Positions 1-64,000 of a DNA stretch of 64,000 nucleotides are shown here, piece by piece. Location of the stretch: positions 180,063-244,062 of IMG/VR virus record IMGVR_UViG_3300028603_000018; one strand, given 5' to 3'. The position numbers and the translations under genes were made by a program. The first letter of the stretch is position 1. Each line of letters begins with the position of its first letter. Origin of the DNA: a virus (Duplodnaviria; Caudoviricetes). Under the pieces are notes generated by a model. The model saw nothing but the letters and a program-made list of their open reading frames with translations, did no database searches and was not told the origin of the DNA.

Positions 1-152
1 AGGTAATAAGAAAAATGGCATGTGGTATTCTAACATTACTCTCACATCCGCTCTATCAGCTAATGAGAGATGTTGTTGAATCATTAAAGGTTCTAGTTCA
101 GTAGGTGTTGTTAAATCTAATACTGTTTCAGTCATAGCGTATTTTTCAAGAT

Positions 153-175
153 AGATTTTTACAATAACATATTAT
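153..175 (+). promoter_or_regulatory. Early-type phage promoter upstream of the non-virion RNAP operon
   Basis: AGATTTTTACAA-N3-CATATTAT, similar to the phiKZ early TATATTAC motif. Confidence 0.6.
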
Positions 176-237
176 CAATTAGTAGCTGTTAAATTACAGC
201 TAAAAACTTACTCCTTCTTTTACTCAATTAAGAGGAT

Positions 238-1434
238 GTGTTAATGAGTCTAACCAGACCTAAACCAGATCCGATGATTAAAACTAATCAACTCCATAGA
301 GAATTGCTTAGTGTAAGTGGATTTGATTCTTTTGCTGCTCATGGAACCTCTCCAAGAAAGCAGATGTTTGCAACTCATTTAGGACAGTGTCTTGTAGTAA
401 AACATTCCACAGAACGCAGTTATCAAACTGGTATGGAAAGAGCTTACGCTAAATATACATTTAGTATTAAAGCTCCTACCACAATGCATATCATCGCTAT
501 TGTTAACCGGTATCCAGAGATTCAAGGCGTAGACAAGATTAAATTTAATCCCCAGTCTATTGTCGTCTACGAAGATCTTATTACTAGAACGATCTCAGCA
601 ATGGATGTACGTCGATTCAAAGCTAACCATCCTCACTTTGGCTTTGATTATGTTGCTAGACCAGCTTCTCAATTATTACGAGCTGGAGAGACTATTGAGA
701 AAGATACTATCTTCTACGATAGTCCTTCTGTAACAGAAAATGGTGGATACAAGTATGGTGTAGAACTAAACATCCTTCATGCTACCTTACCAGCTACTTC
801 TGAAGATGGTAGCATGATCTCTGAATCAGCTGCTAAGAAGTTCACCTACATGACGTTCGAAACTCGTGTAGCGGATTGTGGTGCTGATGAGATTCCTATC
901 TTCTTATATGGTACGGATGAACAACCTAAGATTTGTCCAGATATCGGAGAGAAAGTCAGGGATGATGGTCTACTTTTTGTAACTAGAAAAGTCGATGATA
1001 ACTTAGCCCCCTTTTACCAATCTAAACACGCACTTAGAAAATACTTTCCAAAGTTTGATACACCTATCTATGTACCACCAGGTGGGACAGTAATTGATAT
1101 CCAAGTCCATCACGATCCTTTATGTAAGCAAGCTCGTGTACCAACTGGAATGGACGATCAGTTATTAAAGTATCAACGGTCTTTAATGAACTTCCATAAA
1201 GCAATTAAAGACATCTGGTCTAAGTACTTAAGAGAACGAGGTGAGGGATTAAAACTCTCTCCAGAGTTTGAACGCTTGGTTGTCGATGCAATTGCTTATA
1301 CGGATGATAAAGCTAATGCACGTCCTCAACGACAATACCGACTAGCTCGACTGGGTGATTGGCGTATTGAATTTACTGTTAGATACGAAAATGTACCTAG
1401 TGTAGGTAATAAGGCAACTGGTTGCTTCGGAGAT
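238..1434 (+). CDS. Non-virion RNA polymerase beta subunit (phiKZ gp71-73-like), exon 1
   Basis: RpoB-like motifs (SPRKQMF, ATSEDG, PDIGEKVRDDG). It ends in GNKATGCFGD, the first half of the GDK..R.GxKG motif. The ORF track reads 9 codons into the intron. Confidence 0.88.
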
Positions 1435-3364
1435 TCTCACATAGAGCCTGTTAACTATATTTAGGTATATAGTATAGGCCAATGAAATACTAGAAATTAT
1501 TAACGATCTTTTTAATTTGCAGCGTTTGGCCTGTATTTTTCTAATTTAGGAGGTCAAATGACAAAGCAGTATAAATTAGTACCGGGATCAGAGTCAGTAC
1601 GTTATGATGTAATAAATGACACTTATACTAGATTTAATCCGAAAGAAGATGGGTTTGTAGAAAAAGGTTCCCGAATAACCTTTAACTACCATAACCGAAC
1701 CATCACGGTAGATAGAGAATGGCTTCGTTTATTTACAATCTTTGAAACAAAGCTTCCCGAGCAAGTTTGGATTCATGTAGAAAAAATTAGGTTCGTAGAC
1801 TGCTATAATAAAGTACTTCGTTTACCCACCAATAAAATAATGGTGTTGGACGAATGCTTTCACTATCATCCGTATTATCGTATTGTTCCAGGCTTTACTC
1901 ATCTATTCATCAGTAAGAATGGTGTGGTAATTGATTGGACTGATAACTTTAAACCCGTTTCTATTTTAGATGATCAGTATAAAAACTTAAACATCTATGA
2001 TCCTGAACGAGGTTTTGTTAGATCAGTTCCACTACATCGCTTACTTGGTTTGGCTTGGATTAATAATGACAATTACCAAGAAAAGCCCATAATGAATCAC
2101 ATAGATGGAAATAAGTATAATAATCAGCTGAGTAATCTAGAATGGGTCTCTCATCAAGAAAATAACGTTCACGCTAGTGAGGTCGGGTTAAATACCGATT
2201 CTCTAGCATGTAAAGCTCGGGATGTAGTAAGTGGTGAGGTACAAACATTCAACAGTCTTGGTCAGTTATCTCGCGCTTTAGGTGTTGGAGCAGTTAATCT
2301 GGAGCGGTTAAATACCACCCGCCCAACTTCTTTAATTGGTGACCGATATGAAGTTCGTTTATTAGGTGATGACACGCCTTGGTTATTTGATACCGTAGAC
2401 GATCTACCAAAGGTTAAAGGACGTTATCAAATCAATGTTACACATGCGAAGCAGGGTAAGTTAACTTTCCATGATGTTAGAACAGCGGTGTTTAATTTGA
2501 AATACCGTAAGACGTGGGGATGTGGTAATGTCAGGACTTTACAACAGTTCTTAGAAAAAGATCCGTATGTTCAGGATTTTGAGATTATTGATCATTATAA
2601 ATACACAGCAACAGTTCAGGCGAAAAACGTAGATACAGGAGAAGTAGTGGAAGAACCTACCTTTACTTATCTTTCTAGACGTTTAAAGCTTCAACGTAGT
2701 GCTATTAAGAAAATCCTGAATTCGGGTCAGGTACAGTGTTATCATGGCTGGTTGATTCGTTTAACGAGTGAAGATCCTTGGCCGGAAGATTATCAGATAC
2801 ATGGTCAGAGACGTATTAGTGTGGTAGCTAAACACAATAAGACAGGCCAATGTTTGAAATTTCCCACCCTAAGAGCTACTGCAAGGCACTTCGGGATAGA
2901 TCGTAAAACCATTTCAGTTCGTATTAATAATAAAACGGACTACGATGGCTGGTATTTTGAATTGGTTTAATTTACAGGTAAGAATTTATTTGGTCTCCCT
3001 AAATAGTGATATTTAGTAAAAAACCTCTCTAACTGCGGGAACATCCTAAAGTCTTAAATTACTTCTTACTCATGGAAACGTAGAGTAATGCCTCGACCAG
3101 TAATGGAAGTTCGAGGGACAGTAAAAACATTTAAGAATATATGGGTAACCGACGCAACAAAGCTCCTAAGTCTAGAGATATGGAGTGTGTTCAACGACTA
3201 TCGACGTAGCGCCTAAGTAGGTAATCGAGGATTTTAAAGCGAAACGGGAGGCCCTCAACTAGCTTAAGTTGAGGTGAAGATATAGTCTGTTCCCCAAGGA
3301 AAGCTTGGGGCGGGTGTCGTAGCACACCGGATATGTATGGAAACGATACATATTGGACAATAAG
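1435..3364 (+). mobile_element. Group I intron with an endonuclease ORF in the P1 loop
   Basis: Exon end GGAGAT pairs with internal guide GTCTCC (~2993-2998) through a U-G wobble. R element GTTCAACGACTA at 3189-3200, S element AAGATATAGTC at 3277-3287, terminal G at 3364. Splicing restores GCFGD-KGIIV. Confidence 0.9.
1558..2970 (+). CDS. Intron-encoded HNH homing endonuclease with NUMOD1-like HTH repeats
   Basis: LHRLLGLAW...NHIDGNKYNNQLSNLEWVSHQEN HNH motif. Three C-terminal repeats such as FPTLRATARHFGIDRKTI. SD AGGAGG upstream. Confidence 0.9.
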   Translation: MTKQYKLVPGSESVRYDVINDTYTRFNPKEDGFVEKGSRITFNYHNRTITVDREWLRLFTIFETKLPEQVWIHVEKIRFVDCYNKVLRLPTNKIMVLDECFHYHPYYRIVPGFTHLFISKNGVVIDWTDNFKPVSILDDQYKNLNIYDPERGFVRSVPLHRLLGLAWINNDNYQEKPIMNHIDGNKYNNQLSNLEWVSHQENNVHASEVGLNTDSLACKARDVVSGEVQTFNSLGQLSRALGVGAVNLERLNTTRPTSLIGDRYEVRLLGDDTPWLFDTVDDLPKVKGRYQINVTHAKQGKLTFHDVRTAVFNLKYRKTWGCGNVRTLQQFLEKDPYVQDFEIIDHYKYTATVQAKNVDTGEVVEEPTFTYLSRRLKLQRSAIKKILNSGQVQCYHGWLIRLTSEDPWPEDYQIHGQRRISVVAKHNKTGQCLKFPTLRATARHFGIDRKTISVRINNKTDYDGWYFELV

Positions 3365-4357
3365 AAAGGTATTATCGTAACAGTAGTTCCAGATGAGAAA
3401 ATGCCTGTTGATGATCGGGGTGTTCGAGTGGAATTTATCACAGATCCTCTAGCTACAATTGCTCGGAGTACTTTAGGTCGAGTGATGGAACCCTTTCTAA
3501 ATGCTGCTGGACAGAATATTGTTAGAGAGATAGCATTAGCTCTTAATCTGAAATGGGGAACTGTAGTAACGCCACAGTTACTAGAAACTAAGAACGTTAA
3601 TGGGTTAGTCAGGAAGCAGTTTGAAAAACTCAAAGACTTCTATTATACGGTATCATCTGAAAAGATGGGTCCTTGGCATGAGAATCTAACAGATAAAGAA
3701 CTCTATGAGCATCTGAGTTCTGTTATTACTCGAACCTTACCTATTATGTATAAACCACCTTCTGATGAGAAAGAGATGGTGGATATTATCATGGAAATTA
3801 ATGAGAAGTATCCTCCTTATGAATCTCATATCACTTATGTAGGTAACTCTGGTAAGACCGTACGGTCTAAAGAAAAGTTTATTATCGGAAGAGCTTATGT
3901 TATTCTCTTAGATAAAACAGGAGATTCTGCTGCTGCTATTGCCTCAGGTAAATTAGGTCACTTTGGTGTTCCTAGTCAAATTACTCGTCAAGATAAATAC
4001 ACGAGTCCTAATCGACGACAGCATACTCGTATCTTTGGTGAAGCAGAGATGCGAATCATTGCTTCGTATTGTCCGTCTTGGGTGGCTGCTGAAATCATTG
4101 ATAGGAACTCCAATAAAGATAGCATGGGAGTTATTATTAACGGATTACTCACCACAGATAAACCAACTAATACTTTTGAGCTAATCAATAGAAAGGAGCA
4201 TAAGTACAATGGTGGTAGACCTATTCAGATCGTACGACACTTAGCACTTACAGCAGGTTGGGGTTTCCAATATAAACCTTATCAGCCTCTTTGGATGAAA
4301 GGTAATAAAGTAAAAGATTTTGTACTAGAGAGCTTAGACAAAACAGAAGCTGTTTAA
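3365..4357 (+). CDS. Non-virion RNA polymerase beta subunit, exon 2 (spliced product about 729 aa)
   Basis: KGII..V.PDEKMP, DP...IARS.LGR and RIFGEAEMR correspond to RpoB C-terminal motifs. Confidence 0.88.
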   Translation, partial: KGIIVTVVPDEKMPVDDRGVRVEFITDPLATIARSTLGRVMEPFLNAAGQNIVREIALALNLKWGTVVTPQLLETKNVNGLVRKQFEKLKDFYYTVSSEKMGPWHENLTDKELYEHLSSVITRTLPIMYKPPSDEKEMVDIIMEINEKYPPYESHITYVGNSGKTVRSKEKFIIGRAYVILLDKTGDSAAAIASGKLGHFGVPSQITRQDKYTSPNRRQHTRIFGEAEMRIIASYCPSWVAAEIIDRNSNKDSMGVIINGLLTTDKPTNTFELINRKEHKYNGGRPIQIVRHLALTAGWGFQYKPYQPLWMKGNKVKDFVLESLDKTEAV

Positions 4358-4361
4358 TCTC

Positions 4362-4391
4362 CGCGTGGGTTGTGTAAAAGCAACTCACGCG
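4362..4391 (+). other. Intergenic stem-loop between the RNAP genes
   Basis: CGCGTGGGTTG-loop-CAACTCACGCG with no U-tract; possible RNA processing or stability hairpin. Confidence 0.5.
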
Positions 4392-4403
4392 TTATAAAAG
4401 TTA

Positions 4404-6488
4404 ATGAGGGATTTAAACATAATGAGTGCTATAACACTAAAGGCTAGAAAGCTATTAGGTGTTCCTACAGAAGTATTATGGGAAACTCTGAACGGGGAAT
4501 TCTATTTAGAGTTTGATGATGGTGTTATCTTAGCTGACGAAGCTAGTACTATCTATAGTTCTTATATCTGGAAATTCATCAGTAAGTTCCCAGATATCCC
4601 ATTTCTTAAAAAACATCATATCAACTCTCATCTTGGTAAGAGCCTATTGTCAGTTGAAGCCAACGGTAGACTTTTTGATAGTGTACTTTGGGATGTTTTT
4701 GATTGGGCTGTCTATGGAGTTGATCCAAGGAACGAAGATCTTAAAAGTAGAGTTCCTGACCCCAGTACTGCTAAGCTTAACGTATTGGAGTTTAAAGAAG
4801 AGTTAGCTGAAACTGCTTGGGGGACATTAAATGAGATGTATAACGATCTAAGCGTTCGTTGTGAGCCTTGGGTCGTAGGCATTAGCATTAATGATCTTGT
4901 TGAAGTAACTCAACATAATCCAATTAAAGAAGTGTTAGAAGGTTTCTTACCTCCTGTACAGGAATCTTTGGATAAGATCTATGATACCCTAGATGAAGCA
5001 CTCTTTAATGATCCGAAGCTAGAGAACAATATCCTTTCTCGTTTAGTTCGATCTGGTTTGATTAATAAGAACCAGTTACAGCAATGCGTAGGAGCACGAG
5101 GTTTTATTACTGATATTGACTCTAGTCTATTTAGACTTCCTATTCTTCGTAACTTAACTCAAGGTATTCGATCAGCTTATGATTCACAAATTGAATCTAG
5201 GAGTGCTGCTAAGTCACAAGCTTATTCAGAAGAACCTCTAGAGCAATCAGAATACTTCTCTCGTAGGCAGCAATTGATCTCACAGACACTGAAAAATCTA
5301 GTAGAAGGTGATTGTGGTGCGAAAGAAGGATTAGGTTGGAACGTTGGGGAGGATGACTTAAAGCATCTAGTAGGAAAGAACTATTACGATGATGAAGGAG
5401 TGCTTCGATATATTAAAAGCAGTGATAAACATCTTATTGGTAAGACAATTACTTTAAGATCTCCTTTTAAATGCCAAACCACGCATCCTACAGGCATTTG
5501 TAGTACGTGTATGGGTCAACTAGCACTCTCTGTATTTAGACTCTCTAACGTGGGTCAGGACACAGCTGTATCGATGCTCTCTGATGTAGGTCAGCGAGTA
5601 TTGTCTGTAAAGCACTTGGATGGTTCAAGTGTTGTAGATTCTCTTACAGTTGATCTAGAGACTCGTAAGTACATCAGAGTAGGTAAGGATGGGTCGAGTT
5701 ATTATCTATCTCCTGATCTAAAGAATGCAAGTAGCATTGAGTTAGTCTTTAGTCCTTATACTGTTCCAGGCTTTACGGATATTAAACAATGTAAAGATAC
5801 TAGTGATCTTTTCTTATCACGCGTCTCTAGGATGAATTCTTTAGGGATGATTGTTAAAGAAAGAAATCGAGTTATTGAAGTTGCTTTAGATGTCGGTTTA
5901 GCTAAACGTAAAGCTTCCCTTGCTTTTGATGTGATTAATCTCATTAAAGAAAGAGGTTGGAAAGTTGTCCAGACTGAAGCTGGTGATACTGTCTATGTAG
6001 TTGATATTACTGGTCTAGATCAGAATACGAAGTTACTTACAGTGCCATTACGTCACTTTAACATGGGTGATCAAGCAAAAGCTATTGCTGCTTTACTAGA
6101 GTCTAAAACTGGAGCAGTTAAAGAACGAGATGAAGACACACCTATCTCGGAATTTATTGCTGAGCTATATGAGACAGTTAATAGCCGCCTCTCTGTTAAC
6201 TTTGCGGTACTTGAAGTAATTACCTACAGTATCATGATTGTCTCAGCTAAGGGTGAGGATTATTCATTACCAAAACCCTGGACACAATCTGGGTTAGGTG
6301 TTAAGGATAGGACCTTTAGACGCCGTAGTGCTTCTGTTGAGATGGCTTATCAAGGACAGCAGTTTGCTATTAAAGATCCAGTTAGGTATAACTATACTAA
6401 TGTCATGGATCATCAAATGGATGTCTTTATTGATCCTCAGTCTGTTGTTGAGAGGGAAGCTAAGATGGAGAAAAATAACCAGCGATGA
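4404..6488 (+). CDS. Non-virion RNA polymerase beta' subunit, C-terminal part (phiKZ gp74-like); start may be 4422
   Basis: Q..G.RG, SEYFSRR..L, DCG, LRSPFKC....GICSTCMG zinc-site motif and Q.VLS.KH. Confidence 0.88.
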   Translation: MRDLNIMSAITLKARKLLGVPTEVLWETLNGEFYLEFDDGVILADEASTIYSSYIWKFISKFPDIPFLKKHHINSHLGKSLLSVEANGRLFDSVLWDVFDWAVYGVDPRNEDLKSRVPDPSTAKLNVLEFKEELAETAWGTLNEMYNDLSVRCEPWVVGISINDLVEVTQHNPIKEVLEGFLPPVQESLDKIYDTLDEALFNDPKLENNILSRLVRSGLINKNQLQQCVGARGFITDIDSSLFRLPILRNLTQGIRSAYDSQIESRSAAKSQAYSEEPLEQSEYFSRRQQLISQTLKNLVEGDCGAKEGLGWNVGEDDLKHLVGKNYYDDEGVLRYIKSSDKHLIGKTITLRSPFKCQTTHPTGICSTCMGQLALSVFRLSNVGQDTAVSMLSDVGQRVLSVKHLDGSSVVDSLTVDLETRKYIRVGKDGSSYYLSPDLKNASSIELVFSPYTVPGFTDIKQCKDTSDLFLSRVSRMNSLGMIVKERNRVIEVALDVGLAKRKASLAFDVINLIKERGWKVVQTEAGDTVYVVDITGLDQNTKLLTVPLRHFNMGDQAKAIAALLESKTGAVKERDEDTPISEFIAELYETVNSRLSVNFAVLEVITYSIMIVSAKGEDYSLPKPWTQSGLGVKDRTFRRRSASVEMAYQGQQFAIKDPVRYNYTNVMDHQMDVFIDPQSVVEREAKMEKNNQR

Positions 6489-8017
6489 AATCCTTTAGAA
6501 TCACTACAAGTAGTCATGGTTTTAAAGTAGATGGTATTTGTGACTCTAGAGCTACTGAAGCGATTCATGAATTTTTAAGAAGTTTGCTGCAATATGGTCT
6601 TATCAAAGTGGGAAGGCATTTCGTTAGAAAGCCAGTTAAGACCTTTGCAGCAAGTAATGCTTCTAGAAATTATTATCGATTCCACATCAATGACTTAAAA
6701 GCTTTCTTAAGTCATATGGCTGAATATGGTTTCAAAGAAAATAACTATACCATCATTAATACTCCACTTTATGAACCTAGGTATGTAGAACTCCCACTTA
6801 AACCCAAATGGAAAGCTAGGGAAAACCAAATCACAGCAATTGATTATGTTGCTGATGAAACAAATGGACCTGCATGTAAACTCATCCCAGCTCAACCAGG
6901 GTTTGGGAAAGGTTTAATTTCCATGATGGGTATTTCTGCTGTAGGTGTCTTTGCTATTTATCTTCTACGTCCGATGTATATGGATAAATGGAGAGAAGAG
7001 TTAGAAGATACTTATGACATCGACCCTTCTGAAATCATTACCATTCAAGGCAATGGTGAACTAAAGAAGATGTTAGACCAGCAGAAAAAGAAAGAGTTTT
7101 TTGGTAAAGTTGTTGTCATTAGTAATAAGACTTACCAAGCTTGGTTAAGTAAGTACGAAAAGTTAGGTCATAAGAAATTCTTAAAGCTCTACCCATGCAC
7201 ACCAGAGAATTTCTTTGAGTTTATGAAAGCAGGTTTTCGATTAATTGATGAAGGTCATCAAGACTTCCATCTAAATTGTAAAATCGACTATTATACAAAC
7301 GTACCTAACTCTATTACTCTTACTGCTACACTAATTACAAAAGACCCTTTTCTTAGGAAAAGGATGGATGTGCATTATCCTAAAGATAGGCAATGTAAAG
7401 TAGAGCAGATTAATAAGTACATTGATTCATCTGCTTACTTCTACCAATTCAAACATCCTGAAAAAATAAGGACAACGGAATTTGGTAGTCCCAACTATTC
7501 TCACCTAGCTTTTGAGGCTTCTATCTTACAAAAACCTCAGATTAGAGATAATTACTTCGAAATGATTAAACTCTTAGTCGATGTAGATTTCTTTAAGATC
7601 AAAGAAGAAGGGGAGAAGTTTGTCGTCTTTTGTTCTAAGATTGACTTTAGTAGAGAGTTATGTGCTTATTTACGGAAAGTCTACCCAAGTGTAGATATTA
7701 GAACTTATGTTGAAGATGATCCTTACGAGAATCTAATTGACCCTGTAGGACGTGTGACGACTTATGGTTCAGCAGGTACAGCGCAAGACATCCCAATGTT
7801 AAGAACTAATATTAATACCATTGCAATGGATTCATTAGCGGGTAATATCCAAATCTTAGGTAGAACTCGTGTAATGAAAAGTGGTAATACGCCACGGTAT
7901 GTTTATCTCGTAGCTGAAAACATTGATAAGCATATTACTTATCATAATGGTAGGAAAACCATGTTAGAAGAACGCGCTCGTAGTTTTAGAGTTCGTTGGC
8001 ATGATAAACCTATTTAA
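6485..8017 (+). CDS. SF2 DExH helicase (phiKZ gp75-like)
   Basis: Walker A variant AQPGFGKG, DEGH, TAT and QILGRTR motifs. Confidence 0.85.
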   Translation: MKSFRITTSSHGFKVDGICDSRATEAIHEFLRSLLQYGLIKVGRHFVRKPVKTFAASNASRNYYRFHINDLKAFLSHMAEYGFKENNYTIINTPLYEPRYVELPLKPKWKARENQITAIDYVADETNGPACKLIPAQPGFGKGLISMMGISAVGVFAIYLLRPMYMDKWREELEDTYDIDPSEIITIQGNGELKKMLDQQKKKEFFGKVVVISNKTYQAWLSKYEKLGHKKFLKLYPCTPENFFEFMKAGFRLIDEGHQDFHLNCKIDYYTNVPNSITLTATLITKDPFLRKRMDVHYPKDRQCKVEQINKYIDSSAYFYQFKHPEKIRTTEFGSPNYSHLAFEASILQKPQIRDNYFEMIKLLVDVDFFKIKEEGEKFVVFCSKIDFSRELCAYLRKVYPSVDIRTYVEDDPYENLIDPVGRVTTYGSAGTAQDIPMLRTNINTIAMDSLAGNIQILGRTRVMKSGNTPRYVYLVAENIDKHITYHNGRKTMLEERARSFRVRWHDKPI

Positions 8018-8023
8018 ATGAAA

Positions 8024-8060
8024 GCATAATAGGAGATCCCAAAAGGATCTCCTATTTATG
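8024..8060. terminator. GCATAAATAGGAG-family hairpin
   Basis: The core AATAGGAGATCC-CAAAA-GGATCTCCTATT is identical to the copy at ~45386. Confidence 0.75.
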
Positions 8061-8096
8061 ACTTGTTATTAATAAACATTGAAAAAGGTAAAATAA

Positions 8097-8387
8097 ATGA
8101 CTAATGAATTTGTAGAAGTTCAATTTGACATCACCGGTCGTATTCGTCAGAAAGTAAGACTCACTGATCCCAATATGACATTGGTTGAATTTGAAACAGG
8201 TTTAAAAACCGGAGATATTCTCCCTTCTATCTGTTATGGTAGTACGGATAGTGAAAGCCATTACGTACAATTTAGAAAAGATGGAGAAGTCTCGGACTCT
8301 TTTGTAATTGTCATAGTAGGAGTTGTAGAAGCAACCGATGTGGATTCTGATACGGAATACAGTCAGTTTGATGTCGAGGTTATCTAA
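8097..8387 (+). CDS. Hypothetical protein
   Basis: 96 aa ORF with SD AAGG, between two hairpins. Confidence 0.7.
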   Translation: MTNEFVEVQFDITGRIRQKVRLTDPNMTLVEFETGLKTGDILPSICYGSTDSESHYVQFRKDGEVSDSFVIVIVGVVEATDVDSDTEYSQFDVEVI

Positions 8388-8526
8388 TAATAGAGAAGCA
8401 TTATAGGGATGACTCTAGTCTCCCTATAATACCACCTTTCTTTTTTTTATTTAAATAATTAAATATAACAATATTTGAACCTATGAACGAAGTTATATAT
8501 TTTTATTTTAATAAGGTCAAAAAGAT

Positions 8527-9168
8527 ATGGCATTTACTACTCAATTCTCTATTCATACTTCACCCTATCTTAATCCACTTGATGCAAAGAGACAGGCTTT
8601 TAGTGTAGAGGCAGATAATCGGAAAGAAGCTTTAAAAGAATCTCTTAATAAAATCATTGATGAGTTAGATGATGAAACAATCAAACAACCCAGCATCACT
8701 CTAAACATTATCTATGCAGAAGAGAATGATAAAGAAGATTTCTACGTAGCTTATTTTGATTTTAAGAAAGACTCTTATCTAGATATTAAGAGTTCTATTC
8801 TTATTCCTCATACCTTCACTACATTAGCTCCTGAGGAAATCATCTCTATTAAGTTTAAGAAGCTCTCTGTTAAACCAAGTGAACAATCATTATGGGTAGA
8901 TGAAGAAGGTTCTATGTTCATCAGTAATTATCCTAATGTTTATTTTAATAGAAATGATCTTCCTGTAGAGAACTTTGACTATGACTTCAATGTCTATTAT
9001 GATTTAGCCATGTTCAAAGGACTAACTAATGTTGAGTCTTACAATTATGAAGTACCTGTTCTCTATCAGAAGCGAGTAGATAAAGCCATTGCATTTACTA
9101 CTCGTATTAAAGAAGCGGCTACTTTAGCCCAAGTACCTGAGAGTGTTATTAAAGAAGTGTTTGGTTAA
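8527..9168 (+). CDS. Hypothetical protein
   Basis: 213 aa ORF with typical codon usage, SD TAAGG and a downstream hairpin. Confidence 0.75.
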   Translation: MAFTTQFSIHTSPYLNPLDAKRQAFSVEADNRKEALKESLNKIIDELDDETIKQPSITLNIIYAEENDKEDFYVAYFDFKKDSYLDIKSSILIPHTFTTLAPEEIISIKFKKLSVKPSEQSLWVDEEGSMFISNYPNVYFNRNDLPVENFDYDFNVYYDLAMFKGLTNVESYNYEVPVLYQKRVDKAIAFTTRIKEAATLAQVPESVIKEVFG

Positions 9169-9183
9169 AAGGTATAAATAGAA

Positions 9184-9221
9184 GGCATAATTAGGAGTCC
9201 TTTAGGACTCCTCTTTTTGCC
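9184..9221. terminator. GCATAAATAGGAG-family hairpin
   Basis: AGGAGTCC-TTTA-GGACTCCT followed by a T-tract. Confidence 0.75.
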
Positions 9222-9228
9222 GTATTCT

Positions 9229-9251
9229 AGACTATTTTAAATCTATATCAC
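9229..9251 (+). promoter_or_regulatory. Early-type phage promoter
   Basis: AGACTATTTTAA-N3-TATATCAC. Confidence 0.7.
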
Positions 9252-9367
9252 TAACATGATAGAACTGGTCAAGCTGTCTTTCTTATATAAAGAGGTTAGG
9301 TCTGGATATTCGTGGTATCCAGACCTATGACCCACCTCTACACTTCTTTACTACAAAGGAGATAAAA

Positions 9368-9595
9368 ATGAATATACACTATTCAGGTTTACATAGTATT
9401 ATACTAAAACCAAATGAAAAAACTAAAATCCCTGTTCACATCATCACGTTAAGTAATTACAATGCGGATGAATTCTTAGATTATATTACAGATCAAATCC
9501 ATCAAAACAATATATTGAATATTCATTACAATATTGAAAATCAAAGTACTGATCAACTGAGATACAAACCTCCTGCCTTTAGACAGAGGTGTTAA
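9368..9595 (+). CDS. Small early protein, probably interrupted near its 3' end by the tnpB element
   Basis: SD AAGGAG. The last ~14 codons run through the IS left-end hairpin. Confidence 0.55.
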   Translation: MNIHYSGLHSIILKPNEKTKIPVHIITLSNYNADEFLDYITDQIHQNNILNIHYNIENQSTDQLRYKPPAFRQRC

Positions 9596-10917
9596 TATAA
9601 TTAGGACATTTAAATGACTACTATTACTAAAGGTTATAAGTTTAGGTTAGAACCTAACCAAACACAACGTGACCTCTTAGTGAGGTCATTTGGTCATACG
9701 AGATTTGTATGGAATGAACTTTTAGCTCAATCTAAGATTCAATATGAGCTACACAAATTTAATGGGTTAGTAGATAAACCTAATTTGAATGAAATTGAAT
9801 TAGTAAATAAGATTACTAATCTAAAACTCTTTCATCCGTGGTTAAGTGAAGTATCTAACGTAGCACTACAACAAAAGGTCCGAGACCTCGCTTCAGCTTA
9901 TCGACATTGTTTTCGTAATCTCAAACAAGGTAAAATAGCTTTTCCTAAGTTTAAAAAGCGTAATAATCGTAATAGTTTTCGATTAACTAAAAATGGGTTT
10001 AGACTTAAAGATGGTGAACTCTATATCGCTAAGTGCGACCAACCACTAAAAGTCAGGTGGTCTAGAGACTTGCCTTCTGAGCCTTCTAGTTGTACTATTA
10101 GTCAGGAACCCGATGGATCTTATTATGTCTCTTTTGTCTGTCAGGTAGATCCTAAACTTACGAATGGAGTAAAGCAAACAGGGATTGATTTAGGTCTTAC
10201 AGATTTTGCAATATTGTCTGATGGAGGGCGGATAGCGAATAATCGCTTTTTAGTTCAAGCCTTAAACCAGTTAAAACGCGCACAGAAAACACTGAGTCGT
10301 CGTAAAAAGGGTTCTAAGAACCGGAATAAAGCTAGAATTAAAGTCGCTAAACTCTACCAGAAAGTCACGAATCAAAGAAATGACTTCTTACATAAACTCT
10401 CTCGTAAACTAGTGAACGAGAACCAAGTGCTAGTAGTAGAGAGTTTGAATGTGGGCGGGATGATTAAGAACCGTCATTTAGCTAGAGGTATTTCGGATGT
10501 TAGTTGGAGTAGGTTTATAGGTTATTTAACTTATAAATCTAAAGAATCACATCACTGCTCTTTGTTAATGATGGACCCTTTTTATCCTTCGAGTAAACTC
10601 TGTGGAAGTTGTGGAGTGAAGTATGAGAATCTAAAACTTTCTGAACGTCAATGGACTTGTTTTAATTGTCATACTACTCATGACAGGGATCTCAATGCAG
10701 CTCGTAATATTCTAGCTAAAGGTTTAGAAACCTTTAAAAACCTATCTCCAGATTATAGCTGGCTGTCTATACCAGTTATATGTAATAGGTTTAATTAGTA
10801 GTAAATTTACCGTAGGGACTACGGGAGTTGGTCTAAAGACCAACTAAGCTCATGGAGAGGCTGTAGTTTAACCTCAGTGAAGTGAGAACCCTCCTCGTTT
10901 ACGGGGAGGAGGTTCAA
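9554..10917 (+). mobile_element. IS200/IS605-family non-autonomous element (tnpB only); left boundary approximate
   Basis: Left subterminal hairpin ACCTCCTGCCTTTAGACAGAGGT (9568-9590). Right hairpin CCTCCTCGTTTACGGGGAGG followed by terminal TTCAA (10913-10917). No tnpA. Confidence 0.75.
9614..10798 (+). CDS. tnpB: RNA-guided endonuclease TnpB
   Basis: N-terminal KGYKFRLEPN HTH, RuvC-I GIDLG, RuvC-II VVESL, zinc finger CGSC..CFNC and RuvC-III DRDLNAARNI. Confidence 0.95.
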   Translation: MTTITKGYKFRLEPNQTQRDLLVRSFGHTRFVWNELLAQSKIQYELHKFNGLVDKPNLNEIELVNKITNLKLFHPWLSEVSNVALQQKVRDLASAYRHCFRNLKQGKIAFPKFKKRNNRNSFRLTKNGFRLKDGELYIAKCDQPLKVRWSRDLPSEPSSCTISQEPDGSYYVSFVCQVDPKLTNGVKQTGIDLGLTDFAILSDGGRIANNRFLVQALNQLKRAQKTLSRRKKGSKNRNKARIKVAKLYQKVTNQRNDFLHKLSRKLVNENQVLVVESLNVGGMIKNRHLARGISDVSWSRFIGYLTYKSKESHHCSLLMMDPFYPSSKLCGSCGVKYENLKLSERQWTCFNCHTTHDRDLNAARNILAKGLETFKNLSPDYSWLSIPVICNRFN

Positions 10918-10937
10918 TGGAACTGTCTTAGATATTG
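10800..10937 (+). ncRNA. TnpB omegaRNA (reRNA) scaffold plus flanking guide
   Basis: TACCGTAGGGACTACGGGA... scaffold with hairpin TTGGTCTAAAGACCAA, running to the right end. The predicted guide starts at 10918 (TGGAACTGTCTTAGAT). Confidence 0.65.
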
Positions 10938-11026
10938 AGATGTGTCAGAGTAGTTGAAAACAAGAAAAATAAAAGAGAGGGTCTAAACAGACTCTCTCTT
11001 TCAACACTTCTTTTTTTTTTTATTTA

Positions 11027-12349
11027 CTACATCAACTGTTTTTTAGGATCATACTTAGTTGTAGCAAGTGCTGTACCATGCATAGATTTCATTACGATGT
11101 TCATAAAGCGGTTCCCAATTGCAGTGATAGCAGAGCCAATAGAAGTGGGATCAGCAGCTTGCTTAACACCTACACAAGTAGCACAATAGTCGGTATGTTT
11201 TTTAGTACAATAAATAGGACTACGCACTTGTAAGACTTTACCTAAGTATTGCTCAGTGACTTCTTCAGTAATAGGTTTAGTTTTAGCATCTGTCTCATCG
11301 ATATAATAAAAGCCAATTAACTCTTTCGATGTCAAGTTACTTATTTCAATAGGTAGTCCAAAACGTGTACCGCAATCATCACCCACTACGTTAGCATTAC
11401 TAAAGGCACGTAAAAGCCATTTTGCCAATTCACCACCTAATGCAGTCTCCACACCCCGAGAATATGAACCTGATCGGATATTATTAGCGTAATCAGTAAA
11501 ACGAGTTAAATCCCAACCTTCAGATAAAGATTGTTTGATAGGCGTAGCTTTAGGATCTACAACCAATCCTCCTTCTTTACCTGTAAACATGTAAAGCTTT
11601 TTCCTAATAACAGAAACATCTTTACCAGCAGTTAATAAACCTTCTGAAGGATCACCCTTACGATAAGCTTTATCTAACGCTTCTAGTTCTTTACTAATAG
11701 CAGCTTCTACAGCAGGAATATGCAACTGTCCTTCATATTTAGCAAATAACTCATCTCTTTTTTCTTTCATTCCTGGGATAGATCGTAAACTCTTCTCAGT
11801 ATCGCCAGGTGTAAAGAGTAAAGCAAATTCACTAAACATAAAAACTGCTTGAAAATATCTCTCAACATCATCGTAGTATAAATGCTGAGGATTTCTTTCT
11901 ACACCAGGAGGAGGAAGAGGTTGTAGTAAGGCGGGAATTGCTTTCTCAAAATCTTTAGCATTTAGATGAGGTTTGTTATTATAAGGAATGCGGCCAGTAA
12001 AACAAAAATACATAATAGCATTAACGAGTAATTGACCATATGTTGTTTCAATGTCTTCTGTTATAATATCTTTATAATCGCCTGCTTTTAAAGACAGTGT
12101 GTCAGTATGCTCATATAAAGCATCTTGCCAGTTCTCATTATTAATATCAGTAATGGGTGTTAAAGCATTACCATTATTAGGATCAACAAACCCTACCATT
12201 TCTTTAGTCTTAACTAATCGATAAGGATAAGGGTCATATTGCCAGACATCAGGTTTCTCATCAGTCTTAGAGAAAGCATTAATTACCCAGTTAGTATTAT
12301 AATGAGCGTTGTTATTAAGAGCTGTTAGGAAATAGGTCTTCTTATCCAT
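11027..12349 (-). CDS. Virion RNA polymerase beta' subunit fragment (phiKZ gp80-like)
   Basis: SLSEGW, RSGSYSRGVETALGG, DDCGT, VRSPIYC....DYCATCVG and MKSMHG motifs. Confidence 0.88.
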   Translation of the reverse strand: MDKKTYFLTALNNNAHYNTNWVINAFSKTDEKPDVWQYDPYPYRLVKTKEMVGFVDPNNGNALTPITDINNENWQDALYEHTDTLSLKAGDYKDIITEDIETTYGQLLVNAIMYFCFTGRIPYNNKPHLNAKDFEKAIPALLQPLPPPGVERNPQHLYYDDVERYFQAVFMFSEFALLFTPGDTEKSLRSIPGMKEKRDELFAKYEGQLHIPAVEAAISKELEALDKAYRKGDPSEGLLTAGKDVSVIRKKLYMFTGKEGGLVVDPKATPIKQSLSEGWDLTRFTDYANNIRSGSYSRGVETALGGELAKWLLRAFSNANVVGDDCGTRFGLPIEISNLTSKELIGFYYIDETDAKTKPITEEVTEQYLGKVLQVRSPIYCTKKHTDYCATCVGVKQAADPTSIGSAITAIGNRFMNIVMKSMHGTALATTKYDPKKQLM

Positions 12350-13239
12350 TATTGATTCCTATAGGGTTCATTCTTAAAAGTCTCTTTCTCTTTTAGAAAA
12401 TTAAGAAAATCAACTTCAGTCTTTCTTAACTGAGTGCGCATACGAGATACTTGATCACTATTATCAACGTATCGATTAATGACTGGACTCAGTAGATTCA
12501 GTCGAGGTTCAGTTTCTTCAGATAGGATAGCACAAGCATACAGTTCTTTAACTAAGCTTTCTTCTGGTAAGATTAAGAAGTAATCATTTAAAGCAATGAT
12601 GTAATCTTTGATAGGTAGGTTTACAGCCATACCACTTCGAATAAAGCGAGTGATGTTTAAATCATCAATCTTTAAGTAAAGTAAGAAATCTTTAATTAAT
12701 GCTAATTTACTTTTAACAATAGTGCTTTCAACTGTTTCTTCCACAGATTCTAAAGTAGCTTTAGTTTTATAAAGATCTTCTAGTAGGTATAAGGTATTAG
12801 GATGGACATAATTAATCCTAACTAAAAACCATTCTTTATCAAAAACACAAGTAAGAGCTAAGATAGAACAAAACTTACCAATATCATCCTCATCTGAATT
12901 AATAATATCTACGATTAGTTGAGCTTGCTCTAACTCTTGGCATTGCTTTATAGCTCGAAGTAAAATATTTAAATCAGATACAGGTAATGAATCATCTTCT
13001 AGACCAATATAGTGGTCACGAATAATAGTGAATAAGAATTCCCTATAGAAGAAATCAATTTCTTGAACTGCTGTATTGGTATCAATGACTTGACTGTTTA
13101 ATCGTTCTAAAGTATCGATAAAACTATCATCGAAATGCTTTCCACCGAACTCAACCAGTATGTCATCACTATCAGTTAACACAGCTAGGTGCTCAGGCGT
13201 TGTATTGTCTATTAAAAAGTCACGGACTCTATCTAACAT
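12349..13239 (-). CDS. Conserved hypothetical protein, coupled to the virion RNAP gene
   Basis: 296 aa ORF whose stop overlaps the RNAP start. Confidence 0.75.
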   Translation of the reverse strand: MLDRVRDFLIDNTTPEHLAVLTDSDDILVEFGGKHFDDSFIDTLERLNSQVIDTNTAVQEIDFFYREFLFTIIRDHYIGLEDDSLPVSDLNILLRAIKQCQELEQAQLIVDIINSDEDDIGKFCSILALTCVFDKEWFLVRINYVHPNTLYLLEDLYKTKATLESVEETVESTIVKSKLALIKDFLLYLKIDDLNITRFIRSGMAVNLPIKDYIIALNDYFLILPEESLVKELYACAILSEETEPRLNLLSPVINRYVDNSDQVSRMRTQLRKTEVDFLNFLKEKETFKNEPYRNQ

Positions 13240-13382
13240 AAGTCTTCCCTAGAAATAGGAGGGTAATGAATTATTTTTTATAGCGATAGTCCAATAATGT
13301 GAACGATCACGTCTAACATAGAATTCTGCTTAAATGTATTTTTTACTTTACTTTTTATGTTATTTTAAAATGGATTAGAAAA

Positions 13383-13859
13383 ATGCCAGTATCAAAGAAT
13401 AAACGCAATCGCACAAAACGTACACAAAATAAAAACAACAGTATGAAAGGTTGGGATTTATTAAACACAACACACGATGGTGTATTTCATTTATTAAACA
13501 CGCCTCGAATGCTACAACCTCTATTAGAGGATAAACGAATCGATGAGAAGTTCCAAGGAGAGGAGCGAGAGCATTTAGTTCAAGATCTTCAGATTATTGG
13601 TCGAGATGCTCAGCTCATCGCACAGCGCTTGAATGAAGTGGGACAACGTCATGCTGATAAGAAAGGTGAAGTAAAAACACCAGATGAAATTATGGACGTC
13701 ATTGTTATTGATACAGAATATAAGAGTATCTATAGCGAGATGGAAGTTGTCTATAGTCCCACTGTTCTAAGCTTAAGCGCAAGATTAGAGAAAAAGCGAG
13801 ATGAAGTCATTAAAGAACAAAAAGAGCTTCTAGATAAACTCGCTAATGAAAGTGCATAA
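13383..13859 (+). CDS. Hypothetical helical protein with a basic N-terminus
   Basis: 158 aa ORF, first gene of a divergent operon. Confidence 0.75.
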   Translation: MPVSKNKRNRTKRTQNKNNSMKGWDLLNTTHDGVFHLLNTPRMLQPLLEDKRIDEKFQGEEREHLVQDLQIIGRDAQLIAQRLNEVGQRHADKKGEVKTPDEIMDVIVIDTEYKSIYSEMEVVYSPTVLSLSARLEKKRDEVIKEQKELLDKLANESA

Positions 13860-13877
13860 AAACAAAGGTATTTAATA

Positions 13878-15635
13878 ATGTCAGATAATGATCAAAATAA
13901 TCCCTTTATTACCACAGGTAGTGAAGGTAAAGAATATATCTCTCCTCCAGTTCCAGAAGAGTTAAAAGAAGTAGCTGCTGAGTTAAGTGAATTAGTTTAC
14001 CAAAGCAGTGGAGTAGAACCCGCTGAAGCTATCTCGCAACCTACGTATGTAGAAGAAATCGATCCTTTAGATTTAGTTGCTATTGAAGAAGAGGATGAAG
14101 TAAAGTCTACCCCTTCTGTTAGTTCAGACGAAGACCTAGAAGAGATGAGTCCTGAAGAAGAGGATGCTTATAATTATGCAGAAGAGGGACTTAGTGTAGA
14201 TGCTAAGTTAAAATCCCACACTTTAGTTAATAAGTGGAAATCTGATTCTGATACCGTAGTTCAAGAAAGAAATGTTTTTTACCAAAAAGGTGAAGAGAAA
14301 GGATTGACCGGAGTTATTACTGATATCCAAGATATGTCAGTAATTGATTCCATGACAGTGCTTACTGAATCAGATAACCTAAATGCTGAAGATACCTCAA
14401 CAAAGAATTCAGAAGAATGGTTAGTAACTTTCCAAAACAGTGTTTATACTCAACCCTTTGCAGGACAGTTTCTTGATAGTGTTTCACGTAAAGGTTCTCA
14501 ATGGCGTCAAAGCGTTGAGAATGAATCAGGTAAAAACCACATCCATGGATTACGTCCTTCTTCAGGTAAAGGTGAGTTAGTAGGCGCTACAGCAATCTCT
14601 CACTTCCAAACCTCTACTCGCGTAGGTAAAACTATTCGTGTACCGCTTTGGCATTCCGGCTTCTGGATTACTATTAAGACACCTTCCGCTGTTCGTCAAG
14701 CTGAGGCTTTTGATAACCTACGTTCTAGTCGTGTTAAAGCTGGAATGGAGACGTATGGACGTGTCTTTAGTAACTATACTGTTTTTGCTAATTCTATTCT
14801 TTTAGACTTAGCTTACGAGAGTATTGTCATTAGCAGCTTAGATACAGATCCTTCTAATGTACGTCACTATGTTGATACATCAGATATCCCAGCTGTTATC
14901 TGGGCTTTGGCCTCGACTATCTGGCCAACAGGGTTTGAGTATTCTCGCTCTAGGATGGGAGATCCTAACAACGCTGCAAATATCATTCGTCAAGTTATTC
15001 GTGTCGATAACTGTCAATGGACAGATATCACAGAACTGACTGAGTGGCAGCGTAACCACATGGCTAAAAAGACACCTCGCTCTATGTCTGTTGATTTACT
15101 TGAGCGTTATAAAAACGAGTTTACTCGTCGAGTAGATAGAAAAGTAGTTATTCAAGAAGCTACGGATGAACAACCTGAAATTAGTGTTGTCTTAAGAAAT
15201 CCTAAAGCTGAAGAATACATTGAATCAGGACAGCGTTGGATTACTGATATTGTATCTACCTATATGCAGGTAGCAGGTCGACCAGGCGGTGATAAGGCAC
15301 GAGATGATTACGTTTACCGTAATATGCTTTTAACTGAGATGCGAGCTTACGCACACTGGGTAGCAGAGATTCGCCAAGGCTCAGCATTCGTTACTGAACC
15401 TAATTCTATTCTCAATACACTCAATATCCTAAGTGAGTCTGATGAGATCAGAGCTAAGTTCTTCACAGGTGTCTTTAAGTATATTGATGATAGTACTATT
15501 TCTATCATTGCTATTACTACGGATGATGAGAGAGAAGCCCCATTACCTCGATTCCCTTATCTGATTCCTATCGAGCCTGTACACACTTTTTTTACCAGAC
15601 TCGAACAGAAGATGGCAGTCCTTTACAATCAGTAA
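13878..15635 (+). CDS. Putative tail/baseplate-hub assembly chaperone (short form)
   Basis: 585 aa, acidic N-terminus. Ends ...PIEPVHTFF over a T7 slippery run. Function is inferred from this layout. Confidence 0.55.
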   Translation: MSDNDQNNPFITTGSEGKEYISPPVPEELKEVAAELSELVYQSSGVEPAEAISQPTYVEEIDPLDLVAIEEEDEVKSTPSVSSDEDLEEMSPEEEDAYNYAEEGLSVDAKLKSHTLVNKWKSDSDTVVQERNVFYQKGEEKGLTGVITDIQDMSVIDSMTVLTESDNLNAEDTSTKNSEEWLVTFQNSVYTQPFAGQFLDSVSRKGSQWRQSVENESGKNHIHGLRPSSGKGELVGATAISHFQTSTRVGKTIRVPLWHSGFWITIKTPSAVRQAEAFDNLRSSRVKAGMETYGRVFSNYTVFANSILLDLAYESIVISSLDTDPSNVRHYVDTSDIPAVIWALASTIWPTGFEYSRSRMGDPNNAANIIRQVIRVDNCQWTDITELTEWQRNHMAKKTPRSMSVDLLERYKNEFTRRVDRKVVIQEATDEQPEISVVLRNPKAEEYIESGQRWITDIVSTYMQVAGRPGGDKARDDYVYRNMLLTEMRAYAHWVAEIRQGSAFVTEPNSILNTLNILSESDEIRAKFFTGVFKYIDDSTISIIAITTDDEREAPLPRFPYLIPIEPVHTFFTRLEQKMAVLYNQ

Positions 15636-16081
15636 ATGACCAGCCGTTTGTCTTAGACCATGATTTTGGTTTCAGGGATGATCAAGTAGATCCCTATATA
15701 GACAGATTAATTAAGCGAGTGAAAGCAATCAACCCGATTTTATCACATCTCTTACTTATTGGAATGTATCATAAGCATTTTAATATTTGTGATCATAATC
15801 ATGTTGATGCTCCTCCTATGCCAGAACTTGCCTTTCATCACTTGGAAGATACAATGTCTGGTAATCTTTTGTTCGAGTTACCTGAGCGCTATTATGAAAA
15901 GGCTATTCATAAATACTTTCATATTAGCTTGACTGAATTTTTAGAATTACCTATGTTCTATATAGAACACCTTTCTAGACTCTCAGATAAATACTCAGAG
16001 AAAGAAGTAATTCTAAGTAGGGAAATTGAAAACGCTAGTAAAAATGACCCTGCTTTGTTTAAAGGTTTAAAAACTAGGTAA
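15593..16081 (+). CDS. -1 frame extension of the preceding gene (includes ORF 15719-16081)
   Basis: The frame is open from the slippery site to 16081. GTG 15719 has no clear SD. YFHISLTEFLELP resembles chaperone 'GT' extension segments. Confidence 0.6.
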   Translation, partial: YQTRTEDGSPLQSVNDQPFVLDHDFGFRDDQVDPYIDRLIKRVKAINPILSHLLLIGMYHKHFNICDHNHVDAPPMPELAFHHLEDTMSGNLLFELPERYYEKAIHKYFHISLTEFLELPMFYIEHLSRLSDKYSEKEVILSREIENASKNDPALFKGLKTR

Positions 16082-16096
16082 GAGGAAAAATATAAC

Positions 16097-16876
16097 GTGG
16101 CTAAAAGGAAACGTAAAGTGATTCATAATCAAAACGAAACAGCAGATCTACCTCAAGAAGAGAACGATGCTATTGCTGAACAACCTACTCCGGAAGTAGA
16201 AGAAGTAGAAGAAGTAATTGCTGAAACACCTAATGAAGTAGTAGGTGAGGTAGAGCCTTTAGATGAAAAGGTGTTAGAAGAAGATAACGAGGAAGAAGAA
16301 CCTCTAGTTATTTCTGAAGAAGCTCCGGAATCATCCGAAGTTAAAGAAGAAGTTGTAGAGGAACTCATGCCTAATGGTAAAAAGTACCCTGAGTTACTCC
16401 CTCCAGACTTACGGCGTCAATATAGTGCGTTAGATGTTTCAGCTCGTCTAAACATCGATATGATCTTACAGTATATTTTCTTAATGGATAATAGTAAACA
16501 CATCGATCCAATGCGTGGCGCTCAACTTCAAAAACAACTCTTTTATTCATTCTCTTTATTACTTAATGCAAAAGAAGGAAAGTTTGCTACAAATACCGCA
16601 ATTCTTTTCCCATTAGTCGTTAAGCATTTAAAAGGTGTGTTTGCTGAGCGAAACATTAATCGTTTCTATGAGTTTGTTGATGCCAGTGAGCGTGACACTA
16701 AAGCATTACCTTATCTCTTTGAATTAGTACGACTACTTTCTGATCCTAAGAGTCGGGATACTGTTGTTCGAAAGAATATCGGTCACCTCCCTAAAGCTTT
16801 AGAGTTAGCTAGTAGTGATCGTGGTCTAAATGAAGTCGGTCGTTTTAACGTAGCTAATTTCTTAGAATTACGATAA
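16097..16876 (+). CDS. Hypothetical protein with an acidic N-terminal region
   Basis: 259 aa ORF, SD GAGG, GTG start. Confidence 0.75.
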   Translation: MAKRKRKVIHNQNETADLPQEENDAIAEQPTPEVEEVEEVIAETPNEVVGEVEPLDEKVLEEDNEEEEPLVISEEAPESSEVKEEVVEELMPNGKKYPELLPPDLRRQYSALDVSARLNIDMILQYIFLMDNSKHIDPMRGAQLQKQLFYSFSLLLNAKEGKFATNTAILFPLVVKHLKGVFAERNINRFYEFVDASERDTKALPYLFELVRLLSDPKSRDTVVRKNIGHLPKALELASSDRGLNEVGRFNVANFLELR

Positions 16877-16884
16877 TAGAAATG

Positions 16885-16920
16885 AAATAGGAGTCTTTAA
16901 AAAGGACTCCTATTTATGCC
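16885..16920. terminator. GCATAAATAGGAG-family hairpin
   Basis: AAATAGGAGTC...GACTCCTATTT-ATGCC. Confidence 0.75.
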
Positions 16921-16962
16921 GTAATCTTAATGAAAGGAAAGATAAGTAAGGAGTCTTATTTC

Positions 16963-17769
16963 ATGTCGGTATTTAAAGAAAATTATAGTAGAGATTTCAT
17001 CCGTAAAATCCAACGAGCATTAAATGAAATTTGCTATAATACAACAAATTTCAAAGCACTTGTGACTGATGGCATTTTTGGAAATCTATCAATCACTATG
17101 CTAAAGACAGCTCAACATATTCTCAATGAACCTCAGACGGGTGTATTTGAAGGTAATGTAAGTCAGCAAGTATTAAAGCTCATTCAAAATAAATACATTG
17201 ATGAACAGCAATTAAGAGAGTTATCTACTGAATATGGAATTGAATTCCCAATGACGATGGCTATCTTTGAAGTAGAAAGTAAAGGAGCTGGTTTCTTACC
17301 AAGTGGACGACCTATTATTCTGTTTGAGCGACATATTTTCTATCGTCAAGTAAGAGACTTTGCAGGTATTAACCGAGCTAATGAGTTAATGAAGCTACGG
17401 CCTGATATCATTAATACTGCTACAGGTGGTTATAAGGGCGGTGAAGCAGAATGGGATCGTCTAAGGGATGCTCGTAACCTATACAACATTCAAGCGCTTA
17501 GATCAGCGTCTTGGGGCTTAGGACAGGTCATGGGGTTTCATGCTGAACGCATTGGCTTCAGAGATGTTACGTTCATGGTTAATAGTGCGGCAGTTAGTGA
17601 GAGACAGCAAGCTGGTATGATGCTTCAGTTTTGTAAAACAGATCCTGCTTTACTCCACGCAATTAGAATCAAAGATTTCCCTGGCATTGCAAAGATTTAT
17701 AATGGTAGTAACTATGCTATTAATAAGTACGATGAGAAGTTAAGAGATAGTTATAAAAAATACGCTTAA
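16963..17769 (+). CDS. Modular endolysin: peptidoglycan-binding domain plus N-acetylmuramidase (DUF3380-type)
   Basis: IQRALN...DGIFG binding domain. VESKGAGF, ILFERHIF, SASWGLGQVMGFH and YNG..Y..N.YD.KL motifs. SD TAAGGAG favours the 16963 start over 16930. Confidence 0.9.
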   Translation: MSVFKENYSRDFIRKIQRALNEICYNTTNFKALVTDGIFGNLSITMLKTAQHILNEPQTGVFEGNVSQQVLKLIQNKYIDEQQLRELSTEYGIEFPMTMAIFEVESKGAGFLPSGRPIILFERHIFYRQVRDFAGINRANELMKLRPDIINTATGGYKGGEAEWDRLRDARNLYNIQALRSASWGLGQVMGFHAERIGFRDVTFMVNSAAVSERQQAGMMLQFCKTDPALLHAIRIKDFPGIAKIYNGSNYAINKYDEKLRDSYKKYA

Positions 17770-17785
17770 CAAAGTAAAATAAATT

Positions 17786-18694
17786 ATGAGCAAAGAACTA
17801 CTACTAGGGTTAAATGAGAGGGGGGGGGGTGAAGATTGGAGTGATGTTCCTCTATTAGGTAGTCGTACCGCCTTACCTAACTTCCCACTCAATATTCTGC
17901 AACCATTAATGTTTGGCGTAGGTGATTATGTCTACGTTATGAGTGGGGGGTTGAACTATGGGTATGGGTATGCAGAAAACAGTAACTTATATAGACGGTC
18001 CATCACTAGTGATGCGGGTGCTTGGACGCTAGTCAATAGTAATAATAATTATCGAATAGAAACTAACGTGGCATCTATTTTTATAGATGGTTTGAACGTA
18101 TTTATAGTCAATTATAGAACAATCCGTTATTTTGATACAAGTACAAATGAAATTGTATTACAAACGTCTCCCTATCCAACGACCAATACAGCATTCTTAT
18201 TTTTAAAAAATACCATTTATGCTTTCACTAGAACTATTGCAGCTCAAATAAAGGTTAAGGGTCTTTATGATAGTGAATGGATAGATACTGGCGTCACTCT
18301 ACCTAATACCGCAATCCTTGGTAATATAGGTATTGTAGATGATGAGATTTATTATATCGAAGGTGGTATTAGTTATCATGTTAATTCAGATACCTTCGAA
18401 GTGACTGAATTACCCTCACCTATAAGACTGGTTACAGGTAAAGGTTTTAATGAAACTCCTACTGCTGTATATACTGCTTATACGTTAACTGGTAATACTT
18501 CTTATAATTATTTAGGTGAAAGATTTAAACATAAAGACTTTTCTAGAAATGGAAACTTTAGTCCGTTATTACGAGGAAGCATAGGTTATTGTATTCACAA
18601 TAAGAGATTCTATTATGTAGATGGGCAGAGCGGAACTCATCCCAATGTTGTTTTCACTAACATAAGTGGAGTATATAACCTAAATATTCCTTAA
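17786..18694 (+). CDS. Kelch/beta-propeller-like protein, possibly virion or tail associated
   Basis: Repeats YVYVMSGG, IYYIEGG and FYYVDG. G10 tract near the 5' end. Confidence 0.55.
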   Translation: MSKELLLGLNERGGGEDWSDVPLLGSRTALPNFPLNILQPLMFGVGDYVYVMSGGLNYGYGYAENSNLYRRSITSDAGAWTLVNSNNNYRIETNVASIFIDGLNVFIVNYRTIRYFDTSTNEIVLQTSPYPTTNTAFLFLKNTIYAFTRTIAAQIKVKGLYDSEWIDTGVTLPNTAILGNIGIVDDEIYYIEGGISYHVNSDTFEVTELPSPIRLVTGKGFNETPTAVYTAYTLTGNTSYNYLGERFKHKDFSRNGNFSPLLRGSIGYCIHNKRFYYVDGQSGTHPNVVFTNISGVYNLNIP

Positions 18695-18706
18695 TAATTG
18701 AGTATT

Positions 18707-18729
18707 AATTTATTATAACCATATATCAC
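18707..18729 (+). promoter_or_regulatory. Early-type phage promoter
   Basis: AATTTATTATAA-N3-TATATCAC. Confidence 0.6.
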
Positions 18730-18790
18730 TATAGTGTTAGTTATAAATAGCTATAAGTTAAATTCAATTATATAAAGGAATAGTTAACTG

Positions 18791-19075
18791 ATGTCTAATG
18801 AGCATATTTTTGTAATTATTACATCTTTCATTATTCTTTGTCCAGTATTCTTCTATATAGAAAAAAAGATTAAAGAGTATTTAAGTAGAGTAGGAGGAGT
18901 TGATAGCTCTCTCACTACCTCCCTTGCTTTTTTAATTAGTGTTAGCTGTATTACTATTATTTCTTTTATAGTAACGGTAATAACTCCAGTAGGAGGGCAA
19001 GTAATTCTTCGACCAATTCTTTTATTGATTCTATCTATTCTACTGATAGTCTCTATTAAACGTTTTTGTCGTTAA
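18791..19075 (+). CDS. Small membrane protein (about 3 TM)
   Basis: Hydrophobic segments; lies downstream of an early-promoter motif. Confidence 0.7.
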   Translation: MSNEHIFVIITSFIILCPVFFYIEKKIKEYLSRVGGVDSSLTTSLAFLISVSCITIISFIVTVITPVGGQVILRPILLLILSILLIVSIKRFCR

Positions 19076-19088
19076 ATACTTAGTAAAT

Positions 19089-19120
19089 AATAGGAGTTCT
19101 GAAGAACTCCTATTTATGCC
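19089..19120. terminator. GCATAAATAGGAG-family hairpin
   Basis: AATAGGAGTTCT-GA-AGAACTCCTATT-TATGCC. Confidence 0.75.
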
Positions 19121-19134
19121 GTAAAATGTAATCT

Positions 19135-19157
19135 AGAAATAATCAATTATATATAAC
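19135..19157 (+). promoter_or_regulatory. Early-type phage promoter
   Basis: AGAAATAATCAA-N3-TATATAAC. Confidence 0.65.
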
Positions 19158-19207
19158 TAATAGGAATACAAATAGAAGTTCAATAAACTCAGTTAGGAGA
19201 AATTCTC

Positions 19208-19330
19208 ATGTTAGATTTGATTAAGAGTAATAGTTACTCAATAGCTATTATATTAGCCTACAGTATTGTTGTCGGTTATACTGAAGGAATAGTTAAGGCT
19301 AAAAAGAGAAAGAATATTCTTTCAGATTAA
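19208..19330 (+). CDS. Small single-TM protein (40 aa), not in the ORF track
   Basis: SD AGGAG. MLDLIKSNSYSIAIILAYSIVVGYTEGIVKAKKRKNILSD. Confidence 0.6.
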   Translation: MLDLIKSNSYSIAIILAYSIVVGYTEGIVKAKKRKNILSD

Positions 19331-19341
19331 AGGAGAGTATA

Positions 19342-19461
19342 ATGCGGATGATGAATTTGTTCGTAGGTGTTATTGTGGGTGCTGCCGTTACTAATTTTCT
19401 TTATGAAAAAGTACGTAAGAACTTCACGTTGGAGGTAAAGAAAAATGAGCGATCACTTTAA
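19342..19461 (+). CDS. Small single-TM protein (39 aa), not in the ORF track
   Basis: SD AAGGAG. MRMMNLFVGVIVGAAVTNFLYEKVRKNFTLEVKKNERSL. Confidence 0.6.
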   Translation: MRMMNLFVGVIVGAAVTNFLYEKVRKNFTLEVKKNERSL

Positions 19462-19621
19462 ATTTGGTTTATTTATTGGAGTAACAACAGCACTCTCGTA
19501 TCTGTTGGGTAGAGAACTCGGTTATATGCATGGCAGAAATCTATTTGAAGAAGATTTAGAGAAAGAATCTCCAACTCCAGAATCTTCTTCCAAATCCTCT
19601 GAAACAGGACAAAGTAGTTAA
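19445..19621 (+). CDS. Small protein with an N-terminal hydrophobic segment (58 aa), not in the ORF track
   Basis: SD GGAGG. MSDHFKFGLFIGVTTALSYLLGRELG...; overlaps the previous stop. Confidence 0.6.
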   Translation: MSDHFKFGLFIGVTTALSYLLGRELGYMHGRNLFEEDLEKESPTPESSSKSSETGQSS

Positions 19622-19668
19622 AGCTTTTTATCAATAGTATTTCCTATTAGTAAAAACAAAGGCAGAAC

Positions 19669-20043
19669 ATGACAACCAACATTCAAAAACTGAAAGTATT
19701 CTACAATGAAGAACATGAAGCTTTGTCGGTGTTGAGTGACAACCCCCTCTTGGCTCTACTTCTACTTAAAGATAAAATGGGACGTAATAATATTGTTCCT
19801 ATCTTTCAGACACAAACAACAAAGCTACGTACAGTGGAAACTCACCCAATACGACAGACACTGGTTTTAACTGATACTGTTATCAATGGTATCAGTCTTC
19901 TACCTTTGAATTACCTCTCTAGTTTGAAAGCAGTTATGGAATATAACCAACAGCCTGAAGAGAGTAAGTTCATTGCAGGGATGTTTAAAAAACCTAGTGG
20001 GAGTGAAGACAATTTCTTCTACGTAGATTTTTATGAAGAATAA
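19669..20043 (+). CDS. Hypothetical protein
   Basis: 124 aa ORF followed by a terminator hairpin. Confidence 0.7.
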   Translation: MTTNIQKLKVFYNEEHEALSVLSDNPLLALLLLKDKMGRNNIVPIFQTQTTKLRTVETHPIRQTLVLTDTVINGISLLPLNYLSSLKAVMEYNQQPEESKFIAGMFKKPSGSEDNFFYVDFYEE

Positions 20044-20057
20044 CTATTCTTCATAAG

Positions 20058-20195
20058 GCATAAATAGGAGAGCATATAGCTCTCCTATTAACATGTCTTT
20101 TTTTTTTAGTAATAATACTCTATGAGTCTATAATCCAGCGTCTAACTAATTCCGTGGCATAAATAGGAGAGCTATATACTCTCCCCATTTATGCC
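20058..20195. terminator. Two tandem family hairpins between convergent genes
   Basis: GGCATAAATAGGAGAGC... occurs at ~20058 and ~20156. Confidence 0.75.
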
Positions 20196-20202
20196 TTTAA
20201 CC

Positions 20203-20475
20203 CTACTCTACTGTTATCGCTTCATGATGGATGCGGTCTATTTCTCCTGCAAGAAGATCTTCTTCAAAAGCTTTTAGTAAGCTATCAGTATTAGGTAAAT
20301 CTAACATAACACGACAAACCTCCATTGCGTTAGTAGCTCCACCTGTGATATTTAATCCCTGCATTCTAGTAGTGTATTCATCTTTACCAGAGACAGAGAT
20401 AATTTCAGCTATAGTAGTTTCTTTTGATACATTAAGAATAGCAATCGATGTAGGATAGCTTGATGTGATATCTAG
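20203..20475 (-). CDS. Split family-B DNA polymerase subunit (phiKZ gp82-like), exon 2
   Basis: Begins LDITSSYP...NVSKET, completing PolB motif A (D.D..S.YP). Confidence 0.85.
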   Translation of the reverse strand, partial: LDITSSYPTSIAILNVSKETTIAEIISVSGKDEYTTRMQGLNITGGATNAMEVCRVMLDLPNTDSLLKAFEEDLLAGEIDRIHHEAITVE

Positions 20476-20992
20476 CTTCCGAGTATATGTCACTAATGAT
20501 ATTATTAATATTATCACTAATGACAAGGATACGGAAATGGACTATATCTTCTTCCTTTAACAAAAAAAGGAAGCCCTCCGTTTCGCTTTAAAGGAATTAC
20601 TATATATTCATTTTCAATATATACACCTGCCTTGTGAGGCGCTACTCTACTGGGTTTAGTCATGGGTAGCTTGTGACTCCCATAACACGCCTGTCGATAG
20701 TCTCTGAACCTTCTACCTACATAATAGGTAGCTTGGCTGCGGATCTTCTCATCCTTTTCTTTTTTACTATACCTGAGTAGTTAGTTCAGCCCTCATGTCT
20801 ATTACTAGCATGAGTTAGTAGAAAAGGCTCTTTGAGACGTTCCCGTCAATTAGAAGGGTTTCAACTTAAATCTCTTTAAGTTAGGGGACCTGTTTTGATT
20901 TCTTTCCTTGAATCAAATTCAGTTTCGTTAGTATCACATTACACTAACCCAGAATCCTGATTCTTAAGAAAAGAAAAAAATACATCAAGTTA
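20476..20992 (-). mobile_element. ORF-less group I intron (517 nt)
   Basis: Minus strand: exon end AGGGGAT pairs with guide GTCCCCT (~20889-20883). R element GTTCAGAGACTA (~20709-20698), S element AAGATATAGTCC (20550-20539), terminal G at 20476. Confidence 0.9.
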
Positions 20993-22474
20993 ATCCCCTG
21001 CATATAAGCGTATATTAGTGGCAAAGCCAGGTAGTTCAATAATAAAATCTAAACCTGTTTCTTCTGTCCAGGCTTGTAATGTGATGATCCAGCCTTCTAA
21101 GCCAAAGATCTCTTTATCTAAAGGATCTTCCATCTCATCACTAGTAGTTCCAATTACCTTACCCTGTTCTAAGAATTCAAAATGCCATTCATCGATCTTT
21201 CTCTTAGGTTGACTAGAGTAGTTAACGAGATCAGAAGTTTGTGAGAAGATGGGTAAGGTACTAGATAAGTCTTGAGTTTTCTCGTCGAGGACTTCTAAAA
21301 CAATAGGGTCGACAATGTTATAAACACAATACTCAATCTTGTAGTCAGCCTGCATCAAAATATGCCAGTCACCTGTATCTTCAGTTTTAACTTCAATATA
21401 AGGGAAGTCTAACTTCTGGACACCTGTTTCTTCAATATCTAGAATAGCTGATAAGGCATAGCTTTGTTTCTTAGCTTGTCCCATTCGGTTAAAGTTATAA
21501 GCTGCCATGGCATCAACAAACTGAAATGAAGCAGGAGTAATAACAGAATGCCATTGCTCCTCAACATCTTTAGGCATGTATTTACCTGAAGCTGTTTTCT
21601 TTTGTCTAGAACCTACTTTATACCAGAAGTGTTTAAAAGGACCAGGTACACTAGGATCAGAGAAAATCTCAGCTGGATTAAGTCGATACCTATCGATAGT
21701 TTCTAAGAACCGAGAGAATTCGAAATCGATGTTCCAAATACTGCAAAAATCAGGCTTCCAAATATGAAGCTGATTAATCATTTCGATTAATACTTCAGCA
21801 GGACTGTTAACTAACAATACTCGAAGCTTTAACCCTCGTTGCTCAATGAGTTCTTTACAGTTCTCATTAAAGCATTTGTGAATTCTTTCCTCTGGGCTAC
21901 TAATACCTTCTAAGAAGTTCCTATCACAGATATGCAGTACTTCATTCTTAAAGGAAACTGTTCCCATTAAGATAGCCGAAGTCTCCATATCTGTTTCAAT
22001 ATCTAGACCTGCTACAGTATGTGGAGAAGGACTTACTCCGACTTTTTCCATATGTTGGAAATATCTATGTTTAATGATGGCAGTAGAAGATACTTCAGCA
22101 CCGTAGATATAAGGAGACCTAAAGATTCGACGAAGACCTTGACCAGCGTATTGGTAGAGATTTAAACTTTGTACTAAGCGATCTGCTAGCTCGGATTGCG
22201 TACATTCAAATCGAGTGAGTTTATTTATGTCCTCAATTTCTTTCTTTTGTTTATGGTTTCTAAAACCTTCTTTAGTAATATAGAAAGGTCTTTTATAATT
22301 CTTTACAAGTCTGACATTAGGAAAACGACGACCATCTTTAAGATGAATAACTTCTTTAATAAGATGGAAATCGTCTTTTGTTCTTCCTTTTAAAAACTTA
22401 GGTGTAGGGCAATGGACAGCATGTTTACACTCAATAGTTAAAATGTCTTCTTTTGAGTAAGGTAGATTAGTCAT
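20993..22474 (-). CDS. Split family-B DNA polymerase subunit with 3'-5' exonuclease domain, exon 1 (spliced product about 584 aa)
   Basis: ExoI LDIETD, ExoII WNIDFE, ExoIII YNIVD. Ends ...YAGD at the splice site. Confidence 0.85.
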
Positions 22475-22593
22475 TTATTTACCAATCCTTTATTTAGAGT
22501 TTACATTTAATAAAGGAAACCTATATTTTTTAAATCATTAATGATTTGAGCGCTTATAATTAATGCATTAATTCGTAGTGAAGGACATTTATT

Positions 22594-23853
22594 GTGAAAG
22601 ACCACAGTTATGTAGAGAAAAAAGAACTCAGTATGGAGATGCTAGAGTTCCAGAAAAACCCTATTTTCTTTAAAGAATTAAAGAACTTAATTGAAGACTT
22701 TAAAGGAAAGAAACGGGAAGATTTATTTGAGTTGAAGTTTACAGATAAACTCAACTCTATTATTAAACATCATACTCAATTGAAAGCTTTTGATACTTTA
22801 ATTGGTATTAAAAGTAAACCTGAAGAAGACATTGTTAGTCTATGTATCTTAAATAACTTAAACTCATTAGTAGAGATTAAAAACTTAACGTTTGGTTTTA
22901 GTTATAAAACAGGATACTTTACAGGTGATACTAAGAAGCTTTATAATCGTCTCTTAGTTCCACCAGAATGGATTATTGGTGACTACTTTACCAGTGGTGA
23001 GTTAGCAGCAGGTATCTTACATGAAATTGGTCATCTAGCTTTTAGAGTTAATTTCTTAGCTAGGCAGATCAAAACTAATATCGCACTATTAGAAGTTGTT
23101 AAAGAGTTACGTTCAGGTCAACCTCCTTCTGAACGAGTCTCTATCTTTAGACGTGCTGCAAATGAAGCAGAGTTAAAGAATTTAAATATCGCAGAATTAG
23201 CTGGTATAGATGATCCTGAAGTTATTACAGTTATCTTCACAAATAGCTTACTCAATGATTACCGTAGTGAGTTAGGTTCTGGTGAGTATGACAGGACGAT
23301 GGAAGAATATTATGCAGACATGTATGCTGTTAGGTGTGGTGCTGGTACAGACTTAGCTTCTATTGCAGTTAAGATGGAAACTCGATACGGACCTTCTTTT
23401 ACAACTAACGAACTTGTTCGCATTGCTGGTGGTTTATCTATCGCAGCAAGTGTAGCTGCTGCTGTAGTAGCTCCTGTAGTAATGCCAATAAGTATCTTAC
23501 TCTCAGCTACATGGATCTTAGGTATTACAGCTACTTTCTTTCCCTCTAATAGCGATTATATCTACGATGATGCATTGACTAGGATTACACGAATCCGTCA
23601 ACAGTTATCTTCTGCTCTTCAAAATAAGAGATTGTCTAAGTTTGAAGTAGAACAGCTCACTGCTATGCTAGCTGAACTAGATAGTAATATTAAGAGTTTA
23701 AAGAAAGACACTAATGTCTTTGATGACTTCTTACTTAAGCTATTTAATAAAACCGCTAAGCGTCGTTTAAAAGCACAAGAAATTCAAAATGAGTATGAAG
23801 CACTCGCTTATAATAAGTTGTTTGAGAAAAGCGCTGTACTTCGAGTTATTTAA
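22594..23853 (+). CDS. Virion head protein with a zincin (M48-like) motif and TM hairpin
   Basis: N-terminal SME site, LHEIGH...EEYYAD, hydrophobic segment at about residues 277-316. Confidence 0.6.
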   Translation: MKDHSYVEKKELSMEMLEFQKNPIFFKELKNLIEDFKGKKREDLFELKFTDKLNSIIKHHTQLKAFDTLIGIKSKPEEDIVSLCILNNLNSLVEIKNLTFGFSYKTGYFTGDTKKLYNRLLVPPEWIIGDYFTSGELAAGILHEIGHLAFRVNFLARQIKTNIALLEVVKELRSGQPPSERVSIFRRAANEAELKNLNIAELAGIDDPEVITVIFTNSLLNDYRSELGSGEYDRTMEEYYADMYAVRCGAGTDLASIAVKMETRYGPSFTTNELVRIAGGLSIAASVAAAVVAPVVMPISILLSATWILGITATFFPSNSDYIYDDALTRITRIRQQLSSALQNKRLSKFEVEQLTAMLAELDSNIKSLKKDTNVFDDFLLKLFNKTAKRRLKAQEIQNEYEALAYNKLFEKSAVLRVI

Positions 23854-23872
23854 ATAGGAAATAGAGAATAAA

Positions 23873-24337
23873 ATGAATGTCTCGTTAAATGAGTTTAATA
23901 ATAGTGTTGGGATTGCCCATAGTGCATTAACTACCCGAGCTAAATTTATTGCTGCTGTCATTGCAACAGTCTTATCACGCAATCTTCCTTTACCTCAGAA
24001 TAAAGTATCTGCTCCTGAGGATTTTTATAACATCGAATGTGTTCCTGTTATTAATGAAATCCTCTCCGCACTAAATGAAAAGTTAGTTATGGATGTACGA
24101 GCTGCTGTAGAGTTCACTCGTAAGTTCTGGAAGATCCGTTATATGGCAGCTTTCCCAGAAGGTTTAAATAACCTCCATGATCAATACGGTATGATTGATA
24201 CCTATGTTGGTGCTGGCATTGTGTGGGCTAAGACTGAGCATGAGTTCATTAATGATTGTAAAGATGGTATTTTAGTTACCTACAGTAAAGCATTTAATCT
24301 ACTTGCTGAGTTGTTTCCAGAGCACTTCTCTAAGTAA
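23873..24337 (+). CDS. Conserved hypothetical or virion protein
   Basis: 154 aa ORF inside the structural operon. Confidence 0.7.
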   Translation: MNVSLNEFNNSVGIAHSALTTRAKFIAAVIATVLSRNLPLPQNKVSAPEDFYNIECVPVINEILSALNEKLVMDVRAAVEFTRKFWKIRYMAAFPEGLNNLHDQYGMIDTYVGAGIVWAKTEHEFINDCKDGILVTYSKAFNLLAELFPEHFSK

Positions 24338-24358
24338 TAAACAAAGGAAATTAAAAAC

Positions 24359-26917
24359 ATGTCTACTTTTGCTTTTCAAGTAGGTGAGCCTGTAGAATCT
24401 CCTGACAGTCTCTTAAAACAAACGGATTTATTCGAAGAAGATACTTTAGTAGCAGGTGAAGTGCCTGAGCTAAATAAAGATACTACCTTTACTGCTATTT
24501 TAAATGAAACGATGGAGTCTTTAGACAAGGCTATTTCATTTAAAAAGAAGATTAAAGAAACAGGCTTAGTTTCTCGTGCAATGGCTATGGAAGCTGTTGA
24601 TGAGATTGAAGGCTTAGAATTGCTTCCTTTAGGTTATTACACTGAGAAACCTACTGCTTCCTTAGGTGAACCTACTGTAGAGAACTTAACTGCTTATATC
24701 AATGTAGCTTGGAAACGAGCTAAAGAATTTATCATTAAGGCTTTTGAAGCTATTCAGAAGTTTATTAAAGATGCAGTAGAGAAAATCTCTATCTACTTAA
24801 AACATATTCACAATAACAAAACCATTAAAGCTTTAGAAAAGGTTACTCTACCTAACTCTATTAGCATTGCTCAAGCGGATAAAGTATTATCGTTACTAGA
24901 CAGTGATCCTGGATATGGTAATCTTTTTATTGATGATGCTGCTGGAGAACGTCGTAAAGGTTATTTAAGTACCTTTATGAAAGACCCCACTTCCGTTAGT
25001 AAATCTTTATTTGATATCTTTCGTGATCCACGTATTCGTTCTATTTATGAGTTAATTCAGAATGAAGATACTTTAATTAAATCGATGAAAGATGGATCAT
25101 TGGACATCACAGCTACATTAGAGACTTTAAAAGAAGTCAATGCAAGCTTTACTCCTAGTAAAGGTGGTAGGGGGGCTGATGCATTTTCTTTCTCTATTAA
25201 TCCTTCTAGCCTAATTAAAGAGTTAGAAGCTTATCGTAAGAATCGTCTTAATTCTGAGAAATCGACTTTCAATACGAATGCGACCTTAGATAAATTAAGT
25301 GCTGTCTCTAAAGCTACAGCTAGTATTTCCCGTCTTAATCCTACTCGTATTGCTGATAAGATGTTAAAAGATGTGAGTGGGGATGATGAACTTAAAGCTA
25401 AAACTTATCATGAAATTGTTGAGGATGTCTCAGCTCTAAATGAGTTCTTCACCTTCATCCTAACTATCGAAAAGAAATACGTTGAGTATGTAGCTACATT
25501 ACAAACACTGGATGTACTCTACTTAAAAGTGGTTGGAGTATTAAAAGAAGGTGAAGCTTCCCAAGAAAGTATTGTTGAAGATACGTCTTTTGATTTTAGT
25601 CAACTCTCTCGTGAACTGAGCTTTTCTTTAGAAGCAATTGATACTAAAGCGTTTGATAAGAGTAAAGCTGTTGATATTAATCTAAAAGAAACAAAAGTCT
25701 CTGAACAGCTTATTGCGGTATTTAATAGAATTAAAGCTTGGTTTGAAGAGATGCTTAGTCGTCTAGTTGAATGGTTAAGGAAAGTCAAAGCTAATTTATT
25801 ACCTAGGATTAATAACCATATTCAATATCTTCAAACAGCTAAGTATGAAGAAGCATTAAAAGACCTCCAAGCACTTCGCCGTGATGAAAAGTCATTAGAG
25901 GATGTACTGAAAACAAAATTTAGGTATGGTGTTGGTAGCTTCAGATTTGAAGAGTTTGCTAATATTATTATTGAAGACTCTAAGTCTGGTAATCGTGACT
26001 TTAGCCAGCAGTTAGGTGTCTTATCAAGTAAGTCTTCTGAACTTCGTCGATTCTTAAGTTCTGTAAAAGATGCTCTGAAAGGTATGTCTGTTTCTAGAAA
26101 AGCAGGAAGTACGGACGTAAACAAAGCACTTGATGCACTTAAAGGTATTGAAGGTGCTGGTATTATTAAAGACATCGACTTTAATATCAATGCTCTATAT
26201 ACTCGAATTAGAGATTCTAAAGACGGCGTAGGTGAAAATAAAAATACCGCAGTTCCTTTAGATCCTAGGGAATTTTTGCAGACTGCTGGTGCTACGCTTA
26301 CACATTTCAGTAAAAATAAAAACGACTTAAAGAATATCCAGTCTAGTGCTAATGCGATTGCTCTAGAGTTAGAGCGAGTTAACTTTGGTGATATCATGGT
26401 TGGAATTCATAGAAATATTTTTCTTACCGAAGGCTCAACACATGGTCCTAACTATGAGGTAGATGATAGTGTAGGAGAAATTGCATATGAATATGTTAGT
26501 GAATTTAAGAAAGGAATTACTTTACTTTCTGAATTCTTAGGGAATCTAAAGACTTTACTTATGACCGCTAACTATTACGTTTTATACTCTTATCAGTTAG
26601 TTAGCTTATACATTAAAATCATCTCAGCAGCTAAAAACTTGTCTATGAGGGTTGCTAACCGTAGTTCGTTTGAAGCACTAGAGATTACTTTAGAGTTCTT
26701 AAGTGATCCTAATGTGTTAGGTCCTACTGAAGACGAAGTTAAGTTTCAACAACTGCTAGATAATGAAAGTAATGCTTCTCTAGAGAATGATGAAGAACTT
26801 TCTTATATGAGTAATGTGTCAAGTTCAGGTGAGGAAGATGTAGGGCTAGATGAGTTAGTCGATGCAGAAGAAGGCGTTGATGAAAATCTAAGCTATATGT
26901 CTAATACTTCTGAATAA
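24359..26917 (+). CDS. Internal head protein with two tandem helical domains
   Basis: Multiple S/A-x-E sites (AME, SQE, SLE, SFE, ALE). Two amphipathic W-containing domain starts. Confidence 0.7.
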   Translation: MSTFAFQVGEPVESPDSLLKQTDLFEEDTLVAGEVPELNKDTTFTAILNETMESLDKAISFKKKIKETGLVSRAMAMEAVDEIEGLELLPLGYYTEKPTASLGEPTVENLTAYINVAWKRAKEFIIKAFEAIQKFIKDAVEKISIYLKHIHNNKTIKALEKVTLPNSISIAQADKVLSLLDSDPGYGNLFIDDAAGERRKGYLSTFMKDPTSVSKSLFDIFRDPRIRSIYELIQNEDTLIKSMKDGSLDITATLETLKEVNASFTPSKGGRGADAFSFSINPSSLIKELEAYRKNRLNSEKSTFNTNATLDKLSAVSKATASISRLNPTRIADKMLKDVSGDDELKAKTYHEIVEDVSALNEFFTFILTIEKKYVEYVATLQTLDVLYLKVVGVLKEGEASQESIVEDTSFDFSQLSRELSFSLEAIDTKAFDKSKAVDINLKETKVSEQLIAVFNRIKAWFEEMLSRLVEWLRKVKANLLPRINNHIQYLQTAKYEEALKDLQALRRDEKSLEDVLKTKFRYGVGSFRFEEFANIIIEDSKSGNRDFSQQLGVLSSKSSELRRFLSSVKDALKGMSVSRKAGSTDVNKALDALKGIEGAGIIKDIDFNINALYTRIRDSKDGVGENKNTAVPLDPREFLQTAGATLTHFSKNKNDLKNIQSSANAIALELERVNFGDIMVGIHRNIFLTEGSTHGPNYEVDDSVGEIAYEYVSEFKKGITLLSEFLGNLKTLLMTANYYVLYSYQLVSLYIKIISAAKNLSMRVANRSSFEALEITLEFLSDPNVLGPTEDEVKFQQLLDNESNASLENDEELSYMSNVSSSGEEDVGLDELVDAEEGVDENLSYMSNTSE

Positions 26918-27004
26918 TATATTGTAGACCATAATCAAACAGTTAGAAGAGATGAGTATCTATCTCTTCTAACTATTGAAATCTTTTTATAAAGTTAATA
27001 AAAA

Positions 27005-27601
27005 ATGCGTAAATATAGTTTAGAAAACTTAGTTGATTTATCTGAAGGGTTAGAGGTTGATCCAGTTCTTGTTCAAGATGAAGAGTTAGTAGGGACTCCT
27101 GAAGAAGTCAATGGTTTAGTTGAAGAAGCTGTCTTAGCTGAGAATGCTGAAGAAATTAACGAGCTTAGCCAAGAAGGTATTCTTGGTTTCTTTGGAGGAG
27201 GTGCTTTAGGAATTATATCTTATCCAATGGGTTTAGGTGGTGTAGTAGGTGTGGCACAGAAATCTGCTGTAAAGAATCTTGAAGCTAAAATTGAGAAACT
27301 TACTAAAGAAATTAAAAAGATCGCTGAAGATAACGGTAGGGAAGCTGTTAAAGCGGGTAAAATCTCTAGCGAAGACTTTGATGAAAATTTTAAAGGTCTT
27401 AGTATAGGTGCGATTTTCTCAGGCATTATTTTAGGCACTTTATTCTCCCCCATTTATAATGCTGTTAAAAGTCATCAACTTGAAGAGCGGACGAAAGAAG
27501 TAGTGCGCCTGAAGAAAGAACTAGATAGCCTTCTTAATAAAGCAGTGGCTGACTATAAAGAAGAGCAAGAAAAGATTCGAAACTCTTCAGTGGAAGATTA
27601 A
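27005..27601 (+). CDS. Virion protein: acidic propeptide, Gly-rich hydrophobic segments and coiled coils
   Basis: YSLE...SQE followed by GILGFFGGGALG. Confidence 0.7.
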   Translation: MRKYSLENLVDLSEGLEVDPVLVQDEELVGTPEEVNGLVEEAVLAENAEEINELSQEGILGFFGGGALGIISYPMGLGGVVGVAQKSAVKNLEAKIEKLTKEIKKIAEDNGREAVKAGKISSEDFDENFKGLSIGAIFSGIILGTLFSPIYNAVKSHQLEERTKEVVRLKKELDSLLNKAVADYKEEQEKIRNSSVED

Positions 27602-27619
27602 ACCTCTTTCTTTAGTTAT

Positions 27620-27656
27620 TAAATAGGGAGTTGTTATCAAACTCCCTATTTATGCC
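27620..27656. terminator. Family hairpin
   Basis: TAAATAGGGAGTT...AACTCCCTATTTA-TGCC. Confidence 0.75.
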
Positions 27657-27704
27657 ATGATATTTTGAGTCGGTATTAAATATGAAATAAAAAGGATACT
27701 AAGA

Positions 27705-28895
27705 ATGTCTGAAACGAGTTTAAATATTGGTTTAGAATTAGATGATCAACCAGTATTAGCAGATACACCTCCCAATACAGAAATAGCAGGTGTTCTTGAT
27801 ACAAAAAAAGAAATCCTAGTACATAATGGAAGTCAAGATAACCTCGTTAGTTTTGCTGATGAGATTCGTAGCAGTTTAGAAAATCTAGACATCGCACTTG
27901 ATTTACGTAATCGCTTAGTGAGTTTATCTAAGATCAATAAAGACCTCGCATTAGAAGCATTGGATATTGATCCTGATATGCGTATTAAACCAATCAATAG
28001 TTATACTACTGAATTAACAAAGACTAACTATCAATTCACATTAGAAAGTGTAGATACGTATATTAACAAAGTCATTAATGATACTGTTAATAATCAACTT
28101 TCTTCATTTACAGAAGCAACTTCAGAGAAATCTAATCAGATTCTAATTAAAGAACCTAATACTGCATTAGATCGTCTTTCAGACTTCAAAGACAATGTAG
28201 TTGCTTATATCAATGGTAGTGGATTAAATGCCTTTGCAGGCGCTTCAGTAAATCCTACTGCTAGCGTTGAACTTAGTGCTATCGTTAATAAAAGTTCAGC
28301 TTTAACAAAACTCATTAATAGCCCTAGTGAGATTAAAAATATCATTTGTCAGATCACTGATAAGTTATTACCCGCTGCTAAGATTTGGGAAGCTGATTAC
28401 GTTACTTTAAAAAGTAAATTACTTCAAGAACTTAAAAGTGGTGATAGTTCAAGTATTGATGAAACGCTACAGCAGTTAAAAGAATTAACAAGTAATGTAT
28501 CTACTCAAATTGATTTTATTCCTCTTTATAGTGCAGTAGGTTATCAAGGTGAAGCTGAAATCAATTTAAACAACGTAAACACCCTTGTCACGAGCTTAAG
28601 AGAATATGGTAGGGGTAAGTATCAGCAATACGGTTTTGATCTCTTAGAATCGCTCTATAAAGAACTAACAGATGTTGCAAGTACTTCTTCTACTTTAACT
28701 ACAGAAGGTAATGTAGAAGCTATTGAGTTTAATATTCAAGATGTAAATAAAACAGGGTATATTACTCAAGTACTTTGTTTATGTGCTACACTAAACACTT
28801 TAGTTATTAGTCATCTCTGCGATAAGGTGACTTTCTTAAATGATCTCTTTTGCTTCTTAGATGAATGGATTAAAGCTTCTATTCAGGGAGGTTAA
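27705..28895 (+). CDS. Internal head protein paralogue
   Basis: SLE, ALE and TLE sites. Its propeptide resembles that of 24359-26917 (YT...T...T.E). Confidence 0.7.
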   Translation: MSETSLNIGLELDDQPVLADTPPNTEIAGVLDTKKEILVHNGSQDNLVSFADEIRSSLENLDIALDLRNRLVSLSKINKDLALEALDIDPDMRIKPINSYTTELTKTNYQFTLESVDTYINKVINDTVNNQLSSFTEATSEKSNQILIKEPNTALDRLSDFKDNVVAYINGSGLNAFAGASVNPTASVELSAIVNKSSALTKLINSPSEIKNIICQITDKLLPAAKIWEADYVTLKSKLLQELKSGDSSSIDETLQQLKELTSNVSTQIDFIPLYSAVGYQGEAEINLNNVNTLVTSLREYGRGKYQQYGFDLLESLYKELTDVASTSSTLTTEGNVEAIEFNIQDVNKTGYITQVLCLCATLNTLVISHLCDKVTFLNDLFCFLDEWIKASIQGG

Positions 28896-28897
28896 GT

Positions 28898-29371
28898 ATG
28901 AGTAATTTACTTTTCACTCCAATTGAATCTAAGATACATAAAGGTTGGTTTGAAATCCCTGGATATAATCAGTACCTAGCAAATGAGAAAGGACAAATCC
29001 TCTCTAAGAAGACACGTAATTATACCTACGGAGGTAATGCTGGTCGTTATCTTAAAGTAGCTGTATTTAGAGATAATGAACCTAGAGTTTCTCTACGATA
29101 CGTACATGTCTTAGTAGCTAGTGCTTTTTATGGTATTCCTGATGGTGTTAATATGGTAGTTAAACATAAAGACAATAATCGAAGGAATAATAAGAAGTCT
29201 AATTTAGAATGGGGTACTCAATCGAGTAACATCAAACAAATCTACGAAGATGGGTTGAAGTATTCTAAACAATACGCACACCTTTATCCAGATAGGTTCG
29301 CTAGTCGATTAGGTAAAATGGAAAGTCTAGTTGATTCTGATCTAGGTGAATCAGTTCTCTTAGAGTGGTGA
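28898..29371 (+). CDS. Free-standing NUMOD4-HNH endonuclease
   Basis: WFEIPGY..Y.....G.I NUMOD4, YVHVLVASAF and HKDNNRRNNKKSNLEWGT. Confidence 0.85.
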   Translation: MSNLLFTPIESKIHKGWFEIPGYNQYLANEKGQILSKKTRNYTYGGNAGRYLKVAVFRDNEPRVSLRYVHVLVASAFYGIPDGVNMVVKHKDNNRRNNKKSNLEWGTQSSNIKQIYEDGLKYSKQYAHLYPDRFASRLGKMESLVDSDLGESVLLEW

Positions 29372-29381
29372 TAATTTAAAA

Positions 29382-29418
29382 GCATAAATAGGAGTCTTTT
29401 TAAGACTCCTATTTATGC
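29382..29418. terminator. Bidirectional family hairpin between convergent genes
   Basis: GCATAAATAGGAGTCTT-TTT-AAGACTCCTATTTATGC, 17-bp perfect arms. Confidence 0.85.
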
Positions 29419-29427
29419 CTTATATAG

Positions 29428-32352
29428 TTAGACTAGTTTATGACGAATAAAGTTAACACTAACGTCTTCCTCAACAATAAGAATACCATCAGCACGAGCT
29501 ACTAAACGTTTTCTTAAAGAGAGTCGGTCTGTTAAGTTAATAATAGTTACCATAGGAAAATCATTACTCCAACCGCCTAAACCAGTGATCTTAACATCCA
29601 TAACATCATTACCATACAATGCTTTTAATTCAACAATCATATCACTAATAGAAACAACAGCATTTGTTAAGTAATCATTAAGTGCTTGAATAGTCACTCT
29701 AGTTAACTGTTGTTTTAGTGCTTCATCATCATCGACTTTATCAGAGATGTGTAACTCTACATTAAAAGCTTGTTGAGCAGGTAAACTCGTTGTTAAACCA
29801 GCTCCATACATGATCTCAACAGGACCTGTAGTTGTCTTCGGATAAAAGAAGATTTTAGTCTTCTCTAATAAAGTAGGTGTTAATGATTTAATATCATTAA
29901 TAATCCAATTGATAATTAAATCAACTAACTCTTTACGATAATCAATAATGATCTTATCTGTACTAAAGAAGTACACACCATCGACCATCATAAAATCCAC
30001 TTGTCTATAAACACGACGAGGTGAAATAACAACAGGTTCTCCAGTTACTTCATCAATAACTGTACTACCTGCTAAATGTCGATAAATAGGATTTCCTTGA
30101 CCATCTAATTGAGGATCTCCCTTATGATGAAGAATGTTAAAATAAGGTTTACCGTCGTTATCGAATAATATATTCGTTCCATCAGGCCCTTTTTCATAAA
30201 CATCCTCTAAGTAATAAGCAGGGACATCAAAAGGATAAGTCTCATAGCGTTCAGTACCTGGAATAGTTCTAGCTCTAATCCATAATTCTTTTAATGCATC
30301 ACCAAACTTTAGACGAATCTTCTCAACACTGATAGCGGCAATACGATTAGGTAATAAGAACTTACCTAAATAGCTATCAGCTTCATTAGTCCTCCATTGA
30401 GAACCTAATGTCGCACTTGTTGAGAAAGTAATAACAAAATCATTAAGTAGAGCAGTCTCAGTTAAACGAGGTGTTTGCTCAAACATAAAGAATTCTGTTA
30501 GCTCTAACCCATCTCTTCGTGTAACGTTAAAGTTAGAGGATAAATCAAATCGATAAACTCTTGAACCTTCATCTGTCTTACCAATTAACTCACCATTTTG
30601 ATAAGCATAAGAAATCTCACCAATAGGTCTAAAAGAAATCTGAGCATGAACTTCATTATCATTAAGAAGTTTTAAATCATCAGTTTCAGTAGTAGTGACT
30701 TCTAATTGATATCCAGAACTAGTCTTTAAGAACCGATAAGAAGAAATGGTAGAAGAAAGTAAAGTAAGGTCATTCTCAGCAATGAAAGATTTACTTTGAG
30801 CCTCAGGAGCATCTAATCGATACACTCGTGCATCAAACTCAGACTCCAGCATTTCCATAACGTAATAGAAAGGTGTATAGAAGTAATTACCACCCGTTAC
30901 TTGAGAAGCTTGTTGGTCTATAGGGAGAGCTTTAATTGCATCGATATTACTCTTAGGAACTAGATATGTCCTACCATTTCTATTTTGAAATAAAGTCTCT
31001 GGAGTAAAAGTAATACTTTCCCCATTATCAATAACTGTTCCAATATCAATAGCATCAATAGCATTAAAGAGAACAGATTGAATAGATAAACTAGCTGCTG
31101 TAATTAATTGATTATTAGTTGGATCAGGTAATTGTTTAGTAGCTAGATAAATTCGATTAGTGATATTATCTACGTTCTTTACAATATCAAAATCTTGATC
31201 TGCTAAAATAGTCTCAATCTGATCAGGCGTAATAGCAGGAACTCTAGGACCCATCGTATTGTAAATAACACGCCGTCTTAGTTCTTCTAAGTCTAAACTA
31301 TTTCTGCCGCCATTGATAGTATCATTAGACCATACTTGGACATCTTCTAAATGAGAGAGGTTCTTTGTATAGACACTCTGACCAATATTATCAATAGTAG
31401 ACCAGCTAAAATTAAAAGCAGTAGAATTTAAGTTAGCTAGATCAAGACTAACATGTCCTTTAGTCGTATAGACATCAATTCTTACTTTACCTACTAAATT
31501 AAACCTATTGATGTAGATAATAGGAATATGGACTTGTACACTTTGTTCTAAGACTTTTACAGCAGCTGTAATAGTATCAGGGTTATAGACTAAGTCAGTG
31601 TGAGTAACTGCGATTTCTTCCCAGAGATCGGTATTACCTACAGTTTCCGATCTAGAGATATAAACTCTTACGAAATAAAAGTCATCTTGAAAGTTAACAG
31701 TAGTAAATAAAGGAGAGGTGGGACTAAAATCGGCTTTTTGTGAAGTGATCTCATATTGGAAAGTATCAAACTCCATAACAAACCAATCTGTATTATCTAA
31801 AGTGATAATATTAAAAGGAATTAAGTTTGTCTCAACATCACCAATAGGACTACCTTCATTAACATCCCATACAACAGTTAATCCACCATGATTCATCTCC
31901 CTGATCTCAATGGGATAAATAGTACTGAATACTAAATCCCCTGGACCAAATCGACTATTACGAGGAATAACAATTTTCTTGTATCCTCTATCTGGTACAG
32001 CTACTAAGTTATTAATTAAATCATCATAATGGATCTTTAATTGAAACTTAGCCTTAGAGGGTAGAGCAAAGCGACCAATATAGTCCTGATCACTCATATG
32101 TAAATATAAGTCATCAGCTTGTCTTGCATTAACAGGATAGAGCTTACGATAAGAACTCTCAAACCCATTTAAAAGAGAACTAATTCCACTAGCACTTACT
32201 TCTTGTAATTGCACCATCGGGTTAGAAGGATCGTATACGTTTAATTCTCCTCCATTAATTTCCCGTAGTAGTCGTAAATTAATTCTTTGAATTGCTGAAG
32301 GATTATTAATAACCCTTTTTAATGCTTCTTTATAAGCAGTAACTTGACTCAT
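29428..32352 (-). CDS. Virion structural protein, probably baseplate (phiKZ gp87-like)
   Basis: 974 aa beta-rich protein. The GG.......ELR.R segment is typical of baseplate wedge proteins. Syntenic position. Confidence 0.7.
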   Translation of the reverse strand: MSQVTAYKEALKRVINNPSAIQRINLRLLREINGGELNVYDPSNPMVQLQEVSASGISSLLNGFESSYRKLYPVNARQADDLYLHMSDQDYIGRFALPSKAKFQLKIHYDDLINNLVAVPDRGYKKIVIPRNSRFGPGDLVFSTIYPIEIREMNHGGLTVVWDVNEGSPIGDVETNLIPFNIITLDNTDWFVMEFDTFQYEITSQKADFSPTSPLFTTVNFQDDFYFVRVYISRSETVGNTDLWEEIAVTHTDLVYNPDTITAAVKVLEQSVQVHIPIIYINRFNLVGKVRIDVYTTKGHVSLDLANLNSTAFNFSWSTIDNIGQSVYTKNLSHLEDVQVWSNDTINGGRNSLDLEELRRRVIYNTMGPRVPAITPDQIETILADQDFDIVKNVDNITNRIYLATKQLPDPTNNQLITAASLSIQSVLFNAIDAIDIGTVIDNGESITFTPETLFQNRNGRTYLVPKSNIDAIKALPIDQQASQVTGGNYFYTPFYYVMEMLESEFDARVYRLDAPEAQSKSFIAENDLTLLSSTISSYRFLKTSSGYQLEVTTTETDDLKLLNDNEVHAQISFRPIGEISYAYQNGELIGKTDEGSRVYRFDLSSNFNVTRRDGLELTEFFMFEQTPRLTETALLNDFVITFSTSATLGSQWRTNEADSYLGKFLLPNRIAAISVEKIRLKFGDALKELWIRARTIPGTERYETYPFDVPAYYLEDVYEKGPDGTNILFDNDGKPYFNILHHKGDPQLDGQGNPIYRHLAGSTVIDEVTGEPVVISPRRVYRQVDFMMVDGVYFFSTDKIIIDYRKELVDLIINWIINDIKSLTPTLLEKTKIFFYPKTTTGPVEIMYGAGLTTSLPAQQAFNVELHISDKVDDDEALKQQLTRVTIQALNDYLTNAVVSISDMIVELKALYGNDVMDVKITGLGGWSNDFPMVTIINLTDRLSLRKRLVARADGILIVEEDVSVNFIRHKLV

Positions 32353-32364
32353 TTTCCTTTATTC

Positions 32365-33453
32365 CTAAATATTATCCCAGTATGCTTCGCCAGCAGGATC
32401 AACTTCTCTTGCTAAGTCCCTAGGGATAACAGCATAGAAAAGACGTTTATCAACCCACCACTCAAAACTACCATCAGCAGGATTGATACGAGGATAACCA
32501 TATCCATTTAATAAGTTTAATGCCCAATCTGGAATAGTTCTAAATACCTGTTCTCGACGATCATCTCGCATTGCACTATTAAAGAAGATAACTGTCGCAT
32601 TGAACTCATCAAATAAAATAGGATCATTATAAGTTAGACCATTTGTCCTGAATGTGATATTGATCATATCGTTTTCTCGACTAAATGGTTGTCCTACTTC
32701 AAAGTTACCTCGCTGACCCATAGGTGATGATAACGGGAAAGCAGCATCAGCACTTAAGATACTCCTGACCATTCTTTTATTCTGATCTAAAGTAACACGA
32801 TAGATACGAGTCATGTAGTCAATTTCATGCTCCCACCAGTATAATGGATAAGGAACTAATCGATCCTCAAAGACTAGCATCGCATACAAAATCCAGTAAT
32901 AAAAGAGGTCAGTAATTGGGTCACCTAATATATTTCTAAAGGTACAGTTTATATCGTATGTTCCATTGAGGTTTAAAGGACCGTCAATAAAACTAAAAGC
33001 TTCCTTATACTGTCCTTCAGGAGAAGTGTAAGTAGGTGCTACTGCATCAGGCCATCCAGATGAACTTTGTATAAAATTAGTTAAGATAGGGATGAATGCT
33101 TGATAGTTATCTAGTAAAGGACAATCCACATTACTAGAGATTAAATTATTATCAAAAACAGTTCTGATATATCTAGAATAACTAGTGGGTTCTTTGGTAA
33201 GCAATAGAGATAATCGTCTATCGATTCTTAAATTCTCCATTGTCATATTCATCAGTGGACGAGTAAAGAAGGTATAACCAATTTGGTCCTTATTCATTGG
33301 AATAAGACCAGGCTGCTGACGATGGTTTATACCAAAGAAGGCTCGCGCTGCTCCACTTGATATATTACCTATTGCAGTATTACTGGTAACTCTTTCAATA
33401 GCTTCTTTACTTTTTCTTTGGTTATGCCAATATAAATCTTCATTTGTTGCCAT
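32365..33453 (-). CDS. Virion structural protein (phiKZ gp88-like, tail/baseplate)
   Basis: GYTFFTRP.MN and IDY.TRIYR motifs, synteny. Confidence 0.7.
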   Translation of the reverse strand: MATNEDLYWHNQRKSKEAIERVTSNTAIGNISSGAARAFFGINHRQQPGLIPMNKDQIGYTFFTRPLMNMTMENLRIDRRLSLLLTKEPTSYSRYIRTVFDNNLISSNVDCPLLDNYQAFIPILTNFIQSSSGWPDAVAPTYTSPEGQYKEAFSFIDGPLNLNGTYDINCTFRNILGDPITDLFYYWILYAMLVFEDRLVPYPLYWWEHEIDYMTRIYRVTLDQNKRMVRSILSADAAFPLSSPMGQRGNFEVGQPFSRENDMINITFRTNGLTYNDPILFDEFNATVIFFNSAMRDDRREQVFRTIPDWALNLLNGYGYPRINPADGSFEWWVDKRLFYAVIPRDLAREVDPAGEAYWDNI

Positions 33454-33525
33454 GGTTGTTAAAACCTCAATAACCTTTCTTTATTTTACTATAAGTTTAT
33501 AAAACTTAAAAAAGGATTTTTTTGT

Positions 33526-34644
33526 ATGAAAGCCAATTTAGCTTTTTCACTGATTGGAGCAGCCGCAGTCGGATTAAGTAATCTTATTGCCGCAGCAGCT
33601 AAGCCACAAAGTTTAATGAAGCGGGCTGCTATAGCTCGGTTAGAACCTAATGCTATCATTGATGAGAGATGTTTACTGTATCCAAATTTAAACGATGTAC
33701 TTAGCGTAACGACTAACGTATTCATCGCTACTTATCTGCAATTGATCTCTCTAAGCAGAACCACCAGTGATGGTACTCAAATCATTAAACGAGTCAGTCT
33801 ACAGGATACGCGGTTAGGTGGTGAGAGTTACCTTTCTTCTATGCTTAGTATTGAGGCGGCAGAACAACCAAATGTCATTGGTATCCTAGATGAAATTACT
33901 GAGTTCAAAGATATTCATGAAGATGCATTACCAGCAGAAGACTACTACTCTCAAGAGAGTCAAGTAAACCGTAAACTCATCGAAGGTCTAAATGACAGTG
34001 GTTCATTAGCTGTTGGTCGATTCATTGAAGTAGAAATCGAAAAAGGTGCTGATGGAAAACCAGTTACTGTAGAGATTGCTGTTCGTATGATGTCAACCAT
34101 TGCTAATACGAATATCTTAAAGAATGCTCTAGAATCTCGGTTCAAAGGTAATGAAGGTCCGCTTGAAAGAAAACATGGCTGGAAAACAGGTCGTCTTTCC
34201 TTTATCTCTGATTTAGTATTTGGAAGTGATTTAATTCGCAAGCATCGTAATCTTCAAATGAAAGATGTCGATGGTATCTATAGCAAGCTTAGTCCGAATA
34301 AGATGCGTGGTAAAACAGGATGGGATGTTGTAACAGGTAAGTTCTCTATTGCAGAAGCTTCTTCAGTACTTGTTTTAGATCAAGAAACAGTTGATGAAGT
34401 CGAATACGCTATGGGTGGTAAGTTTAGTAACAAAACCTTCCGTGATCGTCTCCTTGAAGCAACAGGTGTCATGACCTTAGCTATCATTGATAGGGGTGAT
34501 GATATGGTTACGTTCTATTATGATTCTATTGCCGATGGCACTCGTTTGAACTCTGCTGCTCTTCGGTCAGCAGGTAAGAAAGACGGTCCTGATGTAGGTA
34601 AGATCCTAGAACAGTTTATTGCTCAAGGTCAAGTACGTTTTTAA
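33526..34644 (+). CDS. Inner head protein (phiKZ gp89-like)
   Basis: ARLEP, LAVGR.IEV and FISDLVF.SDLI motifs; SIE and SQE sites; synteny. Confidence 0.7.
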   Translation: MKANLAFSLIGAAAVGLSNLIAAAAKPQSLMKRAAIARLEPNAIIDERCLLYPNLNDVLSVTTNVFIATYLQLISLSRTTSDGTQIIKRVSLQDTRLGGESYLSSMLSIEAAEQPNVIGILDEITEFKDIHEDALPAEDYYSQESQVNRKLIEGLNDSGSLAVGRFIEVEIEKGADGKPVTVEIAVRMMSTIANTNILKNALESRFKGNEGPLERKHGWKTGRLSFISDLVFGSDLIRKHRNLQMKDVDGIYSKLSPNKMRGKTGWDVVTGKFSIAEASSVLVLDQETVDEVEYAMGGKFSNKTFRDRLLEATGVMTLAIIDRGDDMVTFYYDSIADGTRLNSAALRSAGKKDGPDVGKILEQFIAQGQVRF

Positions 34645-34664
34645 TTGATAAAAAGGAATATTAG

Positions 34665-35576
34665 ATGGACCCCTTAGTTGCTTATAAAGAAAAGCTATTA
34701 CCTATTCTGAAGAAGACGGATTTACTTGATGACGTAGATCGTATCCGTACGGAATACACGAAATACCTTATTCCTGAATTAGAGCGTAATGCTACTGTTG
34801 TAAACAAACCTAAAGATAAAGATATCGAAAGAATGTTCGATACGATTCATCGAATTGGAAAGATCTCTCGTCGAGATAATGCTTTATCTGGTTTAAGTGA
34901 ATCTTTTAAGAATACTGTAGAGAGCTTAGATAAAGTTCAAGACGTTATTAAAAAAGAATTTACTGGCGAACAAATTGCTACTGATGTATTGACTTATCGA
35001 CAAGTTGCTTTAATCCGATATGTTGAGATCAGTAACTTTGTACTGAATTATTCATTACGTCTGTTACGGTTCATTTTATCAAAAGAACTCGATGCAGCTG
35101 GTCAAAAGGGTAATGATTCTATCACACCTAATGAACGGACTAGTTTAAATAACAACTTCGTCAATTATGCTAGTGCATTACCAATCGTTACTTTAAACGC
35201 TAGTCAAATCGACAAGACATTAAAAGAAACGCCTTCTGTTGTGATTGATGAAGCAGCAAGTGATGTACTGTCTTTCCATACTGCTGGTAAAGCTGATCCA
35301 ACTAAAGCTGGTTTAGTCGCTACTGATTGGAATCCTCTTTATCATTCTAATTGGAATCCTATCTATCGTACTCGTTTACTCATTGCTGAGTGGCAAGCTA
35401 AAGAATATAGGAAGATTGTAGAAGAACTTAAGATGTTTGAGGTTCAGCGTCTACGTATTGAGAATGCTCGTCAAGGTAGAGCTGATCCTATTTTAGATAA
35501 ACGAGCAGAAGAGTTAGGTGGTATTATTAATGATCTCCAGTACGAGATCAATAGGATGGAGAAAAACTATGCTTAA
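34665..35576 (+). CDS. Inner head protein (phiKZ gp90-like)
   Basis: WNPIY..RL..AEWQ motif with a C-terminal coiled coil; synteny. Confidence 0.7.
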   Translation: MDPLVAYKEKLLPILKKTDLLDDVDRIRTEYTKYLIPELERNATVVNKPKDKDIERMFDTIHRIGKISRRDNALSGLSESFKNTVESLDKVQDVIKKEFTGEQIATDVLTYRQVALIRYVEISNFVLNYSLRLLRFILSKELDAAGQKGNDSITPNERTSLNNNFVNYASALPIVTLNASQIDKTLKETPSVVIDEAASDVLSFHTAGKADPTKAGLVATDWNPLYHSNWNPIYRTRLLIAEWQAKEYRKIVEELKMFEVQRLRIENARQGRADPILDKRAEELGGIINDLQYEINRMEKNYA

Positions 35577-36204
35577 CTCCACTCGATCAGTTCAGGTTTA
35601 TCCCAGAGGTTTTCTAGGTAAGCCTATTGACAGAGTAGAAGAAGCACCTAAGTTTGCGATGCGGAGTCCGAATTTAATGTTTGGATTTAGCTTGGTGTCA
35701 GGAATGAATGAGCGTCGTAAAGGTAGTCCTGAAGTGGATGAACTCCATCAGCAATATTTAGGTAACCTTAAATATGCTACTAACTTCGATTGCTTTAAAG
35801 ATCTACTTGTTGAATTCTTATCTGTCTTTACAACAAATCAGTTTGGACAATGGTTATTCATGCAAAGAGAAAGTCCTGTATACACCCCTTTGCATGAGCG
35901 CTTTCTGATCGATACTTGTAACTATTTACTAACAGGTCAAAGAAAGCTGAGTGTTTATAATTGGGAAGGTATGTTTAAACATAACTACCAACCCGGTAGT
36001 GAGACCTATGGTGGTCGGCATACGGAGACAAACGTACCATTAGAGCTAAATAAAACAGATCGCTTATTAGCAACTGATTTATTTAAACGTTTTGAAAATG
36101 CTTCTCTAGGTGATGTCTTTCAATACTGGGTGTCTAAACCTAATGGCTTAGATGACTTAATGACTTCTCTGTTTATCTTCTTCGGTTCTAGTATTGATAA
36201 TTAG
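35569..36204 (+). CDS. Virion-associated protein (phiKZ gp91-like)
   Basis: ATG 35569 overlaps the upstream stop and has SD GGAG, so it is preferred over 35518. VYPRGF motif. Confidence 0.65.
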   Translation: MLNSTRSVQVYPRGFLGKPIDRVEEAPKFAMRSPNLMFGFSLVSGMNERRKGSPEVDELHQQYLGNLKYATNFDCFKDLLVEFLSVFTTNQFGQWLFMQRESPVYTPLHERFLIDTCNYLLTGQRKLSVYNWEGMFKHNYQPGSETYGGRHTETNVPLELNKTDRLLATDLFKRFENASLGDVFQYWVSKPNGLDDLMTSLFIFFGSSIDN

Positions 36205-36275
36205 TAATAGAGGGAATATGTTAAAAGCATATTCCCTCTTTTCGCTATTAAGTCAAGTCTTAAGGTTTTTATAAC

Positions 36276-37256
36276 ATGTCAACAAAAATTATAGATTTAA
36301 TTAATGCAACTGACCCTGCTGACTTCCTAGGTAGAGCTAAGGAGGCATTACCTAATAGAATCTTTCCTTCTCAAGAATCTTTAGAAACTCAATCTTTCTT
36401 TAGCCAGATCTTCATGGATTCAATTAAAAAGGAAGCTTTTCTCTCCTTTTTAAAGTCATTAAGAAGTAAGGATATTAGTACTACATCCAACATTAAAAAT
36501 AATATCGCTGAAATTAAAAAGAACATCTCTAAACTAAAAGCCTATCGAGAAAAGAATGCTTTTAGTCTCATGGATTATGAAGATATTGTTATTCCTTTAG
36601 AATACCTACAGACAGTTTTTGCTCCAGTAAGCCGATATCCATTAATCGATGTCGTGACTAATACTCTATGTGTTATTGAATCCATCTCTTCTCTTTTCTC
36701 TAGAGAAGCAGTTCGTGGAAAAGAAGATGGTAAGTTCTATCCAGTTAATTGTGATGATGTAACGACTTATTTACCTGTTAAGCAATTGATCGAACCAGTA
36801 GGTATTGAGAAGTGGAAAGAAGTCGGTATTGATACTGTTGCACTAGAAGATGCTTTTTGTAAATACATTGCTATTTGGACAAGTAATAGTGATGTGAATT
36901 TAACTATTGCTGAAAAAGTAATTGATGACTTAGAAGACTTACCAGTTATTAGTACTTCTGATTGGTCTGATCTTGATACTCTTTTACGAGACAGTGAGCT
37001 TACAGATAAGCTAGACGCTCTTTTAGCGCAATTAGAAGAATACCTACAATCTAATTTTGATTGGATGGATGTTGTTACTAACGTATTAAATAGTACAGAT
37101 GAGCAATCTAGTTTAGTTAATTTAGTTCGTATTACTGATAGCTTATATCAAAACTGGAGAAATCTCCATTACTCTTTTGAAGGTTTAAGTACCTTACTAA
37201 GTTGTTTTATAACCGCGCTCGTGTATTGTACTGAACAGTTCAAAAAACCCGTTTAA
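36276..37256 (+). CDS. Head protein
   Basis: PSQESLE protease-type sites near the N-terminus. Confidence 0.7.
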   Translation: MSTKIIDLINATDPADFLGRAKEALPNRIFPSQESLETQSFFSQIFMDSIKKEAFLSFLKSLRSKDISTTSNIKNNIAEIKKNISKLKAYREKNAFSLMDYEDIVIPLEYLQTVFAPVSRYPLIDVVTNTLCVIESISSLFSREAVRGKEDGKFYPVNCDDVTTYLPVKQLIEPVGIEKWKEVGIDTVALEDAFCKYIAIWTSNSDVNLTIAEKVIDDLEDLPVISTSDWSDLDTLLRDSELTDKLDALLAQLEEYLQSNFDWMDVVTNVLNSTDEQSSLVNLVRITDSLYQNWRNLHYSFEGLSTLLSCFITALVYCTEQFKKPV

Positions 37257-37281
37257 CTAAAAAGGAAATAGGTTAAGATCT

Positions 37282-39180
37282 ATGTCAGTAAAATTAGATG
37301 ATTTACTGATGAAGTACTATGAAGGGGAGAATACGAGTTCTAGTACAACATCGAGTAATAGAGATTCCATTATTAATGCAGTTAATCAAAAAGGAGATAG
37401 TAATGCTATCGCTGAGCAAAATTCTGAACAAAGTAACACTGGGTCTGTGGTCGGTGAACAAGGAAGCCTCGCCCCTTCAGAAAACCCAGGAGACGCAGAA
37501 TCCGTTATCGACAACCTCATCGACGAAGAACAGCCTGGATCTGGGTCGGGTACTGAACCCAGCGTTCCAAGCACCAGTGGCTCAACCGACAGTAGCGTCG
37601 GAACCGACATCCCAAGTGAAGACAGTGGAGAAGACAATACCGTCGGAGAAGGAGGAAGTCAGTCAGGAGAAGAAACTGGAAACAGTGATCAAGTCAGTAG
37701 TGGAGCAGGAGGCATCAGTCCCCCAGCCCCAGAAGGCAACGAACAAGGATCTACTCCAGAAGAAGTTGGAAGTGATTCAGGAAGCAACTCCTACGAAGAA
37801 GACCACTCCGAAGAAGTCATCGTCAGCCAAGACGACTTCGAAGAAAGCTCCAGCGAAGAAAACAGCAGTCAAAGTAGCGACCAAGTCAGTGGCGAAGAAG
37901 GTAGTGAAGACTTCGACACCGAAGAAAGCGGTGAAGAAGACCTCAGTGAAAACAGTAGCGAAGTAAATGCTGTAGAAGAGGAAACTGAGCAAGCTATTGA
38001 GGAAGAAGTCATTGATGCTCAAGAAGTAGCGCAAGATGTCTTAGCTGAAGCAGGTGATCCTAGTGCTATTGAAGAAGAGGAAAGTCAAGTAGAAGAATCT
38101 GATACAGGGGAAGATTCTAAAGTAGCAGAAACCTCTGAAGAGATTCTTAATACGAAAGCTAATGATAATGATGTCGATAATCTAACAGGCTTACATAAAG
38201 ACGCTGGGATTATTAAACGTGCCTATGAGCTAGATTCTAGAATTGGTGATTATGCTAGGATTATCTTAGACCGTTTTCCATCTGATACAAGTACTGAGAA
38301 TGTAGATGAGTCTTTTCTCGTTATTAGTAGTATTACTTTAGAAACACTAAGTGATGCAGGTAAAGCACTAGTAGGTGATGAATTTGATATTGAACAAGAT
38401 AACATTGTTCAAGAAGCTATTATTCAATCTAAAACTAATCTACTACAATCATTAGACGATAGTATCGCAGTCTTAGCGACTTCTATTGATATTGGTAACA
38501 GAACATTAGAGAAGATTAAAAATAGCGCTTCACAATACCAAAGTGCAGCAACAGAGATTACTTCTCCTCTAGCTCAAAAACTCGTCTCTCTTCTTGGAAT
38601 ACAGGGGGAGTTGGATGCTAATAAGCTAGCGTACTCATCTGTTACTAATGGTGTGGTTGCCGATGTATTTTCTTGGATTAATAAAGATTATACAGTCATG
38701 CTTAAGAATCTAGAAACTGAAGGTGTAAGTAGTGTTGCTCCTCTGGTGCTAAATTCCTTACCTAAGTTTAATATGGCTGATGATTCTGACATCTTAGCTA
38801 GCTCAGAGCTACTTCCTGGTAATCGAGTTATTCAACAAATTGGTAATAAGAGTAATAGTCAAGCAATTATAGATGTCCATAATGAAAGAAGGGATGCATC
38901 GTCTGTAACTGTACCAGGTCAATCTCAATTAGAAAGTATTATTGCTGAAATTGGTGTTGTTACTCGTACAGCTACTATATTCTCTAATAAGCTCAATGGG
39001 TTTAAAGAATCTCTTGAGATCTTTTTTAACTGGTATGAAAAAGATAATACTGGTGAAGTAACGATTAATGGTAGTGGTAATTTAATCAATGCTGTTAGTT
39101 TCATTTTAGCTTTTAGTAATTACCTTTCTAATTACTTACGTGGTTTATCTGCTTATGCTTTACTTCCTGTTGAAGTTTAA
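37282..39180 (+). CDS. Internal head protein (gp93-97-like family) with a very long acidic propeptide
   Basis: About 300 aa E/S/G-rich N-terminal region. The C-terminal domain has the SELLPGNR family motif. Confidence 0.75.
   Translation: MSVKLDDLLMKYYEGENTSSSTTSSNRDSIINAVNQKGDSNAIAEQNSEQSNTGSVVGEQGSLAPSENPGDAESVIDNLIDEEQPGSGSGTEPSVPSTSGSTDSSVGTDIPSEDSGEDNTVGEGGSQSGEETGNSDQVSSGAGGISPPAPEGNEQGSTPEEVGSDSGSNSYEEDHSEEVIVSQDDFEESSSEENSSQSSDQVSGEEGSEDFDTEESGEEDLSENSSEVNAVEEETEQAIEEEVIDAQEVAQDVLAEAGDPSAIEEEESQVEESDTGEDSKVAETSEEILNTKANDNDVDNLTGLHKDAGIIKRAYELDSRIGDYARIILDRFPSDTSTENVDESFLVISSITLETLSDAGKALVGDEFDIEQDNIVQEAIIQSKTNLLQSLDDSIAVLATSIDIGNRTLEKIKNSASQYQSAATEITSPLAQKLVSLLGIQGELDANKLAYSSVTNGVVADVFSWINKDYTVMLKNLETEGVSSVAPLVLNSLPKFNMADDSDILASSELLPGNRVIQQIGNKSNSQAIIDVHNERRDASSVTVPGQSQLESIIAEIGVVTRTATIFSNKLNGFKESLEIFFNWYEKDNTGEVTINGSGNLINAVSFILAFSNYLSNYLRGLSAYALLPVEV
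37403..37966 (+). CDS. Overprinted histone-H1/Hc2-like lysine-rich protein (187 aa) in the +1 frame
   Basis: SD AAGGAG at 37391-37396 and ATG at 37403. The last 60 aa contain 20 Lys and no acidic residue. Host-frame synonymous codons are skewed only within the overlap. Confidence 0.7.
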   Translation: MLSLSKILNKVTLGLWSVNKEASPLQKTQETQNPLSTTSSTKNSLDLGRVLNPAFQAPVAQPTVASEPTSQVKTVEKTIPSEKEEVSQEKKLETVIKSVVEQEASVPQPQKATNKDLLQKKLEVIQEATPTKKTTPKKSSSAKTTSKKAPAKKTAVKVATKSVAKKVVKTSTPKKAVKKTSVKTVAK

Positions 39181-39254
39181 GTGATAGATGTTTTAATAGT
39201 CTCAGTAGTCTTATATTTACTGCTGAGACTACTTCTTCTTAATTATGCTGAAAA

Positions 39255-40442
39255 ATGAATAATGTAGATCTCACCCAACTGAGCTTAGAAGCTATCGAAG
39301 TTTCATTAGAAGCATTATCTAAACTTCAAGCTATCAATAACAACCTATCTAATCAGCAAGATGAGGTACTTAACACTTCTACCCGGTTTGCTTTAGAGAC
39401 AATTAAGCAAGTGTATGATTTACCTGACGATATTCTTTCGTTAGAAGATAGTAATGATTTACATACAGCTTCTAAAAACGCTATAACGAGAATTTGGGAA
39501 CTTATTCTTAAATGGCTCGCAGCTATTGCTAAAGAAATTAATGAGAAGTGGCATAACCTAGGTATGTCATTAGTAATGGCTGATGAATTATTAAAAAACG
39601 CTGATAGTCGTTTTAGAGCAGCTAAGCAAAGTAGACTTTTTAGAAAGGTCCCTGTAGGCGGAATAAGAAGTCGTAATATTGCTAATGCTTTAAACGTTGA
39701 TAATGATGTTAGTTTTAATAAGATCACTCAAGGAATCTCAAGACTCACTACGACTTTTGGTTCTATAGATAATTTTGTTGATACTGAATTAATTAAACTT
39801 CGTAGCTTTAAGTCCAGTATCTTAAATAAAGACAAGATTGATATTCCAGAATTACCTCTACCTAATCAGATCGATGTACAAGTAGCTCGTAATGAGTTAG
39901 TTAATTATTCTTTAGATGATCGTTATGAAGCTAAGCGATCTGTAACTTTACCAGGTAATAGAGTTTACCTCCACGTTAAATATAAGAACGGTTTAACGTT
40001 AGGAGAAGTAAGGGATAGTACTAGTAATGTTTTAGCTAAACCTTACTCTGATAAGAAGTACGGTATTCATTTATCTAAAAAGAAAACAGATACTACTGTT
40101 GCTTTCACAATCAAGCCATTTAACGAACACGAAATCTTACGTTTATTAACCTTAGCTCGTTCTTTATCTAACGAATTAAAAAGCGCTAACAACAATCATA
40201 GTAAGATTAAATCGACGTTATCTGATCTTCAACAAGTTTTTAAAGATCAAAGTAAACAGACTAATGCTAGTGTTGTTGAATTAAATCAAATAAAGGATTA
40301 TGTAGTAGGTATTGCTAATAACTTATCTGAAATTAGTTTAGATAGTAGAATTTACTTAGTGGGAGTTATTACTCAGCTCTCTCAATTAATATCCTTACAA
40401 GTATCCTTATACGAAGGAAAGATAGAAGGTGAGTATGATTAA
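39255..40442 (+). CDS. Internal head protein (gp93-97-like family)
   Basis: Repeated SLE/ALE sites, RIWELILKWL helix and TLPGNR motif. Confidence 0.75.
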   Translation: MNNVDLTQLSLEAIEVSLEALSKLQAINNNLSNQQDEVLNTSTRFALETIKQVYDLPDDILSLEDSNDLHTASKNAITRIWELILKWLAAIAKEINEKWHNLGMSLVMADELLKNADSRFRAAKQSRLFRKVPVGGIRSRNIANALNVDNDVSFNKITQGISRLTTTFGSIDNFVDTELIKLRSFKSSILNKDKIDIPELPLPNQIDVQVARNELVNYSLDDRYEAKRSVTLPGNRVYLHVKYKNGLTLGEVRDSTSNVLAKPYSDKKYGIHLSKKKTDTTVAFTIKPFNEHEILRLLTLARSLSNELKSANNNHSKIKSTLSDLQQVFKDQSKQTNASVVELNQIKDYVVGIANNLSEISLDSRIYLVGVITQLSQLISLQVSLYEGKIEGEYD

Positions 40443-41631
40443 GTCATTAAGCAATCCTCAAGTTCTTAAAAAGCGTCCTAAAGCTGATACAAGCGCTCCT
40501 ATTGACACAACGACTCAAAGTGGGTTAGCTGTACTAGAGGACGTTTTAAACTTCACCACGACCCGTTTAGAGAAGGCTGAGCACTTAGATAAAGCAGAGA
40601 CCTTTATGGCAGCTCACGCTCAAGAAGAACCTGGTGATGGTAAAGTTAAACTCGCTGAAATTACTATCGAGACATTAAGAGAAGAACTCATCGAGAGTTT
40701 AGAAGATTGTGACGAATGTAATTCATTAAGTACAGGGTTAGAGAACTTAACGACTAATGAACTCATTGGTCAAACTCTAGTGGTATCGAAGAACATCTTA
40801 ACTGATGTTTCTAATATGCTATATAAAGCTAGTAATGATCTAGTTATTAGTAAAGAGCTAATTCAAGACAGACTCTCTACTTTACTTGAGAAAGTAACAC
40901 ATTTAAAAGACGTAGTTAAGTTACCTGATGGTCAACACCCTTCTACTAAGGTCGATATCAATAAAGCTAAAGCATTATTATATCTAACTGACACTCATGC
41001 TAAACCCTCTCTCATTATTTGCTTAGCAGGTGAGATATGGAAGCAAAGTTATTATAATACCATTCTTCCTTTAATGGAAAGTAATGAACAAAAATTATCT
41101 GACTTAAAAGAATTGCTAAAAGAAGCAATTAAAGATAAGATGGAGGATGGTTCATTCATCTCTTTAGAAGGTATTGAAACTGATGAACATACTGTGTTAA
41201 TTAGTCAGTTAACTAAGGGTGATTTTATTGCTTTTGATAAAAGAGATAATCGATTCTTGATTTTAGAGAAAGGAGTTAATTTCTTAGACGGTGAAGTTAC
41301 TCTACCTACACTAACAACTGAAGAGATTTTTAAGAGTTTAAATCTCATTAAGAAGTCTTTAATAGACTCTTGTGTAGGTGAGATTTTAAATGAGACTTCT
41401 AACATCCAGCGTAAAGTATTTGAACTACATGCCTTATTAATGTCTTATTTTACTGGCGTCACTTCGAAGAATTATATCGAAGAAGGAGAATTAAGACTCA
41501 TTATTGAGGAAGTCAAAAACTATAGAGAAGTGTTAAATAACAATGTTATCTTCTATTATCAATACGCTAATAAATTAGTTAATAACATTATTCTTATGTT
41601 AGATGTTCTGGAATCATACTTAGAAGGTTAG
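40429..41631 (+). CDS. Internal head protein paralogue
   Basis: TLE/SLE/GLE-type sites and LPTLT..EI motif. Confidence 0.7.
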   Translation: MSMIKSLSNPQVLKKRPKADTSAPIDTTTQSGLAVLEDVLNFTTTRLEKAEHLDKAETFMAAHAQEEPGDGKVKLAEITIETLREELIESLEDCDECNSLSTGLENLTTNELIGQTLVVSKNILTDVSNMLYKASNDLVISKELIQDRLSTLLEKVTHLKDVVKLPDGQHPSTKVDINKAKALLYLTDTHAKPSLIICLAGEIWKQSYYNTILPLMESNEQKLSDLKELLKEAIKDKMEDGSFISLEGIETDEHTVLISQLTKGDFIAFDKRDNRFLILEKGVNFLDGEVTLPTLTTEEIFKSLNLIKKSLIDSCVGEILNETSNIQRKVFELHALLMSYFTGVTSKNYIEEGELRLIIEEVKNYREVLNNNVIFYYQYANKLVNNIILMLDVLESYLEG

Positions 41632-41770
41632 TTTTCATTACAATTCTATGACTACTTCTGTAGTAGATCATCTTTTTTCGAAAAAAGAAGAGCTATTTAT
41701 TACTTAACTATAAGTAATGTTAAAAAAATATTTATATCTCTTAAAGAGTATTTCTTGGAGTATTTAAACA

Positions 41771-44700
41771 ATGAGTTTACGTAACAACCGTAATGGAATC
41801 CGGACTCTTCGTGCTGCATTAGAATCACTAGACGTTAATAAACATGATGATGTCAATGATGACACGCCTCGTGAATTTGATCCCAATGTCAATGACAAGC
41901 CGAAAGACGCAGAGACTCCTACTAAAGAAGGCGAAATCCAAACGCCTAAAGAACCCGCTGCTAAAGATGTAATTAGTCGGGAAAACGTAGAAGAAGTAGA
42001 AACTGTAGCAGAAGTCCCCATTACAGAAGACGAAACTGTAGTAGAGACTTCAACTGCTGATAATGTAACCTCTACTGGTGTCGATGCCGTAGCAGAAGAA
42101 GGCACTCTGGCAGATGGTATCTCAGCTGCTGGTGAAGGTGCTATTGTTGAAGAAAGTCAGTATGTAGAAAATGCTGGTGAACATAGCGCTCCTGAGATCA
42201 TTGATGTAGAAGAAGAAATCTTAGATGATCTGTCTGAGACTGTTATTCGTAATGAAGAATCACTGGAATCTTTATCGCGTCAGATCAAACTGTACAAGAA
42301 AGTCAAAACTACAGCTAGTTCTATGGAGGATCTCTCCTTACTGGCTATTGGTGATGACATCAAACAAAACTTCAATAAAGTAAAAGAAGCTGTTATTAAT
42401 GCTTTTATTAAACTGCGTGATTGGTGGGTTAAGCATTGGGATAAACTCTCAGCAGTTTGGAATGAAACTGTTATTAAACAGAACTCTCAACAAATCGCTG
42501 CTTTAACAGATAGTATTGATACTGTCCTTACTAATCTTGCAAGCGCTGATATCTTAGCTCAAACACCAATGATGAGGAAGATTAAAAACTTACCTCATTT
42601 TGCTCAAGCCATCTTTGTAGGTGGTGAAGCTAAAGCTCGTGAACTGTTAAAAACACTTTCTTATGTTTCTCGTGAGATTAGGAATAATCCTAATTTAGCT
42701 GATGGTGGATATGAGAAACTGGGTGCAATGGTTGCTAAGCTCAATGAAGAAGAGCTAACTAATGTTGATACAGATTCGAACGTTCGGAAGTTTGTTCGTT
42801 CCTATCCTCGGTATCGTCCTGGTTTAGAGGCTGAAATCCTCACGCTTCAGAAAAACGCAAACGAAGTAGCGCGTGGTTTAACTAAACGTATCGATGAACT
42901 CAAGCGAGAAAGTCGTAGTGTTGAGAGTGGTTCTGAGGATGCTAAACTGAAAAACGAATTAGTTAGTATTGATCAGAAAATCCAATCTAATCTGCTTAAA
43001 CTGATTTCTGGTATTCGTGAGTTAGATAACCTCATTCTTAACATCTTCAAAAAGTACGGTACTGCCGCTAAACCAGAATCGACTGAAGGTTTAGATGAGT
43101 TATCGACTGAAGGCTTCTGGGGCGGCTTCGCAGGCGCTTTCCAGGCCGGTAATATAGGAAGCAGGTACACTAATAAAAAACGGTATGAAATCGAACGGCT
43201 AAAAGAGAAGATTGCTGTAACTACCGACGCACTTCAAAAGCTTGCTGCTGGTGCTTCTAAGGATGAAGCTCAAAAAGGTCTGGAAAATAGCAAAGCTATC
43301 GATATTGCTAATGCTCCAAAAGAGACTTTTAGGGAGTTTATTACAAATAAAGAGAACTGGATTCCTTTCATGGCAGCACTTCGTGGTATGAAGTTAGGTA
43401 GTGAAGCCCAGGATCTAGAGAAGAAGCTAAAGGACCAAGTCAAGCAACTAGAAGCTATTTCTCGTGAAGGATCGACTGAAGGTTTAGACGAAGGTGAAGT
43501 TACTGTCTCTGAAGCAATTACTAACGACGAGATCACTGTTGATGCTGAAGAAGCCGCTGAGACTGGTGAAATTGTTGTGACGCCTGATCCTGCTGATCCT
43601 GTTGAAGCTGATGATAACGAAGGTATTAGTATTCTCGTTGAAGAAGAACCTGTTGTTGAAGCTGATGGTGTTACTGACGTAGTAGAAGCTTCGGCAGAAG
43701 GTGATCTGGAAGCCAAGATTCGTGAGCTACGTAGTAAAGCTGATGAAGCTGAAGCACTTCTTATTCAAGCTCGTTCTCTTATTAATGGTTCAGCTACCGA
43801 ACCAGAGCCTGTTGCTACCGAACCTGAAGCTGCTGTCATCCAAACAGACGTAGTAGAAGATGCATCAGTAGACCTGGGTGAAGATACTGCTGTTACTGAA
43901 GTTGAGGAAGTCGAGGGTAGTGAAGGTGAAGCTGAAGTTGCTGAGGGTGAAGAAGTAGAAGTGGAAGAAATTGATGAAGCTTCTCAAGAATCCCAAACGG
44001 CTGTAGGTGTTGCTGGTGTTACTGAAACAGGTGAGACAGGCGGTGATCCTAGCGAACCTGAAACAGACCAACCTGCTAGCGGTGGTGACCCTGCTGGTGA
44101 AGCAGAAGAAAAAGAAGCTGATGTAGGTGGTAATGCTGAAATCGTTTCTGATCCTACTCTTGATATCGAAGAAGCTGTCGAAGAAGTCGAAGTCGTTATG
44201 GAGACAATCGAGCAAGCTACAAAAGACTTAGGTTTTATCGAACGTGAAATCGGTCGTATCGAAGACTCTAATGAAGTAGGTGGTATTGATTCTCGTTATG
44301 CAGAGAGCTTAAGCGATTCTATGGAAAGTATTGTAGAGCGTAACCGTCTCTCCTTTAAGGTTTCCATGCCTTCGTTAGAATCGTTTGATTCTGGTGTTTC
44401 TACTCGTCTGCGTAATACAGACATGACATTAGAATCCTTTAAAGAGTTTGCGGGTAAATTACGTGAAAAGATTCTTACTGCATTTAATTATGTTGCGAAT
44501 CTTATTAGCAAGGTTTACACCATGACTGCTGGCAAAGCTAAAGAGTTAATGACTAACCTTGAGCAACTGAAAAAAGAACTCAATGACGTCAAACCCAATA
44601 GCAATGCACCTAAGACGATTAAAAGCATTGATCTGGCTAAAGGTTTAAGTATTGATGGTACTGTTCCTCAGGACATTAGTGCTGCTTTAGGTCAACTCCG

Positions 44701-45361
44701 TTCTGTTACTGATGAACTCATTGATGATATCTTTGTAGTTGCTGCGTTTAAAGCTGAGTTTGCTAAGGCTTTCTCTGATAAAGATATTTCTATCGACACT
44801 ATCGTAGAAAAAGCAATTGGTCTAAATAAACTTAAGTATTTCAAAGCAACTGATAAAGAAGATGTTACTGATTACGAAACTGCGACCCTCTTAGGTGATC
44901 GTACTCTGTTCTATACCATCCCTAAAGGTAGTGTAGAGACAAGTAAGGTCGATCTACTTAACGCAGGTATTCGTCATCATGAGAGTGAAACAGTTAGTGA
45001 TGAAGTTACTTTACCCACTGTTCAAAACGCCAAAGTTATCTTAGATAAAGCTAGTGGTCTTGCAGCACGAGTGCAGAAGCTCAAAGATCTCTCAGGTCAG
45101 GTGAAGGCAATGGGTGCGGATGTTGCTAAGACAGTAGAAGGTGTGGTTGGTGAAGAGGAAGAAGTAGCTCGACATCAATCTAGCGTCATTTCCTTACTGC
45201 AACGTACTGTTACTGTATCTGCTAAGCCTGGTATTGAAGCGGCGCGCCTTATCATTAGTGTTAACTATGATGTTGCTCGCTTAATCAAAGCAGTGATTAA
45301 AGCTCATCAAGGTGAAGTCGTAGTAGAAGGAACTAGCAATACTCCTTTGTTAGCTGAATAA
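41771..45361 (+). CDS. Large internal head polyprotein (three modules separated by acidic linkers)
   Basis: ALE, SLE, SME, STE x3, SQE and PSLESF sites. The last module has the TLLGDR family motif. Confidence 0.75.
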   Translation: MSLRNNRNGIRTLRAALESLDVNKHDDVNDDTPREFDPNVNDKPKDAETPTKEGEIQTPKEPAAKDVISRENVEEVETVAEVPITEDETVVETSTADNVTSTGVDAVAEEGTLADGISAAGEGAIVEESQYVENAGEHSAPEIIDVEEEILDDLSETVIRNEESLESLSRQIKLYKKVKTTASSMEDLSLLAIGDDIKQNFNKVKEAVINAFIKLRDWWVKHWDKLSAVWNETVIKQNSQQIAALTDSIDTVLTNLASADILAQTPMMRKIKNLPHFAQAIFVGGEAKARELLKTLSYVSREIRNNPNLADGGYEKLGAMVAKLNEEELTNVDTDSNVRKFVRSYPRYRPGLEAEILTLQKNANEVARGLTKRIDELKRESRSVESGSEDAKLKNELVSIDQKIQSNLLKLISGIRELDNLILNIFKKYGTAAKPESTEGLDELSTEGFWGGFAGAFQAGNIGSRYTNKKRYEIERLKEKIAVTTDALQKLAAGASKDEAQKGLENSKAIDIANAPKETFREFITNKENWIPFMAALRGMKLGSEAQDLEKKLKDQVKQLEAISREGSTEGLDEGEVTVSEAITNDEITVDAEEAAETGEIVVTPDPADPVEADDNEGISILVEEEPVVEADGVTDVVEASAEGDLEAKIRELRSKADEAEALLIQARSLINGSATEPEPVATEPEAAVIQTDVVEDASVDLGEDTAVTEVEEVEGSEGEAEVAEGEEVEVEEIDEASQESQTAVGVAGVTETGETGGDPSEPETDQPASGGDPAGEAEEKEADVGGNAEIVSDPTLDIEEAVEEVEVVMETIEQATKDLGFIEREIGRIEDSNEVGGIDSRYAESLSDSMESIVERNRLSFKVSMPSLESFDSGVSTRLRNTDMTLESFKEFAGKLREKILTAFNYVANLISKVYTMTAGKAKELMTNLEQLKKELNDVKPNSNAPKTIKSIDLAKGLSIDGTVPQDISAALGQLRSVTDELIDDIFVVAAFKAEFAKAFSDKDISIDTIVEKAIGLNKLKYFKATDKEDVTDYETATLLGDRTLFYTIPKGSVETSKVDLLNAGIRHHESETVSDEVTLPTVQNAKVILDKASGLAARVQKLKDLSGQVKAMGADVAKTVEGVVGEEEEVARHQSSVISLLQRTVTVSAKPGIEAARLIISVNYDVARLIKAVIKAHQGEVVVEGTSNTPLLAE
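43078..43488 (+). repeat. 18-bp direct repeat ATCGACTGAAGGTTTAGA (43078-43095 and 43471-43488) with a partial copy at 43102
   Basis: Exact copies encode STEGLD and flank an internal module. Confidence 0.85.
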
Positions 45362-45381
45362 CCTTAAAAGCTAAGTAGTGT

Positions 45382-45418
45382 CATAAATAGGAGATCCCAA
45401 AAGGATCTCCTATTATGC
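45382..45418. terminator. Family hairpin
   Basis: CATAAATAGGAGATCC-CAAAA-GGATCTCCTATTATGC. Confidence 0.8.
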
Positions 45419-45470
45419 CTTAGTTTTAAGTTTCATCTTTTAGTGGAACATTTAAAGGAAAAAGACAGAT

Positions 45471-47024
45471 ATGCCTCGCCTCTTGTTACCTATTACTGAT
45501 GTAGATAGGGCTGTCGTCAGACCGATTGTGACAGATGTCATTAAGGATCTATTTGCTATCACACAACTTGATCCAAAAACAAAGATTTTATTCCCAGGTG
45601 ATGTCGGCCAGATGATGCAGGTCGGTTCAGCCCTAGAACACGAAGGCGATAATAGTGTCTTTGGGGTTGAAGGATATGTACATATAGAGATTAATAGAGA
45701 TCCTATTGAAGACCTACTATTAACAAATTCTACCGATAAGCCTGGTGAGCAATTTACCTTCTATGATGATGTATTAGAAATCTATTCTAGACCAGCTAGA
45801 GTATTTAGTGAAGTTGACATCTCTATTAAATATCGTGCTAGAACTAAAGTAGACGGTGAGCGCTGGGTGAGTGAGATGAAAAACAGAGTCTCTCAAGGAA
45901 GAGATTCTTTAATTCATAGTCCAGTTACTTATAGTTATGATATCCCTTATCCTGCTATAGCTATTTTTAAAGAACTCCATAGACTAAGAGAAAATAAACA
46001 TGGTTATGGTGATACCTTTACTGATTGGTTTAAAGAACGATCTTCTAAGTTCGTTACTGTAATTACCAACCAAGCAGGACATGAGAAAGCTGATAGTTAT
46101 GCAGTAAGAGAAAACTTAGAAAGAGTACAAGGTAGGTTTGATTTTACTATCCCGCCTAAAGGTCAGTATGTAGATGGTGTTACTGCTTGGGAATTCTCTT
46201 TTTCATACAAGATTCAGTTAGATATTGCTGAAGCCTTTATAATGATCTATCCGATCATTGTACATAACCAATTGCTAAGTGATAAGTATGTAGATTACAC
46301 CACTGTTTACCAAGATACCAATACTGTTAAAGGCTGGAACTCTGGTCAGTATTATACTAGGATCTTTGAGAATAACTTACTCATGGAAAGATACTACTAT
46401 AGTAAGTTAGGTATCATAATTCCAGCACATGATGATTTTATTGTCAATCAACTCCCTAGTTCCCAAACTGTCTTTACTTCTTTGATTCGGCTATGGGAAG
46501 AAGGTGAAGGAGGAGATCTATTAGAGATCTTAGATTTAGAGGACTTAGGTAAGTTTGACTTAGCTCCTTCTATTATCACTTTCTTAAAAGCAGAAGCTCC
46601 TTATCTAACTCGACATTATCATTCTATCTTTCATATTAGTTATTATAGAGAGAAGAGAATTATTTGGGAAGGCGATAATGTTATCAAAGTAGATAGTGAT
46701 GGTGTTATTCGAAGTACGTATCAGCTCGATCCTAAGCGAGTACATCATATTCGTCTATCTATTATCACTGATCTAGATTTCTTAAAAGATGGAGCATTAG
46801 AGCGTCTAAGAGATCATCCTGATGCTTTTTGTAGAATCATAAGTGCTATTAATCCAGATTATCCTCTAGATTTTGATTGTAAAGATAAAAAGAGAACGCC
46901 TTTAAAAGTCATTCAAAAAACTAAAGAAGATTTAAGTGTTTTTAATGGCTATCAGAATAGAGCTATGCACACCGTTGGTATCTTTAATATTGAAGGATTA
47001 AAGGCAACGGACTATAAGGAATGA
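45471..47024 (+). CDS. Virion structural protein (phiKZ gp98-like)
   Basis: 517 aa, YPIIVHNQLL motif, synteny. Confidence 0.65.
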   Translation: MPRLLLPITDVDRAVVRPIVTDVIKDLFAITQLDPKTKILFPGDVGQMMQVGSALEHEGDNSVFGVEGYVHIEINRDPIEDLLLTNSTDKPGEQFTFYDDVLEIYSRPARVFSEVDISIKYRARTKVDGERWVSEMKNRVSQGRDSLIHSPVTYSYDIPYPAIAIFKELHRLRENKHGYGDTFTDWFKERSSKFVTVITNQAGHEKADSYAVRENLERVQGRFDFTIPPKGQYVDGVTAWEFSFSYKIQLDIAEAFIMIYPIIVHNQLLSDKYVDYTTVYQDTNTVKGWNSGQYYTRIFENNLLMERYYYSKLGIIIPAHDDFIVNQLPSSQTVFTSLIRLWEEGEGGDLLEILDLEDLGKFDLAPSIITFLKAEAPYLTRHYHSIFHISYYREKRIIWEGDNVIKVDSDGVIRSTYQLDPKRVHHIRLSIITDLDFLKDGALERLRDHPDAFCRIISAINPDYPLDFDCKDKKRTPLKVIQKTKEDLSVFNGYQNRAMHTVGIFNIEGLKATDYKE

Positions 47025-47032
47025 AATAGAAA

Positions 47033-48397
47033 ATGCCTGTATTTGATATTGATCCACAAAAGGTGGAAGAAAAGCCAGCTATACCTAAGGTAACGAAACC
47101 TTATTATAGAAGTAGTGTTGTTGATACACAATACACTAATAGGAAAAGCTTACTTACTAATATCCAAGGCTATCCTTGGAAGATTAACTACTTTAGTCAA
47201 GTCGTAGGTAAGAATGATAACTTAAGTGGTTTACAAGAAGATCGAGTAGCAGCTCGTCAGCAATACATTGAAATTAGGGACATGACAATTAAAGTCATCT
47301 CACCTAACTCTACTGATCAAGAACAAGAGATCAAAATTTTAAACATCAATGGTAGTGCTTATGTTATCAATGATGTTATTCCTAATACTGGGGATCAATT
47401 CATTGCTGATATTGGTGATGGTAGAGAAGGTATTTTTGAAGTACTCACTTCAGAGAAGATGAGTCATTTAAAAGACGCTGTATATCGTATCGATTATAGA
47501 CTTAAGAACTATATGTCACCGAGCTTTGACTTTCAATTAGATTTGAAAGTTATTAAGACGCTTTATGAATATAAAGACGAGATGCGATATGGTTTACAAA
47601 CAGTAATCGAAGAAGGTGAGTTTAATCGGCTTAGGAATTACGATAAGGTATATCAAGAACTCCTTCGTCGCTATATGGAAAAGTTCTGGAGTAATGAATT
47701 CCATACTCTCTTAGTACCAGGTCAGCCTGACACTAGTATTTATGACCACTTTCTAACTACTTTCGTTACTAAGTTGTTTGATATTCATAATGCACCTCAC
47801 TTTAATAAACTAAGAGTGCTTAACGTAAGTGATGATTATAATGTCATGACTTGCGATACAGTTTTAGATGCTATTATTAAACGTGATCCTGCTATCTTAA
47901 AGACAGGGATTAGGAAAGCAGGTGTTGCTTATACTCGTAGTTTTAAGTTTCATCCTATCTTCAACTCTATCACCTATACAGGGATTAGGTATATTATCTA
48001 TCCTTCTGATGGTACAAAGAAGATCGATTACCAAATAAAAGACCATACTAGAAAAAATGAGATCTTTGAGAACGCAAACGTTCCTTTACGAGAAGATAGT
48101 CTAGAGGATGTATTTGGTGATTCGGTTATGTTACCTGGATTTCCCCATGATACTAGTCCACTTATCAAACCTGTTCTAAAGGATGATTTTTATATCTTCT
48201 CAGAAGCTTTCTATAAACAAAGTTCTGATTTATCTGCTTTCGAGTATTTAGTCCTAGCCTTTATTAAAGGGCAATCACCTAATTATAATGTATTAGACAT
48301 GATACTTGAACAACGATCTAAATGGCAGGTATTGGAAGAGTATTATTATACTCCCATTTTACTAATGATGATTTATGCTTATTCGAGATCAGTATGA
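47033..48397 (+). CDS. Virion structural protein (phiKZ gp99-like)
   Basis: PNTGDQFIADIGDGREGIF motif, synteny. Confidence 0.65.
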   Translation: MPVFDIDPQKVEEKPAIPKVTKPYYRSSVVDTQYTNRKSLLTNIQGYPWKINYFSQVVGKNDNLSGLQEDRVAARQQYIEIRDMTIKVISPNSTDQEQEIKILNINGSAYVINDVIPNTGDQFIADIGDGREGIFEVLTSEKMSHLKDAVYRIDYRLKNYMSPSFDFQLDLKVIKTLYEYKDEMRYGLQTVIEEGEFNRLRNYDKVYQELLRRYMEKFWSNEFHTLLVPGQPDTSIYDHFLTTFVTKLFDIHNAPHFNKLRVLNVSDDYNVMTCDTVLDAIIKRDPAILKTGIRKAGVAYTRSFKFHPIFNSITYTGIRYIIYPSDGTKKIDYQIKDHTRKNEIFENANVPLREDSLEDVFGDSVMLPGFPHDTSPLIKPVLKDDFYIFSEAFYKQSSDLSAFEYLVLAFIKGQSPNYNVLDMILEQRSKWQVLEEYYYTPILLMMIYAYSRSV

Positions 48398-49020
48398 GTA
48401 AGAAACGTAACCACCAATACACATTAATAGAAAGAATCTTTGATCAACGCTTTAGAGCTAGAGTACCACTGAATGCAACAATGAGTGAGAAATGGATTCA
48501 GTTAAACGGTGGGACTTATGTCAGTGGGGATGAATATTGGAATGAGAAGATAAATCAACAATGGCAGGATTGTTATCTTACTATCTCTAAGATGGTGGAT
48601 TATGCTAGAAAAGGCGTACCTATTTCCATCTTACGTTTTCAAGATACGAAAACTATCTATGACAGCATCGAAGCTTATCTAGCTCATGCCGAAGTTGTTT
48701 TCTCTGGAATGTATGATCCAGCAGCCTATTCAGATACTTTAGAGGACTTAGTAGATTTAGATAGATTAGCTAATGTTATTTATAAACATGCCAAATTCTA
48801 CGAACCCTTACAACCTACAGGTAGTAACTTCATCAATATGTTGCGAGGTTGGGGTGGAATGTCTATGTTAGGTTCTCAGCCCTTAAGTGATGTAAAGGAA
48901 GACATTCATAAAAGAGAGAGGACTGGTATGGAAGATCTCTTTGCTTCTTTTATTGATCCAGATAGACTACCAGTAGAAGAAAAGAAAGATCCCTTTAAAG
49001 ACTTGGAAGATCTCGTATGA
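48394..49020 (+). CDS. Conserved protein (phiKZ gp100-like)
   Basis: ATGA overlap with the upstream stop favours 48394 over 48322. Confidence 0.65.
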   Translation: MSKKRNHQYTLIERIFDQRFRARVPLNATMSEKWIQLNGGTYVSGDEYWNEKINQQWQDCYLTISKMVDYARKGVPISILRFQDTKTIYDSIEAYLAHAEVVFSGMYDPAAYSDTLEDLVDLDRLANVIYKHAKFYEPLQPTGSNFINMLRGWGGMSMLGSQPLSDVKEDIHKRERTGMEDLFASFIDPDRLPVEEKKDPFKDLEDLV

Positions 49021-50405
49021 ACAATATGGTTTCACTACTCAAACCAGATGTAGATGTCGTTATACAAGGTGCTGATCAAATACGTTTAGATCGATGGAAT
49101 ATTAAGCTTACCGCAGCAGGTAAACCTGTTGAAGTAATTAAGATTCTTAATATCGATGTTCAAGAGTATTATGAGAACCATTACTCAGAGATTAGAACAA
49201 TTGACATCGCTATGGGTTTAGGTCAGTACACGAATATCCTCTACCCAGGTAGAGAAGAGATCGTTGTTAACTTACAATGCATTGAAGCAATGTTAGCTGA
49301 TTTGGTTGATAGTGGTGTTATTTCTGGTTATCGAGATGATGAATTCTACACAGGTGTATTGGAAGTAACAGGTAATGAAGTACTGGAAGATTCTTATAGA
49401 ACGCTTATAGACACCTCCTCACTTGATATTTCTTCTTTAAAGTTGGTTAGATTACAACTTACTAATAAAACGGATGAGCAAATTCGTTTAATTCAAGTAG
49501 GAGGTAGTTATAGAAATACCGATATAGCGACTGTACTGAAGACTATCATTACTAATGCTGTTAAAAGTTTAGATCTTGAAGCTAACTATATTCCAAAAGG
49601 AATTGAATTAGTAGAACCTGATAATACAACTCTTTATGATCAGATCATCATTCCTGATGGTACAAAGTTAGTAGATCTACCTGGCTACTTACAAAAGCAT
49701 TATGGTGTATATAGTAATGGATTAGCTCATTATCTAAGAAATGGTATTTGGCATATCTTTCCTACTTATGACATTACAAGAGGAGGTAGTGCTGAGTATA
49801 GTCTACAGGTCTCTATTGTTCCTAGACAGTTATATCCTGAATTAGGTAGGACTTATCGTAAATTTGGTAGTAGTACATTAATCATCTCTAATGGTGAGCG
49901 ACATATCTTAGAGAATGCTATTCCTAAGCTAGCTAATGAAGGCAATGGTGTTAAATTCTTCAATACTAACTTTCTTCTTCAGGACAATACAGTTAAGGAG
50001 TCACCTAATAAGGTTGTCTCTAATGCTGCTGAACAAGTCAATGAATATGTAGCTTTTGAAAATAGTAATGGCATTAATAATCTCCCTGTAAGAGAGATGG
50101 GGTTAACTGCTAATACCTACTTAGTTAAAAGTGAAATTAGTATGAGAACGGGAAGTTACATCATGTTAGAATGGCGTTACTCTGACCCTGACCTAGCTAT
50201 ACCAGGAGCTATTGCTAAAATACGATATGAAGACAATGGTTCAATTAAAGAATTTGAAGGCGTGTTAGTTTCAGCAGCGCATTCTATCCAACTCTATGGT
50301 TATGGAGTCACTGCTATGAACTATACAACTCAATCATTCATTACTTTCTTTGTACAAAGAGATTTAGACTTAGAAAGAATTAACGACGAACTATTATTAG
50401 GATAA
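49017..50405 (+). CDS. Virion structural protein, baseplate-hub-like (phiKZ gp101-like)
   Basis: LPGYLQKHYGVYSNG motif, synteny. Confidence 0.65.
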   Translation: MNNMVSLLKPDVDVVIQGADQIRLDRWNIKLTAAGKPVEVIKILNIDVQEYYENHYSEIRTIDIAMGLGQYTNILYPGREEIVVNLQCIEAMLADLVDSGVISGYRDDEFYTGVLEVTGNEVLEDSYRTLIDTSSLDISSLKLVRLQLTNKTDEQIRLIQVGGSYRNTDIATVLKTIITNAVKSLDLEANYIPKGIELVEPDNTTLYDQIIIPDGTKLVDLPGYLQKHYGVYSNGLAHYLRNGIWHIFPTYDITRGGSAEYSLQVSIVPRQLYPELGRTYRKFGSSTLIISNGERHILENAIPKLANEGNGVKFFNTNFLLQDNTVKESPNKVVSNAAEQVNEYVAFENSNGINNLPVREMGLTANTYLVKSEISMRTGSYIMLEWRYSDPDLAIPGAIAKIRYEDNGSIKEFEGVLVSAAHSIQLYGYGVTAMNYTTQSFITFFVQRDLDLERINDELLLG

Positions 50406-50413
50406 TAAACTAA

Positions 50414-50953
50414 ATGCCAATAACAACTGAAGACGATTTCGATATTATTACCGATTATAATAAAACACCAGAAGAGCTTCTAACAGAGCTGTTTAATTTA
50501 AAAAACGGAACAGACTATTCTCCTGAGCAATTTACTTTTGGAGAACCTGAACTAAGTACGGTTGAAAATAGAAATACAAACATTCGAATGTATGGTAGGC
50601 AAAACACAGGAATGCGTGGTAGTGCATTATTGCATTACAATCGTGTATCAGCAATTGATCTATTAGAAAAGAGTGATAATATTCTTCTATACAGTGATGA
50701 GGTTTTCTTTACTGACTTCATTCCTCAAATTAATGAAAAGTTCGGTATTCTTCTAAGAAAAGAAGATGTTGTCGAGCACGAGCTTACTCCGTTAGATCCG
50801 CTTAATCCTGAGGATTCAAGAGAAATCCCACTTACTTTTAAAATGAACCATAAAATTTTCTTTGGGTCTATCATCCTAAAGATGATTCATGTTGGTGTCG
50901 ATTTAAGTGAAGATTATCCTGAATCAGAATTAGATGGATTTGTATTTCCTTAA
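50414..50953 (+). CDS. Tail-associated structural protein (paralogue of 62727 and 63286)
   Basis: Shared FG.P...NT...G...L.Y.R pattern and IN...G..L...D/EV. Confidence 0.6.
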   Translation: MPITTEDDFDIITDYNKTPEELLTELFNLKNGTDYSPEQFTFGEPELSTVENRNTNIRMYGRQNTGMRGSALLHYNRVSAIDLLEKSDNILLYSDEVFFTDFIPQINEKFGILLRKEDVVEHELTPLDPLNPEDSREIPLTFKMNHKIFFGSIILKMIHVGVDLSEDYPESELDGFVFP

Positions 50954-51007
50954 ATTAGAGTTAGTAGAGAGGAGTCCTAAAAGACTCCTCTCTTTATGCT
51001 GTATTCC

Positions 51008-51030
51008 AGATTATTTTAAAGGCATATAAC
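51008..51030 (+). promoter_or_regulatory. Early-type phage promoter
   Basis: AGATTATTTTAA-N3-CATATAAC. Confidence 0.7.
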
Positions 51031-51063
51031 TAACTTGACAATAACAATTATAAGGGAGTTATA

Positions 51064-51183
51064 ATGTCAGATTTTATTCATCTCGCTTTCTTATCTGGAA
51101 TACTCGTACTTGTTATTATTATGATCATAAGTGCGATATTGGATATATTTCTTAAGATATTTGGGAAGAAGAATAAAAGATAA
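51064..51183 (+). CDS. Small single-TM protein (39 aa), not in the ORF track
   Basis: SD GGGAG directly after an early-promoter motif. MSDFIHLAFLSGILVLVIIMIISAILDIFLKIFGKKNKR. Confidence 0.6.
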   Translation: MSDFIHLAFLSGILVLVIIMIISAILDIFLKIFGKKNKR

Positions 51184-51253
51184 ATTATCATAAAAGAAAG
51201 GACTTTGCTTTTGTAAGGTTCTTTTCTTTATTCTTTTTATTTTTGTTTAAACT

Positions 51254-51276
51254 AGATAAATACAGTAATATATCAT
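51254..51276 (+). promoter_or_regulatory. Early-type phage promoter
   Basis: AGATAAATACAG-N3-TATATCAT. Confidence 0.6.
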
Positions 51277-51348
51277 CTATTAGAAGAGAATGAAGTAAAA
51301 AGCTCTTTATCAACACACCTCTTTAACTAAACAAAGGAAATCATTAAC

Positions 51349-51975
51349 ATGTTTAACATCTTTAAAAAACAAAAGAAATCTTACAATACGACAGGTATTG
51401 ATGTTCTTTTCTATAAACAAAGTAACCGGTTCGAAAAACATGGTCAGATCCTAGTAAATAATAAATCCAGAGGACTTCATCGAACTGTAGTTGATTTTAG
51501 TATCTTAGGTGCTAAGGGCAATTGGCTCCCTCACTTTACTCCAGCAACAGTAGATGCTATTTTTATGTTAGCTATTGAACAAGGTTATGAACCTATTTCA
51601 ATTGTGGAGTATGATCATATTAAATTCACTAATGACTATTTCAATCCTCATTCCAAACTAGTTAAGCTGTCTAAGCTTAAATGGGATAATGATGGTAGTG
51701 GGCTTTATGTTCAAGTTACTGATTATCGAGAACCTGTAAAAGGGATCTTTTCAGTAGAAGTGTATAACAGACTCATGGAAGCTCAAAATTTTGCTGTCAC
51801 ACCAGATAATGTATTAGCGATCTTCGAACTTGTAGAAGAACAAGGCTATGTTCCTATCACTATCTCTAAATTCCGTGAAAACGTAAAAGAGGTAGAAGAA
51901 CAAGATGGTGATGAACTTGAACCAGATTCAGTTATTCAACTGAGGAGTCCTAATGTTTTTAGGACTCGCGTTTAA
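51349..51975 (+). CDS. Hypothetical early protein with a duplicated domain
   Basis: TPATVDAIFMLAIEQGYEPISI and TPDNVLAIFELVEEQGYVPITI. Confidence 0.75.
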   Translation: MFNIFKKQKKSYNTTGIDVLFYKQSNRFEKHGQILVNNKSRGLHRTVVDFSILGAKGNWLPHFTPATVDAIFMLAIEQGYEPISIVEYDHIKFTNDYFNPHSKLVKLSKLKWDNDGSGLYVQVTDYREPVKGIFSVEVYNRLMEAQNFAVTPDNVLAIFELVEEQGYVPITISKFRENVKEVEEQDGDELEPDSVIQLRSPNVFRTRV

Positions 51976-52052
51976 GTAAAAGGCATAAATGGAGGGAAGT
52001 TATAATCTCCCCTCCATTAATATTTCTCTTATATTCTTAAATAGTACAGCGT

Positions 52053-52394
52053 ATGATTATTCGTTTATTAAACAGATCATTACAATACCTATACAATAAC
52101 TTTGATTCTGATCCTGCATCAGTTGGTATTGGATTACTCAAGACTGGTAAACTTCAGTATCATGATGGCGTAGCTAAAATAAGGTCAAGTAAAGGGAAGG
52201 TTTCTTATCAGCAATTCATTGTCGATAATCCTACTTATCTATATATGCCCTCTAAAATGACCATAATGTCTCTATTTAAGCAGTTTGATAAGCTAGGGTT
52301 GGATTGCATCAGTATGCAATTAAAAACGTCTCCTAAGTCCTCTAAAACGTTCTTTAGGAGTGATTACATACGTTTCTTAAACGAAGCTGCTTAA
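52053..52394 (+). CDS. Hypothetical protein, possible single-domain paralogue of 51349
   Basis: PSKMTIMSLFKQFDKLGLDCISM segment. Confidence 0.65.
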   Translation: MIIRLLNRSLQYLYNNFDSDPASVGIGLLKTGKLQYHDGVAKIRSSKGKVSYQQFIVDNPTYLYMPSKMTIMSLFKQFDKLGLDCISMQLKTSPKSSKTFFRSDYIRFLNEAA

Positions 52395-52409
52395 TAAAGG
52401 AAATGAAAG

Positions 52410-53093
52410 ATGAAGGAGTTAATTTGCTTTTATGGTAGTAAAGACTTAGACAGTGTTTTAGCTACTTCTATCTTAATAGCTTCTATTGAAGGTTATGATA
52501 ATATCCATTTCAAAAATAGTTCCACTGACTATGGAGTTAATTACGGTAAAGAAGTAGATAAGTTATACAACATAGAAAAAGAAACCACAGTATTTTTCTT
52601 AAACGTATTGGTATTAGTTGAAGATCTGCTTAGTATTGACCAAAAATCAATAAACACTTATCTTATCAACGCTAGGAATAATTCAGTTATTAATTATTCG
52701 AAAGATATAAAATTCTTTAATACTCACATTAACAAATCTTACCATTATAGTGCTTCTATGGCTATTTTTGAGTTTCTTACCAAAGGAGTGAGATTAGATG
52801 AGTCGGTATTGAGGAGTCTTTTATTCTTTACTAAAGTGATTGAAGATAAAACCAGCTCTCGTTTTAAGCTCAAGCATACTAGAAGCATTCTGTCATTTAC
52901 TCAACATCTTTGGGAATGTCTTCAAGAAGAATATATGGCTTTTGAAGCATTAGAGCAATTCTCTGGTTTTATTAGTCAAGAAGCCAGTTCTAGTTTAAAA
53001 CGCGTGGAACTCCTTACTAAGGCTCAACTACATACACAACAAGAAAACATTACTACACTTAACACCACTGTTAATCAACATCACATACTCTAA
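52410..53093 (+). CDS. Hypothetical protein, possibly a degenerate DHH phosphoesterase fold
   Basis: N-terminal ICFYGSKDLDSVLA resembles DHH motif I, but the DHH triad is absent. Confidence 0.5.
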   Translation: MKELICFYGSKDLDSVLATSILIASIEGYDNIHFKNSSTDYGVNYGKEVDKLYNIEKETTVFFLNVLVLVEDLLSIDQKSINTYLINARNNSVINYSKDIKFFNTHINKSYHYSASMAIFEFLTKGVRLDESVLRSLLFFTKVIEDKTSSRFKLKHTRSILSFTQHLWECLQEEYMAFEALEQFSGFISQEASSSLKRVELLTKAQLHTQQENITTLNTTVNQHHIL

Positions 53094-53110
53094 ACATAAT
53101 AGGACGTCTC

Positions 53111-53461
53111 ATGCTTGATTTCATCGCTTCTGTTGGTAATGCCTTTACTGAAGTCTCTGGTATATTCTTTGCTCTTACGACTATTATTGCGTTAGTCATG
53201 AATAAAATAAAAGATAGAATGATTAACAACTTAGAAGAGACGTTAAAAGTAGGTGATGATTTAGTTGAATCATTAGAAAAATTACTTACTAAGAAAGAAG
53301 AAATTATTTCATTATTAACTATGAAAGATGCTAATAATGAAAGTTATATTACAGCATTAAATGAACATCTTCGTGAATTAGAAAGACGTATTGAAAATAC
53401 AGGGATTACTCTTAAAACTCCTTCTACAGAAGAGAAAGAAAGTAATAAAGAATCTGTATAA
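53111..53461 (+). CDS. Membrane-anchored coiled-coil protein
   Basis: N-terminal TM segment followed by heptads. Confidence 0.7.
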   Translation: MLDFIASVGNAFTEVSGIFFALTTIIALVMNKIKDRMINNLEETLKVGDDLVESLEKLLTKKEEIISLLTMKDANNESYITALNEHLRELERRIENTGITLKTPSTEEKESNKESV

Positions 53462-53561
53462 ATAAACGCTATATAAAAAAATTGAGAAACTAGATCTGTT
53501 GTAGTAAAAGTTTCTCAATTTTATTTTTTTATTTATTTTTTCAATTATAAGCGATGAAACG

Positions 53562-54251
53562 ATGACTGACGGTAAGCTTATTGTCTTTGAAGGTTTGGAT
53601 GGGTCTGGTAAAGATACTCAGATAAAACTTCTTGCTGATTCACTTGAGGTAGATGGCATTACATTTAAAATTGTGCGTGAATTAGATGTAAGCGACCTTA
53701 CCTCTGAGTTAAGTGATTTGATTCTTAGACGAGGTAAAAATAATAAATTAACACCTGCTTCTGAACTACTTCTCTGGTTAACAGTAAAGCAAGAAGCTCA
53801 AGAAGAGATCCGTTCTAGTTTACGGACGCATGATATTGTTATTCTTAACCGTTATCTACCAAGCTTTCTTGTTATGCAGGGGTATGTTAATAAGCTTGAA
53901 CATACTGCTAATGCATTGACTAAGCATTTTATTCCCATTGATACGCTTATCTATTTAGATAAAGACCCTCAGTCCGTACATGAGACAGTTAAGAAACGAG
54001 ACAATGAGTTAGATGATTATGAATCTAAATCCTTAGAATACCATCGTCGTTTACATCAACACTTCCAAACCGTAATTAAAAACTGTCGAGTAAAAGATGA
54101 GAAGCTAATCATTGATGCTTCTGATAGTATTGACTCTATTCATATTAAAGTCAAAACTGCTGTAAATAGGACTTTAATTAAGCGAGAAGAATCTTTTCAA
54201 ATAGGTGACATCAGATATCTTGATCACCTTATTACTAATAAACAAATGTAA
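53562..54251 (+). CDS. tmk: Thymidylate (dTMP) kinase
   Basis: LIVFEGLDGSGKDTQ P-loop, IVILNRY..S...QG and IDAS.SID motifs. Confidence 0.9.
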   Translation: MTDGKLIVFEGLDGSGKDTQIKLLADSLEVDGITFKIVRELDVSDLTSELSDLILRRGKNNKLTPASELLLWLTVKQEAQEEIRSSLRTHDIVILNRYLPSFLVMQGYVNKLEHTANALTKHFIPIDTLIYLDKDPQSVHETVKKRDNELDDYESKSLEYHRRLHQHFQTVIKNCRVKDEKLIIDASDSIDSIHIKVKTAVNRTLIKREESFQIGDIRYLDHLITNKQM

Positions 54252-54279
54252 TCCAAAAAAGGAAAAAAAGGTATCTGAT

Positions 54280-55254
54280 ATGTCATTACAACATTCTTTA
54301 TTTCATCCCTCAATCATTGTACCAGAAATTTCTCAACGATTAGAGAACCCTACAGTAGCAGTTAAGCGAAGTGTTTTAGAAGCTCTTCTTAATGAAGCTA
54401 AAGAAGAAGGTCAATTACCTATCATTACTGATAAGGTTTTTATTGAACGTATTCTAAATACAATGATCTTTAACTTAGAAGTCGTAGAGCGTAAAGAGAT
54501 CGAAAAAAACTTTAACTATATCCATCCAGTTGTTTATTCTCCTATTATAGAACTCAATGAGGAAGGTGCTTTATCTTTATTCACCTATCAAAGAGCGAAA
54601 GGAATTGGTGAAGAGCGTCTGTTAGGTAATTATAGTGTTGGTATTGGCGGTCATGTTGAATTTGATACAGGAACTGTTAATACACTTTCTTTATTAGTAG
54701 ATAATAATGAAGACCTCTTTCGTTTAGTTTTTGATAAAGTCTGTGGTCTTACTCTACTAACAGAGTTCTCAGAAGAAATTAAAGAACTTCAATATTTACT
54801 CCAACTTAGTTTTAAAGAAATTCTTGAAGTAAGTAAAACCCATCCCTTCTTAAGAAGTTTAATGAATTGTGTAGATAGCATGAGTTCAGACTATCCTGAT
54901 ATGCTCATTTATGATACTTCTAATGAAGTAGGTAGGGTTCATTTAGGCATTACTACTTTAGTTCCTTATATTACTGATATCATTAAACCTGATCCAGGTA
55001 TTCACATGGGTGAAGATTCTTTGATTACGAAAGGATTCTTAAGCTTTGATGAGCTTAAAGATAATTCCATTGAAGAGAAGATGGAGAGTTGGTCTCAGTT
55101 AATTGTCGGTCAAATGGCTAAGTATAATAGGCGTTGGGCTGCGGTAGTTAAAGAAAAGATTTACTTTACAAAAACAGAATTACGAGATATTAAAATTGGT
55201 ACTGTAGATTCAAAGACTGGTTTAAATGCTAATATTGATTTTACACCTCGATAA
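54280..55254 (+). CDS. Nudix-like phosphoesterase
   Basis: Y.R..G.GEERL.G.YSVGIGGHV, EVGRVHLG and ESWSQL motifs. Start reassigned from 54205. Confidence 0.7.
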   Translation: MSLQHSLFHPSIIVPEISQRLENPTVAVKRSVLEALLNEAKEEGQLPIITDKVFIERILNTMIFNLEVVERKEIEKNFNYIHPVVYSPIIELNEEGALSLFTYQRAKGIGEERLLGNYSVGIGGHVEFDTGTVNTLSLLVDNNEDLFRLVFDKVCGLTLLTEFSEEIKELQYLLQLSFKEILEVSKTHPFLRSLMNCVDSMSSDYPDMLIYDTSNEVGRVHLGITTLVPYITDIIKPDPGIHMGEDSLITKGFLSFDELKDNSIEEKMESWSQLIVGQMAKYNRRWAAVVKEKIYFTKTELRDIKIGTVDSKTGLNANIDFTPR

Positions 55255-55255
55255 A

Positions 55256-55290
55256 GCATAAATAGGGAGAGCTAATTGCTCTCCCTATTT
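55256..55290. terminator. Family hairpin
   Basis: AAATAGGGAGAGC-TAATT-GCTCTCCCTATTT. Confidence 0.75.
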
Positions 55291-55308
55291 TAATGTGTTT
55301 TTTCTTTT

Positions 55309-55331
55309 ACATTTATATAACCACATATCAC
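55309..55331 (+). promoter_or_regulatory. Early-type phage promoter
   Basis: ACATTTATATAA-N3-CATATCAC. Confidence 0.6.
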
Positions 55332-55377
55332 TAAACAGTATAAGAAAAAATCAATCTCTCTTAGGAGAAGTAATAAA

Positions 55378-55683
55378 ATGCGTTTCACCATCACTTCTAA
55401 ACTCAGTGTAAAACAAAAAAGTACTGACAAAATCATTTTACCAGGATTTATACATCAGTATAGTAATGAACTAACGCCTAATTTCTTAGGTATTTCTACT
55501 AATGGGTTGTTTAATGATATTGAGTCTAGTAGTAGTTACTGTATTCGGGTTATTGAAGAGAGAAGTAAAATACTAAGTCAATTAACAGCTATTGACTATA
55601 TCAATTGTTTTGATATTGAAGTATTTAAAACCAATGACTTAATAGTGGAACATAAACTAATACGTTTCGATCTAGCTCAGTAG
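55378..55683 (+). CDS. Hypothetical early protein
   Basis: SD AGGAG, downstream of a promoter motif. Confidence 0.7.
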   Translation: MRFTITSKLSVKQKSTDKIILPGFIHQYSNELTPNFLGISTNGLFNDIESSSSYCIRVIEERSKILSQLTAIDYINCFDIEVFKTNDLIVEHKLIRFDLAQ

Positions 55684-55743
55684 TGTACCTACTATAGCTA
55701 TGAATACCCCTAACCAATTATCATAAGTAGCTAGGAGAGATAA

Positions 55744-56196
55744 GTGATGAATACAAATCGAGTATTATTAAGAGATGATTTAGGTAAGCGATATGTGAAT
55801 GTGGTTGTTTACCTAACTCCCAAGGAAGCTAATGTCTATTATACTCGACCTACAGTACATTTAGAATCTATTATTAAAAACACTGCTTCTTTAGTGAGTG
55901 CTAGTGAACTACTCTTACCTTGCTATTTTCTAGATTTAACTAAAGACTACTTTGAAGAATCAGAAACTTTAACATCAGTAATTAGTCAAGCAAAGTCATC
56001 TATTCAACAAATCATTACACATAGGAAAGTTGAATTTGAATGGCTACTAGATAGTTTACAGTTAAAGAATATCACTACTGCTATAGATTATTACAGTGAA
56101 GTGACAAAGCAGTTGAGTAGGAAAGAAGTACTGGCTAACTTTAAGAAAGCTTTTGAAGTCAGTTTAACTGATTTAGGTTTAGTTCCTACTACTTGA
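55744..56196 (+). CDS. Hypothetical protein
   Basis: 150 aa ORF with SD AGGAG. Confidence 0.7.
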   Translation: MMNTNRVLLRDDLGKRYVNVVVYLTPKEANVYYTRPTVHLESIIKNTASLVSASELLLPCYFLDLTKDYFEESETLTSVISQAKSSIQQIITHRKVEFEWLLDSLQLKNITTAIDYYSEVTKQLSRKEVLANFKKAFEVSLTDLGLVPTT

Positions 56197-56211
56197 TAGG
56201 TAAAGAATAAT

Positions 56212-57003
56212 ATGTTTGAACTCAATCTTATTGAAAATAAGGATTTTGATTTTGAATCGAGTGCTAGTCATCCCTTCTACCCTCATTTAAGAGCTTGGTA
56301 TTATATTACTGATACTTTATTCTTTAACTTTGATAGACTATCATACGAGAGTAAGAATAATTACTTAGATCTTAGGAAGAAATTAGAAGATGAACATCCT
56401 ACTATTTCTACTATAACTGACAGACCTTGGACTGTCTTAGTGAATTATGGATCAGGTAGTCAATTAAACTTACTGTCTCATATCACTACACCTGGGAATG
56501 AAAGCTTCTTGTTTAGCACTAGTCAGATTAATCCAGTAGATATGTCAAATTGTATTGCAGAAATACTAATGGGTAACAACATGACGAAGTTTGGTGAAGA
56601 AGATACCTATCTAGTACTTCGCAGAGATAAAACAGAAACCCATCCTTCTACATTCATTCATTTCTTTAAAGTTCATCGCAGTGAATTGAATATGAGATTA
56701 CCTTCTGGTTTATCTATTATCAAAGATTATGCTTGGTTAGTATTTATCCAAGATATTACTGAAGTAGAAGAAACGTCTAATATGGACATACTCTGGAAAT
56801 ACCTATGTGAGATTGTAACAGATGATGAAAATATGACTCCATATCTAGAATCTGTTCCTCATCTTTCAGAAGCTTCTAAACAACTGATTATTCAAGCTAA
56901 GAACTATTGGTTAAATAACTTATCTAATACTGATCACTTCAGTGATAAGTTACATAGAGGATATTTCCTATTATCTGACAATAGTACGTATGGTTATATG
57001 TGA
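56212..57003 (+). CDS. Hypothetical protein
   Basis: 263 aa ORF followed by a terminator hairpin. Confidence 0.7.
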   Translation: MFELNLIENKDFDFESSASHPFYPHLRAWYYITDTLFFNFDRLSYESKNNYLDLRKKLEDEHPTISTITDRPWTVLVNYGSGSQLNLLSHITTPGNESFLFSTSQINPVDMSNCIAEILMGNNMTKFGEEDTYLVLRRDKTETHPSTFIHFFKVHRSELNMRLPSGLSIIKDYAWLVFIQDITEVEETSNMDILWKYLCEIVTDDENMTPYLESVPHLSEASKQLIIQAKNYWLNNLSNTDHFSDKLHRGYFLLSDNSTYGYM

Positions 57004-57006
57004 GAA

Positions 57007-57040
57007 ATAAATAGAGAGTTTAACATACTCTCTATTTATG
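57007..57040. terminator. Family hairpin
   Basis: ATAAATAGAGAGT...ACTCTCTATTTAT-GC. Confidence 0.75.
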
Positions 57041-57100
57041 CTGTATAAAATAAAATTGAGCTAGTAAATCAATTGTATACATCTATCTAAGAGAAGAGTT

Positions 57101-58000
57101 ATGGAAACCATTAAACGAGCTGAAGATCAGTATTTAGAAGCATTATCTACCATCTACCATAAAGGCAAAGATCTCCCTAATGAAAGAACAGGAATTGATT
57201 GCCGTACTTTTATCAACATTGATTTGACTTATGATGCTAGTACTAATAAAGTACCATTAGTCACTACACGCAAAGCTCCTACTAAATTACCTATTGCTGA
57301 GCTATTAGGTTATATTAGAGGTTATACCAGTGCTGAGGACTTTCGTAAGCTAGGTAGTAAGTCTTGGGACATGAATGCTAATGAAACACCTGCTTGGCTA
57401 GCAAACCCCAATCGTAAAGGTAAAGACGATATGGGGTTAGTCTATGGAGCAGTAGCTCGTAACTGGCCTATCTTTGAGAGAGGATTAGAGGACGGTAAGT
57501 TAGTGGTTAGTCATTCGTTAGACTTATTTGAGAAGGTCTATAATAACCTCAAAGCAGGTAAAGATGATAGAGGGGAGGTTATCAGCTATTGGAATCCGGG
57601 TTTTTTCTCATTAGGTTGCCTTCGTCCTTGTTTACATAGTTACCAATTTAGTCTCTTAGGCGATGATCTTTATCTAAATGCTACACAACGCTCTTCTGAC
57701 TTTCCTATTGGTACAGTAGCTAATATGGTTCAGGTTTATACTTTCTTGAGACTAATGGCTCAGATTACTAATAAGAATCCTAAACTAGCTTTTCATAAAA
57801 ACGTTAATGCTCATATCTATGGAAATCAGTTAGAAGGTGTTAAAGAGCAATTAACTAGAACTCCTCTAGAAGAACCTACATTAGAGATTAACCCAGATAT
57901 TAAAACATTAGAAGACGTAATGACTTGGGTAACAGTAGACGATATACGGATAGACTATTCAGAATATCATCCTCCTATTAACTTCCCCTTCGCTATTTAA
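57101..58000 (+). CDS. thyA: Thymidylate synthase
   Basis: ERTG, PLVTTRK, LRPC catalytic Cys, QRSSD and NAHIY.NQ motifs. Confidence 0.95.
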   Translation: METIKRAEDQYLEALSTIYHKGKDLPNERTGIDCRTFINIDLTYDASTNKVPLVTTRKAPTKLPIAELLGYIRGYTSAEDFRKLGSKSWDMNANETPAWLANPNRKGKDDMGLVYGAVARNWPIFERGLEDGKLVVSHSLDLFEKVYNNLKAGKDDRGEVISYWNPGFFSLGCLRPCLHSYQFSLLGDDLYLNATQRSSDFPIGTVANMVQVYTFLRLMAQITNKNPKLAFHKNVNAHIYGNQLEGVKEQLTRTPLEEPTLEINPDIKTLEDVMTWVTVDDIRIDYSEYHPPINFPFAI

Positions 58001-58014
58001 AAATCTCTTTTATT

Positions 58015-58347
58015 ATGAATAATCCCACTGAATCAAATCTTGATTATTGTGCAAGGATAGTAAGGTCATGGATACGGGCAGGTTTATTCTACCTCATTAC
58101 AGTAAGTATTCTAGCTTTTCTTTATAGGTATAATACTCATACAGGTTTTGATGAGAATGCTGTGCTCTTTTGTTTAACAGTTGTAAAGTCTTACATTTTT
58201 TCTAATCTTGTATTCATCACAATAATAATCTTTGTTAAACTAAGACTTGTAACACAAATCCAAATCTTATTAGCACATACTGTTTTTAATAAGTTTGCTA
58301 GTTTACTCAATCTATTCTTAATCTTTGTTTTACTACTCTTTAAATAA
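58015..58347 (+). CDS. Small membrane protein (about 3 TM)
   Basis: Three hydrophobic segments. Confidence 0.6.
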   Translation: MNNPTESNLDYCARIVRSWIRAGLFYLITVSILAFLYRYNTHTGFDENAVLFCLTVVKSYIFSNLVFITIIIFVKLRLVTQIQILLAHTVFNKFASLLNLFLIFVLLLFK

Positions 58348-58363
58348 GAAAAGGATCAATGAA

Positions 58364-59002
58364 ATGGAAATGGTAAATACTGATATCGAAATCGAAATTT
58401 TCGAACCAGAATTTATTTACGTCTGGAAAGTGATCGATGATAGTAATGGAACAGAGCTTTTTAAACTCCCTTATTTAGACGAAGAGACTAACCGAAGCTC
58501 TCTTTATAAGTTCTTAGAAGTGGAAGAATTTGATATTTACTCTGAAGAGTCTACTTCTTCACCTAAGGAATTTGCTATTGTCCATCCTATTACAGGCAAT
58601 ACTATTGCGTATACCAATATTCTCCCTGAAGAAGGAACTGTTATTATTGACGATGACGGTGAATATGGTTTCTGGGAAGAAGTGTATATGGTTATTGGCA
58701 CATCAATCATCCCTAGTGAGCATATTCATCAGTTAGTATCCCAACCTCATTTACGAGACATGTGGTCAGTTGAAGGAAGACCTCTTGTTTATGTCAATGA
58801 TTTCTTTACTGAAGAAGGTAGAGAAGGAACTGAGACTACTGAGATCATTACTGATTTTATCGAAGCTACTCCAGGCATCTTTTTACCTAATTATGAATCT
58901 AGAGAAGTCTTGGATGACAATCAATACTTAGAGCGTATGTTTGAAATTCTACATGGAGTTAATGATGATATAGAATTGACTCGTACTAAGGAATTAATTT
59001 AA
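58364..59002 (+). CDS. Acidic hypothetical protein
   Basis: SD AAGGA favours ATG 58364 over 58325. Confidence 0.7.
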   Translation: MEMVNTDIEIEIFEPEFIYVWKVIDDSNGTELFKLPYLDEETNRSSLYKFLEVEEFDIYSEESTSSPKEFAIVHPITGNTIAYTNILPEEGTVIIDDDGEYGFWEEVYMVIGTSIIPSEHIHQLVSQPHLRDMWSVEGRPLVYVNDFFTEEGREGTETTEIITDFIEATPGIFLPNYESREVLDDNQYLERMFEILHGVNDDIELTRTKELI

Positions 59003-59003
59003 C

Positions 59004-59591
59004 ATGACAAAGACACCAATTGATTTCTTTAAACTATTAGAAGATCTCGATGAAGAAACACTCAGTCATCTCCGTGATTTGACAGAATCTCGCCTACTTC
59101 TTCTCAGGAATAAAAGAGAGAGTTTAGAATTAAGTAATATTAACTTTCTTAACTATCGAGTATTTCTTGAAGTGGATAAAGCTAAAAAGCTATATACAGT
59201 TCAAGATAATTTATCTGATACAGCAGAAGTGTGGGGGGTATGTTACACAGAAGGGTTGACAGAACATACAGGTTTTGAATTAACTATGTTAGTTAAAGAT
59301 CCTGTTCTAGCTATCCGTCACTTAAGAGCTATTGTTAGATTATATCGCTCTACTGGAACTTCTTCTTCTACAGTTGGAGAAAAAGATCGAGTGGTGGTTA
59401 ATGAAGAAGTAGAACTCTTTAAACTTAATCCTGTCAAAGCGGCTGACATGTCTCGTCTCATCCCTAACCATGGATCTAAGACAACTACATTTAAACAAGC
59501 TGTCTTTGCAGATAAGAAAGGAAATTTCCCTAACAGTCCATCTTTTAGCTATTCTAAACTCAAGCAACTCTATATCACTAAACCACTCTAG
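59004..59591 (+). CDS. Hypothetical protein
   Basis: 195 aa ORF, translationally coupled to its neighbour. Confidence 0.7.
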   Translation: MTKTPIDFFKLLEDLDEETLSHLRDLTESRLLLLRNKRESLELSNINFLNYRVFLEVDKAKKLYTVQDNLSDTAEVWGVCYTEGLTEHTGFELTMLVKDPVLAIRHLRAIVRLYRSTGTSSSTVGEKDRVVVNEEVELFKLNPVKAADMSRLIPNHGSKTTTFKQAVFADKKGNFPNSPSFSYSKLKQLYITKPL

Positions 59592-59599
59592 GTATTAAC

Positions 59600-60073
59600 A
59601 TGACTGTTAAATATGTAAAAGGAAATCTCATTAATCTTGCTATGATGGGTGAGTTTGATGTTATTGTACATGGTTGTAATTGCTTTAACAAAATGGGAAA
59701 TGGTTTAGCTAAAGATATTAAAAAATACTTCCCAGAAGCTTATGAAGCTGATAAACGAACTTTTGCTGGTGACAGAAGTAAGTTAGGCACATTCAGTTCA
59801 GCCAAAGTAACCAATGCATTAGGTGAACCTTTTTATGTAGTCAATGCCTATACCCAGTTTACTTACAATAGTTCTCGTAGAGTAGTAGAGGATCTATTCG
59901 AATATGATGCTTTTGTTACCTTTCTTCAATCAATAAATACTTATTTTGATTGTTTGAAAATTGGCTTCCCTTTAATTGGTGCTGGATTAGCTGGTGGTAA
60001 TTGGGAACGTATTAAACAATTAATTGAAGAGCATCTATCAGGCCAAGATGTAACTATTGTAGAACTCCCTTAA
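59600..60073 (+). CDS. Macro-domain ADP-ribose hydrolase (Poa1p/TARG1/DarG-like)
   Basis: YVKGNL, IVHGCNC...MG.GLA, VNAYTQ and FPLIGAGLAGGNW motifs. Confidence 0.88.
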   Translation: MTVKYVKGNLINLAMMGEFDVIVHGCNCFNKMGNGLAKDIKKYFPEAYEADKRTFAGDRSKLGTFSSAKVTNALGEPFYVVNAYTQFTYNSSRRVVEDLFEYDAFVTFLQSINTYFDCLKIGFPLIGAGLAGGNWERIKQLIEEHLSGQDVTIVELP

Positions 60074-60144
60074 TTTACTTATATTAAGGACATAAAAAGA
60101 GAGGTCGGTAAACCCTCTCTTTTTTTTTTCATTTAAGGTATTGT

Positions 60145-60666
60145 ATGATAAAATACTTAAGAATGATCAAGAACTATCTTTTTCTTAAAAGAGATAAACA
60201 AGATCCTTCTACCGAAGAAGAAGATATTATTGGTACGGTAATTAATGATATTTATCAAGAACTACCTTTTATCGATACTCCTCTTTTAATCTTACTTCCC
60301 GTTATATTAGAAGCACTTAATCAAGCCCGGTATTCTGATACTAAGAAGATAGTGATAGATTCTACGCCCTTTTCTATACCTATCTCTACTATACCAGGAT
60401 CTTTAGAATATTTCTCTAAGTCCGCTAATATTCTTAATGGGTTCATTAATAAAGTAGGGTATTCTTTTTTCTTAGTAAATACTGAAAATAATAAAGATTT
60501 TTCATTTTTTGATATCAGTATTGTAAGATATGAAGACTTACCTGAACTTATAGCTGGTTATGAAAAGCTAATTATAGATGAAAAACCTTTACCAGTAAAT
60601 AACTCTCCTACTGACCTAACGGACTTTATTCATTCTTACAATAAAAAACTTTCATCTTTTCACTAA
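60145..60666 (+). CDS. Hypothetical protein
   Basis: 173 aa ORF with SD TAAGG. Confidence 0.65.
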   Translation: MIKYLRMIKNYLFLKRDKQDPSTEEEDIIGTVINDIYQELPFIDTPLLILLPVILEALNQARYSDTKKIVIDSTPFSIPISTIPGSLEYFSKSANILNGFINKVGYSFFLVNTENNKDFSFFDISIVRYEDLPELIAGYEKLIIDEKPLPVNNSPTDLTDFIHSYNKKLSSFH

Positions 60667-60716
60667 CAGATATTCTGAGAGGAGTTCTTTTGGACTCCTC
60701 TTTTATGCTGTAAATT

Positions 60717-60739
60717 AGATTATCTCAATTACATATAAC
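60717..60739 (+). promoter_or_regulatory. Early-type phage promoter
   Basis: AGATTATCTCAA-N3-CATATAAC. Confidence 0.7.
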
Positions 60740-60783
60740 TAACTAGAATTGACAAATGTATTACTAACATAAAGGACTTTATC

Positions 60784-61407
60784 ATGAGTAAGAAAATAAA
60801 GATGTCGTTTGATGTTTCGCTGAATGATGTTTCGTCTTCTAGCTTTAGCTTTCATTCAATCTACATTCTGCACGGACATCTTCGACGGGAATTGCTTTAC
60901 TCCACAGCACCGTCAGTGGAACCTTACAACGTATCTATCAACGAAGAGTTGGAATTGGATACTCGTATTGAAGGATGTCGTGTAGGTCGTAAGAAGTATA
61001 TCCTCACCAGCATAAATGGAGGGAAGAAGCACTTCCCTGATCAGATCCAGCTTGTTGCTGATTTTGAATCAGTGGTAACTGATACACTTAAGCGCGTAAT
61101 CTATTTGATCGCTCTTGCAGATCAGGATATTACACAAATTGTCGTTCTCAATAACGGTGTTGAAACGACATTTCATATCTCTGGTGATCCTGACATGGGA
61201 AGCTTCTATGCAGAGCTGGCTGAATATGAAAAGAAGTGTACGCAAGCTGCTAACACTCCCTCTACAGAACCTGAAGAAAAAGAAGAACAAGAGAAAAGTT
61301 TCTTCGACGGTATCTCAGAGATTAAATGGACTGAAGTTGCTACTGCTGCTGTTGGCGGTTTCTTGGCTGGTAGCCTTTGTCTTTATGTCTATAAGAAATT
61401 CAGTTAA
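60784..61407 (+). CDS. Tail-anchored (C-terminal TM) early protein
   Basis: C-terminal VATAAVGGFLAGSLCLYVYKK. Lies between a promoter motif and a terminator. Confidence 0.75.
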   Translation: MSKKIKMSFDVSLNDVSSSSFSFHSIYILHGHLRRELLYSTAPSVEPYNVSINEELELDTRIEGCRVGRKKYILTSINGGKKHFPDQIQLVADFESVVTDTLKRVIYLIALADQDITQIVVLNNGVETTFHISGDPDMGSFYAELAEYEKKCTQAANTPSTEPEEKEEQEKSFFDGISEIKWTEVATAAVGGFLAGSLCLYVYKKFS

Positions 61408-61573
61408 TTAAAGTTTGGGAGGATAACTAACTATAAAAAGGTTAGTCATCCTCCTTTCTTTCTTATAATTTATTTTTTTGTTTAGCTATTAATATTATGT
61501 AAAGAAACCTGGTACTTCCCTAACCTACTGAAATCATCTAATTGATATTGAAGCTTTCGCAGGTATTCTTTAT

Positions 61574-61612
61574 ATAAATAGGAGTCTGTAAAGAAAGACT
61601 CCTATTTATGCC
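61574..61612. terminator. Family hairpin
   Basis: ATAAATAGGAGTCT...AGACTCCTATTTAT-GCC. Confidence 0.75.
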
Positions 61613-61681
61613 TCACTTTATTTTTTATAACTAGTCTACATCTCTTGGATAAAGATATAGTATAGCTGGAGATTAACTACT

Positions 61682-62083
61682 ATGAATAAAAAAGATTTAG
61701 AGGACTATAAAGCTTTAGCTAATGATTACTCAGTGATTATTAATAAACCCATTTACTCACTATCATTACTAGATAAGAATACTGCTTTAGTAGAACTTAC
61801 TAACTACTGTATAGGTAAGTCTATCACAATTCCAGATAATAGGGAAGTCTTTCTACAGACTGTATTAGAAGAGATATTTAATGAGAACTCTTCTTTCATT
61901 ACTTACCTTCGCTTAGCTTATAGTGATGTTAATGATTTCGTATCTTTAGTTACAGTAAATAAAAGTAACCTAGAGAACATTACTAGTGTTTTACAAAAAG
62001 CACTCTTTGCCATTAATAAATTCATTTATATCGAAGAAGCTATCCAAACCACTCTAACCGCTATTTCTCAAAAGTTAAAATGA
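61682..62083 (+). CDS. Hypothetical protein
   Basis: 133 aa ORF with SD GGAG. Confidence 0.7.
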   Translation: MNKKDLEDYKALANDYSVIINKPIYSLSLLDKNTALVELTNYCIGKSITIPDNREVFLQTVLEEIFNENSSFITYLRLAYSDVNDFVSLVTVNKSNLENITSVLQKALFAINKFIYIEEAIQTTLTAISQKLK

Positions 62084-62466
62084 ATACTAAACAAGAAGAC
62101 ATTAAAGTTATTAAGAAAGAAACACATTACTTAGAAAATACCAAAACTCCTTTTAGCATTTTCCTAGAAGGATTGCTTGAGAAGGAAGAGGTGAGTGAAA
62201 CAGATATTAATGATATCAAACTTTCTCTAAAAAACATTACTTTATTTACTATTAAGAATAAAGAACTCCTTACCTCTACGTACATTTCTGATTTTAGTGT
62301 AGATATTTATAGTTCTAGCTTTATGGAAAAACGTTTACGTTTAGAGGAGGGTAAATTAGATATCTCTAATAAAGAAGAAGTGAAAGCTTTCTTAAAACTC
62401 CTCGTCCTGGATTATAAGGTTCTTCGAGGTGTATTCTTAAAAGCAGGATGTATTATTAACATCTAG
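62080..62466 (+). CDS. Hypothetical protein
   Basis: 128 aa ORF with ATGA overlap. Confidence 0.7.
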   Translation: MNTKQEDIKVIKKETHYLENTKTPFSIFLEGLLEKEEVSETDINDIKLSLKNITLFTIKNKELLTSTYISDFSVDIYSSSFMEKRLRLEEGKLDISNKEEVKAFLKLLVLDYKVLRGVFLKAGCIINI

Positions 62467-62477
62467 CAAAAGCAGAT

Positions 62478-62508
62478 ATTGGGAGTTCTTCGGAACTCCT
62501 AATTATGC
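62478..62508 (+). terminator. Family hairpin with a C(UUCG)G loop
   Basis: GGAGTT-CTTCGG-AACTCC. Confidence 0.7.
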
Positions 62509-62525
62509 TGTAAAAACTAGAGAGT

Positions 62526-62548
62526 AGATTATCTTAAGCTTATATTAC
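62526..62548 (+). promoter_or_regulatory. Early-type phage promoter
   Basis: AGATTATCTTAA-N3-TATATTAC. Confidence 0.7.
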
Positions 62549-62726
62549 TAAAGTACTGTGTACTTGACCAAAAAGAGGTTAAGGGAAAAAGAAACTATTT
62601 TTTTTTTTTTTGTATAAGAAATAAAGGAAATAGTATGTTAGAAGAACTATATTTTTTTATATGTTTTTTCGTAAACGCCCATTATTCTTAGCTGAATAAT
62701 CTATTAGCCAAGAAAGGTTAAGGACA

Positions 62727-63263
62727 ATGCATCTTTTTAGACTATTATTAAACGAACAAAACTTTAATCGTCCGTCTATAGAGATTGCCTTAGAACTTAT
62801 CCATATTTCATCTGGTTGGAGAGGTGAGGAAAAATATGTTGAATTTGGTTTACCGGAAGTTTGTGATCCTCGACCAGATATCGACTATGATGCCAATACC
62901 TTTGCTCCAATTAAAGTGGATTTACGATACGATTCTAGGTTCTCTGGGACAACAGGCTTTCTCTATAGACGTCTTTCATTAGACGAGCTAATAGAGAGTC
63001 AAGAAGTTAAAGTATGGCCTGAACAATATCCTTTTAAAACAAGTGAAGTACTCGATCAAATTAATGAACAACTCCACACTCAAATGACGATGGAGGACTT
63101 GTTAGAGGTTCAGTATGATGAGCCAGGTAACTTTACTCTTTTTGCACATAACCATTCCTTAGTATGGACTGGTAAGAAAGCATTTAGAGCGATGAACCCA
63201 GGAGATCCTGAGTACTTATTCCCTACTAGAATCCTCTCAGGGTTCGTAGAAGTCAATCTTTAA
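62727..63263 (+). CDS. Tail-associated structural protein paralogue
   Basis: FGLPE...NT...G..GFLYRRL pattern, as in 50414. Confidence 0.65.
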   Translation: MHLFRLLLNEQNFNRPSIEIALELIHISSGWRGEEKYVEFGLPEVCDPRPDIDYDANTFAPIKVDLRYDSRFSGTTGFLYRRLSLDELIESQEVKVWPEQYPFKTSEVLDQINEQLHTQMTMEDLLEVQYDEPGNFTLFAHNHSLVWTGKKAFRAMNPGDPEYLFPTRILSGFVEVNL

Positions 63264-63285
63264 GTAAGAAGAGGAATGTTATAAA

Positions 63286-63801
63286 ATGCCTCAATCAACC
63301 CCGTATAAGGGTAAGAGTGTAGATAGAGTAGCAGCATTAATGAATGAGACAAACGAGACGGAATATGTCTTAAATGTTGACTTCACTCTTGGTCAGATGA
63401 GAATTGCTGCTGAGGCTGGTGGCAATACAGTGCTAGACTACAACAGTAATGTAGAAGGAAAGTTAAGTAGCTACGTTATTTATACTCGATTACCTATTAG
63501 TGTATTGAACAATAGAAGTGATCTTGATGTTGTCGATATTCCAACATTTCCTTTCACTACACATGAAGTATTAGATTTAATAAACGAAGCATTAGGTTTA
63601 GATCTTGAACCTTCTGAAGTTATTAACGAAACACATACAACACGATTACCAGATTATCCGTTGAAGGTAAATGCCAGCTCTTTAGCTTGGTTACCTTCTA
63701 CGTATAGATTTAAAGCATTGCTGCCTGGCTCTATATTAGAGGAAGATGGCAGTCCATTATTAACAGAATATGGTACAGTTTTTGAACTAGAGTCCGCATA
63801 A
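63286..63801 (+). CDS. Tail-associated structural protein paralogue
   Basis: GNT...YTRL, FPFTTHEVLDLINEALG and SLAW motifs shared with 62727. Confidence 0.65.
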   Translation: MPQSTPYKGKSVDRVAALMNETNETEYVLNVDFTLGQMRIAAEAGGNTVLDYNSNVEGKLSSYVIYTRLPISVLNNRSDLDVVDIPTFPFTTHEVLDLINEALGLDLEPSEVINETHTTRLPDYPLKVNASSLAWLPSTYRFKALLPGSILEEDGSPLLTEYGTVFELESA

Positions 63802-63817
63802 ACGGAGTATTATTACA

Positions 63818-64000
63818 ATGGCTAAGATTTCAGAATTAGACCTCTTAACTGAACTAACCCCAGGAACTTTTGTTCCTGTGGTCGATTTAGTTGAAGTAGA
63901 TAAAGAAAAGCAAAATAAACGCGCCTCTCCCGAAGTATTTAAAGGTCCTAAAGGTGACCAGGGTGAGCAGGGCGAACAAGGTATCCAAGGTATCCAGGGC
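63818..64000 (+). CDS. Collagen-repeat tail fibre protein (5' part, truncated by the window edge)
   Basis: SD GGAG. MAKISELD... followed by GPKGDQGEQGEQGIQGIQG. Confidence 0.75.
   Translation, partial: MAKISELDLLTELTPGTFVPVVDLVEVDKEKQNKRASPEVFKGPKGDQGEQGEQGIQGIQG

Follow-up and report, generated by a model that had tools for sequence, protein, structure and literature searches.

Positions 37403-37966 (forward strand) of the window, i.e., the whole stretch of 64,000 nucleotides that was analyzed, very probably represent a genuine, unannotated protein-coding gene, which is read in the +1 frame and is contained entirely in the portion of a head gene that encodes the acidic N-terminal region. 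The original prediction that one stretch of DNA specifies a polyanion as well as a polycation is strongly supported by our analyses, i.e., by the Shine-Dalgarno (SD) sequence and ATG conserved in five lineages, by a codon bias that is bounded by the ORF, and by the substitutions observed among strains.

The host head gene and the embedded reading frame

The host gene (37282-39180, forward strand) was identified, by its ORF and by synteny, as encoding a 632-aa protein of the internal head type at the position of phiKZ gp92. The protein consists of a conserved N-terminus of 40 aa, an acidic region of approx. 245 aa and a C-terminal domain of 340 aa. A gp87-gp88-gp89-gp90-gp91-like gene order is common to the host locus, phiKZ, 201phi2-1, FLC9 and RP31; the host gene and the embedded gene sit in a gp89-gp97-type cluster, and the neighboring genes at 39255-40442 and 41771-45361 match the Pfam family phiKZ_IP (PF12699). 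The C-terminal domain of the host protein matched phiKZ_IP below threshold (E = 0.0012; 18.6 bits as compared to a cut-off of 27) for two of four members, and an LPGN motif is common to the host protein and the neighboring true phiKZ_IP member. Comparisons of the host domain with phiKZ gp92 and with the neighboring phiKZ_IP gene by hhalign were negative, and it is synteny that supports phiKZ_IP membership of the host protein. FLC9 gp334 was recognized as a remote homologue of the host protein (hhalign 90%, E = 1.4e-6).

The 40 conserved N-terminal codons of the host gene (37282-37401, forward strand; LDDLL..YYE...RDSIINAVNQKG; alignment A2) finish with the codons that make up the internal SD sequence of the embedded gene. 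In a comparison of the orthologous loci L003 and L006, these 40 codons showed divergences of 0.24, 0.20 and 0.49 at codon positions 1, 2 and 3, respectively, as is ordinary for sequence coding in a single frame. The acidic host region beyond the overlap (37967-38148, forward strand), which served as an internal control, shows normal T-ending codons and six +1 stops within 80 codons. It ends in a candidate maturation site, T-S-E-E-I-L (38131-38148, forward strand), directly before the conserved C-terminal domain; a [ST]-[SA]-E-[KE]-[IV]-L motif occurs at the equivalent place in P0002, P0003 and L006. The prohead protease of SPN3US cuts at ASE, AVE and ALE sites, and internal head proteins of the SPN3US type carry propeptides of 111-254 residues (PMC10052503). 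The host acidic parts contain 12-25 [ASG]-x-E motifs each, i.e., of the type cut by this protease, and the host gene thus resembles those of phiKZ and SPN3US internal head proteins in its long N-terminal region with motifs like the sites of SPN3US gp245 (PMC10052503). It is therefore plausible that the acidic part of the host protein is a propeptide removed by the protease.

Within the host gene, the +1 frame contains no stops from 37313/37319 to 37966. An AAGGAG sequence (37391-37396, forward strand) is followed, after 6 nt, by an ATG at 37403, from which an ORF of 187 aa extends; the SD sequence, the start codon and the length are all as originally predicted. Sites of the form AAGGAG-N4-8-ATG occur only 14 times in the whole 244-kb contig. 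The deduced product has a pI of 10.1 and a net charge of +21, with 35 Lys and one Arg as compared to 15 Asp and Glu. Its last 60 amino acids (37784-37963, forward strand) form a tail of Lys, Ala, Thr, Ser, Pro and Val, in which a recount confirmed 20 Lys and the absence of Asp and Glu; in the host frame, the same bases encode the stretch of the host protein that is richest in Glu, Asp and Ser. The opposite charges of the two products arise because GAA, read one base later, gives AAG.

The +1 product was predicted to be disordered, and an AlphaFold2 model based on a five-sequence alignment (pLDDT 52) contained two short helices and was too poor for a fold search. The first of these, an amphipathic N-terminal helix (MLSLSKILNKVTLGLWSV; 37403-37456, forward strand), was placed by AlphaFold2 at residues 4-15, showed hydrophobic moments of 0.30-0.36 in all five +1 products known, and was the sole ordered and alignable element common to them (alignments A1 and A4). 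The second (NKDLLQKKLEVIQ; residues 114-126; 37742-37780, forward strand) was predicted at low confidence. The N-terminal two-thirds of the product would yield good tryptic peptides, e.g., VTLGLWSVNK, TQETQNPLSTTSSTK and VLNPAFQAPVAQPTVASEPTSQVK. The +1 product thus appears to be built from a short amphipathic helix at the N-terminus and a tail rich in Lys, joined by a disordered Pro/Thr/Ser/Gln linker, and it would be translated from its own SD sequence on the late mRNA of the head gene.

Conservation in relatives and codon usage in the overlap

Relatives of the host gene were found only by an exhaustive HMMER search and a metagenome scan, which yielded four divergent metagenomic orthologues (P0002, P0003, P0004 and P0010) with 26-35% identity in the folded domain. 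No match was obtained when the host gene, P0002 and the +1 product were compared with 50,697 phage records by blastn and tblastn, when IMG/VR was scanned with the host protein, the +1 product and alignment A2, or when GTDB genome contigs were searched with A3; word-based protein searches returned only the host protein itself and P0004. None of the five +1 products was present among 15 billion predicted proteins.

In the window and in loci L002, L003 and L004, AAGGAG-N6-ATG was found at the equivalent place, and L006 carries AAGGAG-N9-ATG after an insertion of 3 nt. The spacer sequences between the SD sequence and the ATG differ among the five loci, while the host Gly codon within the SD sequence is GGA in all five; GGA represents 8-18% of the Gly codons in the background (measured at four loci). 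All five +1 products have the helix, the linker and the Lys tail, with lengths of 137-206 aa, pI values of 10.1-11.9 and net charges of +21 to +29, and the last 60 residues hold 16-20 Lys and Arg in all orthologous tails. The comparison with orthologues that was proposed along with the original prediction thus revealed the SD-ATG, the +1 ORF and, as described below, suppressed host-synonymous change in the relatives. An embedded basic gene with an SD-ATG was absent from phiKZ gp92-95 and from 201phi2-1, Psa21, Noxifer, RSF1, LucasX, RP31 and FLC9. In FLC9 gp334, RP31 ORF238 and six other cultured phiKZ-like phages, acidic parts do have basic +1 frames; these, however, are interrupted by stops, have a high content of Arg and hydrophobic residues, and are not preceded by an SD-ATG.

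Antisense ORFs of up to 237 aa (L003) were also observed in the region. As genes, these were rejected as by-products, as they lie in the host register, need only the absence of TTA, CTA and TCA, and have not stayed open in the window.

Codon usage of the host frame changes sharply within the overlap. Here, 14 Asp codons are GAC and 2 are GAT, and the first 8 Asp codons after the +1 stop are all GAT; likewise, a single GAG is followed by 33 consecutive GAA codons for Glu, and GAG returns at 37978. These recounts agree exactly with the hand counts made earlier. The overlap includes a composition island (37430-37966, forward strand) with a GC content of 0.50-0.55 as compared to 0.33 around it, and A or C occupies 74% of the host third positions within the ORF as compared to 47% directly after it. 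Among 2487 windows of 100 codons each, the overlap was the single most extreme codon usage region of the 244-kb contig (T3 of 0.18 as compared to 0.45 ± 0.06; C3 of 0.40; G3 of 0.01). The correlation of host-frame RSCU with the genome was -0.05 in the overlap, 0.78 in the next 61 acidic codons and 0.93 in the rest of the gene. No A/C skew was observed at 41771-45361, the only other acidic, hydrophobic-poor gene part of the phage, so that the earlier observation of no skew in other acidic linkers holds for this one. Among the five loci, A3+C3 of the host frame was 0.72-0.75 in the +1 ORF as compared to 0.42-0.47 over the following 80 equally acidic codons, and in each of them the change point in third-position usage is the +1 stop (P from 3e-7 to 8e-5 for each; Fisher's exact test). 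The bias has a three-base periodicity, and A or C at the host third position gives Lys, Thr, Pro, Ser, Ala or Gln in the +1 frame, instead of hydrophobic residues, Arg, Gly, Cys or Trp.

We also assessed the length of the +1 ORF. The longest +1 open stretch has 217-218 codons as compared to 83-88 ± 30 expected from synonymous resampling with the codon usage of the phage (P ≤ 0.001), while shuffling of the codons within the ORF span gave P = 0.135 for openness. The codon permutation proposed with the original prediction thus supports an unusual length under resampling and does not do so under shuffling within the ORF or in the orthologues, where +1 ORF length by itself was not significant (P = 0.08-0.39). 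The result of the shuffling implies that openness stems from the odd codon usage, and that codon usage is the real anomaly.

The ORF lengths in the orthologues and the result of the shuffling are also what one would see if the ORF were a by-product of composition, i.e., if an acidic, hydrophobic-poor region simply read as an open Lys/Arg-rich +1 frame, preceded by a chance SD-ATG and devoid of function. Any acidic region that is read in the +1 frame will automatically give a basic charge and an absence of Asp and Glu, long basic +1 stretches also occur within the acidic parts of FLC9, RP31 and LucasX, and AAGGAG is readily formed from Glu-Gly-Asp/Glu codons. Such a by-product would leave unexplained, however, that an SD-N6/9-ATG is found at one homologous site in five lineages, that all five lose the A/C bias at third positions at the +1 stop, that the codon usage of the genome is lost only within the ORF, and that substitutions switch from host position 3 to position 1 (see below). 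We thus consider it very improbable.

Substitution patterns and the two coding frames

Three strain variants from a single orthologue lineage (L002, L010 and L011), each from a different sample, provided 15 variable sites in the overlap. Outside the overlap, host position 3 accounted for 40 of 45 variable sites, and the variable host codons were 36 synonymous as compared to 7 non-synonymous. In the overlap, the 15 sites were split 9/4/2 over host positions 1/2/3 (2/15 as compared to 40/45 for host position 3; P = 1.4e-7), and the variable codons were 1 synonymous and 11 non-synonymous in the host frame as compared to 8 and 5, respectively, in the +1 frame. The +1 frame outside the overlap, used as a control, showed 1 synonymous and 42 non-synonymous changes, and the contrasts between the overlap and the outside were significant (P = 1.5e-5 and P = 1.4e-7; Fisher's exact test). 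All 5 non-synonymous +1 changes are located in the C-terminal tail, and the remainder of the product is identical across the three variants. These data indicate that the +1 frame is under purifying selection, as judged from 15 sites in one lineage. No variation was observed between the phage of the window and a second assembly (L012).

A comparison of the more divergent loci L003 and L006, the alignment of which crosses low-complexity sequence, showed the same tendency. Third-position divergence was 0.42 in the overlap and 0.66 directly after it (P = 2e-5), and columns with identical residues used the same codon in 70% of cases in the overlap as compared to 37% outside (P = 1e-4). The +1 products of these loci are 46% identical and the host frames 41%. 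The strain variants suggest that the hidden frame is more constrained than the host frame.

Suppressed synonymous change by itself points to no particular reading frame, and the overlap is strongly A-rich and T-poor. One could thus propose that a nucleic acid element (e.g., an unstructured A/C-rich mRNA, an RNA structure or a DNA signal) holds the synonymous sites, with +1 openness being incidental. Under such constraint, it is not clear why the tolerated variable sites should be exactly +1 third positions, with 8 of 13 variable +1 codons silent, why the bias should be periodic over three bases and end at the +1 stop codon, or why a start signal should be conserved. Moreover, Rfam gave no match over the region at E ≤ 1, and a scan for promoters and terminators revealed nothing notable there. 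Overall, we regard a nucleic acid element as highly unlikely.

The +1 frame could also be reached by a programmed frameshift, which would fuse the host N-terminus to the basic tail instead of independent initiation. The 40 conserved upstream host codons stop right at the +1 start, and in the window and L002 the +1 frame stays open well upstream of the ATG, both of which would suit a fusion. Conversely, stops interrupt the +1 frame 6 codons upstream of the ATG in L003 and 17 codons upstream of it in L004, and no conserved slippery site was seen; what is kept instead is a canonical SD sequence at canonical spacing before the ATG. We therefore give a frameshift very little credence.

The 1 synonymous and 11 non-synonymous host-frame changes in the overlap are what would be expected of an untranslated frame, and thus of a head protein that begins downstream of 37966 with the +1 ORF as the only real one here, but this reading has a negligible probability, as resampling of the +1 codons produced 8-20 stops in the host frame and left it open in 0 of 5000 trials at each of the five loci, all of which are open, every indel preserves the host frame that links the conserved N-terminus to the C-terminal domain, host first positions have the G/A-richness of coding sequence, and usage at +1 third positions differs strongly from that of the genome. 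The host frame must remain open because it joins the conserved N-terminus to the C-terminal domain; both frames are kept, and selection on the +1 frame sets the third codon positions of the host.

Origin, possible functions and significance

Overprinting is the most likely origin of the embedded gene, which would thus have arisen de novo. Stops are rare in the +1 frame of an acidic, hydrophobic-poor stretch, as each of them requires T at the host second position, and such a stretch reads as Lys in the +1 frame because GAA-G becomes AAG. With an open, Lys-coding +1 frame ready, the gain of AAGGAG-N6-ATG would have sufficed to create a gene for a polycation. Dating of the older frame by codon usage failed, as the two frames of the overlap correlated with genome usage at -0.05 and -0.17, and a de novo origin therefore rests on the narrower distribution of the +1 gene, i.e., on a homologue in FLC9 that has no embedded gene.

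In lambda, the Rz1 gene has a start signal of its own and is contained in full in the +1 frame of Rz, and both products are made and act in one process. The gene described here likewise is complete, has its own start signal and lies wholly in the +1 frame of another phage gene. The Rz1 product, however, is a small lipoprotein that carries a lipobox Cys, whereas the product here is a predicted disordered polycation of 137-206 aa, in which no lipobox, Cys or signal peptide was seen in any sequence and Lys occupies positions 6 and 10; it is also encoded inside a head-protein gene rather than in a lysis cassette. In small viruses, as reviewed in PMC8227390 and PMC3494269, overprinting yields new frames that are compositionally biased, disordered and taxonomically narrow, and synonymous sites of the older frame are constrained. 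The embedded gene shares its biased and disordered product, its narrow range and a constrained older frame with phiX174 E in D, B in A and K, as well as with overlaps in RNA viruses. Small-virus overlaps are usually put down to limits on genome size; the gene described here, on the other hand, belongs to a 244-kb jumbo phage without space pressure, and its embedded frame appears to be more constrained than the host frame.

The internal proteins IPI, IPII and IPIII of T4 are basic and encoded among head genes; a short N-terminal targeting sequence brings them into the prohead, where they are packed together with the DNA that they later accompany on ejection. The +1 products are similarly basic (pI 10.1-11.9), encoded in a head-gene module and equipped with an N-terminal helix. 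There is no sequence similarity between them and the T4 proteins. T4 targeting sequences also terminate at a protease site, where they are removed, whereas no conserved [ASG]-x-E or similar site was found after the helix here, and four of the five +1 products contain no such motif at all. The roles of T4 propeptides have been summarized (PMC10052503). Overall, the five +1 products contain 2 [ASG]-x-E motifs as compared to 9.1 expected by shuffling (P = 0.002). This depletion weakly backs a location of the +1 product in the head, and may be a simple result of Glu and Ser/Ala lying in separate parts of the protein.

The product had originally been described as histone-H1-like. This label holds for composition, as the C-terminal domain of histone H1, chlamydial Hc1 and Hc2, and Pseudomonas AlgP also have approx. 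one Lys in three residues together with Ala, Thr, Pro and Ser, no acidic residues and predicted disorder. It does not hold for family membership; no homology to these proteins was found, neither an H1 globular domain nor a regular repeat unit is present, and searches with the +1 product gave no match in Pfam at E ≤ 0.1, none among PDB sequences at E ≤ 1, none in PHROGs, and in the ESM Atlas a best score of 0.84, i.e., inside the range of shuffled proteins. A profile search with A4 yielded only two marginal low-complexity matches (E ~2e-3), to PF07382-bearing proteins. We thus place the +1 ORF outside the histone H1 family.

As no homologue or domain was detectable and the structural model was of low confidence, functions were proposed from composition and gene context only. 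On this basis, we tentatively prefer a role as a head-internal polycation, which is possible though far from assured. The helix would dock the protein on the assembling core or inner body, the Lys tail would serve as a counter-ion through non-specific binding to DNA, and the protein may be ejected with the DNA. Compaction of DNA and chaperoning by the acidic propeptide, both put forward with the original prediction, are putative roles. Composition and gene context would also fit a protein that pairs with acidic propeptides during assembly, which seems rather unlikely, one that acts on host DNA or the phage compartment after ejection, which is more doubtful, and one that binds anionic membranes, which we consider improbable.

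A more far-reaching idea, which we consider rather unlikely, is that the two products form a matched polyanion/polycation pair, i.e., a self-contained device for charge exchange in DNA packaging, both parts of which are genetically linked. In such a device, the Lys-rich protein would be bound and neutralized by the acidic propeptide and thereby brought into the prohead, where the prohead protease would shred the [ASG]-x-E-dense propeptide and spare the nearly motif-free polycation. As DNA enters, the remaining polycation would then neutralize it and arrange it around the inner body, and at infection both would exit together. Such a device would arise de novo through the reading of GAA one base on as AAG. 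The mammalian GNAS locus encodes XLalphas and ALEX in two frames of one mRNA, and these two proteins bind each other; GNAS is thus a precedent for overlapping frames with partner products, although it is eukaryotic and unrelated in sequence.

Overall, the sequence data indicate that this uncultured giant phage and its four known relatives carry a hidden second gene for a strongly positive, floppy protein, which is invisible to gene callers. Fully embedded overlaps under selection are textbook examples from tiny viruses, and this one occurs in a 244-kb jumbo phage that has no problem of space. It suggests a route of gene birth in which an acidic, disordered propeptide provides a ready-made open frame for a polycation. 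The sharp local switch of third positions to A/C represents a usable signature for finding similar genes, and acidic low-complexity parts of phage structural genes merit six-frame proteomics. The machinery of the internal head and inner body is poorly understood in phiKZ-like phages, and the embedded gene would add to it a component that had escaped recognition.

The +1 frame of the acidic head-protein gene

The host gene (37282-39180, + strand) encodes a 632-aa head protein. A conserved N-terminus of 40 aa is followed by an acidic region of approx. 245 aa and then by a C-terminal domain of 340 aa. In the public model of the protein (P0001; 623 aa), the start is placed at Met10 (37309); as the LDDLL motif upstream of Met10 is conserved in the host orthologues and another record (P0007) has 632 aa, translation more likely starts at 37282. 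The motif [ST]-[SA]-E-[KE]-[IV]-L immediately precedes the conserved C-terminal domain in 4 of 5 host proteins (38131-38148 in the window) and represents a candidate maturation cleavage site, where a cut would remove the whole N-terminal part (approx. 285 aa).

The +1 frame of the host gene is free of stops from 37313 to 37966. As the original prediction had observed, it contains an internal Shine-Dalgarno sequence, AAGGAG (37391-37396, + strand), followed after 6 nt by an ATG at 37403; the ORF (37403-37966, + strand) encodes 187 aa with 35 Lys, 1 Arg and 15 Asp+Glu (pI 10.1), and the hand counts reported with that observation were all exact on recount. The product is predicted to be disordered except for helices at residues 4-15 and 114-126. 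Homologue and domain searches with this product found none, a literature search found no paper describing the gene, and a library of 15 billion predicted proteins contained none of the five +1 products (from the window and four related loci).

Part of these features is no more than chance. As a +1 stop requires T at the second position of a host codon, such stops are scarce wherever hydrophobic residues are, and every acidic region reads as basic in the +1 frame because GAA followed by G reads AAG. Long basic +1 stretches without Asp or Glu were found in the cultured phiKZ-like phages FLC9 (gp334), RP31 (ORF238) and LucasX, and the length of the +1 ORF in the orthologues was by itself within expectation (P = 0.08-0.39). 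The codon usage, by contrast, is not explained by chance. Of the host codons inside the ORF, 74% end in A or C (T3 0.18, G3 0.01). Out of 2487 contig windows of 100 codons each, this region has the most extreme codon usage. Host-frame usage in the ORF correlates with that of the genome at -0.05, as compared to 0.78 for the next 61 acidic codons and 0.93 over the remainder of the gene. The shift is not merely toward GC, as the host frame also avoids GAG and GGT; this avoidance is predicted if the +1 second position is limited to A or C. A codon-based test of ORF length, proposed with the original prediction, gave an expected open stretch of approx. 85 codons at the phage's normal usage, as compared to 217 observed (P <= 0.001).

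Relatives and selection on the two frames

Relatives came only from an exhaustive HMMER search and a metagenome scan, which yielded proteins P0002, P0003, P0004 and P0010 at metagenomic loci L002, L003, L004 and L006, respectively. Their C-terminal domains show 26-35% identity, and gene order is common to all. In this orthologue comparison, also proposed at the outset, all four relatives kept the +1 ORF at the same place (137-206 aa) and the Shine-Dalgarno-ATG arrangement (AAGGAG-N6-ATG; N9 in L006 after a 3-nt insertion), with differing spacers and the rare Gly codon GGA used in all. In all +1 products, an amphipathic helix at the N-terminus (M-[LIT]-x-[LF]-[SN]-x-[ILV]...) is followed by a Pro/Thr/Ser/Gln linker and a tail of Lys/Ala/Thr/Pro; net charges are +21 to +29. 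The A/C third-position bias, 0.72-0.75 in the ORF, drops to 0.42-0.47 over the next 80 codons at every one of the five loci (P = 3e-7 to 8e-5). These 80 codons are no less acidic than the ORF, and the hydrophobic content of the +1 translation doubles past the stop.

L003 and L006 were near enough to each other for alignment. At host third positions, divergence was 0.42 over the overlap, as compared to 0.66 directly downstream and 0.57 in the folded domain; where residues were identical, the codon was also the same in 70% of columns in the overlap vs. 37% after. The +1 product was slightly better conserved than the host frame (46% vs. 41% identity).

The clearest selection result came from three strain variants of the L002 gene (L002, L010 and L011) from three different samples. 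Outside the overlap, 40 of 45 variable sites were at host position 3, and variable host codons were synonymous in 36 cases vs. 7 not. The 15 variable sites in the overlap fell at host positions 1, 2 and 3 in 9, 4 and 2 cases, respectively, giving 1 synonymous vs. 11 non-synonymous host codons. For the +1 frame, the corresponding counts were 8 synonymous vs. 5 not in the overlap and 1 vs. 42 outside; all five amino acid changes are in the C-terminal tail, the remainder being identical across the three strains. The +1 frame thus encodes a protein and is subject to purifying selection, and changes in this region are tolerated by the acidic host frame. This latter frame is also real over the overlap, as 8-20 stops would be expected given the +1 protein and it was open in 0 of 5000 resamplings at each locus. 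Independent comparative and population evidence thus bears out the predicted overprinting, and indicates that the +1 ORF is an unannotated overprinted gene.

In L004, AAGGAG-N6-ATG occurs again in the same +1 frame directly past the stop of the basic gene (L004:1964-2293, ATG at 1976); this 105-aa ORF has a very hydrophobic, membrane-like N-terminus, and host third positions shift to T/G (A3+C3 of 0.1-0.2). This could be either a further embedded gene restricted to the L004 lineage or a chance occurrence. Antisense ORFs opposite the acidic region (L003:4154-4867, - strand, 237 aa; L002:4388-4816, - strand, 142 aa) are in register with host codons, so that Glu reads Phe and Asp reads Val. As they are not kept open in the window, we rejected them as genes and consider them compositional by-products, which could mislead ORF-based annotation.

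Phage contig and gene neighbourhood

The window is the final 64 kb of a 244,062-bp contig (35.8% GC; remaining assembly approx. 65%) which belongs to a phiKZ-like jumbo phage; its genes are arranged as in phiKZ gp87 to gp97, and two neighbours of the host gene match Pfam phiKZ_IP. The assembly (G000; listed contamination 7.5%) holds mostly contigs of approx. 65% GC and a few at 36-41% GC (C90, C39, C87 and C67; 244, 145, 87 and 62 kb), and the phage contig may have been binned together with a non-host genome. A 249,759-bp ENA contig (L012) carries an identical copy of the gene.

The hypothetical protein gp334 of Burkholderia phage FLC9 (L007:7780-10068) shows remote homology to the host protein (hhalign 90%, E 1.4e-6), namely to its C-terminal domain including the LPGN motif. 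It lies directly after a gp91-like gene; through this homology and position, cultured jumbo phages of Burkholderia/Ralstonia are linked to the metagenomic clade. In all five metagenomic loci, a 326-aa gene (window 36276-37256) separates the gp91-like gene from the host gene. It is absent from this place in phiKZ, FLC9 and RP31, had no significant match in a family search, and is a clade marker.

AAGGAG-N6-ATG occurs at only two other sites in the window (9356-9370 and 19330-19344), opening ORFs of 75 and 39 aa in stretches without an ORF of at least 90 aa. These may be small unannotated genes with an unusually strong Shine-Dalgarno, as the phage's usual one is AAAGGA.

Origin, possible function and significance

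Eight controls, one being the FLC9 homologue and the others seven further phiKZ-like phages in culture, lack the +1 gene. Its distribution is thus narrower than that of the host gene, which favours de novo birth and points to an origin on an acidic region already open and Lys-coding in the +1 frame.

Ribosomes would initiate on the late head-gene mRNA at the internal Shine-Dalgarno, and the product resembles a polyanion-binding protein with a single docking helix. The "histone H1-like" label originally given to it describes a likeness in composition only; the sequence family test was negative. We tentatively favour, at somewhat less than an even chance, a role as DNA counter-ion inside the head, similar to that of T4 internal proteins, because of gene context, charge and depletion of [ASG]-x-E, the kind of site cleaved by the SPN3US prohead protease (PMC10052503). 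The five +1 products hold 2 such motifs vs. 9.1 expected by shuffling (P = 0.002), and the host acidic parts hold 12-25 each. Other options are that the product pairs with the acidic propeptide, acts after ejection or binds membrane.

The +1 gene belongs to the embedded overlapping genes, an already known kind. Among these, it is unusual in that the host genome is that of a jumbo phage, the two products are oppositely charged and the embedded frame is the better conserved one.
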